Source: Takakia lepidozioides (lineage: Eukaryota; Plantae; Bryophyta). From it: a stretch of 64,000 bases of DNA. Position numbers and translations under genes: made by a program. Numbering within the stretch: the stretch's first letter is position 1; each line of letters begins with the position of its first letter. The stretch lies in contig CM060733.1 in NCBI GenBank assembly GCA_030704615.1, positions 6,758,001 through 6,822,000 on the forward strand. The letters run 5' to 3'. A model generated the notes under the pieces. It made no database searches. It was given only the letters and a program-made list of their open reading frames with translations, and was not told the DNA's origin. Of the stretch, positions 1 to 64,000 are shown piece by piece.

Positions 1-640
1 GAAAGGCATTCATCAGCCAGGCATGCCAATGGATTGCGAGACTCGAGGTCGGGTCTATTTTGGGAGATGGTGCGGGGTTTTGCGCCACTTGCAGCTTCAT
101 CAAGCTGTATCTCCAGCATACATCTTGGAGAATGTGCCACTGATGGTCGATTCTCGTGGATGATGGCCAGTGTGCATCAAGTCCGGTCGTGGCTTGGGTC
201 AGCAGTGTTGTCAGATGCAGCTATAGTGGGGTCACGGGCTCATCGTCCACAGCTATGGTGGACTAACTTGATGCCACCCGCACTGCTCAAGCGTGCATTT
301 GATGGGGTGCAGCGGCCAGCACATCTCAAAGTGGATAGCATTTTGGACACAGGGAGGCAGTCTCAGCGTGTGAGACACGATGACCGTTCGCCTTTGGCAG
401 TGGTCAACAGGGTGGGTCAACCACGAGCAACATTACCTACACTGCTCAACTTCCCAGGATCGCATGGTTCCGGGATAGTGGACCTGGATGTGGCAGCAGT
501 TAGTGGAGCCTAATGTTGACGAGCGTGAGGGGCGATGGGTTTTTTATCACTGGTACCACGGCAGTGTCGTCTCTTTCTGAGGCATCACGTCGTCAGGTGT
601 GTTGGGGCAAGCAATGGATCTCAATTGCTTGACCTGGATT
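1..640 (+). pseudogene. C5 cytosine DNA methyltransferase catalytic domain (DNMT3/DRM-like), frameshifted, truncated by the window start
   Basis: Motifs appear in order across frames: GLRDSRSGLFWEMVR (after motif IV), YILENVP (motif VI, ENV at 128-136, needs a 1-nt shift in the GGGG run near 75), DAAIVGSRAHRPQLWWTNL (motif VIII), EPNVDERE-x-AMGF (motif IX, ~505-545) and RRQVLGQAMDL (motif X, ~587-620). Confidence 0.8.
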
Positions 641-934
641 ATCAGCTGGGCTATGGCTGAGCAACGCAGAGTGCGGAGTACACTTCCCTCGATGGTCTCT
701 CTGCCTACCGAGACGGTACAGGCAGTGAGTGGGGGCGAGCATGTGAGGACCATGGGGTGTAGGCATCCATGGCACACGTGGGAGGTGCTCGAGGTTCAGA
801 GGGAGTTGGCAGCCAAGGTGGCGGTGATGGATGAGGTTGGGGATTTTTCTCGGGTGGAGGAAGTCCTTGAGGATGAGATGATGGGGCAGGATTAGGCCTT
901 GTCATTGACTGAGCAGGCAGGGAATACTGCTCAA

Positions 935-3071
935 GAGGTTGCGGCATAGTAACCACGGGACGCGTCCTCTACCTCTAAGTCTGCTGGACTTAAGGTTGCA
1001 GTTACGAAGGGCATTTGGGAGCCTGATATTGGACCTATTGTCACTAGAGGAGAGAGACGACGTGTATGACACCCACGGATCCTCAGGCAGTCGGGAGAAT
1101 CTTTGTCTGGTACAGCTCCAATGCCCTCCCAAGTTCCGGCAAAAAAACTCCCTTTGGACTGGGTCCCGTATGCCTCTAGCACGCACGGTTATTTCCCAGT
1201 TGGATGTCACCCAAAAGGTCACCGGATCTTTAACCCTAGTTAACGTCTTCACATCCAAGGCGTGCATCTCTCTTGGAGCATCCCATGTCATTGTCTCCCC
1301 CCAGTGCTGCCAATTTAAAAAATCGTAAGGCGATACATCCAATGGCATGTTGTATCGGTTGTACTCGTATCCCGTGGGCATATTGTCTTGCAACCCAAAC
1401 AACTCGTAGAAACGTCGATGGATTGGTCCACGGCAGTCAGGGCATTGGCTGGCTCCGCATGGCTGCGATATGAGACATGTGGGATGGAACAAATGGCCAC
1501 ATGAACCAAGCATATAGCCTCCCTCCGGTCCATAAGGGTTTAGGCACATTGTGGACACCGTACCATCTGTTACCCATGACATTGGATTGCTCTGTGGTAT
1601 CCACGTCCGTTTATCCTCATTAATGAAGGATGACATCCTCAGCCTGGTGTCCCACTCCTCCTCTACTTCCAAATTCCAGTTTATGCTGTTATTGGTATCG
1701 AAAATTGTATGCACACAGTGCTCAAACATCGCATGCACATCACCCCATGTGGTGAATCCAGTGTACTTCGACGTGAATACATCACGCACAGTGTCGTGCC
1801 TTTGCAAATTAGCATAGATGCTATCTACGCTTCGATTCGACAAACGTGCTACACGTTGGAGGGAGGACAACGCTTCTTCTATCCGTGTTTCCCGCGATGC
1901 TAGATGGCCCGCCCAGGTCACCCAATTCCGCCAATTCCCCTTCAACCATGGCCACGATCGGATTTGCATGGCATTTGAGTACCAATATGCAACAACCCTA
2001 GCTTGCTCGCGTTCCCCCACAAGCTGCTCTAATTCTTGTTCTTGGGCCGATGTAATTTGCACGGCTGAACATTCCCCATTTCCACTATGGGGTCTTTCCC
2101 TTTTCTTGCCCTCTCCACCGCAAGTCTTTCTTCCTCAACCCTCGCCGGGTCCAGTTCAGACGTTTGCACTTCATTCCCATGCCCGATTGAGTCGACCCCG
2201 GCTTCAGGACCCGAGGCCAATCACCAACGAGCAAGACATATTGGCGCGTTTGAATATGCCACCAATGGACATTGACCGAGACGTACACTGTCAAGAATCC
2301 CCAACCCCATTCTTTCCAGCAACTTCGCTAGTTGCCACCGTTGCAAATGAACAATGTCTTGTAGGTCTTTGATGTGTTGTTCATGTGCGGCCAGTTGTTC
2401 TTCCAACGGAGAGCGTACCTCGTCCCCCTCCACCTCAGACGTTGAAGGCCCGGCTGCGGAGACCTGTTGCGGCGTATAATTGGAGGTGGTTTGGTCTGCA
2501 TTTCCTTCTCTTCCACATCGTCATTTCCATCCGCCTTTCCTCCTTTTCCACCTCGTCGTTTCCATCGTGACACGAACCGTATGACGTCATGCCCCTGACG
2601 TATATACAAGTCTGGGATATCAGAGAACATGTATAGTCTAGTACGCTGTCTCGCAGTGGCAGTTTGTCAATCCACTGGTCGCAATAAAATCAACTATTGT
2701 ACAATGGCTGCAAATAAATACGGGACCTTGTTGTTGACGAGCGGTTGACCCCACAATGTTGTATGCACCTCCTCTGCCCTGTGGCGGAAATGCGGGTTGG
2801 CGAAGGAATGCAAGCTAGCTTGATTTGTTGGTTTGTGGATCATACCTATCTCTGGGCCACAATAACGATTTATGTGACACAGTCCACAAATTCCGGCAGT
2901 CACCAAGCGACCACCGCTGCCCAAACTTCCAAACTTCTCAACCTGGTTCCGCAAGAATGTTAGGGTCATTGTATACGAAGTTCGCGCCTGGCCCCTTTTG
3001 GTTTTTTTTTGGAGGTCCAGGTTCATTACGTCATCCCTGGGATGACCTCCTCTGACTTTCTCATCCGCCAT
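935..3071 (-). pseudogene. Transposon cargo gene with coiled-coil and RING-type zinc finger, several frameshifts
   Basis: ORFs 2694-3071, 2328-2630, 2221-2433, 2029-2220 and 902-2062 chain on the minus strand. The last contains C-LNPYGPEGGYMLGS-C-G-H-LF-H-PT-C-...-C-PD-C (RING-H2-like spacing). A TATA-like element lies upstream at ~3421. Confidence 0.6.
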
Positions 3072-3486
3072 TATGGCTTTGGCTTACCCCTACTCGATAG
3101 GTGTTTGCTAAGAAAAATGCTCTCCCAACCCTCCTAAATCGTACCTAATCCTACTCCCTAATGAATCCTCCCCAAGTACTAGAGACACGTGTCACTCCGC
3201 AGTTCTAAGTGATATGACGCAATGTGCAATGAAAAAAACGTGGGTGCTAGAGGAGGGCTTCCCGGGAGGCACTCAGCATTGATTTCGAGCCCAGAATATC
3301 CCCCACCCAACCAATAGCACCCCTCTCCACTTGGACTCAATGACAAGGAATGCAACATCCCATCACCCACCAAGTCCTGGTGTGGAGAGAAAAGTGAGGG
3401 AGAGAATGGCCTCCAAGGCCTTATAAGGCCCCCACTCCACACTCGGGGCGCGCGCTGTCATCATGACTGCGCACGCTATTAATGGC

Positions 3487-4385
3487 TGTGACCGCCAGCA
3501 GGGGTGGTCACATCTTTTTTTCTTTTCCTTATCAGTTGCGACCACCAGCAAGGGAGTGGTCGCAGATTTTTATTTTATTTTTAATAGGTGCGACCTCCAG
3601 CAGGGGGGTGGTCGCAGATTTGTTTATGTTTTTTAATGGGTGCGACCACCAGCAGGGGGTGGGTTGCAGATTTGTTTATTTTTTTTAATGGGTGCGACCA
3701 CCAGCAGGGGGGTGGTCGCAGATTTGCTTATTTTTTTTAATGGATACGACCACCAGCAGGGGGGTGGTCGTAGATTTTTTTTTTTTAATCAGCAGGGAGG
3801 TGGTCGCATAATTATTATTTTTTTAATAGGCGCGACCACCAGTAGAGGGGTGGTCGCAGAAATTTTGTTTAAAACAAATAGGTGCGACCACCACCTCTTG
3901 GTGGTCGCACTATTTTCCTTTTCTTTAATAGATGCGACCACCAGCAGGGGGGTGGTCGTAGGGGGGGGTGGTCACATAATTTCCGATTTTTTAATTATCT
4001 ACCAACAGTCAGTAGCTCAGTTGGTTAAGTGCATTGAGTGCGACCCGGACGATTCTGGGGTCAAATCTTGCTACTTGATGGTGTGGATGGTTCGTGTGTG
4101 GGTGCCCCATTCCTACGCCTCTTGGCGCATAATAAATGAAAGAGGTATTTTCTCCTCTCACTACTAAGGGGCCTGATTTGTGAGCTGTTGCTCCAGGTGT
4201 TTCCCAAAATAAAATAAAATAAAATATGCGACCACCAGCAGGGGTAATCAGTAAATCAGTAAATATATGCGAATACAAGCAAGGGGGTGGTCGCAACATT
4301 TTATTTTATTTTAACAGTGCGACGACCGCTACTGGTGGTCACACAATTTTTTTTAAATAGGTGCGACCACCAGGAGGTTGGTCCC
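3487..4385. repeat. Array of palindromic units TGCGACCACC-(8-9 nt)-GGTGGTCGCA with T-rich spacers, ~51-bp period
   Basis: About 10 units at 3487-3975 and about 4 more at 4227-4385, read directly. Confidence 0.9.
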
Positions 4386-5610
4386 TTTGCACCTGTATGT
4401 ATGTTTGGAGAGGCCAGATGACATGTATCGACTCCCCATGGATTTGTGAAGGGGAAGATGATGTTAGGAGCTGCACCTGGCTTTTGTGGCTTTCGAAACA
4501 TAATAGAAAATCAACAATGTAAAGGTCTGACGAAACACAAACCCACGCACAACCACCCAACCCCTTTCTTGGGTACACATATTCCACCATTTTATTTCTG
4601 TACACGTATGCATGACCCAAACTGAAACATGGATACCATGGAACATTACAACACATCATGTGACAGGTCACAGAAGTTATAGCTGTACCTAATTCCGTCT
4701 GGCACGACGATGATGGTATGATCTCACGTCTAGTACAAAATCTTTGTCCCCACTCATTTCACCCCCGTTCCCATGATCAGTGCTAGAATCATTGATCTCC
4801 ATCTGTTCTTTCGTTTCAGAGGCAATTGGCCGTGTGGACCTGTAATCGTCCTCGGAGTACGTTCAGTTGTTCTCTGGTCGATTCCACTCCTATCATGAAT
4901 ACCATCTAGGTATCAGGCCTGTTCATAGGTCGGTCACCAACAAAAGGTTGCACAATTCTCTGCTGTTTCTGGGCTTGTCCCTGATTTGTGGTGGCCTTGG
5001 AGCAGGTCTCGTATGAGGAAGGCTACTTGCACGTACATCAGAGGGGCCGACATGAGAGGAAGGAAGAGGCATGAGATGGACCAGCGAGGGTCGAGGGAGC
5101 ACGGTTCACATGCGGATGTCGTGGGGGCCAGATGAAACAACAATGGCCGGTCGTCGTCATCCGATGGTTCAACTTGCAGAAGTCCCGCAGCAGAAGAACC
5201 ATCTCCCAGGATCGGAAGAGTAGCGATGGAAGGAATTACATGAGGGGGAGAGAGACTAGAGGACCAGCATGGGATGGACCGGCTGAGAGAAAGAGAACTT
5301 GAGATGAGCGGGGTGGGGTGAGATGAAGCACCGGTTCACAGGGACACGATGTCGGTGAAGGAATGACAACGGTCGGTTGTCATCATCCGATGATTTGACC
5401 TGCACATCTCCCGCAGTCCGTGTAACCGTGTGGTGGGGGAGAGTTGACCTAAACTTCATTGGTCAGAGTGTGCTCCACTGGGGGGGATGGGGGTCCCGCA
5501 ATTGAGATGACACCTGTCGCAGTTCATCAACAACAAGGTCATCGAAGGATGGATGCATTGCAGCATCATCGTCATTAAATTCATATGGGTCATGTGGAGG
5601 ATTGCCCACG

Positions 5611-7626
5611 TCATCGGACCCATCCCACCGTCAGAGTCGGAGTCCCCGCGGCGTCAGTGTCATCATTGCTGCTAGATTGGACCTTTGAGGCAGATTCTTC
5701 AGACAATAGATTCTTCTTGTACCATGCAGATGCGTCATTTGCTCTCCTCTCTCGCAGTAGCCTACAATTTGTGTAGACATAAACCAATTTGTTAGCCCTG
5801 GCAGGATTCAACTTGTGCGAATCTTATTGTGAACAAACGAGTAACTGCTCCAGTTCCGCTCACAGGACGAGGCAGAGCACACTTGAGCAAGAATACGCTT
5901 TGCAATGGGAGCAACGTTCTTGCTCCAGCTCCAATCAGATCCCACCATTCATGTGACAACATGCTCATTGCTTTTGGATCCGGTATGTCATGGAAAGGAT
6001 TCTGCCGATTCGAGAAGCACTGGTACTCGGAACACGTCGCTCGCCATATTCAAGGGCGCAAGTTGCATGATGACCCGTACAAGCCCGGCTTTGGCATCCA
6101 CATCGTCTCGCAAATCCGTATTGTCCAGCAAGAATGGATTCAGCAAGGCCCCCGCATAATGCAAGTCCGTGCGAACCATCCGTTTGCGGTCGTAAAATGC
6201 ATCCTCGGTCTTGCCGCCAAAATCATCATCCATAGAAAATGGAGGACGCCTCAAGGATTGCACGTGCTTCTCAAGGTTTTCCAATATCAACCATGTTTTA
6301 CCCATTATTGGTTGTTTTCCATCAAACTCCCGCAAAGCAATCAACACCGGCTCCACCATGTACACAAAATTTGCACATTTCGCCCAGAAATCGTCGGAGC
6401 GAATGATTGCGCGGACCCTCTGACTCACGAGAGTCGCGTAAAGTGCCCACATACGCATCTCATTGAGGGTCAATGATCACTTGCTCCAGACCCGCCCTCA
6501 CAGTCACCAGTCGATCCACCATCAAAAAGTTTGTGGCAAAGCGGGTTTCACTTGTATTTGGGTTCATGCTTTCTAAACAATGCCAGAAGGATGTGATGTG
6601 TACGAATGAATGTCACAACCGACTTTGCCCTTTTTACTAGTTGTTTCATCCATGATTCTTTTCCCCAATCCTCCAAAAAGAGATCAAAGATATAGCACGC
6701 CCTTGGTAATATAGATGGGGATATTGTACAATCAAAATATCGGCCATATTAACCATGTTAGATGCATTGTCCGTGCACACTTGGACAATTTTATCAGCTC
6801 CAATTTTATCGATGTAACTCGTCAACAACCCTGCTTGATAATGTGTATTTTTTCTTTCCCCACTTGTGTCAACGGATCCCAAAAATTGTTCCCTTGCAGG
6901 ACAAACCAGCATGACATTGAACAGTGGTCGATTAGTAACAGAACTCCAACCGTCCGCACATATAGTGCTTCCATATTTCCGGAGAGAATCATCTGTCTTT
7001 TCATTCACCTTTTGGGTGAGGTCAGACATAGCCTCTTCTAGCAATCCTGTGCGGAGATCGCAATAACTCGGAGGTGTGTATGTGGACTTGGAATCGGACG
7101 TGGTTTTGACAGCAGCCACAAACGCAGAAAGCCTCGAGACATTGAACGGAATATTGGCCTCGTAGAAAAATTGGGTCCACTTCTTATCCAAAGTCTTCCT
7201 GTGCGACAAATTTAAGCCTTCTTGCATTGATTGTTGCCTCAATGGTCTGGTCCGTACAAGTGTTGGCGTACAATCGGGTGTTGCTCCTGACCCACCGGCT
7301 TCTCCACGAACAGTAGACGCCTCGCAAGAATCCCCCTGGGTACAACTGTGAGGGACAGTTTGATTCGAACCTGGAGTGTTTGGCTCAGAAGCCGCGGCCA
7401 CATCAAGAGATGGTGGGATATTGCCTCCACATTGGGCAAAGTGGGCTTTCACTCGCATGGAGGCTTTTGGGCACAAACTAACCCTTGCATTCTTCCTATC
7501 TCTGTAGCCAAGGTGATATAACATGCGATCTTTGTGACCCGCCATCTTCAATGCACAAAGATTGCATTGAAAACCGTCCTTTTTGTGTGGGTCTATGGTG
7601 AACGAAGGGATCCATTCCTCCCTCAT
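5611..7626 (-). pseudogene. hAT-superfamily transposase (BED finger, DUF659-type DDE core, C-terminal dimerisation domain), frameshifted
   Basis: CNLC...HL (BED-like), CADGWSS, VCTDNASNM, TRFATNF (~6530-6550), LHYAGALLNP, and SSCERNWSSYSFVH...LNPARANKLVYVYTN (hAT dimerisation motif). Confidence 0.9.
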
Positions 7627-7992
7627 CCTCACACCCAAAACCCTAACCACAGACTTAAGGTTGAACGAAGAACACTAGTGTACTTGGTAGATTTGTCAAG
7701 AGCAATAGAAGTTAGAACAGAATGCGATGGCCCAACACTACGGCATCAATCCAAGTGGATCAATGCACCATGTAGTATTGTGCTTTTCGACAATTTGCTG
7801 CAGTGGCTCTGGTGGAAGCCACAACAACAAAAAGTCCGCACCCTCCTCTTGGGCTTACACTCTTGCTCAAGGAATAGAGAACATTAACTCGTCACAAAAG
7901 TATTTGTCACAAAAGAAGTTAGGGGCATTGGGACCTCCTTATATACCCTCCAGCCTCCAAGCCTCACATGCTCGACGAATCAGATCCAATGC

Positions 7993-8680
7993 TGCGACCG
8001 CTCCAGGTCGCACGAAGAAGTCGCACGTTTTTAAAAAAAAAAAACTACTGCGACCACCCTCATGCTGGTGGTCGCACCTATTAAAAAAAAGAAAAATGCT
8101 GCGACCACCCCCATGCTCGTGGTCACAGAGATTATTTATTAAAAAATAAATAAATGAATAAAATAAAAAATAAAAATTGCTGCGACCACCCCCCTGCTGG
8201 TGGTCGCACCTATAAAAAAAACAGAAAATTTCTGCGACCACCCCCCTGCTGGTGGTCGTACCTATTAAACAAATAGAAAATTTATGCGACCACCCCCATG
8301 CTTGTGGTCGCACCTATTTTTTTTTTTAAAATGTTGCGACCGCCCCATGCTCGTGGTCACAAAGAATATTTTTAAAAAACAAAAACAAAAAAAATCTCTG
8401 CAACCACCCCTTTGCTGGTGGTCGCACCTATTAAAAAAACAGAAAAATGCTGCGACCACCCCTATGCTAGTGGTCGCAGATATTAAAAAATAGAAAAATG
8501 TTGCGACCACCAGTAGCGATGGTCGCAACTGTTTAAGAAAAGAAAAAAATGCGACCACCCCTGCTGGTGGTCGCATCTATTTTTAAAAAACAAAAAATGC
8601 TGCGACAACCCCTTTGCTGGTGGTCGCAACTATTAAAAAATAAGATAAATTCTGCGACCATCACCATTTGGAGGTCGCAC
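7993..8680. repeat. Second palindrome array (TGCGACCACC...GGTGGTCGCA) in opposite orientation, A-rich spacers
   Basis: About 13 units at ~51-bp spacing. The spacer strand asymmetry is inverted relative to 3487-3975. Confidence 0.9.
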
Positions 8681-8904
8681 CAATTTAACAATAATGATTT
8701 AAAAATGACCTCAACTATTGGCGGATGGAGTAATTTATAAAACAATTCTTTCACTTGCCAAGGTGTTGCTTGGAATACAACGTGTTCACCTACGTGGCAT
8801 ATTTTTTACCTAACTCATGTTTTACTGATTTTTCGACAAAACTGACGTGACATTGGTCGCGTCAGCGTCAGGTCCGACGTGACGTCACTGACGTGTGCAG
8901 CCTG

Positions 8905-9555
8905 ATAGTGGGCAGCATAGTGGTAGTCTAGTGACTGACTAGTTGCAGCCTAGTGGTTGGACTAGTGGTATACTAGTGTGTGGTGTGCACATGTGTTGTG
9001 TGGTTTTGGACAACGATGTAGTTGTGTAGCGATATGTATACGCACGACAGTTGTCAAGTTATTTCACCACTATTGTGAAACTAGCTAGAAAATAGCTAGC
9101 TTTTACATATTGATATTTGGGATTGGCCCAAGTGTCAATCCAGGGGTCAAGACAAATTTAGGCCCTGGAGTGGTTATCTTCACGGCAAGCGTGGGAGACT
9201 CATCTATCTCGAGTTGAGCCTCACCGCGCCTAGCTATGGCGCCGTAATGTGGATTCCCCATGACGTGGGGTGCACTTGGCTTGACTTGTATTTTTGTGAT
9301 GAGTTTATATATGCATGAGTTTATGCTTCAACTTTGTGAGCTCGCATGAGCTTGTGTTTGTATTTTTCTTTTTTATCATTGTATGGACTAGTGATTGCCA
9401 TAGTGGGCAGCATAGTGGCAGCCTAGTGATTGACTAGTTGCAGCCTAGTGGCTGGACTAGTGGTGGACTAGTGGTATACTAGTATGTGGTGTGCACATGT
9501 GTTGTGTGGTTTTGGACAGCGATGTAGTTGTGTAGCGATATGTATGCGCACGACA
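8905..9555 (+). mobile_element. LTR remnants: partial LTR 3' end (8905-9049) directly followed by a ~504-bp TGTC...GACA LTR (9052-9555)
   Basis: A ~150-bp direct repeat (8905-9049 and 9400-9555) ends CGCACGACA in both copies. The second unit starts TGTCAAG. Confidence 0.55.
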
Positions 9556-10149
9556 AATCGTCTAAAGCTTAACTCATGTTAGCACAAAGACCCACAAATA
9601 TATCTGCCAGAACTCAAAGGTCAGCGCATGTAATTTTCGCCAGCGAAACTTGGGTTTCGTCAACGAAATTAGGGGTTTTTTTTTTTTTTTTTTTAATTTT
9701 TAGTTTTGGTCAAATGGTAGTGGAGTCCTGGTTTGGTTTTTATCTGTGATGTGCACATTCTGCTGGAGAGAAAGGTCCTCAGGATGTAAGTTAAGTGGGC
9801 TGACTCCAGGTATCCCGCTCATTCAATGACTCTGCTGAGGGGCAACCATGAAAGCAGATAAATGACTCAGGTATGCCATCATTGTAGGTCACCTACCTAT
9901 TACTTGTGTGTTGTATATATAATGTCTGTTTGAAGTGATTAACCTTTTTCTTTAAGAAAGTCTCATACTGATTTTGCGTGAATGCGGTTTGATGGGCAGA
10001 TTCTATGACTTTTAGGATGAATTAATGCCAAGAGAAGTATGACAATCCAAATGTTTGGCGGGTACTTTTAAAGTTTTCTAATGTGTTTGACTACCTGACC
10101 CTGGCAGCTATCATAGATGGAAGGGTGGGCTGTTTTTGCACTCGTCTGT

Positions 10150-10760
10150 TTTGGCACTCGTCCGTCTCTTTTGTTGTTATGCACTTTGATTCCATAAGCT
10201 CTCTGGGTCTCAAATCTCTCAAAGTACCACTATCAAGTTCATAAGGACCTTAAGATCATATATTGATCGTTGTTGTTTTCAGCTTAGAAGGATAACTATG
10301 ATGACTAGTGAGAACTCGTGTGCCATGTATAAATAACAAATGGGCTGACCTATGATTTGAAGGGTTATAATGTTCAGCCGCTCTTGATGGTGTGCATGAT
10401 AAGATCACCCTTCTACCACCTACGTCACTTCTGAGCAAGCATGAGATATCCAACACTCTGCACCTGCTCTCATCAAGGCCAATATCAATATCTGGGGGCC
10501 AATTTACTAGTGTTCGTATATGCCACTGGTCCTCAGAAGGAGAAGAGATGAACCCCCTGCTCCTCCAAAAATACCAATATTAGTCTGGCTCTCTATGCAA
10601 TCACTTGTCTGGATTGAAGGTTGTGCCCGCATCATGGGGCTAAACGTGGACCCACTTGGAGATTCCGAGATTCCCAGCAATCATTCTTCGAGAATACAAC
10701 CCCAAGGCAGCCTACCACATATTACTGAAACCCGACCATTTACATGATAAACGGAACAAA
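10150..10760 (+). mobile_element. Decayed LINE-like fragment
   Basis: Peptide TSVRICHWSS resembles TPVRICYWSS in the LINE remnant at ~28650 (-). There is no long ORF. Confidence 0.35.
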
Positions 10761-12445
10761 ATTTTGTACTTGCCTAGTCTTTGAGGCCTTCCATTCTGCT
10801 ACTCTTTGGAATGTATGGAAAACACGATGTCAATGGTAGCTAGGGAGAAAACATGCATTTCACTGCTGTTGTCTACCATTTTCTTTGAGGTCCAAACTGA
10901 AGTGCGGAAGGTTGGGGCCCGAAGAATGGTTGCAGACATTTGCAGGGATCCGGAGGTTGAGCATCAGCTCCTCCGTAACTTCCAAAGTACTTGGGAATGG
11001 GCTGGCATCCTATGCAGCTGCACTTCGTCAGCCACTGTAATTACTGGGCCGCTGTCCCCCCTCTCAACTGGCAAGGATTATAGACCTGTCCCGATGCCCT
11101 AACTCCCCTGAGTGCGAAGGAGAAGCCAACTGGAAGCACCAGAGCGGGCATCGCTCAACCCGGCTTAGTTTTGATCGCTAAGTAACACAAGAGCTTATCG
11201 AAAGACCCGCTCTCAACAAACTTGGCTATTGGCAACCTTGTCCACAATCACCTGATCTTGGAGGCCTCAATGGTTTTTTTCTGCTCATTAATTTTCAAGG
11301 ACCTTGAGCCCCCAACATTGCCACTTTGCTAGTAAGTGCCTACCAGTATAATGCCTATTTCAATGTGATTTAAACAAAATGATCACATGTTGCAAGCTCC
11401 TGGATTTTTTTGCTAAAAAGCATTCTCCCTATCTGTCATTGTTGCTCAAGTTCGTCCAGGTGTGCTACTTGAGGACTCACGGCCTCATGAAATTCAAATT
11501 CTAAACCTTTTCCATCAGGAGTGGACTAGTCATATACTTCCATATTTAGAAAGAAGGCTAGGATTTTTTTGACTCCAGTGGTCAGCCACAGCTTCTGGGA
11601 ATGTGCATTCATACAACCAGGTCAATGATATAGAGAAAGATAACCCCAATTGGAACTAACAGGGAAGAACCTGATTTTCTAACAAAGATTACACTGTATC
11701 TTGATGGATTGTGAGGACTAGCTTGAAGTGGCATTCATGCCTTCAAGAGCTTTGGCATGTTGTAAAATGGCAGTGGCTGCACTCAGTTGGTCCTTACTAG
11801 ACAGCCTTCGAGCATCCTTCGCATTTTGATCTCCATTGTCGCCCCCACCCTTCTCTCCTCTATATGTTTCCCAGTGCTTGCAGCGGCTACATCCAGTGTG
11901 TCTATCAGCCTTTCCATTGACTGCAATTTTTATCGTGTGGTACAACCTACATTGTACACAAACGAAGAGGGTCTTAATATTGCCGGGGAGATTGGAGCTG
12001 ACAAAGTACATTCTAATAGGTACATGCTGTGACATGAATACAAAACTTTACACACAATCACTTTTTGTTTGAACTCATAGTCTTTCACATCTTGCCACGG
12101 TGAACATCAATCCATCCCCGCCTCACAATTTGCTTATATATATATGAATGTAGTATGTTCTGAGCTGACTAAACATGAAATCGGCATCGCATGCTGCATG
12201 CTCGGTGCATGTAGAAGAAATTCATCAGTGGTACAAGTCACTTTTTATAAGAAAGGCCTTTCAATGGCCTTTGTCATACATGGCTGCCGCTGACACTTTT
12301 TCGAAGCTGATGGCCGGAAGCGCTACTACCCTTTTGGTCACGGCTCAGGTTCCGAGGTATTTGATCACTGATGTTCACCAACAAATGCACAAGAATGTGA
12401 GCTGTGCTCTGTACCTTCACAGAAAACATGCTATCTTGCAGCCTT

Positions 12446-12447
<2 letters not shown>

Positions 12448-12480
<33 letters not shown>
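12448..12480. repeat. (TG)n microsatellite
   Basis: Direct reading. Confidence 0.95.
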
Positions 12481-12482
<2 letters not shown>

Positions 12483-12747
12483 AAGATTCTTGATCACACA
12501 CACACACATTGCCCTAAACGCAGGAAATGAGGTAATAAATTTCATAGCTGCAGTTGTACATGATGCAACAGCATGTGATTGCATTTGTATATGAGCACCG
12601 ACGTGGATACACACATCATACTAAATAATTAGTTGCCTACTTGAACTTGGAGCTTCATTTGAGCATCTTCCTGCCTCTGACTGCAAAATCTTGATCCGCA
12701 ACCTCCTCGTAATCAACATATACTGGCGGGGATTCATGCAAAGCGCG

Positions 12748-12915
12748 TCAACAGTTATACCGCACCAAAAAATCCGTCTATGTTCGTGACATTGTAATTG
12801 ACGTCGCATGCTGCTGTATAATCAGTGTTGCCATCAATCTTCTTACAAAAAGCAAAATTATTGAAATAATCCTTATCCGGAGCGTACTCATATCCCACTG
12901 AGGTGCACGACCCTC
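12748..12915 (-). pseudogene. Truncated CVNH lectin paralog (C-terminal half)
   Basis: SCTSVGY...FAFCKKIDGNTDYTAACDVNYNVTNIDGF(fs)LVRYNC* aligns with SCNPAGF...YADCKRNGRGGPVTTAYDVNHNVGTNDGSLVWNYC* of the gene at 16264. Confidence 0.7.
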
Positions 12916-13439
12916 CCCTGGGGCGACAACTCATATATATTATTTTCACTTTTATTATGTCTTATTATGCTTATTTTGATGAACCACTTCATATGATGAC
13001 CTTCCAAGAGCCACAGCTAAAAAATACATTGCAATACAAATCCAATTCCCCTTTCAGTTAAAAAAATACCAGGTGTATCCCTTTAAAAAAATAAAAATAA
13101 AAATCCAGTGGTATAAAACTCATGGTAATCAGAAATCATATCGTATAAGAACCGAGCAATAATAAACATATAATAAGGCTTTTTATTATGCAAGGGTCTC
13201 CGTTCAGAACCCCTCTTTTTTTTTTCTGGTTATTTAATAATAATTATAAATCATGTAATATATTATAAATTATAAGAAATTATTATTAGAAGTAAGGTTA
13301 TTTTTGGGTTAATAGACCGTTGCTAGTTAGGTTTAGTTTTTCAACAACAAACTGCTCTCTGCTTAGCAAGCCGCCCGTCTTTATTAATTAGTATAAAGCA
13401 GAGGTCCAACCCCAATGTAGATAGCCATATTATAAGGTA

Positions 13440-16170
13440 TTACTAAGGTAGCATGTGTCGTTGGCCCAAGTGTCCACTGTCATCTAAGCCCAAGTATAAG
13501 ATCTTCTATGTATCCCAGTGCGTCTCCTACGTCAAGGCCCAAGTGCGACCTCTAGTGTAGCTTATGTTGTTGGCCAGTGTGTGAAGAATTGAAATCTAAG
13601 ACCAAGTGTAATTTCCTATGTAACGTCCCAAATGCTCCTATGTCGAGGTCCATCTAAGCCCAAGTGCAATCTTTTATTCATGTATCCAAGTGCATCTCCC
13701 ATGTATAGCCCCAATTGTCCATTGTCATCTAAGCCTAAGTGCAGTATCCTATGTATCCAAGTACGTCTCCCATGTCAAGGCCCGATTTATTTTTTTCCAT
13801 GAATATATTGAGTAGTAATATATCCAATCATTATTGATATATCTAGGGTAGCCTGTGCCGTTGGCCCAAGTGTCCAATGTCATCTAAGTCATCTAAGTCT
13901 AATCAAATTTTTTCCACAGAGCCTACGACCAGATTTGAACCGGAGACCTTTCCCTTGATATATCTCTTGTCGAGGCTCCAACCATTGTCTATGAATGCCC
14001 ACTTTGCTATTTTTCCCGGATTTCCAGCGACCCAAAGTACTTGAAATTCCACATCTCCCACCCCGCACGTCCAAAAATCATGAGACCAAGCTGGTGCACT
14101 CCTCCTCACCGAGGGCTTTCCAACGATACCAAGCACCAGGGTTGGGCCCCGCGATTTGGGACATCTCAACGTGACAAAACAAAACAAACGTCTCACTTCA
14201 TATATTGACTAGGGTCAAAACAAAACAAACGTCTCACTTCATATATTGACTAGGGTAGCCTGTGCCGTTGGCCCAAGTCTCCAGTGTCATCATCTAAGTC
14301 CAAGTGCAATGCCCTATGTATCCACGTTTGTCTCCTATGTCGAGGCCCAAATGCGACCTCTAGAGTAGCATGTGCCGTTGGCCCAACTGTCCAGTGTCAT
14401 CATCTAAGTCCAAGTGCAATCCCCTACGTATCCAAGTGCGTCTCCTATGTCGAGGCCCAAATGCAACCTCTAGGGTAGCATGTGCCATTGGCCCAAGTGT
14501 CCAGTGTTATCTTAGCCCAAGTGTAAGATCTTCTATGTATCCCACTGCGTCTCTTATGTCGAGGCCCAAGTGCGACCTCTAGTGTAGCTGCCGTTGGCCC
14601 ATGTGTGACGAATTGAAATCCAAGACCAAGTGCGATTTACTATGTATCCAAGTGCGTCTCCTATGTCGAGGCCTATCTAAGCCCAAGTGCAATCTTCTAC
14701 CATGTGCATCTCCCATGTAGAGGCCCAAGTGTCTAGTGGATCATCTTAATGCAAGTGCAATCTCCTAAGTATCCAAGTACGTCTCCCATGTCTAGGGTGG
14801 CCTGTGCCGTTGGCCCAAGTGTCCAATATCATCTAAGTCCAAGTGCATCAATATATGAAGCAAGCCATATCTAATCAATTTTTTTTCCACAGAGCCTACG
14901 ACCAGATTTGAACCCGAGACCTTTGCCTTGATATCTCTCCCGCCGAGGCTCCAACCATTGTCCCAGGAACGCCCACTTTGCTTTTTTGCTATTTTTTGTG
15001 AATTTCCTGCGACCAAAAGTACTTGGAATTCCACATCTCCCACACCGCACGTCCAAAAATCATGAGACCAAGCCGGTGCACCCCTCCTCCTCGAGGGCTT
15101 TCCAATGACACCAAGCACCCGTGCTGGGCCCTGCGGTTTGGGAGATCTCAACGACGCTACAAACAAAACAAACAAAACAAAACAAACGTCTCGCTTCATA
15201 TATTGACTAGGGTAGCCTGTGCCGTTGGCCCAAGTGTCCAATGTCACTCTAAGTCCAAGTGCAATCCCCTATGTATTCAAGTAGCGTCTCCTATGTCAAG
15301 GCCCATGTGTGAAGAATTGAAATCTGAGCCCAAGTGCCATTTCTTATGTATCCAAGTGGGTCTCCTATGTCAAGGCCCAAGTGCGACCTCTAGTGTAGCC
15401 TATGCCGTTGGCCCAAGTGTCCAGTGTCATCTATGTCCAAGTGCAATCCCCTATGTATCAAAGTGCGTATCCTATGTCGAGGCCCAAATGCAACCTCTAG
15501 GGTAGCCTGTGCCGTTGGCCCAAGTCTCCAGTGTCATCTAGGAGATCTAGGCCTAGGGTAGCCTGCGCCACTGGCCCATGGGTTCGGAATGAAATCTAAG
15601 TCCAAGTGCAATCCCCTATGTATCTAGAGACCCTCCTATTTGGGAGATCTAGGCCTAGGGTAGCCTGCGCCATTGGCCCATGGGTTCAGAATGAAATCTA
15701 AGTCCAAGTGCAATCCCCTATGTATTCAAGTAGCATCTCCTAGGTCAAGGCCCATGTTTGAAGAATTGAAATCTAAGCCCAAGTGCAATTTCTTATCTAT
15801 CCAAAGTGGGTCTCCTATGTCGAGGCCCAAGTGCAATCCTTTATTCAAGTATCCAAGTGCATCTCCCATGTACAGGCCCAAGTGTCCAATGTCATCTAAG
15901 TCCAAATGCAATCCCATATCTGATTTTTTTTTTTTTCCCTCAGAGAGCCTACAACCAGATTTGAACCGGAGACCTTTCCCTTGATATCTCTCCCGTCGAG
16001 GCTCCAACCATTGTCCCAGGAATGCCCACTTTGCCATTTTTGCTATTTTTTGTGAATTTGCTTTCCAACGGTACCAAGCACTGGCGCTGGGCCTTGCGGT
16101 TCGGGACATCTTAACGCTACAAAACAAAACAAAACAAAATAAACAAACAAATGTCTCGCTTCATATATTG
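13440..16170. repeat. Compound tandem repeat: dense GG/GTCCCAAGTG-type short repeats plus a ~300-bp module repeated three times (~1-kb period)
   Basis: Module copies lie at ~13895-14210, ~14868-15210 and ~15920-16170 (the last internally deleted), each containing GAGGCTCCAACCATTGTC. Confidence 0.85.
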
Positions 16171-16263
16171 ATATGGTTATGATAAACCATAATTCAGCTT
16201 GGGATCTAGTTACTATGCCGGTGCCCCTGCTGATTTATAAGGGAGTTGCCGCCTCAGGTCCCG

Positions 16264-17336
16264 TCAACAGTAATTCCACACCAAACTCCCGTCATTGGTC
16301 CCGACATTATGATTTACATCGTATGCTGTCGTAACCGGTCCCCCCCTGCCATTCCTCTTGCAATCAGCATAAATATAGAAAGAATTTTGACCCCCTTGAA
16401 ATCCCGCTGGGTTGCACGAGTCTATATAGCCGGATCCCTGCTTCAAGAAACCGTTGTAGTTGCCTAAATAATTGTTGAGATCTAAGGTCGAGTATAACAA
16501 GTCCCCATTGTCACGTGGGCAAACGGCTGCGAGGGTGGATCCGGCAACCATTGCAGATGAGCACCTTGAAATAAAACCACCACACTGTTTTGAACAATCA
16601 TGCCACAACATACACACACATCCATGAATTAATCATTTGTATCTTCGTCCGTTGGAAATTGGAACAGTAAATGCATAATCCAAATTACGATACATGTCCA
16701 TGGCATATTGTCATTCCAACAGCACACTTCATCCAAATCCATGAGTTGTAGGCAAGTACGAGTTCGAAAAATTTGAACAAAAAATGAAATTTGGTTAAAA
16801 AATAAAATGCAGCTGTAGGCATCTACTAGTGTTGCAGGGATATTTGATAGTTTTTATAACAGCCGGTTACAGATGTCTGACTTTAACCTGATACCTACAA
16901 ATCCGTAATATTATCTTTGACACTCAACTCCAAAAGCCCCACAACAATGGACAGGGTGATTATCGAGAATCCACTACAAGACATGAAGATGACTGTAAAA
17001 TCTTGCCATGGAAGCACCGTACTAAAATTCACCAACAAAAAGTATTTTGATCAGCAGGTAGCTGCAGAAGACTGAAAGATGAGGACCACTGGACAATCAC
17101 GGGTTCGTAGAGCAGATTAAAACTCCAAAACGTACGATAAGCAATAATAACGGTTCATAGTTCAATAAATAACAGTGGTATTAGTCAATTGAGATCAACA
17201 ACACAAAACACATGAGGGATGATGTAACAATTTCCAACTATTGGAGATGCTTACTCACTTGTGCTTGAGCTCCGTTGAGCATTGCCGACATACAGAGCAA
17301 AGCTAGAGCCCCCATCTCTTGCCATGAATTAGCCAT
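16264..17336 (-). CDS. Secreted cyanovirin-N homolog (CVNH) lectin, 2 exons (17336-17259; 16584-16264), 132 aa
   Basis: Exon 1 MANSWQEMGALALLCMSAMLNGAQAQ is signal-peptide-like and ends at donor GTGAGT. The phase-0 acceptor AAACAG precedes CGGFISRC...LAAVC...STLDLNNYLGNYNGFL...GYIDSC...YADC...YDVNHNVGTNDGSL, the two-repeat CVNH pattern. Confidence 0.85.
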
Positions 17337-17344
17337 GATATTAG

Positions 17345-17525
17345 CCACTATTTTTCATTGTTTAGCACATGTCGGTAGGGCAATGTCGACTTGGCATTTT
17401 CTTAAGCACATGTCGGTAGGGCAATGTTGACTTGACATTTTTTTTAGCACATTTCGGTACGGCAATGTCGACTTGGCATTGACAACCTCGACAAATTAGT
17501 GCTAATTGAAAAGAATGGGCCGACT
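17345..17525. repeat. Dispersed repeat (TTTAGCACATGTCGGTAGGGCAATGTCGACTTGGCA x3), second copy at ~39370-39510
   Basis: Near-identical blocks at both sites, including the trailing ATTGACAACC...TTAGTGCTAATT...AAGAATGGGCC. Confidence 0.8.
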
Positions 17526-17799
17526 GACGTGCTTACGAGGCCTGAGTAAGCTTGTTTGGTGGTGTATGAGAAGGAGGGGGTTCGTTTAAAAGACCATGTC
17601 CACTCGTTGGGGTCGAAATGGAGATCAATGGTCCAACGACGCAATGGTGTGAGCGTACGCTCACGCCACGTCGGCGTGAGCACATATCCCCCCATGTCAC
17701 CTTGGGCCCACATAGCAAGTTACATAAGAAATGATGCATGTACCCGAGGGGCCTATAACCGCAGACACCCTCCACACACATTCCAATATCTACCACATC

Positions 17800-17938
17800 T
17801 AAGCTGGACCCGGGTTTTAAATTGAACCCGGTTCAGGGTCCGAATTTTTGGTGATGGCACGGGTCTAGATCCGGATAGGTAACCCGGACCCTAATCCGCC
17901 GGGTACCCGGGGTCAAAACTTGGACCCGCACAACACTA
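17800..17938. mobile_element. hAT-type MITE end with ACCCG subterminal motifs
   Basis: Many ACCCG/CGGGT motifs ending in CACAACACTA (TAGTGTTGTG on minus, hAT-like TIR). Confidence 0.5.
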
Positions 17939-18149
17939 TCATTGATGTTGTCGATGATCATCAAGAAAGTATCATCTAGAAGTTTATGGAAGTATTCTGG
18001 GTTGAATGCACCTCAAATTTGTGCTAACACTGGTAGGGCATGTCATGCCTGAAATAAGATTGATTGCAAATCAAGATTGATGTCATTCAAGAAAGTGTTG
18101 CAATTAACTACCCAACAATCCAAATGCCAAACGTATTTATATATATATA

Positions 18150-18906
18150 TTTTAAAAACAAAAACACCAGAAGTGAAAATCGGCGCCGATCATCACATCT
18201 ACCCAAATGCCAAATGCAAAAAAGAAAAAAATGGAAAAAGAAAAACCAGAAGTGATCGTCACATCCAAAATAAAAAACACCAAAAGTGATCCTGGTATAG
18301 GCTGTGACTTGTTACCCTGGTCGATCATCACATTTACCCAAATGCCAAATGCCAAATGTCGAAAAAAAAAAAACCAGAAGTGATGTTCGGCGCCGATCAT
18401 CACATCTACCCAAATGCCAAAAAAAAAAAAAAACCCAGAAGTGATCATCACATCCAAAATAAAAAACACCAGAAGTGATGATCGGCGCCAATCATCACAT
18501 CTACCCAAATGCCAGATGCAAATAAAAAAAAACAAAAAAATAAAAAAAAACACCAGAAGGGATCGTCACATCCAAAATAAAAAAAACACCAGAAGTGACG
18601 ATCGGCGCCGATCATCACATCTACCCAAATGCCAAATGAAAATAAAATAAAATAAAAAATAAAATAAAAATAAAAATCAGAAGTGATCATCACATCCAAA
18701 AAAAATCACCAGAAGTGATGATCGGCGCCGACCATCACATCCACCCAAATGCCAAATGCAAATGCGCAAAAAGAAAAACAAAAAAAAAAAAATATTGATC
18801 GTCACATACCCACAAATGAAGAAAAAGAAAAAGAAGAAGGGAATGAAAAAAAACCCAGAAATCAGAGAAAAAATGATGATCGTCGATGATTATCACTCCA
18901 TCTACC
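18150..18906. repeat. Tandem array with 24-bp palindromic consensus GTGATGATCGGCGCCGATCATCAC plus A-tracts; continues at 28280 after the LTR insertion
   Basis: Copies at ~18380, 18475, 18595 and 18715 each have one mismatch. The motif ATCTACCCAAATG is split by the insertion. Confidence 0.85.
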
Positions 18907-19993
18907 TGTCACAGATATAGCCCAGAAGAACTCACCATGAGTAAATACCAGAAGTTACATCATGATCTACCATGATTTACCATTACTTACCAAGTTACCG
19001 GGAGTTTATCAAATTACCAAGAGTAATTTGGGAAACTACTCATGAAGCTTCTTTTGGAGGAAACTTCTCCATCAAGATACCTCTTTTGTTTAAAGAAGCT
19101 TCTCCATCAAGAAACCTTTGTTTAATCTTGGAAACTTCTCCAGCAAGAAACCTCCATAGGGGAAGCTTCTTGGGGAAGCTTCTTAGTAGCCAGTATATAT
19201 AGGAGGCGAGACTGGACACTCTTCAGTCTCGCCAAACTGTCAAGGACGAGAATATGACTAAACACAAACAAGAGATAAGACTAGAGGTACAAGGCTAGAC
19301 AAGAAGTCAAGGTCGGCGTGGCCGAATGCACGATGAGCAAATAGGAATCAAGACGATCTTTATAACAATGAACAAGAGTACAAGATATTGGAACACGACT
19401 TGAATACTGGATTGCTGGAAACTGGACTGGTACAAGGCTAGACAAGAAGTCAAGGTCGGCGTGGCCGAATGCACGATGAGTAAATATGAATCAAGACGAT
19501 CTTTATAACAATGAACAAGAGTACAAGATATTGGAACACGACTTGAATACTGGAATGCTGGAAACTGGACTGGAGTACCAGATACTGGAAACTGGGCTAG
19601 GGTACTGGGAACTGGAAACAAGAGTAGCTTGAACTGGTGTTGGCGAGACTGAAGAGTGTCCAGTCTCGCCTCCTATATATACTGGCTACTAAGAAGCTTC
19701 CCCAAGAAGCTCCTATGGAGGTTTCTTGCTGGAGAAGTTTCCTCCAAATGAAGCTTCCTGAGTAGTTTCCCAAGTTACTCTTGGTAATTTGGTAAACTCC
19801 CGGTAACTTGGTAAGTAATAATAAATCATGGTAGATCATGATAAATCACGATAAGTCGTGATAACTTTTGGTAACATGGTAACTTGGTAACTTCTGGTAT
19901 TTACTCCTGGTAAGCTCTTTTGGGCTATGTCCGTGACATCGCCCCCTCCTCTAGCGCCGAGTTCCTCGAGGAGCGGTAAAATCTTGGACTTGC

Positions 19994-20395
19994 TTAGAGT
20001 TGGAGAAAATCCAAAATCCGACGAATGGTACTTGCCAAGTATTCGGCTTTTCGTTCTTGACTCATATGATTTATAGGTCCATGCAACCATCGATAATGTC
20101 CAACACCTTGAACTTGGGACCACGCAGTGATTTGAGCATTCTGATTTTCGAAGTTGCCTTCAGACATGATTTTGTTGCCCTCTGGGTCTGAAGCCTCAAC
20201 CTCCAACAGAATTATCAGACTTCGAGTAGGCTCCACTTGTCGTCGTACGGGGTTCAGACGAGGAAGTACGCGTCGCATTGGTGGCCCATCGTCTCGAGAG
20301 CGTCGGCGTGATGTTGAAGGTCGTGAGAGTCGGGACGGCTGATCTGGTAGCTGGGTAAGCGACAACTCCAATGTATCTGGTTCCTGCGACTCCAT
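19994..20395 (-). CDS. Extra ~133-aa ORF in the 3' region of the chromovirus (copy 1)
   Basis: The ORF is open in both copies (MESQEPDTL...ILDFLQL), with a TATA-like element ~45 bp upstream of the ATG. Confidence 0.5.
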   Translation of the reverse strand: MESQEPDTLELSLTQLPDQPSRLSRPSTSRRRSRDDGPPMRRVLPRLNPVRRQVEPTRSLIILLEVEASDPEGNKIMSEGNFENQNAQITAWSQVQGVGHYRWLHGPINHMSQERKAEYLASTIRRILDFLQL

Positions 20396-20541
20396 ACTGC
20401 CAATACAAGATGCAAGAGTGTTGGGAGTGTAGCTATATATACTGATGTGTGGTGCTCCTCCCTCCTTAGCGTGTATCAGGTACATTGAATTCGGAGTCTT
20501 CACCTTGAAGCTAACTTGGTTGACATCATCGTTGTGACGTC

Positions 20542-23500
20542 TTATTGACGTGTAGCTCGGAGCTTAGCTGGATATCGTTGATGAAACTCTTGGACTTTGT
20601 CAGATGCATTGGCGAGGTTGGATGAAGGTTCCCACGTTCGTTCGCTGATGTCGTAGCCTTTCCAATGTATGAAATACTCAAGACGTTTATACTTGATGCG
20701 AGAGTCTAGGACTTCGTCGACTTCATACTCAATTTTCTGATTGACTTCGATTCGTGGAGATGGTATGGAAACTCTCCCTGGAATATTCGATGGATGATAC
20801 AACTCCAATAATGAAACATGAAAGACTGGATGGATGCGCATACTTCGTGGGAGTTCAAGCCGAAAACTGACCGGATTTATTTGTCGAATAATTTTGAATG
20901 GGCCCAGGCGTTGATAATCCAACTTCCTTGATGGTCGCGAGGTTTGTATGTCCCGTCGAAGAAGCCACACACGATCTCCGACCTTGAACTGGGGTTGGAG
21001 TTGACGACGTTGATATGCATACTCCTTGTATTGTTTTTGAGCTTTTGCGAGGTGAAATGTAAGCTCATTGTAAATCGTAGCAAGATGAGTAGTAAGGTTT
21101 TCTGCAGCAGGGCTTCCAACAGTCTTCATGTGGAAAGGGTTGGCTCGAGGATGATGACCATAATTGGAGAAAAATGGAGTTTGCTGGGTCGAAGAATGTA
21201 TAGTGTTGTTGTAGGCAAACTCAGCCAATGACAGAAGGTCCGTCCAATTATCTTGGTGATAATTTATCGTACAGCGAAGATACTGCTCCAAAATCTGGTT
21301 TACACGTTTGGTTTGACCATCAGTCTGTGGATGATTAGCTGTAGAAAGGTTGATCTTAGTATCTAATATGTGAAATAATCCCTTCCAGAAATTTGATATG
21401 AACTGTGGTCCTCGATCAGATACGATGTCCTTCGGGAGTCCATGAATGCGGTAGATATTATTGAGGAAGAGTCTTGCAGTTTCCTCGCCGGTAATTGTCT
21501 TATTACATGAAATGAAATGTGTCATCTTCGTAAAACGATCTACAATAACAAAGATTGAATCAGTGATCTTGGAGATTGGAAGGTCCGTAATAAAGTCCAT
21601 AGACACGGACGACCATGGACCCTTGGGAATGGGTAATGGTTGAAGAAGGCCGTAAGGTCGATGTCGTGGTCCTTTCGCTCTAGCACACGTGTCGCAAGAT
21701 TTTATAAATTCTTTCACGAGTTTCCACATCTGCGGCCACCAATAGTCCCTGGATATCAATTCCATTGTTTTGTTGAAGCCGAAATGTCCTGCAACCGGAA
21801 GATCATGACATGTTTGAAGAATTCGAAGTCGTGTAGATCCTGGAGGTACATAGAGAAGTCCCTTGAAATAAAGTAAGTCATCTTTGAACTCGAAGTCGTT
21901 TGTAAGATGTGGGTTGTCTCGAGGTCGATTTAGTTGACTTCGTAGTGTCACAGCGAATTGGTCACTCTTCAGTGCTTCCTGAATCTCCATTATGGTCTCG
22001 ACATCGTCATATGTGGACATGGATAACATATTCAATTGGAGATTTGCTGGTTTCAAGATGATGGATTTCTGTTGGTCAAAAGCCGCATCCCCTTCTTTTG
22101 ACGCAAGATACGATCGTCGAGAAAGAGCATCTGGTTTTCCTTGAAGATGTCCGGGACGGTGGGTAATAACAAAATCAAACCTTGCTAGTGACATACTCCA
22201 TCTCGCTTGACGTCGATTCAAAACACGAGCACTCATAAAATATTCGAGGTTTTTGTGATCGGTATAGACAGTGACCTGATGTTTAGCTCCCTCCAATAGA
22301 TGACGCCACTCCTCAAAAGCTTTGATAATCGCTAGAAGTTCTTTGTCATGGATTTCATAATTGATCTCCGCAGCGGAAAATTTGCGAGAACGAAAACCAA
22401 CAGGGTGGAGTCGACCATCTGTACCGTATTGTGAGAGTACCACGCCAAGTACAAAATCCAATGCATCTGTTTCTAAGAAGAATGGTTTAGATGGGTCTGC
22501 ATGTGCTAGTATTGGAGCCGTTGTAAATGCCTGCTTCAGCCTTTCAAATGTCTGGTCAACCTTCTCGTCCCATACAAATTTGTCCTTCCCTGTGAGTCGT
22601 GTCAATGGTGCAGCAATTTTGGAGTAGTCATTGATGAAGATTCTATAGAAATTTGCAAAACCCAGAAAACATTGTACATCTCGGACCGAAATTGGTTTAA
22701 TCCACTCGATGATGGTTTGTATTTTCTTCTGATCCATAAAGACGCCTTTGTTGGAAATAATGTAACCCAGAAATTCAACCTCAAATTGATGGAAAATACA
22801 TTTCTCCAACTTGACATGTAGTCATCTTTCTCTTAATTTATCAAGGACAAGGCGTACATGGCGGCCATGTTCTTCTTCATTCCGTGAAAATATCAAAATG
22901 TCGTTCAAATAGATGACTACAAAGTCATCTAAAAATTCTCGAAAGATGTCATTCATCATATGTTGGAAAATTGCTGGAGCATTTGTAAGACCGAAAGGCA
23001 TAACACTGTATTCAAAATGTCCATACCTTGTTCGAAAAGTTGTTTTCCATTCGTCTCCTTCTTTTATCCGTATAAGGTTATAAGTTCCTCTTAAGTCGAT
23101 TTTGGTGAAAATCTTCGCTCGTCCCAGCTGGTCGAGAAGCCCAAAAATCAGCGGCAACGGATAACGATTCTTGATTGTGACTTTGTTGAGACCGTGATAG
23201 TCGACACACATGCGTAATGATTCGTCCTTCTTTTTCACAAACAAGATAGGTGCCCCCGCGGGTGATTTGGAATGTCGGATGAAGTGCTTTGACAAATTTT
23301 CATCAATGTATTCGCGTAATGCAGCCAACTCCGTCTGGGATAAGTTATAGATTGGGCCGAATGGTGGTTGGGCTCCTTCTTGTAACTCAATTGCACAGTC
23401 ATAAGGTCGATGTTCTAGCAATATGTCTGCATTTTTCTTCTCGAAGACATCTTTGAAATCTTGATATTGAGCGGGTAATGTTGAAGTACTTTTGTATGTT

Positions 23501-24057
23501 GTGGTCTTGATCGGAGTCGCATAAAGTGCAAATGTCGCCTCTTTTTTTGTAGCTCTCATGAAGGCTCTAGCTCCAAGAAACAGGGGTTGAATACCTTTGA
23601 TATTTTTGCATTTTTGTCTTGCCGAAATTTTTCGTGATTGCCAGTCGATGTCAGGATTATGAAGTACAAACCAGGGAAGTCCAAAGATTACAAGATTCGT
23701 TGGAGACTGGATGACATTGAAAACAATCTGTGATGCTTGATTTTTAAGCTTCACTTCAAGGGATCGAATTTCATGGTCAACATTTCCTGATGCTAACGGT
23801 TGTCCATCGATAACTTCAACAGGGGCCGAGAATTTCTTTCTTACGAGCGTTAAATTGTGTTGCTTCGTAAAATCTTTGTTAATAAAACACGCTGAAGCGT
23901 CCGAGTCCAAAAGTGCTTCTACAGAGATATCTCGATTTTGCATCCTGATATTTACTGGAACTGTGAAACAAGATACAAGATTTGGAGGTAGAAAGAGACA
24001 TTTTTTGGTGAGGAATTTGGGGTGTTCAGCCGCATGGTCCCTACTGTGACTGGACAT
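20542..24057 (-). pseudogene. Gypsy pol (protease, RT, RNase H, integrase, chromodomain); in-frame stop at 22822
   Basis: [10 protein letters not shown] (protease), YLNDILIFS (RT, YxDD degenerate), ETDA...DKELLAI (RNase H), HHCC zinc finger, SMDFITDLP, SDRGPQF, GPF and C-terminal YEVDEVLDSR...WKGY...TWEP chromodomain. Confidence 0.95.
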
Positions 24058-25088
24058 CTTCGTTTTCCGACCTCCTCGTATCGAACACTTGAGTGGTGCC
24101 CCGAGCTTTGAATCTTCCTCTTGTTGGGGCAGTTTAATGCCATGTGATCATTTTCTCCGCAATAAAGGCATAATCCATTCGAGCGCCGTCTTTGATTTTT
24201 ATGTGGCGTCAATGGCTTGAATCGGACAGCATTAATCTGCATAGGATCATTACCGGATGTCTGATGGATCGTTGTATTTGGTGCCGTAGTAGCAGCGACA
24301 TGGTGCGTCGTCGACCATCCAGATCGCTTCTCTTGACGTCTTTCGAACAAACGATTATCGCATGCAATGACTTGGGTGATGAATTTGCTCAGTGTACTCA
24401 CGTTTGGCATTGTTAGCAACAAATCTTTAATATCATCTTTTAGGCCACATCGAAACTGGCTAATGAGACTCTTCTCATTCCAGTCAAGGTCGCACGCAAG
24501 TTGGCAAAATTCGGTAGCATAAACGGAAGCTGGACGTGCTCCTTGTCGAAGATTTCGCATCTTTGTCTCTGCAACTCTCTCTCTATCATTCTCTCCAAAT
24601 GTTGCAGTGAACTCGGACATGAACGCTTCAAAATTGTATAGTAAATGCAAATTTTTCTCTAATAGCGGTGCAAACCAAGATAGGGCAGTGCCTGATAGAA
24701 GGGTGCCCACGAATCCCACTTGAATACCTTCATCAGAGTAGCGTTGTGGATGTAGTCGTAGGAACAATCGTACTTGTTGAACAAAACCGTGAAATCTTGA
24801 TCTCGTCCCATCAAATTTCTCGGGCATGCTGACCTTTGGTTCCCTTGTAATCTGTTGAAGATTTGGAGGAACCGTTGCAGTAAGATTTGTTGTAGTAGGG
24901 ACTCGTAAGGTTGAAGATCCATTGTTCGACTCCTTCAACTCTGAAATTTGTTGTTGCAAATTGTTGAAAGCATTGCCAAGGTCTTGAGACTGATCAGCTT
25001 GTAGTTGGGCAGTAGAGGCACGAAGTTCTTGCATCTGGAGCTGAAGACTCTTCAATGTGACGACCATTTCCGCAAATGTGTCTTCCAT
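23952..25088 (-). CDS. Gypsy gag (PEG10/RTL-like) with CCHC knuckle; probable -1 frameshift site GGAAAAC near 24062-24068
   Basis: [11 protein letters not shown]...[10 protein letters not shown]...LRQG...DPMQI...[14 protein letters not shown]. Confidence 0.9.
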
Positions 25089-25127
25089 CTTAACTAACTA
25101 AGGAACAAACTTTAGTCTCGCCAAACT

Positions 25128-26952
25128 ATCAATTATGAAATCCATGACAAAGAACTTCTAGCGATTATCGATGCTTTTGAGGAGTGACGTCATCTATTGG
25201 AGGGAGCTAAACATCAGGTCACTGTCTATACCGATCACAAAAACCTCGAATATTTTTATGAGTGCTTGTGTTTTGAATCGACGTCAAGCGAGATGGAGTA
25301 TGTCACTAGCAAGGTTTGATTTTGTTATTACCTACCGTCCCAGACATCTTCAAGGAAAACCAGATGCTCTTTCTCGACGATCGTATCTTGCGTCAAAAGA
25401 AGGGGATACAGCTTTTGACCAACAGAAATCCATCATCTTGAAACCAGCAAATCTCCAATTGAATATGTTATCCATGTCCACCTATGACGATGCCGAGATC
25501 ATAAAGGAGATTCAGGAGGCACTGAAGAGTGACCAATTCGCTATGACACTACGAAGTCAAGTAAATCGACCTCGAGACAACCCACATGTTACAAACGACT
25601 TCGAGTTCAAAGTTGACTTACTTTATTTCAAGGGACTTCTCTATGTACCTCCAGGATCTACACGACTTCGAATTCTTCAAACATGTCATGATCTTCCGGT
25701 TGCAGGACATTTCGGCTTCAACAAAACAATGGAATTGATATCCAGGGACTATTGGTGGCCGCAGATGTGGAAACTCGTGAAAGAATTTATAAAATCTTGC
25801 GACACGTGTGCTAGAGCGAAAGGACCACGACATCGACCTTACGGCCTTCTTCAACCATTACCCATTCCCAAGGGTCCATGGTCGTCCGTGTCTATGGACT
25901 TTATTACGGACCTTCCAATCTCCAAGATCACTGATTCAATCTTTGTTATTGTAGATCGTTTTACGAAGATGACACATTTCATTTCATGTAATAAGACAAT
26001 TACCGGCGAGGAAACTGCAAGACTCTTCCTCAATAATATCTACCGCATTCATGGACTCCCGAAGGACATCGTATCTGATCGAGGACCACAGTTCATATCA
26101 AATTTCTGGAGGGGATTATTTCACATATTAGATACTAAGATCAACCTTTCTACAGCTAATCATCCACAGACTGATGGTCAAACCGAACGTGTAAACGAGA
26201 TTTTGGAGCAGTATCTTCGCTGTACGATAAATTATCACCAAGATAATTGGACGGACCTTCTGTCATTGGCTGAGTTTGCCTACAACAACACTATACATTC
26301 TTCGACCCAACAAACTCCATTTTTCTCCAATTATGGTCATCATCCTCGAGCCAACCCTTTCCACATGAAGACTGTTGGAAGCCCTGCTGCAGAAAACCTT
26401 ACTACTCATCTTGCTACGATTTACAAGGAGCTTACATTTCACCTCGCAAAAGCTCAAAAACAATACAAGGAGTATGCAGATCAACGTCGTCAACTCCAAC
26501 CCCAGTTCAAGGTCGGAGATCGTGTGTGGCTTCTTCGACGGGACATACAAACCTCGCGACCATCAAGGAAGTTGGATTATCAACGTCTGGGCCCATTCAA
26601 AATTATTCGACAAATAAATCCGGTCAATTTTCGGCTTGAACTCCCACGAAGTATGCGCATCCATCCAGTCTTTCATATTTCATTATTGGAGTTGTATCAT
26701 CCATCGAATATTCCAGGGAGAGTTTCCATACCATCTCCACGAATCGAAGTCAATCAGAAAATTGAGTATGAAGTCGACGAAGTCATAGACTCTCGCATCA
26801 AGTATAAACGTCTTGAGTATTTCATACATTGGAAAGGCTACGACATCAGCGAACGAACGTGGGAACCTTCATCCAACCTCGCCAATGCATCTGACAAAGT
26901 CCAAGAGTTTCATCAACGATATCCAGCTAAGCTCCGAGCTACACGTCAATAA
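25128..26952 (+). pseudogene. 5'-truncated pol copy (part of RNase H, integrase, chromodomain)
   Basis: Near-identical reverse complement of 20542-22365; it starts abruptly at INYEIHDKELL. Confidence 0.95.
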
Positions 26953-27098
26953 GACGTCACAACGATGATGTCAACCAAGTTAGCTTCAAGGTGAAGACTC
27001 CGAATTCAATGTACCTGATACACGCTAAGGAGGGAGGAGCACCACACATCAGTATATATAGCTACACTCCCAACACTCTTGCATCTTGTATTGGCAGT

Positions 27099-27500
27099 AT
27101 GGAGTCGCAGGAACCAGATACATTGGAGTTGTCGCTTACCCAGCTACCAGATCAGCCGTCCCGACTCTCACGACCTTCAACATCACGCCGACGCTCTCGA
27201 GACGATGGGCCACCAATGCGACGCGTACTTCCTCGTCTGAACCCCATACGACGGCAAGTGGAGCCTACTCGAAGTCTGATAATTCTGTTGGAGGTTGAGG
27301 CTTCGGACCCAGAGGGCAACAAAATCATGTTTGAAGGCAACTTCGAAAATCAGAATGCTCAAATCACTGCGTGGTCCCAAGTTCAAGGTGATGGACATTA
27401 TCGATGGTTGCATGGACCTATAAATCATTTGAGTCAAGAACGAAGAGCCGAATACTTGGCAAGTACCATTCGCCGGATTTTGGATTTTCTCCAACTCTAA
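27099..27500 (+). CDS. Extra 133-aa ORF between pol stop and PPT (copy 2)
   Basis: ATG at 27099, TATATATA at ~27053, and open in both copies. Confidence 0.5.
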   Translation: MESQEPDTLELSLTQLPDQPSRLSRPSTSRRRSRDDGPPMRRVLPRLNPIRRQVEPTRSLIILLEVEASDPEGNKIMFEGNFENQNAQITAWSQVQGDGHYRWLHGPINHLSQERRAEYLASTIRRILDFLQL

Positions 27501-28519
27501 GCAAGTCCAAGATTTTACCGCTCCTCGAGGACCTCGGCGCTAGAGGAGGGGGCGATGTCACGGACATAGCCCAGAAGAGCTTACCAGGAGTAAATACCAG
27601 AAGTTACCAAGTTACCATGTTACCAAAAGTTATCACGACTTACCGTGATTTATCATGATCTACCATGATTTACCATTACTTATCAAGTTACCGTGAGTTT
27701 ACCAAATTACCAAGAGTAACTTGGGAAACTACTCAGGAAGCTTCATTTGGAGGAAACTTCTCCAGCAAGAAACCTCCATAGGGGAAGCTTCTTGGGGAAG
27801 CTTCTTAGTAGCCAGTATATATAGGAGGCGAGACTGGACACTCTTCAGTCTCGCCAACACCTGTTCAAGCTACTCTTGTTTCCAGTTTCCAATACTCCAG
27901 TCCAGTTCCCAGTACCCTAGCCCAGTTTCCAGTATCTGGTACTCCAGTCCAGTTTCTAGCATTCCAGTATTCAAGTCGTGTTCCAATATCTTGTACTCTT
28001 GTTCATTGTTATAAAGATTGTCTTGATTCATATTTACTCATCGTGCATTCGGCCACGCCGACCTTGACTTCTTGTCTAGCCTTGTACCAGTCCAGTTTCC
28101 AGCATTCCAGTATTCAAGTCGTGTTCCAATATCTTATACTCTTGTTCATTGTTATAAAGATCGTCTTGATTCCTATTTACTCATCGTGCATTCGGCCACG
28201 CCGACCTTGACTTCTTGTCTAGCCTTGTACCTCTAGTCTTATCTCTTGTTTGTGTTCAGTCACATTCTCGTCCTTGACACTACCCAAATGTCAAGGGAAA
28301 AAAAACTATCCTCAGAAATAAGAAACAAAGTCTCTGTAGAATGCATTTTCCTTCTAGATGTTGCATGTCTCTATGGATATAGGTGTGCACCCACGGTATT
28401 AGGCCCAACATCTTCCACGATTCCATCCACGGCTGGGCTGGGTTGTGCGTCATGTGACGTCAGCCTACGTGGCTATAAGCCCAAGTGACGTCAGCGTAGG
28501 CTCACACGCTCACGTGGCC

Positions 28520-30100
28520 AGGCTCACATGAAGGCATCCCTCTCAATGGTCTGCCCAGTATCCATACAAATCAAAGGGAAGAGAGCGAGATAGTCACTGG
28601 TTGATTTAGTGGTGGGGGGTTTCATGTTTTTTGTTTGAGAGGACCAATAGCAGATTCTAACTGGAGTATGTGGAAGTTTTGGGAATGTTTGCGGTGTGTG
28701 GTCTTGAATATTCAGGGTCATTGTGCATGGGTCTATATGGAAGGAGTAAGCCTTGAGGTGATGGTCGGAGCTGACTAACACAAACAGAATTGTGAGTGTG
28801 TTGTTTATGATGTCCAGTGTCTAGAAGTTAGAAGTAGGTGTGGAAGGTCCCATATTAAGTAAATTGATCCTCGTAGGTGGAATGATTGGATAATGGTATC
28901 ATACCCATGATTCAGTCTGATTCTGCCAACTGTGGCGGAGATGGAGTCTCTAAGAATAAGGTAACCATTAGACCAGCCTTTGCCTTCCCAGACTGACCAC
29001 TTTTTGGATGAGTTCCTTTGGGCCTATGTGGCAGAACTGGAGCAAATTAGGAAGAGTGGTTATCTGAGTGTTTCCTCGTACGAGTCAGGCTCTGCTTTTA
29101 GGAGGAATGGACGGAGTTTCGCCCATGCCTGCCATATCGCAACCCATAAAGGGGGCCCCGAGCTTTGTGCTTGAAACCATTTGCAATCCAACGAAGGGAG
29201 GGCTACCAATGCACTGACTTGAGGGGGGAGGCTAAGGCTATGTTGTCAGCTACCAAGAATTTCCACCAAACCCCTTCAGGTCCCAGGAATCTGGGAATCC
29301 ATTTGCCTAACAATGTTGTTATCTGTGTTTCAGGATCAATAATCCCTAGTCCCCTCCCTTCTTCTTGGGGAGGCATATCTGTTTCTAAGAGATTTCCACG
29401 GCAGATGATTTCATTTGTGCCTCCAGGACATTGCAGATGTTTTTGGTGAATGTGGGACATGGCGGGAAATGATGGAGCCGTGAAGTTAGAGCAGCATGAG
29501 CTCTACATGATCGAGAGCACTTCATTGACATATTTTGATAAATACATAGGCAGGATATGAGAGGGCCGTCTGTCTTAGGATTGCGGCGCTGCATTATACT
29601 TGGTGGTTTTAATTTACGGCAACATATGGTTTTGTGTCATTGATGAGCTCTGGCATACCAATGAGAGCAGACGAAATATTAAGATAGGTTGTCGGCCCAA
29701 TATCCATGGCGGCACACATTGATAGAATGGAGGCGGTAGTAGGAAGGGTTGCATATAGAGGCCGACGGGCCAAGCAAAAGGCCTTCTTATGGTTTTTGGA
29801 GAGAAGTTGCACAGGCAGAAAGGGTAGAGGAGAGAAGGAATGAAGGAATTGAGAGATGTAGCATTGTGGTGAACATGGCTGGCCGTATTGTTGATTATTT
29901 TCAAATATCATTCGGGATGAGTCTTCTGCTGGGATCTTTCACGTAATTTCTTTTCAAGCTCTGCACTTGTTCATAGTGTCATAGAGTTACCTAACCAAAT
30001 AGTATTCATTCTGAATGAGTCCAGGGGAGTAGACGTGGGAACCTCTGATGTAATTCTTGTTAAAGCCAACTGTTGTACTCGCGGGTATTTCAATGCCGAG
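28520..30100 (-). mobile_element. Decayed L1/Tx1-like LINE (C-terminal RT region)
   Basis: PQEEGRGLGIIDPETQITTLLGKW matches the typical L1 post-RT GGLG motif; there are many stops. Confidence 0.6.
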
Positions 30101-30203
30101 CTCCCATGATGGATTTCAGTGATCAACGCAATGGCGACAAGGTGTGCACGATTCTGTTCTCATGGATGATTTGAACTTTGCAGGTTGAAGGAAGGTAAAA
30201 ATC

Positions 30204-30223
30204 AGAGAGAGAGAGAGAGAGAG
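30204..30223. repeat. (AG)n microsatellite
   Basis: Direct reading. Confidence 0.9.
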
Positions 30224-31493
30224 AACGAGGGTGCTCCGGATGGGTGTCAAGCCACAATGATATGGAAATGTAGGATGTCATCATAGGTACTTGTATTTGA
30301 TGACGCCCTAGGCATAGATGCATGTTCATTGTTTGAGATAAGAAAGGAACTTTGGCAAAGGCAATCACATGCGTCACGACAATCGTGTCGACAGACATGC
30401 TAGGGAAAAAACTCTTGGCCGCAATAGAGAGAGCCTTATCAACTTCTGCCAAAAGATTGGGCTTAGTGAGCATATAGAAATTAGGAGTAAACACGAAATA
30501 ACCCTCAAGCACAATGTGTGTGAGGCCTAAGAACGCAAACCAACACATCAAGTCACAACGTACTCTTTCCTGCACCCACACCCAGGATGCGTAAGCCTTT
30601 AGGATCAGCTGCTCTTTGCACCCAAGCACTTGCTCTACAAGATCATCTACCACAGACTAAATAATTTAGTTGGGCTAGTACCAATAAAAAGATCCATCCA
30701 TTGCTGCACCTGAGTATTCCCATTGATATGGTCAGGTAACACCAACCAAACTTACACATTTCGATTTCTCAATTGGGCAGCCATTCATGTAAGAGAAAAA
30801 GCAAGGAAAACCTGAGATAAGACACACCAATAATACCGAGGAGAGACACCCCCCTAACCAAAGAGAATGAAGAACCTAGGAAGCTCCATACTCTGCAAAT
30901 AGTAAGGATGCAACGCCTCCATCTTCGTCGCCTCCACGCTTGAGAGAGGAATCTGCCTTTCCGTAAAACCGTGCTCTAAGCATTTCTTTTGTATTTTTGT
31001 AGTTTTGAAGGACATTTTAAGGCAGAACTCTCCCCCCGCCAGCACGTGCGAGAGTGGGTTCCAGAACACGCGCGGAACCACCATCGTGCCAAGGTGGGAG
31101 CAGATGTTCCACCATCCTGTGTACTCTAAGCTGCGGAAAGTCCTGGCCATGGACTTTCCATGGCCCTTGGGCTCGGTTAAACCTTAAACAGAGGATTTGG
31201 GCTCGACTATGCAAGCTTAAGATACAAAGCAATGTGGGCAAAAACAAGCGGTGAGGTGGCGGCCTGTGGAAAAGCGCAGCAGGCGATAGCGAATGGGATG
31301 GCGTGGCGCCACACCACGCCCAATGGCGTGCGAGAGCGCGATCTCGCGCTATCCCGCAGGCACCCTGGCCGCTGGCCTGCGCTGCTCGCCTTATCCTCCG
31401 TCGCTGTGCTCGCATCTGCTCTGCGAGGAGAATCTCACAACAGAGCCCACACAGAGTTTGCAAGCTTGGGCCAGGTGAGGAAGGGGGAAAGAG

Positions 31494-33274
31494 ATGGCGA
31501 CAGCAATGGCATGCACGCGGCTTGCTGCGGCCCCTTCCTTGGCCGTGGTGCAAAGATCCCGTTTTTTTGGCAGCTCAAGCTCTGTGGCCATGGTGGCTTG
31601 CAGCAATGGCAGCAGGGTGAGCATGTCTGCTGAGTGGCTGCCCGGTCAGCCCCGGCCTTCCTACCTTGACGGGACTGCTCCTGGGTATGTTCCCTTTCCA
31701 ATGCATGCCAATGCCCTGTCTGCTAGCGATTTGCCTTTGAGGTTCTAGGAGTTTCTCACCTAATCGGGGCATCAGTTCGGTGGCTGTAATTCTTGTGTCA
31801 GTGTTCGGGAACTGAATGTATACCTTTGAGGAATATCCTATGTCGGTTTCCGAAGGAAACGATGTGGCCTTGGTATTGGTATCCGTGGGATCATGGGTTT
31901 GCCGATATGAAAGGCATTCAAATTGAAGTGGTAGAGGTTCGTATCATTGTGATTCCTTCTGCAATCAATGGTAACGTCTCGTTGGAGCTTCATAAGCTGT
32001 GAACGTAGACCTTTTTGACCTCGGTGCTAATCCACCACGTATGTAAGTCACTGCAGTTTCAGACTTGAATTTAAGTGAAGCTGCTTTCAGATGCTCACAG
32101 GACTCGAGTCTTGCATGGTTGCAGAGATTTTGGATTTGATCCCCTCGGACTCGGCGAGGTTCCCGAGAACCTGGAACGCTACAAAGAATCTGAGCTCATC
32201 CACTGCCGCTGGGCTATGCTTGCCATAGTAAGTAATTGCCTGCAATCTTGTCGTAATAGGTAGAGCACACTGGATCTGTATGGTTGGACGGGTGTTTGCA
32301 ATCAGCAATGCCAGTATGGCATGAGTATGGTATCCAGGTCAAATGTGAAACCCCTGGGGTACTAGCTCTACCAACGATTCTACAGATATGTGCAATTCAT
32401 CAGCACATCTGTATCTATTTTGTGCCAATGAGATGCATCTTATAGTCTATAAATGGCACTTGATGTGAAGGTCGTCCCAAGCATGAAGGAGCTAATTGAG
32501 TGGTAAATTTTCAGACCACATATTTCATTGATATTTAGCTCTTGGAATGACTGAAGTGATATGTGTGTGGGTTGTCTTCATGCAGCCTGGAATTTTGATT
32601 CCAGAGGCGCTTGGCCTGGGAAACTGGGTGTCAGCACAGAAGTGGGCAGCTGTACCTAATGGTCAGGCCACATATATGGGTCAGCCAGTGCCTTGGGGCA
32701 CTCTTCCAATCATCCTTGCCATTGAGGCCATTGCTATTGCTTTTGTTGAGGCCAAGAGGAACGAAGAGCCTGACGCAGAGAAGAGGAAATACCCAGGCGG
32801 TGCCTTTGATCCTTTGGGATTCTCCAAAGATCCCAAGAAATTTGAGGAGTTTAAGCTCAAAGAGATTAAGAATGGTACGTCAGTACTGTTGTTTATGTCT
32901 TTGTAGCTGTCAGAGTGCCTCCTCTCCTGGATGCCAAAAGTTTGAATGTGCATCAGAGAGTTTACTAAGTGGCTTGTTTCCTCATGCCAGTATGGAGTGT
33001 GCATATGTTAGGTGATATCTACTTCAGGGTGTTGTAGCACTGTGGGGCATACTTTGCACCATTTAAAAGTTACAGAACTCGCACATATCCAATTTTCTCA
33101 AAAAATCTTTTGTCTGGCTGTGCAGGTCGCTTGGCTCTTCTTGCATTTGTTGGATTCTCAGTGCAGGCTATTGCTTATCCTGGAACAGGACCACTTGAGA
33201 ACTTAGCTACCCACTTGGCTGACCCATGGCACAAGAACATTGCAGACATTGTCATCCCTCGATCCATTCTGTAG
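31494..33274 (+). CDS. LHCA1: Photosystem I light-harvesting chlorophyll a/b-binding protein Lhca1; exons 31494-31684, 32125-32227, 32586-32874, 33126-33274
   Basis: Transit peptide, then [29 protein letters not shown]...[13 protein letters not shown]...[11 protein letters not shown]...[13 protein letters not shown]...[17 protein letters not shown]. All introns are GT-AG with matching phases. Confidence 0.97.
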
Positions 33275-33789
33275 ATCAAAAGCTTGTTTGTAACTTGGTA
33301 GGCCTAGTGTAGAAGTTGGGTTTTCTTCTCTTCCCCTGTGATGGTTGCTTTCTCCATGCCAATGTACTATCATCTTCGAGGCTTTGCAAATGCCTGCCTC
33401 CTTTGTATACACACCATCTTTTAACCTCTTTCATCATGTTTGTATGTTGCTTACTGGATTACGTCTAATTTGATTCGGTCTAGCTTCAAGTCGCCTTGGT
33501 GTGTTGCCATGGTTGACCTGACTCTCAGATTCGGCAGGCTACTATGTTGACTTCCACACCTGTTTCACAGGTAACAAGTGTTTAGGGTTTTCCTAAGTAA
33601 CAAACATCCGGGTCAGTATTCGTCACATGGAGCTAATTGGTAATCACTTGGGAATGCAAGTAGCTAGGTAATGTACCTCAATTGCTATCGGGGGACAAGC
33701 GTCATATGTACATGTACGTGTTCTGGCCACAGTAAGAGAAGAGTCTACGTCAAGCTTGTGTCCACTTGTGTAAGTAGTACTCAAGGTGT

Positions 33790-36700
33790 CTAATGGCTTG
33801 ATCTGATTATCCTCAACATGTCCACAACCACACGCATGTCAGGCCTGCCAGAAGGCAAGTCCTTGGTGCAGAGGACAGCCACTCTGAGGAGACGGAGCAT
33901 CTCGGTCTTCTGCACGTCTGTGGCCTCTCGGACTAGCTCGCGATCCAGAACCACTTCACTAAGATTTCCAGGGAATTTTTCGACATAGGTCCCAACCCAG
34001 GGTACAATGTGCATGGAGTCGCCAAAGCTGGCATCAACAGGTTTCCTCCCTGTCAGAAGCTCCAGCAACACTACTCCAAAGCTGTAAATGTCGACTTTAT
34101 GGGTTACCCGAGTTCCGAAGCCATACTCTGCAGATACCGTATCACAAAGGAAAATTTTAGTGATTGAGTCAAGTCTACACCACAATTACAGGTGACTTAT
34201 ACTAATTACGGTGGTACAAAATAGCAGATTTACACTGTTCGGCACCCCCGGCCCACGCATTCATGATTCAGAATTTTAAACATGCAGGTGAACCTCCCTG
34301 CTGACCACTTTAACTTGGCAAAGTTGCCAGTGCAGGCCAGTTCTGAAAAGGTGTAGTAGATTCTTGAACGACGAATGAATGTGAGTATAGCTAGTGCTAA
34401 GGAATACGTACCAGGGGCAATGTAGCCATATGTGCCAGCAAAAACTGATGTCGAGGTTGTAAGGTCGTCGTTCGGGTTGAGGGCCATCACCTTCGCAATC
34501 CCAAAGTCCGCAATACGGGGCTCCAGATCTGAGTCAAGAAGAATGTTACTGGACTTAATGTCTCGATGAACGATTGGGGGAACATAGTCATGATGTAGAT
34601 ACGCTAAACCGTGTGCTATACCCTCAGCTATTCTGAATCTCGCATTCCAATCTAGAATGGGTGGGCCCGGGGGCTTCTTACTATGCAATGTCTCACTCAA
34701 GTTTCCATTTGGAACGTAAGTGTACAGCAGCAACCCAGTTTCTTCCCATTTGCAAAATGCCAGAAGTTTCACTAAATTGCGATGCTTAGCTTTCCCAATG
34801 GTCTCTATTTCCCTTAGAAAACTTGTGTGTATTTGCTGGTTCTTGTCTAATGGCCCTATTTTCTTCACAACAATCATGCTCCCTGATGCCAAGGTACCCT
34901 TGTAGACTGTGCCATGAGCACCCTTCCCAATGATGAATTCGTCACTGAAATTTTCCGTGGCTTCCATGATTTCACTGATGGTTAATCCACAACCATTCAA
35001 CGCTGTACTAGTAACTTGGCAGTTCTTGATTTCTCCATGCGAGTCGTGAGATCTCCTCCGACCAAAAATGCACCAGGTCACAAGGCCACATCCAAGCACG
35101 AAGATGGCACACGAGCTTATAACTATGGCAACCACCACCCCAGTGCGAAGCTCCGTTTTGCTTCCGGATGGGGACATTGTGGCTATGCACGTCGCACCAT
35201 TCTGTGAATATGTCAGGCACAACCCCCTGTTGTCAATGAACGAGCTTGGAGATGAACTTAGAAAGTTCTGTACCCATGATGTTGGAAGTGACCCCGTAAG
35301 ATGGTTGTACGAGACATTCACTTGAGTTAAAGCTGGCATGTTGCCCAATTGAGACGGGATTTGACCCGATAGATTATTCTGTGAAAGATCCAGTATTTCC
35401 AACAAGCTCAAGCTTCCCAGAACGGAGGGAATCTCCCCCGAAAATTCATTCTGGCTCAGGTTGAGCTGCACAAGGTCTGGGAGTTGTCCAATTCCTTCGG
35501 GAATGGGTCCTTCGAATCTGTTGCTTCCCAGGTGAAGAACCGATAGCTTCTGAGAAGTCCCTGGAAACAAGTCCGGGGCCACGCCTGCCAGCTGGTTCCC
35601 TTGCAAGCTCAGATACTGTAACTCTGACAAGTTTCCAAGCTCCAACGGGAGGGTTCCGTTGAGCATATTGTTGCTCAAGTCCAGATTGTAGAGCTTCTTG
35701 CACTTTTCAAGGGTAGAAGGAATGGCACCAGCGAAAAAATTTGACGACAAATTCAGATCTTGAAGATTTGGAAGCAGACCAAATTCCAGGGCTGCGATAT
35801 CTCCAGAGAAATTGTTGGACCCAAGTGCCAGGAAGGTAAGACTGCTTCCCGCTCCTAGCCCAGGAGGTATATGACCTTGCAGTCTGTTGGATGTCAACTC
35901 CAGATAGTTCAAGTTTGTGTTGTTCTTTCCAAAGTCACTGGGGATCATGCCTGTGAAACGATTGTAACCAGCGCGAAATCTTTTCAGAGATGTGCAGTTT
36001 GCCAGCTCCTCTGGGATGCTCCCTTCCATCATATTCCATTGCACATCTATAAACTCTAAGTGTTCTCCGGAACATATCCCTGACGGAAGAGATCCAGCGA
36101 GCGAGTTATTCTTGAGATCCAAAAATATAAAGGAAGTATTTCTACCAAGGCCGGATGGAATCTTGCCCGTAAGATGATTATCAAACGCATATATGTATTG
36201 CAGGTTTTCCAACGCTTCGATCTCAGGGGGCAGGGAGCCTGAGAGATTGTTGGAGTTTAGGGCAAGAATTTTGAGGCTGGTACAATTCCCAATCGTCGCG
36301 GGAATGATGCCTGTCAGAGCATTGAACGACAGTGTAAGATTCACCACATTCGTCAGTTTCCCAACCTCGTTAGTGATTGCACCTGTGAGGAGATTGTTCT
36401 CGAGATACAAATTTGTGAGCGTTGTGCAGTTGAAAATCTGTGGGGGGATGCTTCCTGTCAACGTACAGTTATGGGCGTCTAAGACTTGCAGCTGACTCAG
36501 ATTTCCAAGTGAAGGTGGAATGGTTGCACCATTGAAGTTGTTCGAATACAACTGCAAGTCTGTCAAGTTAGAACAGCTCCCCAGCTCCGATGGAATGGGC
36601 CCAGTAAGCTGATTTTGGTAGAGGTGAAGAACCGATAAATTTGACAGGCGGCCCAATTCCCGAGGTATGCTGCCTGTGAGGCTGTTGTTTCCCAGGTAGA

Positions 36701-38277
36701 GATATTGAAGAGCTGAGCAGTTTCCCAGGCCCGGTGGAATAATGCCTGAGACGAAGTTGTCCTGGAGATCAAGATCGTATAATTGCGTCAGAGAACCAAT
36801 CTCTTTTGGTATGTTACCAGTAAGCGAATTGCTGCTCAAGAGAATCTCATAGAGATTTGGGGCGTTCATCAATGTCGGAGGTATGAAACCCGTGAAAAAA
36901 TTGATGTGCATCCAGATAGCAGAAATGTTTTGGAGTCTCCCCAAGGCTTCCAAACCTGAAGATGAAAGGTTCAAAGAAAGATTCAGTGCCGTATACATGT
37001 ACACACTATATAAATATAAATTTCCATTAGAATACCCAGGTGCCCACCTCGTAGTACATGAAAAGTCTTCCTTCCCAGCAATCTTGATAGTTAGGGAAGA
37101 GGCAAGCTAACATCATTCAATAATCCGATGGGGAAGTCGACTTCCCCAGTTCGTGCTGTACAATTCGAGGTCCTGGTTTACTAGGGTCACCGGCCCGAAA
37201 AGGGTTTCCCTCACATTTGATAAGCAGTTCAATACCCGAAGTGCCATTTTATATCCGCCGATTGACATGTAATTAAAATTCCGGGCACAGATTACACGAA
37301 GGCAGGAAAGATGAGGGCCAGCCAAGCAGAGTGTAAGCGTATATGGCTAATTTAATCATGTCAGCAGTGCAGGGCCATCTTTCTCACACGAAGGAGCGAT
37401 ACAGGTCTGTGCAAGCAGTCCATTGCCGAAAGATAGACATCTGGATTTAGAGATGAAAATTTCGTAACTTCTAAGTTCAGTTCGATGCTATCTGCATTTC
37501 TTGGGCCGGGGGAGAAATGCACATTTGAACAAGCACAAGTCCACAGTTAGTTCTAGAACTCTGCTGTCTGTAACCCAAGTGCTCTAGACAGTTTTAAAAT
37601 CTATATTATCTACAGCTTGTGCATGCAGAAGGCATATGATTCGGAAGGCCTAGGGTGCATGACATACCTGAAGTGATATTGCCTGTGAGCCCATTGCAGT
37701 ATAGGTAGATCTGCTGAAGACTTACAATATTGAAGATCTCTGAAGGGACAGTGCCAGTAAGGAGGTTGTTTGGTAGGTTTAGCACCTGGAGTTGGTGGCA
37801 ATTACCCAGCTCTTTTGGAATAGTTTCAGAGAGACTATTCGAATCCAAGTACAATACTTGGAGCTCACTGCAATTCCCGAACTCCTTCGGGATAAATCCA
37901 GACAATCTATTGTACGTCAAATCAAGCTCCTGCAAGCTTTCAAGCCTACCTAGGCTAGGAGAGATGGTGCCTGAAATATTTTGCCCGGTCAAGTCCAGTT
38001 TCCACACTGTGTAACCATCCTGGAGGCATGAGACACCTGTCCAATTGCACGGTGATTGATCTGAGGCACGCCAGTTATTGAGTGCAGGAGACGACTTGGT
38101 GAGGCCATTCTTGAACTCCAGTAGTGCCTCCCCATCCTTGGACACCCCTTGTGCTCCGACGGCTGCCAAAATCACTAGTATTGCTGCAAAATGAGCGGCA
38201 GCCAGAAAAGAAGTGACACCCGCGACCGATCCTCCCAGACAGGATTGCATGATCCCAGATGGGCTTGTGAAAGTCAT
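33790..38277 (-). CDS. Leucine-rich repeat receptor-like kinase (LRR-XI-like, PEPR/GSO-type architecture); exons 38277(or 38250)-37668, 36955-34412, 34127-33790
   Basis: Signal peptide, LRRNT (PCNWTGVSC), many plant LRRs, TM helix, and a kinase with GKGAHG, VKK, HRDIKSSN, DFG, GTYGYIAP|EY. Splice sites are in phase. Confidence 0.95.
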
Positions 38278-38357
38278 GCGGTGATAGAGATCAAGGGCTG
38301 CTATGCCTCGTCAACATGGAATCGCTGCAAAGACGCGCCTGAGAATGATCTAAATTC

Positions 38358-41300
38358 GTCCGGAGTAAATTTGCAACTTTGTGGCGAACACTGCAGGAGC
38401 CTGCATACTTTTCATGAGTTCACTTTTCAAGAAGGAGAGAGAAACATAAGCGAGAAACATGTTACAAACCATACTGTGTAGGGGCAGGATAGCTAACAGT
38501 TGTCAGCATACATGACGTATGAGATTAATTGCTGCGCACATGCATAGTAACCTTGTCAAATGCTCTAGATAGAGGGAAAATTCTCATGTGCCACACGAGC
38601 CTCATAAGTTGTGTACATCCTTTGCCCAATTCTTGGGGATAAGCCTAAGTAGCGCTGGTACCGATGCTAATTGGGTTTGTGAAGAAGAAGAAAAGTTATG
38701 CAGCTGTGAATATCCTAACCAGACAGAGGTGATGGGGAGCTTGCGCTCAGCTTGCGACTAGCAAGATCTAGCTCCATTTTAGGTCACTCAATTTGACAGA
38801 TATGTGAGGTCTGTGATACCAACCACCTTCTATTGACAGTCAACGGCATACCGTATATCCCTCATTTAGAAGCAATACAAGTACAGAGCTCACGCTCCCC
38901 ATCATGAGCCTGCATAGTAGCAAAGGTAGCACCCGTAATTAAGCATGCCAATACAAGGGGAGGCCCAACCTTCACATAATTGGGCTACTTTGCTCATCCT
39001 TGGGTAAGGCCTGATCCTAAAGTTCCTCTTAGAAATCTACCACACCTGGAAGGTTTGGTGAATGCCCACTTGACAAATGAGATTACGAAGCAGGGGTCAA
39101 TGGCGACCGCGTAACCACTGATCATCCCACCTTTCCACAGCAGTGTTGACTTGGGGGAAGTCTGCAGCAAATGCGTGGAAAGTTGTAGAGAAACATTTCT
39201 AAGGATGTGATGCTTTCCGGTGCTGACACCAGCTACTCTTCACTGATATCACCGTCGTTATGCTACACTTGGTATTATGGGCAAAATTAAGGACTATACA
39301 TATGGTATAGGTATGAAGTTGGGCTGGTGCACAGTTCAGGGGTCATTGCATGTCCAGCACCCGGGCCCACCACACTTTTTCATTTTTTAGCACATGTCGG
39401 TAGGGCAATGTCGATTTGGCACCACTCTTTTTCATTTTTTAGCACATGTCGGTAGGGCATGTCGATTTGGCATTGACAACCTTAGTGCTAATTTTAAAGA
39501 ATGGGCCAATAAGAGGAGAACCTCATTGCACATGCTGGCATGTTCGACATTAGGCTTGCAATCAGTTTTTCTTTAACAAAGTTCGCTTCACTTTGCGTAT
39601 TAAAATCCGCAACAACATTATTATGCAATGCAAAGTCTGAATTTTGCAACAGAATATTTACTTTGTGAAATCAAGTACTTATGCTTCTAAATTAAAGGCA
39701 TATTAATGATTTGGTGGTTATTTTAATTTTTTTTTAATTTTATATGCAGGTTTATAACCGGCTCGTATTACGATTGAAATACCCGTCCTATAATACCCAT
39801 CCACAAATAAATACTCATACTACTATTGAGAACCGGCTGATATTATAATTAATTGAATATATATATATATATAGGTTAACAGGGGATTAGTGCCCATGTT
39901 AACTTTAAAATATTTCAATACTATGGAACAGGCTGGTATTGAGAAATATATATTTTTCAATACCAGGACCTAGCTGGTATTAACAAATGTAATACCCGCC
40001 CAACACTGGTTTATACCAGCAACGAGCTGACTAGAGCCCACGGCTCTAAAGCTGTATCATGTTGTCTAGGGAAAATGTCATGTCAATCCATCAAGGGCTC
40101 GTTCCACTGACTCGTCTGTCAATGCACGGGCATTTCAAGTGAAGATGGGGAACTTGGGAAAGTCCAGTCTCGGCACTTGAACTTGCGCGCAAATATGTCT
40201 CCCCTCGCTCCGTAATCACAAAACTGTAAAGCAACGTTTAGTTTGTGTGATGTGGTTGATTACTTACACATGCACCGAAGAGGCACAAAGAAACGTTGGT
40301 TTGGAAGAGAGTTGCAGCACCTAGACAAACTGTGTAGGGCCGGAGAGAGCAACCGACGACATGGCCGCACAGCAAGGACATAAGCACCATCGCGTTAAAT
40401 CGACCCTCCCGACTACTGCTGATAACAAGGTCCTCTTTGTCTTCGGAGTAAATTTGAAACTTTGTGGCAATCAATGCAGGAGCCTGCATACCTTCAGATG
40501 AGTTCACTTTTCAAGAAGGAGAGAGAAACATAAGCGAGAAAGATGTAAATAATACTGTGGGGGCAGGATAGCTAACACTTGTCAGCATATGAGATTCTTG
40601 TCACTTGCAAAAATTCTCATGTGCCACATGAACCTCATAAGTTGTGTACATCCTTTGTCCAAATCTTGGGGATAAGCCTAAGTAGCACTGGTTAGTACCG
40701 ATCCTGATTTGGTTTGTGAAGAAGAAGCAAAGGTATGCAGCTGTGAATATCCTGATCAGACGGAGGTGATGGGGAGCTTGCGACTAGCAAGATATAGCTT
40801 CATTTCAGGTCACTCACTTTGACAAACATGTGAGATCTATGATACCAACGACATGCACCTTCTATTGACAGTCAACGCGTACAGTATATCCCTCAATTAG
40901 AAGCAATACAATTACAGAGCTCACGCTCCCCATCTCCAATGAGCCTGCAGAGTAGCAAAGGTAGCACCCGTAACTAGGCAGGCCCATACAATTAGGGGAG
41001 GCCCAACCTTCACATAATTGGGCTACTTAGGTTAACCTTGGCTAAGAGCATCTCCAACGGTGGCCTCTAAATCTGCCCCGCTATTGAAGCTATGGCGGCC
41101 CACATGGCGTGTCTCTGAAAATGAACCGTAGCTGTGGCCCACCCATTCACATTAAGTTCTCCCCTCCATAACAGGCACAAACCACGTGTTGGACGTGGGT
41201 TGTGTGCACATAGTACGTGTTGCGCGCTGCCATGAGTGACACAATGACCTTGAGAATTTGGTCGAGCCCATGCCTTGCCATCCCGAGCTCCTAAAGAGTC

Positions 41301-41870
41301 AACATTCGTTGACTTTCGAGTGCCGTGAGCATTGACTTCTGAGCTCCTGGACAGTCAACATTCGTTGACTTCCGAGTGTCGTGAGCATTGACTTCCGAGC
41401 TCCTGGACAGTCAACATTCGTTGACTTCCGAGTGCCATGAGCATGTGCAAGCCCTGCATCCTCCACCAAATTGGTGGTAATGTTTGGGATTTTAGGGGGC
41501 GTGGCTTAAGTGTCGTGCAGGGTGACCGCTGGGGTGCAGCTTCGAGCAACTTCAGCGACGACATCTGCAGCTTGCCGTTGCAGCGCGGCATGCCGTGACC
41601 GCTGGAGATGCTCTAAGGCGTGATCCTAAAGTTTATGTTACAAAGATCCCACACCTGCCTAGTGAGCCAGGGAGAAGGTTGTATGTCAACGTCAACACTG
41701 GCCATGTTGACCAGCAATCGTTCTTATCACCAAAGGGGTCCACTCCATCTAAGGCCAAGTAGCATCAATGTGTTTCCAATGGTGAATGCCCACTTGACAA
41801 ATGAGATTTGACGAAGAAGGCCGGGTCGATGGGGGGGATCAAAGTGACAGCATCCTTGCGTAACCACTGC
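38358..41870. repeat. Local direct duplication of the RLK upstream region (~38358-39115 and ~40442-41870)
   Basis: Collinear matches such as GAGTTCACTTTTCAAGAAGGAGAGAGAAACATAAGCGAGAAA and GGGGAGGCCCAACCTTCACATAATTGGGCTACTT. Confidence 0.9.
41046..41613. mobile_element. PIF/Harbinger (Tourist-like) MITE, TSD TAA, internal ~54-bp tandem repeats
   Basis: TIRs GAGCATCTCCAACGG / CCGCTGGAGATGCTC with TAA on both sides. The empty site is visible in the paralogous copy at ~39005. Confidence 0.92.
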
Positions 41871-44427
41871 GTGACACATGAAGGTAGTTTGCTCCTATAT
41901 TAATGAGACGGCCTGACAGTCCTTATGAGACCAGCCTCATAACGACTGAGGCCACACAAAATTCTGAGCCGTGCATTGTGGGAACCACCATTGGCACACA
42001 TTTGCATTCAGTGTGGCCCGACTATTATTAGTGGTGAGTCCAACCCACATGTTTGATGTCATAAAGATAAAGGTGTCCACCTTCCAACCATGAGGGAGTA
42101 CTAGCCGTTCCCCATCAAGTCACACTATAAACTATGCTTGTTGTGGTAGCACGTTCACATTTATTAGTTCCTCATTTAAAAATGGAGACAACATCACTGG
42201 CATAAATCACTAAGCCCCTCTTGTGCCTTCCCAGTTGTTACCAGTGTTGGGAGGTTCTTTGATTTAGCTACAAATCCCCGGAGATCAAGGTTATACGGAC
42301 CTCAGGCTCTGCAAAAAACAACTTGTGATTGCACGACGCTGGATATGGCTGATCGTAGCACTAAGTGCCTCTTGATCTTTTTTCTTAGGCCTTAAGTAGG
42401 TGTTAAAGGCTGCAGGCCTTGTTAGTTCGGATTACACTCTGCGAGAGTGGCATGGTCTCCCCTTCACTGACTACGTTGTGTGTGCCTTATGGTGTAATCG
42501 AGGGTTATAATTTTTTTTCCTCTAATAATTCAAATAAAATTCCCAGGGTCTCATTCCTGTTCTTAATATATATATATATATATACCATCCACAATAAAGT
42601 TGAAAATACATCCATTTATTTCTCATAAGTTGTTCAATGAGAGTAGTTTTCAGCAAACCGAAGGAGGTAACAAATGAGTGTTGGCCGATTATCTGATTTT
42701 TTTCATAACCTCTGGTTCCGGTTTCTACAAAATCCAGATCTAGTATGACGGTTTTCAGGCTGGTTATCTCAAAACTACATAATAGGCGGTTATGAGCCTT
42801 TGCCGGTTCTTTGTTTTTTTGAGAACCACGGTTATATACTATGCTCAAGGAAAGGTGAGCTTGGAGGCCTTTGATGATTGCTTGACGTGCTTCCAATTGA
42901 TGTCTCTGTCAAATTCCGGCGAAGCTGTGAATTGTGGCGGGGCTGTATGTGGCGGCTGTTTGTGGCGGGGCTGTAGCATATGATGCCGATTCTCCCCATG
43001 TCGAGGTAACCTTGCGTGGAGCGAAGGTCTGTGGTACAAGCTCACGCTTGCACCATCTTTTGCACGTTAGCTAGTCTTTCCCCTCTTAACGATAAATGTG
43101 CCACTGCGGACCGCATGCTACCAAAGGGACAATCTCATCAAAGTGACCCGAGTATTTAGTGAAATTTCTGTCTTACAAGAGCTTATCGCTAGAGCATTGT
43201 CATTGCAGTTCGGAACACTTCCACTGCTTAATAGCTGAAGTGAAGATCACGGCTGTAGCACATAAGAATCTTATGTCTCGATTTCTACAAGCAGTTCCAG
43301 GGAGTTCTGCAGTGCAAGCACAGTCTCACGCCTGGAGACTATATCTAGTGTTAAGGGCGTCGTTGTCTCCTGCAGGTCTGGCATTATCCAAAGGGGAGCA
43401 CGAGTTTGTTGCTCCCAACGGGACACCGGAAACCGCATTGCAGGTATAATCTATTTCAGATATCGTCTCTTCCATGTTGAGGTGTCCATTATTTAACCAC
43501 GCACAAATTTATGGGCCCTCCAGCAACCTCTCCCACTAGTTCGTACTGGGGATGTATCCATATATATGGGACCTAGAGCTATTAATCAACTGTCGATCAT
43601 CAGTAAGTTGAAATCAGAATCAAAATTAATAATCATAATCTCCTACACAAATCTAAGTTTGGTGGCTGATCAGCTTCCAGTTTTCACTTTGCTTCAGCCA
43701 TTAATGGATTCGAAAAGTACCACGATCACAACTATACCTGCATATCTAAGTCTACATTTACTTTCTCTTGTACAAGGACATGTCCTTCCATATTCTTCTC
43801 AATCGAAAATCACGAACGGCATGTAAAGCCCAACTTCTTGAAATTAACGCAAGTTTGTGTTTGTTTGTGTTTGATTGGAGGACCTTACACACGGTCACGC
43901 AAACTCTCGTTGCCTGCTGGGACGACCAGTACCACCAGTACCAATCCACAACCCCACCCCACGAACTCCACCCGCTTTTGGAACACCCTTCTGAAAGGTG
44001 AAGCCTCTACCCTGTGAATTAGTCCTGTTGCCTGTGCAGTGCGAGTACAGGAAGTGCAGTGGCTGTAACTAATTTAGTCTCACTGACGAGTAAGCACTTA
44101 TACTACCGTACTTTGCTGTCAGATTCGACAGCAGTGCCGAAAAAAATATTTTTTTGGAGGCTGAGTCCATTCGGCACATCATATTTTATGGAAGATAATA
44201 GGAATAATGTAAGAACTTAATGCAAGCGTGTCAGGACGGTCCAGCTCTGACACCCGTACCGCCGGTTCTTCGCCTCCGGCAGACATCGAAAGGCAACCGG
44301 CTGGGCTCGGTCAATCCCTCCCCACCCCCGCTCTCATCCCATCGGCGTCGTCGCCCCAGGCGCGTCGTCGCCCCCTATGTCGTCGTTCTGCGACACCAGT
44401 CCGCCGCTTCCAGCAGTCCGCCAGTTC

Positions 44428-47110
44428 TCTGTAACCCCCGCCCCGGGTTCAACCATCACCCCTATGTAACCCTCTGTAACTCCGCCGAGTGTAACCCACA
44501 CCACCATGTAACCCTCTGTAACCCATATAACCCCATGACCCTCTGTAACCCTCACCACCATGTAACCCTCTGTAACCCATGTAACCCTCTATAACACCGC
44601 AGAGTGTCACCCCCACCTCTATGTAACCCTCACTATATGTAACCCTCTGTAACACTTTGCAACCCATGTAACCCTCTGTAACCCATGTAACCCTCTGTAA
44701 CACCGCAGAGTGTAACCCTCACTTCATGTAACCCTCTGTAACCCTTTGTAACCCATGTAATCCTCTGTGAACCTCTGTAACCCATGTAACCCTCTGTGAC
44801 CCTTTGTAACCCTCTGTAACACCGCAGAGTGTCACCCTCACTCCATGTAACCCTCTCTGACCCTCTGTAACCCTCACCACCATGTAACCCTCTGTAACCC
44901 ATATAACCCTCTGTGACCCTCTATATCCCTCACCAGGTGTAACCCTTGTAACACCGCAGAGTGTCACCCTCGCCACCATGTAACCCTCCGTAACCCTCAC
45001 AAACCCTCTGTGACACCGCAGAGTGTCACCCTCATCCCATGTAACCCTCACTCCATGTAACCCTCACAAACCCTCTGTAACACCGCAGAGTGTCACCCTC
45101 GCCACCATGTAACCCTCCGTAACCCTCACAAACCCTCTGTGACACCGCAGAGTGTCACCCTCATCCCATGTAACCCTCACTCCATGTAACCCTCACAAAC
45201 CCTCTGTGGCTCTGTAACCCATGTAACCCTCTGTAACACCGCAGAGTGTCGCCCTCACCCCTTATGTAACCCTCTCTCCATGTAACCCTCTCTGACCCTT
45301 TGTAACCCTCACCACCATGTAACCCTCTGTAACACCGCAGAGTGTCACCCTCACCCCTATGTAACCCTTATTCCATGTAACCCTCTCTGACCCTCTGTAA
45401 CCCTCACCACCATGTAACCCTCTGTAACCCATGTAACCCTCTGTGACCCTCTATATCCCTCATCAGGTGTAACCCTTACCACCATGTAACCCTCTGTAAT
45501 ACCGCAGAGTGTCACCCTCGCCACCATGTAACCCTCCGTAACCCTCACAAACCCTTTGTGACACCGCAGAATGTCACCCTCATCCCCATGTAACCCTCAC
45601 AAACCCTCTGTGGCTCTGTAACCCATGTAACCCTCTGTAACACCGCGGAGTGTCACCCTCACCCCTTATGTAACCCTCACTCCATGTAACCCTCTGCAAC
45701 CCATGTAACCCTCTGTGTAACCCTCACCACCATGTAACCCTCTGTATGTCACCCTCACCATGTAACCCTCACTCCATGTACCCTCTCTGACCCTCTGTAA
45801 CCCTCTGTAACCCATGTAACCCTCTGTGACCCTCTATATCCCTCACCAGGTGTAACCCTTACCACCATGTAACCCTCTGTAATACCGCAGAATGTCACCC
45901 TCGCCACCATGTAACCCTCCGTAACCCACACAAACCCTCTGTGACACCGCAGAGTGTCACCCTCATCCCCATGTAACCGTCACTCCATGTAACCCTCTGT
46001 GACCCTCCGTGGCTCTGTAACCCATGTAATCTTCTGTAACACCGTAGAGTGTCACCCTCACCCCTTATGTAACCCTCTGTAACCCATGTAACCCCCTGTG
46101 ACCCTTTGTAACCCTCACCACCATGTAACCCTCTGTAACACCGCAGAATGTCACCCTCACCCCTATGTAATCCTCACTCCATGTAACCCTCTCTGACCCT
46201 CTGTAACCCTCTGTAACCCATGTAACCCTCTGTGACCCTCTATATCCCTCACTAGGTGTAACCCTTACCACCATGTAACCCTCTGTAACACCGTAGAGTG
46301 TCACCCCCATCCCTATGCATCCCTCACTCCTTGTAACCCATGTAATCCTTTGTGACCCTGCGTAACCCGTGTAACCCTCTGTGACCCTGTGTAACCCATG
46401 TAACCCCATGTAACCCTCACTCCATGTAACCCTCTTTGACCCTCTATAACCTATGTAACCCTCTGTGTCCCTCTATAACCCTCACCAGGTGTAACCTTCA
46501 CCACCATGTAACCCTCAGTAACCCTCTGTAACACCGTAGAGTGTCACCCTCACCCCTGTGTAACCTCACTCCATATAACCCTCTGTGACCCTCTGTGACT
46601 TTACCTGTAACCCTCACCAGGTGTAACCCTCACCACCATGTAACCCTCCGTAACCCGTTTATCGCTCTGTAGCACCGCTCAGTGTCACCCTCACTCCATG
46701 TAACCCTCCCATGTAACCCTATGTCACCCTCTGTAACCCATGTAACCCCATGACCCTTTGTAACCCTTTGTAACCCATGTAACCCTCTGTTACTCCGCGG
46801 GGTGTAACCCTCACTCCATGTTATCCTGCATCGTGTAACCCCAATGTAAGCTTGTATCATGTTATCCCATATATCCCTCTCCGTGTAACTCCAGTTCCTC
46901 GTAACCCCATCATCCCTGTAACCCTTTGCACGTCAGCCCTTTAGCTCCGCCTCGTGTAACCCTCATTGTGCAACTCTCACATTGTAACCCCACCATGTAA
47001 CCCCGATACTGTATCAATCCCCTCCATGTAACCCCCGATTGTGTCACTCATAGCTCGTGTCACCCCGGATCTTTTATCCCCAACGCATGTCACCCCTGTT
47101 CGTGTAGCCC
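44428..47110 (+). repeat. Left terminal array of TGTAACCC/TGTCACCC motifs
   Basis: Direct reading; higher-order units include CTGTAACACCGCAGAGTGTCACCCTC. Confidence 0.95.
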
Positions 47111-47339
47111 CTTGGTGCCCGGCAAAAATTGGCGGGCTCCAAGAGGTGTCAGATATTTTGAATTCAAACCTGGGTTACACGATTCGGTGACATCAAAACC
47201 CACGTGTAACTCCATCATCGCTCGTCATTTTCACCAGGTGCGTAGACGACGTGCAGTCCCGAGGGCTCCGCTGCGTTGCCCGCGTGTGTTATGCGATTTG
47301 TACTGTACTGGTGGTACTGTTGCTGCTAATGACATGTGC

Positions 47340-49816
47340 TGCCGCGAAAGGTGCTAGACGAGGAACGCAAAGCAGCATTGGAATCAAATGGTTTGAAAGA
47401 TGAGGCGGGAGAACTCACAGCAGTGTAACCCTCCGTCTAACTCACAACAGTGTAACCCTCCGTCCAACTCAAGGCAGTATAACCATCTGTCTAACTGATA
47501 GTGTAACCCTCAGTGTAACAGACAGCACTGCAACCCAATCCATGTAATCCCTCAAGCAACTGACAGTGTAACTCCAAGTGTTACAGGCAGCAATGCACCC
47601 CCTCGTGTAACTGGCAGTTTAACTCTTACTGTGATTCTCAGTGTAACTAGCAGCAGTGTAGCCCGATCCATGAAACCCCTCGTGCATGCAACTTGTAGTG
47701 TGAATTACTGTGTGACTCAGAACATTGTAACTTCTAGCCGTGTACCTGATAGCATTGATTTCTGCGTCTGCATCGTCGACAACAAAAGCATTTGGCCTCC
47801 AATTTGGTTTGCTCTGAAGTAGTCGGTCGCGAAGACGTTTCATCCAGGGGCTCAGGTCAGTCGTTTTGTTTCTCGCTGATATAATATAAGCAACAGGTAT
47901 GCCGTTGAGCCATTCGTCGAACACCATCATGGTATACATTGGGAACTACAATGTCGCAATGGTACAAAAATGAATAAGGTGAGTGTTATAATATTGGCAA
48001 CAGTTGCATGGCACTCACATTTCAGAATGCAATGAAAGGTAAAGCGTGACACGAATACCTTATTTTCGTTGGTCCCAAATGTTGCATCGCAGGATACCAC
48101 ACGGTTGTGTCCCAGGTCGATCATTTTCTGTTTTTGCCACTCCGTTTGTATTCCAATTACGAACTTCAAATCACCTGCCACTGGCGCTGTCTCTTCATGG
48201 TAGAAGAAGACGCTTTCAGGATTGCTATCGACCCACATACGTACACTTTGTGCATCCCGAGGGTTACACTGCTATGAGGTAGACAGAGGGTTACACTGCG
48301 AGCGACACTGCGAGTTACACGGCGTGTCATCCGTAGTCCTGCATGGATTAGGTTGCACTGCTATAGCATGTGAGTTACACTGGGAGCATCGCAGAGGGTT
48401 GTATGGGTTGGGTCGCTCTGAGAGTTACACGGTGTAACATGGATTGCGTTACAGCGTTGCGAGGGGTTATATGTGTTGGGTTACACTGCTGTGAGTTTCA
48501 CTGATAGTTACATGACTAGATGCACGAGGGGTTACATGAGTCACACTACTAAGAGTGGCACTTTGAAGAGTTACACTTCTACGAATTACACTGCGAAGAG
48601 TTCCTCTGATAAGAGTTACACTGACAAGAGTTACACTGATGGATTGGGTGGCATTTGATGTGTGTGCGTGCAGGGAATCGTTTGGGGACGTAGCGATATT
48701 TCTATGCCTTGGCATGTTCGCCGCGCTTGGCTGAAACATTCGTGGTGTAAGATGCCCGATCCATACACTCGCAATGCTGTTTTGAAAACCTTGGCGACGT
48801 AATGTACGGCATTAACGCCTGTGTGGGAGTCACCCCAGAAGAGTGGGCGCTGGAGCGACTGGAAGATTTGAATTATTCCTATCCGTTTGCGCGTGACTTC
48901 CTACGTTACATCAGAATGGAATGGGTCCCAAAACTGAGCATGTGGATCACGGGGCTCGTTATATTCCCCACGCAAGTCAGGATACTAATGCCGCATTGAA
49001 TCTTGGCACGGAAATTTGAAGGCTCGTTTACGCTCGGGAAAGCAAAGGCTTGATGGCAGGAGAATCGATTGGCTGATCAGCGAACTCGTGGGTCCTGTTC
49101 TAACCCACTATTGGTATAGAGATAACTTGAAATCGAAAGGCTTCAAAAGGAATGTACGACAGGAGGAATTTATCAGTAATGTTGTTTGGACTGCAAGGGA
49201 GATCCCTGATGTCAATGTTCATTTGCCCACTGTTCCTGGTCATCCGGCGATTGTGGATAATGTTCAAACGGCCGGTCGAAGCTACACAATCTATGCACCT
49301 GCGACCACCTGGGCTTGTTGCGATTGTCCATGGGCTTTGAAAGGTAACTTGTGCAAACATCAAATCCGTGTTCTTCAATTGATGAAGCCAAATCTGAAGG
49401 AAGGGCTTATTGTGAAGCTCTGTGGCACAAAGCTCGGGACCATTCATGGAGGTCTTCACATGTTGATGAAATCGGAACTTCCAGATATTGATGCAGAGGA
49501 GGAAGTTGTGAATCTAGCAGAGCCTACGAAGTGCTCAGCATCATCCCAGCGTGGTCGGCAGGAGCCATCGGATGTTTCATCAATTGAATCTGAGATGAAG
49601 TCCCTGTCGCTTCTTGGCAATGAGAGTGAAACAATGCGCAAACATTTGCTTGCCGAGCTTCGTTGTGTTCGCGGGAGGCTGTCCACTTTACAAGTTAGAA
49701 TCGACAAAGGTCTGTTGCACCCTCTTCAAGCAGTTCCATTCATAAAAAATGATGATGGAAACAACATGTCCCTTGCCAGGAAAGTAGATTTTGTAGACCG
49801 GTTCCGTAGTAAGTGA
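47340..49816 (+). pseudogene. MULE DDE transposase with SWIM zinc finger; segment ~47415-48258 inverted
   Basis: Minus-strand exons 48258-48059 (GIQTEWQ...CDATFGTN) and 47945-47746 (FVVDDADAEINAIR). Plus-strand exon from 48674: CL-WHVRRAW, DTNAAIESWHGNLK and SWIM CDC...GNLCKH. Confidence 0.85.
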
Positions 49817-51030
49817 CCATTGAGTCCATTGGCAATGACACTTATTTTGTGATCACCAAGTTTAATATGAAGTACATGTCTGTTCATGGGTTGTTTTCAC
49901 TTTGCCATTCCATCCACATTCAACCTATGTAACCCACTCAATGGGACACCCATGGGCCGGGGTGACACACCGCAGGGTTACACTGTCTGGGGTTTCATAA
50001 CGTAACATAGCTCTACTTAGTGTAACTCGCATCTGTGGTACTCCACACAGTGTAACACAGATGAGTGTGAACCTCTTCAGTGTAACTCATTGTGGTGTAA
50101 CTCCAAGTGTAACTGCAATGTAACTATCAACAGTGTAACCCAGTATGTAATCCCATAGAATATTGCTGTCAGTGGTGTAACTCTGAGAATTATAAATCGA
50201 TGAGTACAATGTGACTACAGGGTCTGGGTTAGTCTGTCGGGGTTACATGACCCTTCAATACAGAGTGGGAAGATGCTGAAGTCGAGCACCTTTAGTCACC
50301 AACACTAGCCCCTGTATGTGTAACCCCTCTATGTGTAACCCAATTTGTGTGTAACCCATGGACGTGTAATCCATGAGATAGATAATCATTCCGTTCAACC
50401 TATGTTATGGACCAGTGTAGCCCTCCGGAGTGTAACTTGTTGTTGTGTAACCCCAAGAAGTATGTATCCCGACCACATGTAACCCCCATTGATGTAACCC
50501 CATCGCATGTAACCCATTGTACAATTTGGGGTGCACGCTATAAACCCCGATGCTACATCACCCCATCTTATGTATCCCCACAACACGTAGCCCTTGTATA
50601 GGCAACCCTGCCCACTTTCATTGTGCACAGTGTAACTTAGAACTGTGTAACCCTCTTGAGTGAGTGTCACCCAGAGTGTTGTAACTCCAAGAAGTATGTA
50701 GCCCGACCAGATGTTACCCCCACACTATTGTGACCCCATCGTATGTAACCCATTGTACATAGCCCTCATGTATGTAACCCCATGTAGTATAAATCTGAGA
50801 ACTTCAGTGCACAAACACTTCAGTGCGAAAAAAATAAAAAATAAAACAAATGCGCATAGTCGAGGTGGGGTTATATGCCACGAAAGTATACTGTTTCAGC
50901 AACGTGACCCTGACATAGCCAGGAAGGCCCAACCATGTAACCCTAGGCCCATTGTATGTAACCCATAAGTGTAACCCCACGTTGTGAGACCCAGCATGGT
51001 GTAACCCATCACTTATGTGTGAACCCACAG

Positions 51031-54000
51031 TGTCGCGCACCTCACTTCGGTAAGCTCCCCTTCAAGTCATAGTTACTTGCTTTGATGCGCGCGCCTGACT
51101 CCCAACCTGGCCGCCGGGCCAACTCGGAGCTTCGGCTGCTCACCGGGACATAACGGTCCCCCTTCGCTCTCCCGAAAGACCCTCCACCTATTTGGGCCTA
51201 GTGGAATTCCCTTTGGTAGATGGCAGTCCGGAACAGCTCCCCACTCTTTGGTCGCTTTCCGGCTCGCTCGCTTACTCACTAGTTTTTGGACACCAACGGG
51301 CTTCCACCGTTCTCGGGGTTACTACTCCCCTTATATATACTTCTGTAGCTGTCCGCGGGGGTTTCACAACCAGCCATGCCATTTTATGGTGAATCACCAC
51401 GAAGACCCTCGACTCCCGGTGGTGAGTCGCGGTGAGTCTTGGCCCACTCACCACGGCCCCTACGGCGTGGCAAAATACTTCACCGTGACATTGTCCGTGA
51501 ACACCTTCACTGGGTTGGAACCAACATAGTGGCGCCAGAGCTCAAGACAGTGCACCACCGCCTTCATCTCTTTCTCGTGCGTCGGCCACCGTCGCTCCAC
51601 TTCATTCAGTTTCTTACTTTCGTAAGCCACTGGACGTCCATCTTGCATCAGTACACCCCCAATCGCGAAGTCCGACGCATCTGTATGTATCTCGAACGGA
51701 CGATCGAACTCCGGGATTTTCAAGACTGGAGCTTCCGCCATCCGCTGCTTCAATTCAGCAAAAGCTTGGCCACAAAAGGTGTTCCATGCCCAAACTTTAG
51801 ATTTACACAGAAGGTCCGACAGCAGCCCCGCGATCTTGGCGAAATTTCTCACATACTTCCAGTAATAGGAGGTGAGTCCTAGGAAGGAACGTACTCCCGG
51901 GACCGAAGTCGGAGGCTCCCAGTCCAAGATCGCCCTCACCTTTCTGTCATCCATTTTGATCCCATCCTGTGTAATCACATGCCCCAAGAACTCCACTTTC
52001 GTGACCCCGAATTTGCACTTTGAAGCTTTGGCATACAGCTTCCCTTCTCGCAACTTTTGGAACACCCTTTTGAGGTGCTCCAAGTGCTCCTCCTTTGTTT
52101 TCGAGTACACCAAGATGTCGTCGATGTACACGATCACAAAGTCATCCAACCACTCCTGGAAAAGGCTGTTCATCAGCGTGCTAAATGTTGCTGGTGCATT
52201 GGTGAGCCCAAAAGGCATCACCAAGAACTCATATGAACCATACCTTGTCCTGCACGCGGTCTTCTCCTCATCTCCTTCCGCCACCCGAATTTGGTGATAG
52301 CCGGAGCGCAAGTCGATCCGGCTGAAATACTTCGCTCCTGCCAACCGATCGAAGAGGTCGTCGATCCTTGGCAAAGGGTACCGGTTTTTGATAGTCACCT
52401 TATTCAGAGCCCTGTAATCGACACATCCGCAGCGTCCCATCCTTCTTGTCTGCAAATAGCACCGGGGCTCCGTAAGGTGACTTACTCGGCCGGATGTACC
52501 CCTTTGACATTAGATCTTGAGCTGAGTCTTCAGCTCGACCAACTCTCTGTGGCTCAACCGTAGGGCGCCTTGGCAGGCGGTTCCGATCCCGTATCACCTC
52601 AATCTGGTCAACTCCTCTTCGCGGTGGCAAGCCGCTTGGTAAATCCTCCGGCATCACATCCTGGTATTTCTCCAAAATCCCCTTGATCCAATCTGGGCTC
52701 GGCTCCCCATCGCCTTCTCCTTCACTTCTCTAATGTAAAGCAAAAAAATGGGGCTCGTGTGCCTCCTCCACGGCCCACTCCTTTGCTGACAGAAGGTTTA
52801 TTCGCCCTCCCACGGATTTGGGCGTTTCCGACACTCGTAAAACCTCGCCACCATTCCCACATGGCAGCGTGACTACTCTCTTGCGGCCATCTATGACCGC
52901 TCCGGATTTGCTCAAAAAGGTCATCCCCAAAATGAGATCCACTCCATCGATCTCGCAGATGGTGAAGTTCTCACGTCCCTCCCAACTCCCCAGTTGAAGA
53001 GGAACATCAAACGCCAACCTTGTCGCCAACTGTGGTTCTCCTTTGGCAGAACGCACCTCAATAGAGGCCCCCACGTCACTTGTCGGGAGTCCCAACTTTC
53101 GCGCCGCCGCGGCGTCATGAAGGAGTGCGACGCTCCTGTGTCCACCAACAACGACACGTTAGTTCCGGATATTATCCCATCCACGAACAATAACTGACTC
53201 CCTTTACGCAGGGGCCAGTTTCCTGATACAACTCACAAGAATAGTTGCCTACCTTGCAAGTCCTGGCGACCACCGCTTCCACCAAGCGACTGATGGTATC
53301 TTCCGACAGCTCCGTGGTTGCCCGAGTCATGTTCAATTTGTTTCTTGGCCATGTGCCCGGGCTCCCCGCAATTGAAACACACTCCATCAAAGGTCGCCTT
53401 CTGTCCGCCATAAGCCGCTCCACCCGCTTTTCCTTTCGAAGCACCGGGTGCCGCCTTGACGTGTGAAGGCCCTCCCTTCGATTTCCACGTGCCATTGTCG
53501 CCGCGTGGCCTATCCCACTTCTTTTCCGGTCGGAAGGAGTCACCTTCCCGCCGGGTCTTCTTGTGGTTCAGCTCCGTACGGCCTTGTCTCTCACCCTAGG
53601 GACATCCGAGAAACATTCAGCCCTCTCAATTGCCTCGTTCAAAGTCTTGGGTGGCTTCTCCTCCAACTTCCGCCTGGCCCATGGGGCCAGTCCCGCCACA
53701 AAGTTGAAGACCATTTCTGGTTCTGCCATGTCCGCGACTTCGAGCAACAGCACATTGAAAGCCTGGACATACCCCGAATGTCATCTGTTTGCTTCAAATT
53801 CCTCATCTTGTCCCGGGCAAGCCAGGACGCGTTGAGGGGCACAAACTGTCTCTTCATCAATTCCTTGAACCCACTCCAGTTCAAGGTTTCCGGGCTTGGA
53901 CCTCGGTCGTGAAGGCGTTTCTGCCACCATTGTTGAGCATAGCCCCTCAAATAGGTGGGAGCCACTTCCACCCGATCCTCGTCACTCAACTTGGCCGCCC

Positions 54001-55162
54001 GGAAGTACTGCTCTAGCTCCAGAGCCAGGTGTTGAGTGCCTTCCGATTTCGGACGCCCTCGAAGGTGCCGGGTTCCTTAGGCTTCACCTTAAACTTTGCC
54101 TTAGTGGAAGTGGCATTAGCCGCCTTCAACACGTCTTTCAACGTCCCGCCAAACTGCGCCAACAACCCTTCCCAAAAGGCTGCCGGCATGGGAGGCATCT
54201 GTTGGTCTGTCGGAGCTCTCAGGATTCCTCGGGCTCCGACTCCTCGGATTCCTCCCGCTCTTGAGCGGCCTCGTTTTCAGAAACATGCATCGCTTCCTCA
54301 AACGGCCGCTTCGGTGACACGTCGCCCCCATCGGGCTCACCAGGATCATCATCTTTTGGGCCGTTCCGCTTTCGCTTTGGCTTGCCCGACCCCATGATGA
54401 GGCCAATCCCAAGGACGATCGCGTACTGAACTCTAAGCTCTGATACCAAGTGTCGCGCACCTCACTTCGGTAAGCTCCCCTTCAAGTCATAGTTACTCGC
54501 TTTGATGCGCGCGCCTGACTCCCAACCTGGCCGCCGGGCCAACTTGGAGCTTCGGCTGCTCACCGGGACATAACGGTCCCCCTTCCTCTCCCAAAGACCC
54601 TCCACCTATTTGGGCCTAGTGGAATTCCCTTTGGTAGATGGCAGTCCGGAACAGCTCCCCACTCTTTGGTCGCTTTCCGGCTCGCTCGCTTACTCACTAG
54701 TTTTTGGTCACCAACGGGCTTGCACCGTTCTCGGGGTTACTACTCCCCTATATATACTTCTGTAGCTGTCCGCGGGGTTTCACAACCAGCCATGCCATTT
54801 TATGGCGAACACCACGAAACCCTCGACTCCCGGTGATGAGTCGCGGTGAGTCTTGGCCCACTCACCACGGCCCCTATGGACCGTGATGAGTCCCAAGACT
54901 CCCCACGACTCCCACCACGAGGTCTCCGCCCCCATGGTGAGTCCTATGCCACCCCCACTAAGTCCCGCTAAGCTACCACCACCCTTGTGGAGCCACCCCA
55001 CCGCAACCCGGTGTGCGGGGCTCCACCTAGTGAGCGCCTCCGCTCCTTGAGTGCCTTGGGCACTCAAGGGTGCTTCAGCCCCCATACCTATCGCTGCCTG
55101 CCCCACCACAGGGCAGCCCCTCATGTGTCCCGACCCCCTGCCCTCAAGGCAAAGCCGCGACA
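51031..55162 (-). mobile_element. Ty3/gypsy LTR retrotransposon, internally deleted (no integrase); TSD CACAG
   Basis: 5' LTR 55162-54451 and tRNA-Met PBS TGGTATCAGAGC at 54448-54437, then gag, protease (VDTGASH), RT (YIDD) and RNase H fused at ~51465 to a partial 3' LTR. CACAG lies at 51026-51030 and 55163-55167. Confidence 0.92.
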
Positions 55163-55341
55163 CACAGAGTGTAAGCCCATTGCCCCAGGGCCCAAAGGTG
55201 TACCCAAGTACTTGTCTATGATTCCACTTTTTCATGTAACCTTATAAGGTGTAACCCCATGTAAGCCCATTGCATGAAACCCAAACTGTGAAGTGTTACG
55301 AACAAACCACATAGAAGCAAAAATGCATCAAGAGACGCTAT

Positions 55342-58300
55342 TTATTTCTTTGGCCATCTGACCAAGTCTTTGTCCATCTCGTCACACAGCCAACTAATCA
55401 TATGAGTACGGGAAGCTATCATGGTTGACTCGTTGAACCAACTTGCAGTAAACGCCCGCCTATGACGGGTTCGATCTTCTGTGGTTTTCACATTGAACTT
55501 CCACTCCAAGTAAAATTGCACAAAACAAAGTGCATAATAGCCGCACTCCCAACAGCTCCGTTGCTGGGGGACACTGGCCTCAAACCATTCCATCCTCTCC
55601 ATGACGTAACTGAAGTCATCAGATCCAGGCATGAAATCAAAGAACGCTATGGCAAAATTTCGCAAAATTCCTTCAATGAGTTTGGGTCGGGCAATGGTTT
55701 TATGGGAGTCCAAATGTACTATCCGACCTCGGCGCTCTAAAACAGCAACACTCCAGTGATCACTGCAACACAAACAAAGCCGTTACGTCAGAATAGAAAA
55801 AAACATCTCCAATGAAACCCATTGTGGTGTAACCCGGTGTGGTAACCCAGTAGTGTAACCCTTTGTACTGTAACTCTAAACGGTGTTACACAACTAGTCA
55901 GCAGTCACTAGTGCAACTCAGTCTAGAATAGAGGAGTGTAACCCAACATGCTCAGTCAACGCTGAAATTACTTACTCGAAGACAATAGGGATGACAACCA
56001 CGTCCACAAGATCTCGATTCTTGTGAACACCATCCCTCGGGCATCCTGAGTGTACCATTCTTGCACCAACCCGAATAGCGTCTGCAGATCGTTACCATTG
56101 GTACGCATGACATGCCATTGGAAAGGAGCACAGATGACAAACTCAGGTGCGATAGCCTTAAACAATTTGGCCTCCAGAAGTTTGTTGTAACCCGAGAGCA
56201 ATGCATCTGTGACAGTTGCTCTTATTTTATACATCGGCTCAAAATCTGTCTCTTCCAAGTAAAACTGTAACGGACTAGAAGCCAGGAAGGCATCGCCATA
56301 ATAAAACTTCACTTCGGGCGCCCCAGGAGGGTCCGACACCATTCTGAACTTTGTCAAGTACCGTTGTTTTAGTCTGCACAACAAACCGCACATTACGAAC
56401 ATTACGATGCATCATACAAGAGTTATAATCAATATTCAAAATCAGAGAGGATCAAAGTACAATGAGGTACCTCGAACGCTCCCGCAAGTGCTTGGCAAGG
56501 ACCTCTTGCTGCTGGACAACGTCAACCTCCGAGACCCCTGCACTTTTGCCTTTCGGTTTGGTTCGCTGTTTTGGGTGCGACAAGAACAGATACTTCTTTG
56601 TCAGCGCTAGGGGGTTCAGCCAACCGCTTTCTTTGAGCAGGCGGCCGTTTTGACCTCCTGGGATTCTCTGCAACCCTGACAATGCCGCCGTAGGGGGAAT
56701 TTCTGAGCCAGAGGTGCCTTGTTCTGAGTTTGCTGCAAGTGCTGAAGACTGCACTCCCTCGTCTGAGACGTGCTGGGGAGGTGATTGACCAAGGGCAGAA
56801 GTGTCACAGCTCACCTCCTCGGTGCTACCCCTGTCAGTGTGTCAAACCCTTCTGTTCAAACCCCTTGTCACGCTTCTTAGTGTCACCCTTCTCTTCGGCT
56901 ACCTCCTCAGTCACGATTCTCAGTGTCACCCTTCTCTTCGGCTACCTCCTCAGTGTCACTCTTCTTAGTGTCACCCTTCTCTTCGGCTACCTCCTCAGAG
57001 TCACGCATCTCAGTGTCACCCTTCTCTCCGGCTACCTTCTCAGTGTCACCTCAGTGTCACCTCTTTGGCCGCATTATCAGTGTCACTCTTCGCAGTGTCA
57101 CCCTTCTCATCGGGTTCCTTCCCAGTGTCACTCTGCTGAGTAACAATCTTATGTGTGTCACCCTTGGCAGTGTCACTCTTCTCAGTGTCTAGATGCTCCG
57201 CAACATCCTTCTCTTCGTGACTCTCCACAGTGAAACGCTTCTCAGTGTGACCCTGCTTTGTGTCACCCTTCCAACTGACAACCTCCTCGGTGACACCCTT
57301 CCCCGTGTCACCCATGTCGATGTCACTCTTCTTTGCATCAACCTCCTCAATGCCATCCTTGATTGTGTCGCCTCTTCTCCGCACCCTCCAAGACCATGTT
57401 GACTAGCAGAAGACCGTCATCCGTCGCGACTAGTGGCCGTGGCAAAGGAGTGTCACCTTCCACGACTAGTGGTAGTGGAATGTCATCCATGACAGTGTTA
57501 CACTCACTGACATCTACCATGTGGGTTGGCTGTGGGGTGTCACCCCTATCAGTGTAACCCATGTCAATGTCACTCTCAACGGAAGTTGCAGTGTTCACGG
57601 GCAATGGTGTGTCACCCACGACAATGTCCCTCACGGCATTGTCAGCCACACCGGTATCCGCAGTGTCACCCTGAGGTGCAGTGTAACCCTCCTTCCCTGT
57701 TGCTCCTCTCTGCACAGTGTCACCCTCAGGTGCAGTGTAACCCTCGGTTTCAGGGCATCCTCCCCTTGCAGTGTCACCCTGCGCATCAATGGGACCCACG
57801 AAGGCTGGGTCATTCTGAGAGAGGTTGACCACATGATCCTGACAAATACTTACATTGCTGCATCGAGGGTTCAACCCAGCATCTCCAGATTCAAAGTCAT
57901 ACACAGACTCTGGGTCAAGCGGGTCCCCGATTCTTCGATTAAGACCTTCAAAAGAAATGACTGGGGCTGCGGACAAAGAGGTTCGCACTTGGGTGTTCCA
58001 CCTTGATGTATCATCTTCAGTATCAGTATCAGAATTCATGGGCAAATCCCGCGTCAAGTCTGCTAGGTTCACCCCTAAGTGCAGCTGGGTTGAGTACAAT
58101 TCACCAACCTGCGACAAAGATACAACGGCAGATTGACTTGGAATGATGTCCTCGTCATGTACATCGTCGCTCTGCGGGGCGGAAATTGGCCCATCGCTCG
58201 TCTGCGCGCCCCTACGCCCCCTGTATCGCATTGTGGAGGGGCCCCATACACAACTTCGTGAAGCTCACGTTGAGCCTCAAAAAGGTTTTTGAACGCATTG

Positions 58301-60720
58301 GCGACTTGATTGGTCATGAGCTCGGACTCATCTGCATCGGGGAAAAGACAAAGGTTTTTAGTCGTGGAACGAGGTTTTTGAAAGTGCAAGGGTTACACTA
58401 TGTAAGGGTTACACTGACTAGGACAAGACAGTGGTTCGGATTACACGATGTGGGTTACACCACCCTGTTAGAGACAGTAGTTTGCAATTTTTACCATGGG
58501 TTACACTACTGAGATTACACAACGAGAGGGTAACAAATCTAGGGTAACACAGCGAGGGTACCATTAGGGGCACTGATTACAGGGTTACACACCGAGGGTT
58601 ACACTGTTACAAGGTTCCACATAGCGAGGGTTACACTGATTACAGGGTTACACACAACGAGGGTTACACTGAGTTACAAGGTTCCACATAGCGAGGGTTA
58701 CAATGATTACAAGATTACACACAAAGGGGTTACACGACGAGAGGGGTGACAGTGGATGGAGTAACACTTACAGAGATACCAAGGCACTACAGACCCAAGG
58801 TCTCTCATATACTGGATGCCCAAACGCGCATTGAAGTCCATTTCTGTTGGTGATTCGCTGAAGAGGCCACAACACCAAAGCTGGATAAACGATTCTCTCT
58901 GTTGGATCGCAAAGTGATGGGCGGCGCGACGACGGCTTGCCTTGCAAAACTGTATAGCTCCGTTGATCTTAATTGACCGGTCACCCCACTCTTCTGTACT
59001 CAAACTCGATCTTAAGTCTTCGAGCTCAGAATCCAAGGTCGCAATTTCCGTCACCAGGTTGTGCAAAGACATCAGACTAAAGCCGTAATACTCATCGACC
59101 AGGTCCTTCACCTTTGAGGCCGTAAGAGCACTTTCCAGAAGTTCAGTCGTGAACCCCAACCTGGGATGCGTTTGGGAAACTGACCTGCCATGATTTCTTA
59201 CATCGTTGTGGGCCAGAATTCTCAAAAGGAGTGGTGGCGGTCCAATGTGCGGTTTGGTGAGATTCTCCATTTGACTGATCAATCCTTCGGCAAAACCACG
59301 AGTGAATTCCAACGGATCTGGAACAACCAAACCTTTGATTCCATCTACAGTAATAGTGATGACAAGAGGATTTGAAGTTCTGGCATCGTCAAGGTCGGTA
59401 TTGCCAACAGCTAGTTCGTCCATCGTGTCATCATCATGTGAGGCTTGGCTCTCTCGATGGACTCGTGTAAGTCTCCCACCTTTTTTCTTTTTCTGCTTTG
59501 GCATGTCAGGATGCCCAATGCTCTCTAAATACTCCTTCACCCGATTCAATTCCTCTATCATTAACGGACCATGATCCGGCTGGGCAGTAAACGCCTTGTG
59601 GGCAGCAACAACACTGTCCATATCATCGCTTCTAAGATGATATCGAGCTCCCTGCGCAATACAGCGTGAGGGGTTACACCAGAGAAAAAGGTTACAGCAC
59701 GAGGGGTTACACATGAAAATGGGTTACAAACAAGATGGGCTACACGGGGTACACAGAGGTGGGTTACACACCATAGGGGTTTTTAAAAGGGGTCCTCTGT
59801 AGGTGGGTTACACTCTGGGTTACACGCCACAGGAGAGACAGGGGGGGTAACACAAGGGTTACATGGATAGACAACAGCCCAAAATTTGAAAAACAGAGAA
59901 ATGGCAGGGAATCCAACTTGATTGTCTGTCGATAGAACCCAACTTGATTTTGCAGCTGTCGCATGGACTGCGCCCTCGCCTCGCGCAACAAATTCTTGGA
60001 ATGCCGGCCAAAACCCCTTCTCATTGACATTCGGAAATGGGAACTGAGGAATAAGGCCATGGTAGCAGAAGGATTGAGCCTGGAGTTCGCTTTCGCAAGA
60101 TGAACCTTGAGCTCCGGTTTCCCCGGTTTCCAATGTTGATTTTCTTTGCAATAGGGACAGGTAGAGGCGGGCTCAATCGCCGCTTGTCTCTCTCGTTAGA
60201 AACCTGCCGAATAGAAGGACCAGGGACAGAAACAGCAGGAGCACCAGAAGATGGAACCTCTGTAGCAGAAATAGCCGAAGAAGGTACAACAGCAGGCACT
60301 TCAATAGGATCTGCAATCTCACCCAAAGCCACCCTATTTTGCAGAATCCATGCATGATATGCATCAACAGAAGAAGCTGGAACAGAATTCATCACATTTT
60401 CAACAGCCATGGCATGCTTGAGCTCCGCATCAGGAAACGGTTTTGTTCCTTTCGGTCTGGCCATACATGCGGCCGTTCCATCGACAATATGCCGATTCAA
60501 TCTGCTCTTATCTACCTTTACTGCCCCACAATAAGGACATTTGAACTTAGGCCGGCCCTTTGCTCCCTCCACCTTGGCCTCTCTACACCTGGTGTGGCAG
60601 TACGCGATCATTGTAGCATGCTCATGCTCAGTGTACCAGAAGCGAACTCGTTCGCCATCCCTTTTCAAGTGATCAAATGGAATAGTAGCCTCTCCAGGGA
60701 ACAAATAACAATCAGCCATG
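55342..60720 (-). pseudogene. Multi-exon MULE accessory gene: N-terminal C2H2-like zinc finger, helical region, acidic GDT-repeat linker, C-terminal Ulp1/C48 cysteine protease; several frameshifts
   Basis: FKCPYC...LNRH (60480-60540). Spliced DVVVIPIVFD|DHWSVAVL...HLDS...PQQRSCWECGYY gives the His-Asp-Gln-Cys catalytic set. GT-AG sites lie at ~59917/59652, ~58780/58332, ~56470/56373 and 55975/55763. Confidence 0.75.
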
Positions 60721-61559
60721 ACAAAAGAAAAAGCTGACAGAGAGAAGAGAAGAGCAAGAGCAAGAAAAGACAAGACAAGAAAAGACCAAGACCAAGAGAA
60801 TTCCGAAGAACGCACAACAGGGAGCACGCACAGCAAGGAGTGCAGGAAGAATATGAAAGGCTGCGAGAAGGGAAAACTGAACAATGATCAAAGAACGAAA
60901 ACGAAGCTAGCTAGATGTCACCCGTAAGGCACGTCGGTTAAGCGAAAGACGGCGGTTCATTAAAATCTGGCGGCTTGCAATCAATTATATCCGCACTGAC
61001 TCACACGTGTATGAGTTGCAATCCCGGTGTCACCCGGAATAGCGGAGTGTAACCCGTAACCCTACACTTGTGAGCGCGACAAACCGGCCGTTACCGCATG
61101 CCAGGCACGTCGAGTGTAACCCTCCGTCAGGTACCCACATATGATGTAACCCTTCGTCACAACCTCATGTACCCCTAGTCTATGTGACTCCCGAACACAA
61201 CATCGATGTAACCCTGTCATATCAAACCATTAGTATGCAACCTCCAGGTAAACATGGTCAATGTAATGCCCCACCCATGTAACCCTAGCCTATGTGGCTC
61301 CGCGAGCGCAACATCCACGTAACCCATCAAACATGTCAACCCCATCTAAACCTCCATTACTAAACCGTCTACCAAGCTAGCATGTATTGAGAAAGAAAAC
61401 ACCGTGTAACCCCCTGTGTGTAACCATAGCACACGTGAGGTAGTCATATAAACCATCAGACATGTAACCGGTTGACAGTGCTTGCAAAACACGCATGATT
61501 CGATACGTATTGCATCCATAATAGCGATGAGTAGGCTGCCCCGGCTGGTGTGTGAACAA

Positions 61560-61690
61560 AAGATACACGAGAGGAGAGTGAATGGGCACCCCGTCAAATG
61601 AGCGGCTGCTTGCATGGCTAGACCGAAAGAAACAAAACCCTTTCCTAATGCGGATCTTAGGAATACCATAGCCATCGGGGACGGTGACAA
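61560..61690 (+). pseudogene. Inverted, diverged fragment of the zinc-finger exon
   Basis: RVNGHPVK*AAACMARPKETKPFPNADLRNTIA versus RLNRHIVDGTAACMARPKGTKPFPDAELKHAMA at ~60410-60505 (-). Confidence 0.75.
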
Positions 61691-62017
61691 AACAACAAGA
61701 ATGACATTGAGAAAGAAAAAGAATAGAGACAACCGTATCAATCGTAGAGAAAACCGTAGTATAGATTTGACGGATCGCTGCGCGGAAAGCGTTGTCTTGT
61801 ATGTTGCTGGGATGACGATACTGAACTGAATGAACTACAAATCTTTCGCATTGATGTGTGAAGCCGATTGGGCACCATGGGAATTGCAGAAAGCTGATGC
61901 CCCAAAGCAAAAAAACGAGCGAGCTAGGAATCTGAAAAACGGATGGAGAGAGCAAATTAGGGTTTCGGCCTCTATTTAAACCTCCATTCGGCCGTCGGAT
62001 AGTTTACACGTGTATGA

Positions 62018-64000
62018 TACAGAGGGTTACATGGTGGTGAGGGTTACAGAGGGTCAGAGAGGGTTACATGGAGTGAGGGTTACATAGGGTGAGGGTGACA
62101 CTCTGCGGTGTACAGAGGGTTACATGGTGGTGAGGGTTACAAAGGGTCACAGAGGGTTACATGGGTTATAGAGGGTTACATGGAGTGAGGGTTACATAAG
62201 GGTGAGGGCGACACTCTGCGGTGTTACAGAGGGTTACATAGGTTACAAACAGAGGGTTTTGAGGGTTACAAGTGAGGGTTACATGGTGGCGAGGGTGACA
62301 CTCTGCGGTGTTACAGAGGGTTACATGGTGGTAAGGGTTACACCTGGTGAGGGATATAGAGGGTCACAGAGGGTTACATGGGTTACAGAGGGTTACATGG
62401 TGAGGGTTACAGAGGGTCAGAGAGGGTTACATGGAATGGGGGGGTGAGGGTGACACTCTGCGTGTTACAGAGGGTTACATAGGTTAGGGTTTGTGAGGGG
62501 AGGGGTGGGTTACATGAGTGAGGTACATGGTGGCGAGGGTGACACTCTGCGGTGTTACAGAGGGTTACAGAGGTTACAAAGGTCAGAGAGGGTTACATGG
62601 AATGAGGGTTACATAGGGGTGAGGGTGACACTCTGCGGTGTTACAGAGGGTTACGGTTAGGGGAGGGTTACAGTTACAGGGTTACATGGAGTGAGGTTAC
62701 ATAAGGGGTGAGGGTGACACTCTACGGTGTTACACTGGGTTACATAGGGTACAGAGGTTACAGGGTTACAGGGTGACACTCTGCGGTGTACAGAGGTTAC
62801 ATGGAGGTAAGGGTTACACCTGGTGAGGGATATAGAGGGTCACAGAGGGTTACATGGTGGTGAGGGTTACAGAAGGTCAGAGAGGGTTACATGGAATGAG
62901 GGTTACATAGGGATGAGGGTGACACTCTGTGGTGTTACAGAGGGTTACATGGTGGTGAGGGTTACAAGGGTCACAGAGGGTTACATGGGTTACAGAGGGT
63001 TACAGTTACAGAGGGTTACATGGAGTGAGGGTTACATAAGGTGAGGGCGACACTCTGCGGTGTTACAGAGGGTTACATGGGTTACAGAGCCATAGAGGGT
63101 TTGTGATGGTTACATGGAGTGAGGGTGATATGGGTGAGGGTGACACTTTGCGGTGTCACAGAGGGTTTGTGAGGGTTACGGAGGGTTACATGGTGGCGAG
63201 GGTGACACTCTGCGGTGTTACAGGGGGTTACATGGTGGTAAGGGTTACACTTGGTGAGGGATATAGAGGGTCACACATGGGTTACAGAGGGTTACAGGGT
63301 TACAGAGGGTGGGTTACAGGTTGAGGGTTACAGAGGGTCAGAGAGGGTTACATGGAGGGTTACATAGGGGTGAGGGTGACACTCTGCGGTGTTACAGAGG
63401 GTTACAAAGGGTCATAGAGGGTTACAAAGGGGTCACAGAGGGTTACATGGGTTACAGAGGGTTACATGGAGTGAGGGTTACATAAGGGTGAGGGCGACAC
63501 TCTGCGGTGTTACAGAGGGTTACATGGGTTACAGAGCCACAGAGGGTTACAGGGATGGGATGAGGGTGACACTCTGCGGTGTCACAGAGGTTTGTGAGGG
63601 TTAGGGTTACATGGTGGCGAGGGTGACAGTGTTACAGAGAGGGTTACATGAGGGTTACATGGTGAGGGTGACAGGTGTCACACGGAGGGTTACATGGTGG
63701 CGAGGGTGACACTTTGCGGTGTTACAGAGGGTTACATGGTGGTAAGGGTTACACCTGGTGAGGGATATAGAGGGTCACAGAGGGTTACATGGTTACAGAG
63801 GGTACAGGGTCACAGGGGTTACATGGGTTACAGAGGGTCACAGAGGATTACATGGGTTACAAAGGGTTACAGAGGATTACATGGAGTGAGGGTTACACTC
63901 TGCGGTGTTACAGAGGGTTACATGGGTTACAGAGGGTTACATAGGGTTACATGGGTTGCAAAGTGTTATAGAGGGTTACATGTAGTGAGGGTTACATAGG
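62018..64000 (-). repeat. Right terminal array (GGGTTACA/GGGTGACA), inverted copy of the left array
   Basis: Direct reading; it shares rare variants such as GGGTTGCAAAGTGTTA and GGTGAGGGATATAGAGGG with the left array. Confidence 0.95.

Follow-up and report, generated by a model that had tools for sequence, protein, structure and literature searches.

Anatomy of the composite element

The window, as we call the whole 64-kb (64,000-nt) stretch of Takakia lepidozioides DNA analysed here, contains at 18907-28279 a composite retroelement that holds 2.5 LTRs and 1.5 internal regions, a content that rules out a simple inversion (Table 1). On the forward strand the order is a sense U3, an 11-mer, the dinucleotide AC, an antisense LTR, an antisense polypurine tract (PPT), antisense pol and gag, an antisense primer-binding site (PBS) and sense sequence running from RNase H to the end of an LTR. 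A single 5-bp duplication, CTACC, borders the entire composite, and the rebuilt empty site aligns across the join with the adjacent satellite units (CATCTACCCAAATG). An earlier note on this DNA had placed one target-site duplication (TSD) around the whole element, and CTACC is indeed found at both sides; its structural statements in general hold, apart from small corrections. No further copy of the family was found within the 64-kb window, and the closest public gag relatives are only ~50% identical.

Table 1. Features of the composite element, in coordinates of the window
Feature	Position	Strand	Basis or remark
Left TSD, CTACC	18902..18906	.	Empty-site reconstruction versus satellite units
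Sense U3, begins TGTCAC	18907..19224	+	Three-way LTR alignment; includes TATA box and PBS-like 'decoy' arm 19205-19214
11-mer AGTCTCGCCAA, predicted first 11 nt of R (self-primer)	19225..19235	+	Identical to anti-PBS
AC, complement of the GT spacer between LTR and PBS	19236..19237	+	Outside the LTR, which reads on CACC
Complete antisense LTR, 701 bp, U5 end to U3 start	19238..19938	-	
Antisense PPT	19939..19952	-	Sense counterpart 27542-27555
Antisense pol: RT, RNase H, integrase (zinc finger, core, SH3), chromodomain	20545..24147	-	Pfam, frame analysis
Antisense gag, intact 378-aa ORF, ATG at 25088	23955..25088	-	Pfam, frame analysis
Antisense PBS (25114-24), AC (25125-6), T (25127)	25114..25127	-	Terminus of the antisense unit
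Left inverted arm	19238..22365	-	Pairs with 25128-28279
Single-copy 'loop' between arms: N-terminal part of RNase H, RT, protease region, gag, leader, PBS	22366..25127	-	
Sense partial pol: RNase H from ~43 aa in, integrase, chromodomain, PPT	25128..27555	+	
Complete sense LTR	27556..28279	+	TATA 27816-23, decoy arm 27827-36, self-primer 27847-57
Right TSD, CTACC	28280..28284	.	Empty-site reconstruction versus satellite units
Matches of AGTCTCGCCAA	19225-35 (+), 19640-50 (-), 25114-24 (+), 27847-57 (+)		

Antisense pol is a single reading frame interrupted by one stop at 22822-22824 (frame analysis), and the chromodomain at the integrase C-terminus (Pfam Chromo, E=7.7e-15) has the Y...W..Y cage residues, at positions that we take to be those of the aromatic cage of HP1. 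The antisense unit ends within 3 nt of its PBS and its 5' LTR is missing. That this unit stops at the anti-PBS had been proposed and is confirmed, with its end shifted from the proposed 25126 to 25127, i.e. PBS plus 3 nt; the T at 25127 is either the first base of the absent 5' LTR or non-templated. The sense partial pol carries a premature stop at 25187 and a 1-nt insertion at 25253, and the U5 of the right sense LTR contains two 143-bp tandem units. In the three-way LTR alignment a 44-bp deletion, a 71-bp insertion and nine private substitutions set the left U3 apart from the two other LTRs, bearing out its description as a separate length variant.

The primer-binding site and its partner in the LTR

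The PBS had been described as matching the element's own 11-mer downstream of the LTR TATA box, and the match is complete (11/11), the TATA box starting at 27816 and the 11-mer at 27847, 31 nt apart. The same relationship extends to 34 related metagenome loci which, together with this element, have a post-LTR site pairing perfectly over 10-12 bp with an LTR site 28-40 nt past the TATA box. This set comprises 16 distinct PBS/primer sequence pairs with zero mismatches, and each of helix positions 4-10 is occupied by three to four Watson-Crick pair types. Among the relatives the post-LTR site follows the pattern xACA-GT-TTG..., with the GT spacer kept at 53 sites, and the helix invariably ends at CAA, followed by a conserved CACCAGT. 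In the predicted fold, nt 1-11 are base-paired with the PBS. At least 11 PBS variants co-vary with the LTR, which is incompatible with one fixed tRNA, and the majority have no TGG, which excludes a tRNA 3' end as the primer for those variants. The covariation in relatives lends strong support to the proposal that this element self-primes in the manner of Tf1. Transcription is predicted to start at the first primer base, the A at 27847, and RNase H to cut after nt 11, for which the conserved TATA distance and helix end are indirect indications. A conserved hairpin in U3 also co-varies, its 'decoy' arm masking the primer sequence, and could be the element's guard against inverted cDNA joining. 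The PBS of this element does itself include TGG, as TGGCGAGACT. A tRNA fitting it would have the 3' end ...AGUCUCGCCA; ARAGORN found no tRNA within the 64-kb window.

To our knowledge, self-priming has been dissected in fission-yeast Tf1 only, and in plants it is a bioinformatic prediction. The locus had been put forward as genomic evidence of self-priming in a plant chromovirus, an idea that is not new, since self-priming was already predicted for the Tcn1 clade, to which moss chromoviruses belong (Neumann et al., 2019, PMC6317226); for the Selaginella member SM-Tcn1 neither priming mode was evidenced (Novikova et al., 2010, PMC2864245). The present element is Tcn1-like by its domain features, sharing with the chromoviruses of mosses and club-mosses a gag-pol organization and a C-terminal chromodomain with an aromatic cage, as well as a predicted self-priming mode and possibly the lack of a tRNA-type PBS. 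Those surveys cover ordinary copies, whereas the locus described here is an inverted composite.

The junctions and candidate origins of the composite

The 11-mer AGTCTCGCCAA has exactly four matches in the 64-kb window, every one within the element (chance expectation ~0.8 matches with one mismatch permitted). It is also the crossover of the left junction, since 100% identity to the right LTR stops exactly there. A native LTR continues after the 11-mer with CACC, whereas the left junction continues with AC+TGTCA, the anti-PBS/spacer/anti-LTR string that recurs at 25114-27. The LTR beside the junction has a PBS on one flank and a PPT on the other, and such an LTR can come only from a product of reverse transcription, from a circle or from a tandem array. 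These observations support a left junction that matches, nucleotide for nucleotide, the prediction of PBS:self-primer pairing. At the other end of the antisense unit the sequence stops near the PBS, as noted, and 19236-25127 has the termini of full-length minus-strand DNA; no 5-bp duplication surrounds the unit (flanks CAAAC versus ATCAA). Because both of its ends fall where a minus-strand DNA ends, the unit is most likely derived from a reverse-transcription intermediate joined via PBS:primer pairing. On this view the locus records a mishap, either in reverse transcription or in the repair of cDNA.

Several routes to such a structure were considered and rejected. Had a 1-LTR circle crossed over at the 11-mer, the anti-PBS would again be followed by CACC, but ACT and RNase H are observed. 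If the template switch had taken place on strands of the resident element itself, the LTR beside the PBS would run into flanking DNA, not into a PPT. Autointegration was dismissed because there are no processed LTR-to-target joints: the U5 end lies in its native GT-PBS context and the other junction includes no more than a single base of LTR.

Plant genomes abound in nested insertions and illegitimate deletions, and a complete antisense copy might have been placed by integrase into the 5' LTR of a resident sense copy, with a later deletion of ~4 kb removing its 5' LTR and the resident part up to RNase H. We regard this as improbable, even though the TSD of the outer copy is intact and the second junction resembles end joining. 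The insertion must land exactly at the base after the 11-mer and the deletion endpoint must fall within 3 nt of the PBS; furthermore, an extra A is needed (native LTR CCAACACC versus junction CCAAAC+TGTCA), and the 14-nt copy of anti-PBS, spacer and T would have to arise by accident. The inner copy has one LTR only, no 5-bp TSD of its own is seen around it, and the outer LTRs are not mutual nearest relatives.

The second junction is less informative. It reads ACT-A-TCAATT where the anti-LTR would read ACT-G-TCAAGG, such that the TCAA microhomology invoked in the earlier note needs one mismatch, and a blunt join is equally probable. With no convincing microhomology, this junction fits many processes.

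The inverted arms differ by 50 substitutions and three indels (97.7% identity). Their coding differences comprise 5 synonymous and 22 non-synonymous changes, a synonymous share close to the random expectation of 22%, indicating that the arms decayed after they were formed. These differences fall in clusters (P=0.008 and P=0.001) and, being both clustered and neutral, suggest gene conversion. In the three-way LTR comparison there are 9/3/2 private changes (nine in the left LTR, two in the right) plus two large indels, and the antisense LTR, not the left one, is the nearer relative of the right LTR. We had considered this comparison as an arbiter between a resident copy and a foreign donor, and dropped it once the clustering indicated gene conversion. 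The left-U3 variant that had been read as the mark of a different donor is thus real, and as proof of a donor it is weakened and not decisive, because clustered arm differences fit gene conversion. The divergence of the arms also means that they are not a single molecule read twice, which bears on whether the composite was created in assembly, by wrongly linking family copies of different orientation or by carrying over a fold-back chimeric read. Inverted repeats of 3.1 kb within a repeat family are hard to assemble, but an artefact is very improbable here, given that the outer ends have a common TSD in a reconstructable empty site, that both junctions sit at biologically meaningful bases, and that 11 bp of homology is not what assemblers join on.

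Our preferred explanation, held tentatively and at somewhat short of an even chance, is that an unintegrated reverse-transcription product of a self-priming, Tcn1-like chromovirus was attached, in reverse orientation, to a sense copy from the same family that was already resident. We infer the following steps and their order. The plus strand over the right LTR would end 3' in a single-stranded PBS copy, as in Tf1-type elements, and this tail would be complementary both to the 3' end of the minus strand and, in every resident LTR, to R1-11 of the sense strand. Annealing of the tail to R1-11 of a resident 5' LTR or solo LTR, with trimming of the non-homologous flap, would join the resident U3 and 11 nt to AC and the anti-LTR in an integrase-independent repair of the single-strand-annealing type. 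The distal cDNA end may then have been joined into RNase H of the sense copy without useful homology, with loss of the intervening resident segment, or alternatively may have snapped back, with the right LTR recombining with a resident LTR. The CTACC duplication would be a relic of the original, ordinary integration of the resident copy, and the arms would later have decayed neutrally and traded sequence by gene conversion.

Several observations agree with this capture of cDNA at a resident copy. An intact anti-LTR with its spacer adjoins a resident-type 11-mer, as in PBS-homology-directed insertion, and the antisense unit has no TSD and is truncated at its distal end, as in the Tf1 pathway. 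A pre-existing resident copy would also fit the sense U3 and the TSD. If one resident element had contributed both outer LTRs, these should be nearest relatives, and the observed kinship of the right LTR with the antisense LTR must then be due to gene conversion, or to a solo-LTR target combined with snap-back cDNA. Counting against capture, self-BLAST for inverted LTR structures found no second example among 80 related loci.

The earlier note had instead proposed that a nascent plus strand primed on a PBS and that the resulting chimeric cDNA was integrated. Spelled out, this route would run inside the particle, with a PPT-primed plus strand (U3 plus the first 11 nt of R) imitating the RNA self-primer, annealing to a PBS and priming a full minus strand, which would then switch at the PBS to plus-sense synthesis reaching from RNase H to the end of U5; the 9.4-kb chimera would have been made double-stranded and integrated once by integrase, yielding the CTACC duplication. 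We think this rather unlikely. It predicts the same nucleotide-exact left junction and minus-strand termini, and one TSD does enclose a U3 start and a U5 end. A distinct left U3 is what a second, co-packaged template RNA would leave, although the likely gene conversion weakens that support, and copying of the last segment from the chimera itself would have made the arms identical at origin, which the neutral differences fit. Difficulties arise with how the right end was made. In a snap-back on the same strand, synthesis should continue via GT-PBS into anti-U3, leaving U3 rather than U5 at both ends; had the last segment been copied from the minus strand on which the left U3 was made, one U3 variant should be present at both ends, and the two differ; and a U5 right end is hard to reconcile with a right LTR that resembles the antisense LTR. 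The scheme also requires at least three template switches and complete second-strand synthesis, and the plus strand has to terminate inside the 11-mer. Of this mechanism, self-priming, PBS:primer pairing and the minus-strand termini are supported, while plus-strand priming in the particle and integration of the chimera as one unit are not established. Integrase-free capture would appear to explain the locus as well as the in-particle route, or better.

Comparison with known systems

Approximately 50% of Tf1 cDNA retains a single-stranded PBS at its 3' end, and Tf1 inserts at PBS homologies via Rad52 single-strand annealing, mostly at resident Tf2 copies and with the distal end truncated, a route that accounts for ~4% of wild-type events; the products described are in the same orientation (tandem), and inverted joins at R1-11 are unmentioned (Li et al., 2022, PMC11042837). 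The Takakia element resembles Tf1/Tf2 of Schizosaccharomyces pombe in having a PBS complementary to the first ~11 nt of its own RNA and in the single-stranded PBS tail to be expected on its cDNA. Further likenesses are the probable insertion at a resident related element, the incoming DNA without a TSD, and the intact 3'-LTR-bearing end with a truncated distal end. It differs in that the join is inverted and makes use of R1-11 in a resident LTR, not of a resident PBS, in that the product is head-to-head instead of tandem, and in that the host is a plant and the case is known from sequence only. Because the PBS of such an element is complementary to the beginning of its R, its unintegrated cDNA could pair in inverted orientation with whichever LTR is resident; if this is what happened, inverted annealing would yield palindromic structures prone to breakage and gene conversion.

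In budding yeast, retrotransposon cDNA is captured at chromosome breaks and recombines with resident Ty1. The composite shares with these events the use of unintegrated cDNA as repair material, little or no junction homology, either orientation and no integrase signature. Ty1 is primed by a tRNA, meaning that its PBS is matched by no LTR-internal sequence; a junction exact to the primer, like the one at this locus, is peculiar to elements that self-prime. Retroviral snap-back minus-strand DNA and hairpin-primed second-strand cDNA synthesis are likewise known processes, in which a minus strand folds back at its 3' end and uses its own 5' part as template, so that inverted arms enclose a single-copy loop as at this locus. 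The known cases are short hairpins in strong-stop DNA, whereas the loop here would be 2.8 kb and the turn shows no visible pairing.

There is an even chance, in our estimation, that the locus is a snapshot of the intermediate preceding the second jump, recording an 11-nt primer, an AC spacer and a terminus at PBS plus 3 nt, as well as a head-to-head failure mode specific to self-priming. The table of 16 co-varying pairs and the co-varying U3 hairpin are reusable for annotating this clade. If the snapshot reading is right, primer, spacer and minus-strand end would all gain independent support, exact to the nucleotide, in an element from a plant.

Layout and target site of the composite element

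Repeat finding, BLAST and direct reading resolve a single composite element with an LTR start (TGTCAC) at 18907 and an LTR end (TTGACA) at 28279. Pfam searches place Gag, RVT_1, RT_RNaseH, Integrase_H2C2, rve, SH3_Tf2-1 and Chromo domains on the minus strand and a second set, from Integrase to Chromo, on the plus strand, confirming domain order and orientation. The antisense unit is almost intact, with gag open and pol in one frame with a lone stop (22822-4); the sense piece is interrupted by a stop (25187) and by one inserted nucleotide (25253). A 2.76-kb single-copy loop separates inverted arms of 3.1 kb (19238-22365 and 25128-28279) that share 97.7% identity. Misassembly is possible, but a fold-back sequencing artefact is at odds with arms that are clearly different molecules. 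The U5 regions contain two tandem 143-bp units, 97-98% identical (19286-19571, 27944-28229).

Features of the composite element in left-to-right order
Feature	Position	Strand	Remarks
Sense U3, 318 bp	directly before 19225	+	leftmost part; repeat finding, BLAST, direct reading
AGTCTCGCCAA	19225-35	+	after sense U3
AC	19236-7		between 11-mer and antisense LTR
Antisense LTR, complete	19238-19938	-	
Anti-PPT	19939-52	-	
Antisense pol, then gag	right of anti-PPT	-	
Antisense leader end, AGTCTCGCCAA-AC-T	25114-27		
Sense RNase H (from inside), integrase, chromodomain, PPT	between 25127 and 27556	+	
Sense LTR, complete	27556-28279	+	

The insertion is hosted by an A-rich satellite with units of ~95-120 bp and core CATCACATCTACCCAAATGCCAAATGC (18150-18800, 28280-28330), of which one more, degenerate unit lies to the right, and CTACC is found at both flanks. 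Fused with a single CTACC, the flanks align to neighbouring units without a break over the join (CATCTACCCAAATG), and this reconstructed empty site and the shared CTACC indicate that the outer U3 start and outer U5 end stem from one integrase event. In the related locus L003 (525-535), the flank of the first LTR likewise has CTACC at its end, identical to the target-site duplication at 18902-18906, which may reflect target preference or coincidence. Upstream of the satellite, at 17358-17480, a 41-nt unit is repeated three times in tandem (90-93% identity). The stretch 52111-52425 weakly resembles the element's RT region in antisense (65%), which points to another, distantly related gypsy-type RT.

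Self-priming in the element and its relatives

With the TATA box at 27816, the 11-mer, the predicted first 11 nt of R (R1-11), begins 31 nt further on, at 27847. Its sequence exactly complements the 11 nt that come after LTR-GT in the antisense unit, and the 64-kb window has no copy of it outside the composite element. For comparison, 80 loci encoding gag relatives of 42-57% identity were taken from metagenome contigs. In 34 of these, as in the window, the site after the LTR end (xACA-GT-TTG+7-9 nt) pairs without mismatch, over 10-12 bp, with a site in the locus's own LTR; TATA[AT]A lies 28-40 nt before that LTR site, and a conserved CACCAGT comes after it. They comprise 16 different primer/PBS pairs with zero mismatches and three or four Watson-Crick pair types at each of helix positions 4-10, whereas a PBS set against another lineage's primer forms a mean of only 6/10 pairs. 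TGG is absent from most PBS variants, so that these could not pair with the CCA terminus of a tRNA. Folding of R-U5-GT-PBS is predicted to close nt 1-11 onto the PBS, with unremarkable overall energy (z = -1). The self-priming proposed in the earlier note is thus upheld by 11/11 complementarity and by co-variation, and Tf1-like priming of the element and its relatives has strong comparative support. This support is not new, since self-priming was already predicted for most Tcn1-clade chromoviruses, in mosses and club-mosses (Neumann et al. 2019, PMC6317226); the aromatic-cage chromodomain would fit that clade.

At all related loci with the site, the primer helix ends in CAA, followed by CACCAGT, and the LTR in xACA, followed by the GT spacer, a possible recognition context for RNase H cutting. 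The primer-to-PBS distance is ~430 nt in the composite element and 95-270 nt in relatives. Between TATA box and primer lies a PBS-like decoy that pairs with the primer (27827-27855, 19205-19233), also present in L001 (280-323), L003 (770-812), L004, L008, L010, L014, L070 and L074; among the related loci compared, it is not present in L007, L055 and L041. The hairpins measure 7-13 bp, and from lineage to lineage decoy and primer change together. Transcripts would include the decoy only within the 3' U3-R copy, where it could mask the primer; such masking is speculative, and the decoy may be relevant as a side finding.

The antisense unit and its junctions

The antisense unit starts at the first templated base past the primer and ends 3 nt beyond the PBS; the 5' LTR is absent. 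Both ends thus fall where the termini of a full-length minus-strand DNA preceding second strand transfer would be expected, as had been read previously, and we consider the unit's derivation from an RT intermediate quite probable. The extra ACT may stem from a short stretch of RNA that RNase H did not remove, or from non-templated addition, the latter being common for Tf1 RT (PMC11042837).

Where a native LTR continues from the 11-mer into CACC, the left junction has AC+TGTCAAGG, a string identical to the anti-PBS/spacer/anti-LTR context at 25114-27. The left join thus represents a crossover within the 11 nt common to R1-11 and anti-PBS. Nested insertion of an antisense copy is unlikely, as it would have to hit exactly the base after the 11-mer and gain an extra A. 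The adjoining LTR has a PBS on one side and a PPT on the other, an arrangement not found in an integrated element but offered by the RT product after first strand transfer, circles and tandem arrays. No usable homology is present at the second junction (25127/25128); the TCAA microhomology suggested for it requires a G-to-A mismatch, and by rough estimate its use and a blunt join are about equally likely.

Joining of the two parts

In Tf1, the plus strand of about half of the cDNA retains a PBS copy, single-stranded, as its 3' tail, and in an integrase-independent route, accounting for ~4% of wild-type events, Rad52 anneals this tail to PBS homologies, mostly in resident Tf2 copies and with truncation of the distal end (PMC11042837). 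In a self-priming element the tail would also match the sense-strand R1-11 of every resident LTR, and annealing there would give an inverted join that matches the observed one base for base; Li et al. report no inverted R1-11 joins for Tf1 (PMC11042837). The earlier note instead envisaged nascent plus-strand DNA priming on a PBS. Within the particle, a plus strand with R1-11 at its end would stand in for the RNA primer, two further template switches would follow, and the chimera would be integrated once. That would yield the same left junction, but needs a snap-back copy halted at U5 or else an explanation for a right LTR closer to the antisense LTR than to the left U3, and is less favoured. 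From this one locus, we slightly favour Tf1-like annealing because it is built from documented steps and because the U5 right end and target-site duplication would simply be those of the resident copy; a variant in which a resident solo LTR is broken and a snap-back (hairpin) cDNA bridges the ends also fits.

In a three-LTR comparison, the left U3 is set apart by a deletion of 44 bp, an insertion of 71 bp and 9 substitutions private to it, against 3 private substitutions in the antisense LTR and 2 in the right LTR. The indels confirm it as a different length variant, which at face value would make it an older or foreign segment. Between the arms there are 50 differences of neutral appearance (5 synonymous vs 22 non-synonymous; random expectation 22% synonymous). 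They are strongly clustered: 17 lie within the first 486 columns (P=0.001), and two stretches of 498 and 461 columns have none (P=0.008 and P<0.0001, respectively), the signature of gene conversion between inverted arms. Because conversion would make one arm's private changes look left-private, the donor argument is weakened and the three-LTR comparison cannot decide between joining models.

Recombination of cDNA with resident copies is already known; the inverted, primer-exact join and the preserved complete minus-strand unit are apparently undescribed. Four related loci, L003 (531-8948), L041, L051 and L055, are arranged as flank-LTR-internal-LTR-internal; a single LTR recurs in each ~5-kb period, and the units are 94.7-100% identical to one another. 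These single-LTR tandems could alternatively be an assembly cycle; their layout is that of the Tf1 integrase-independent product.
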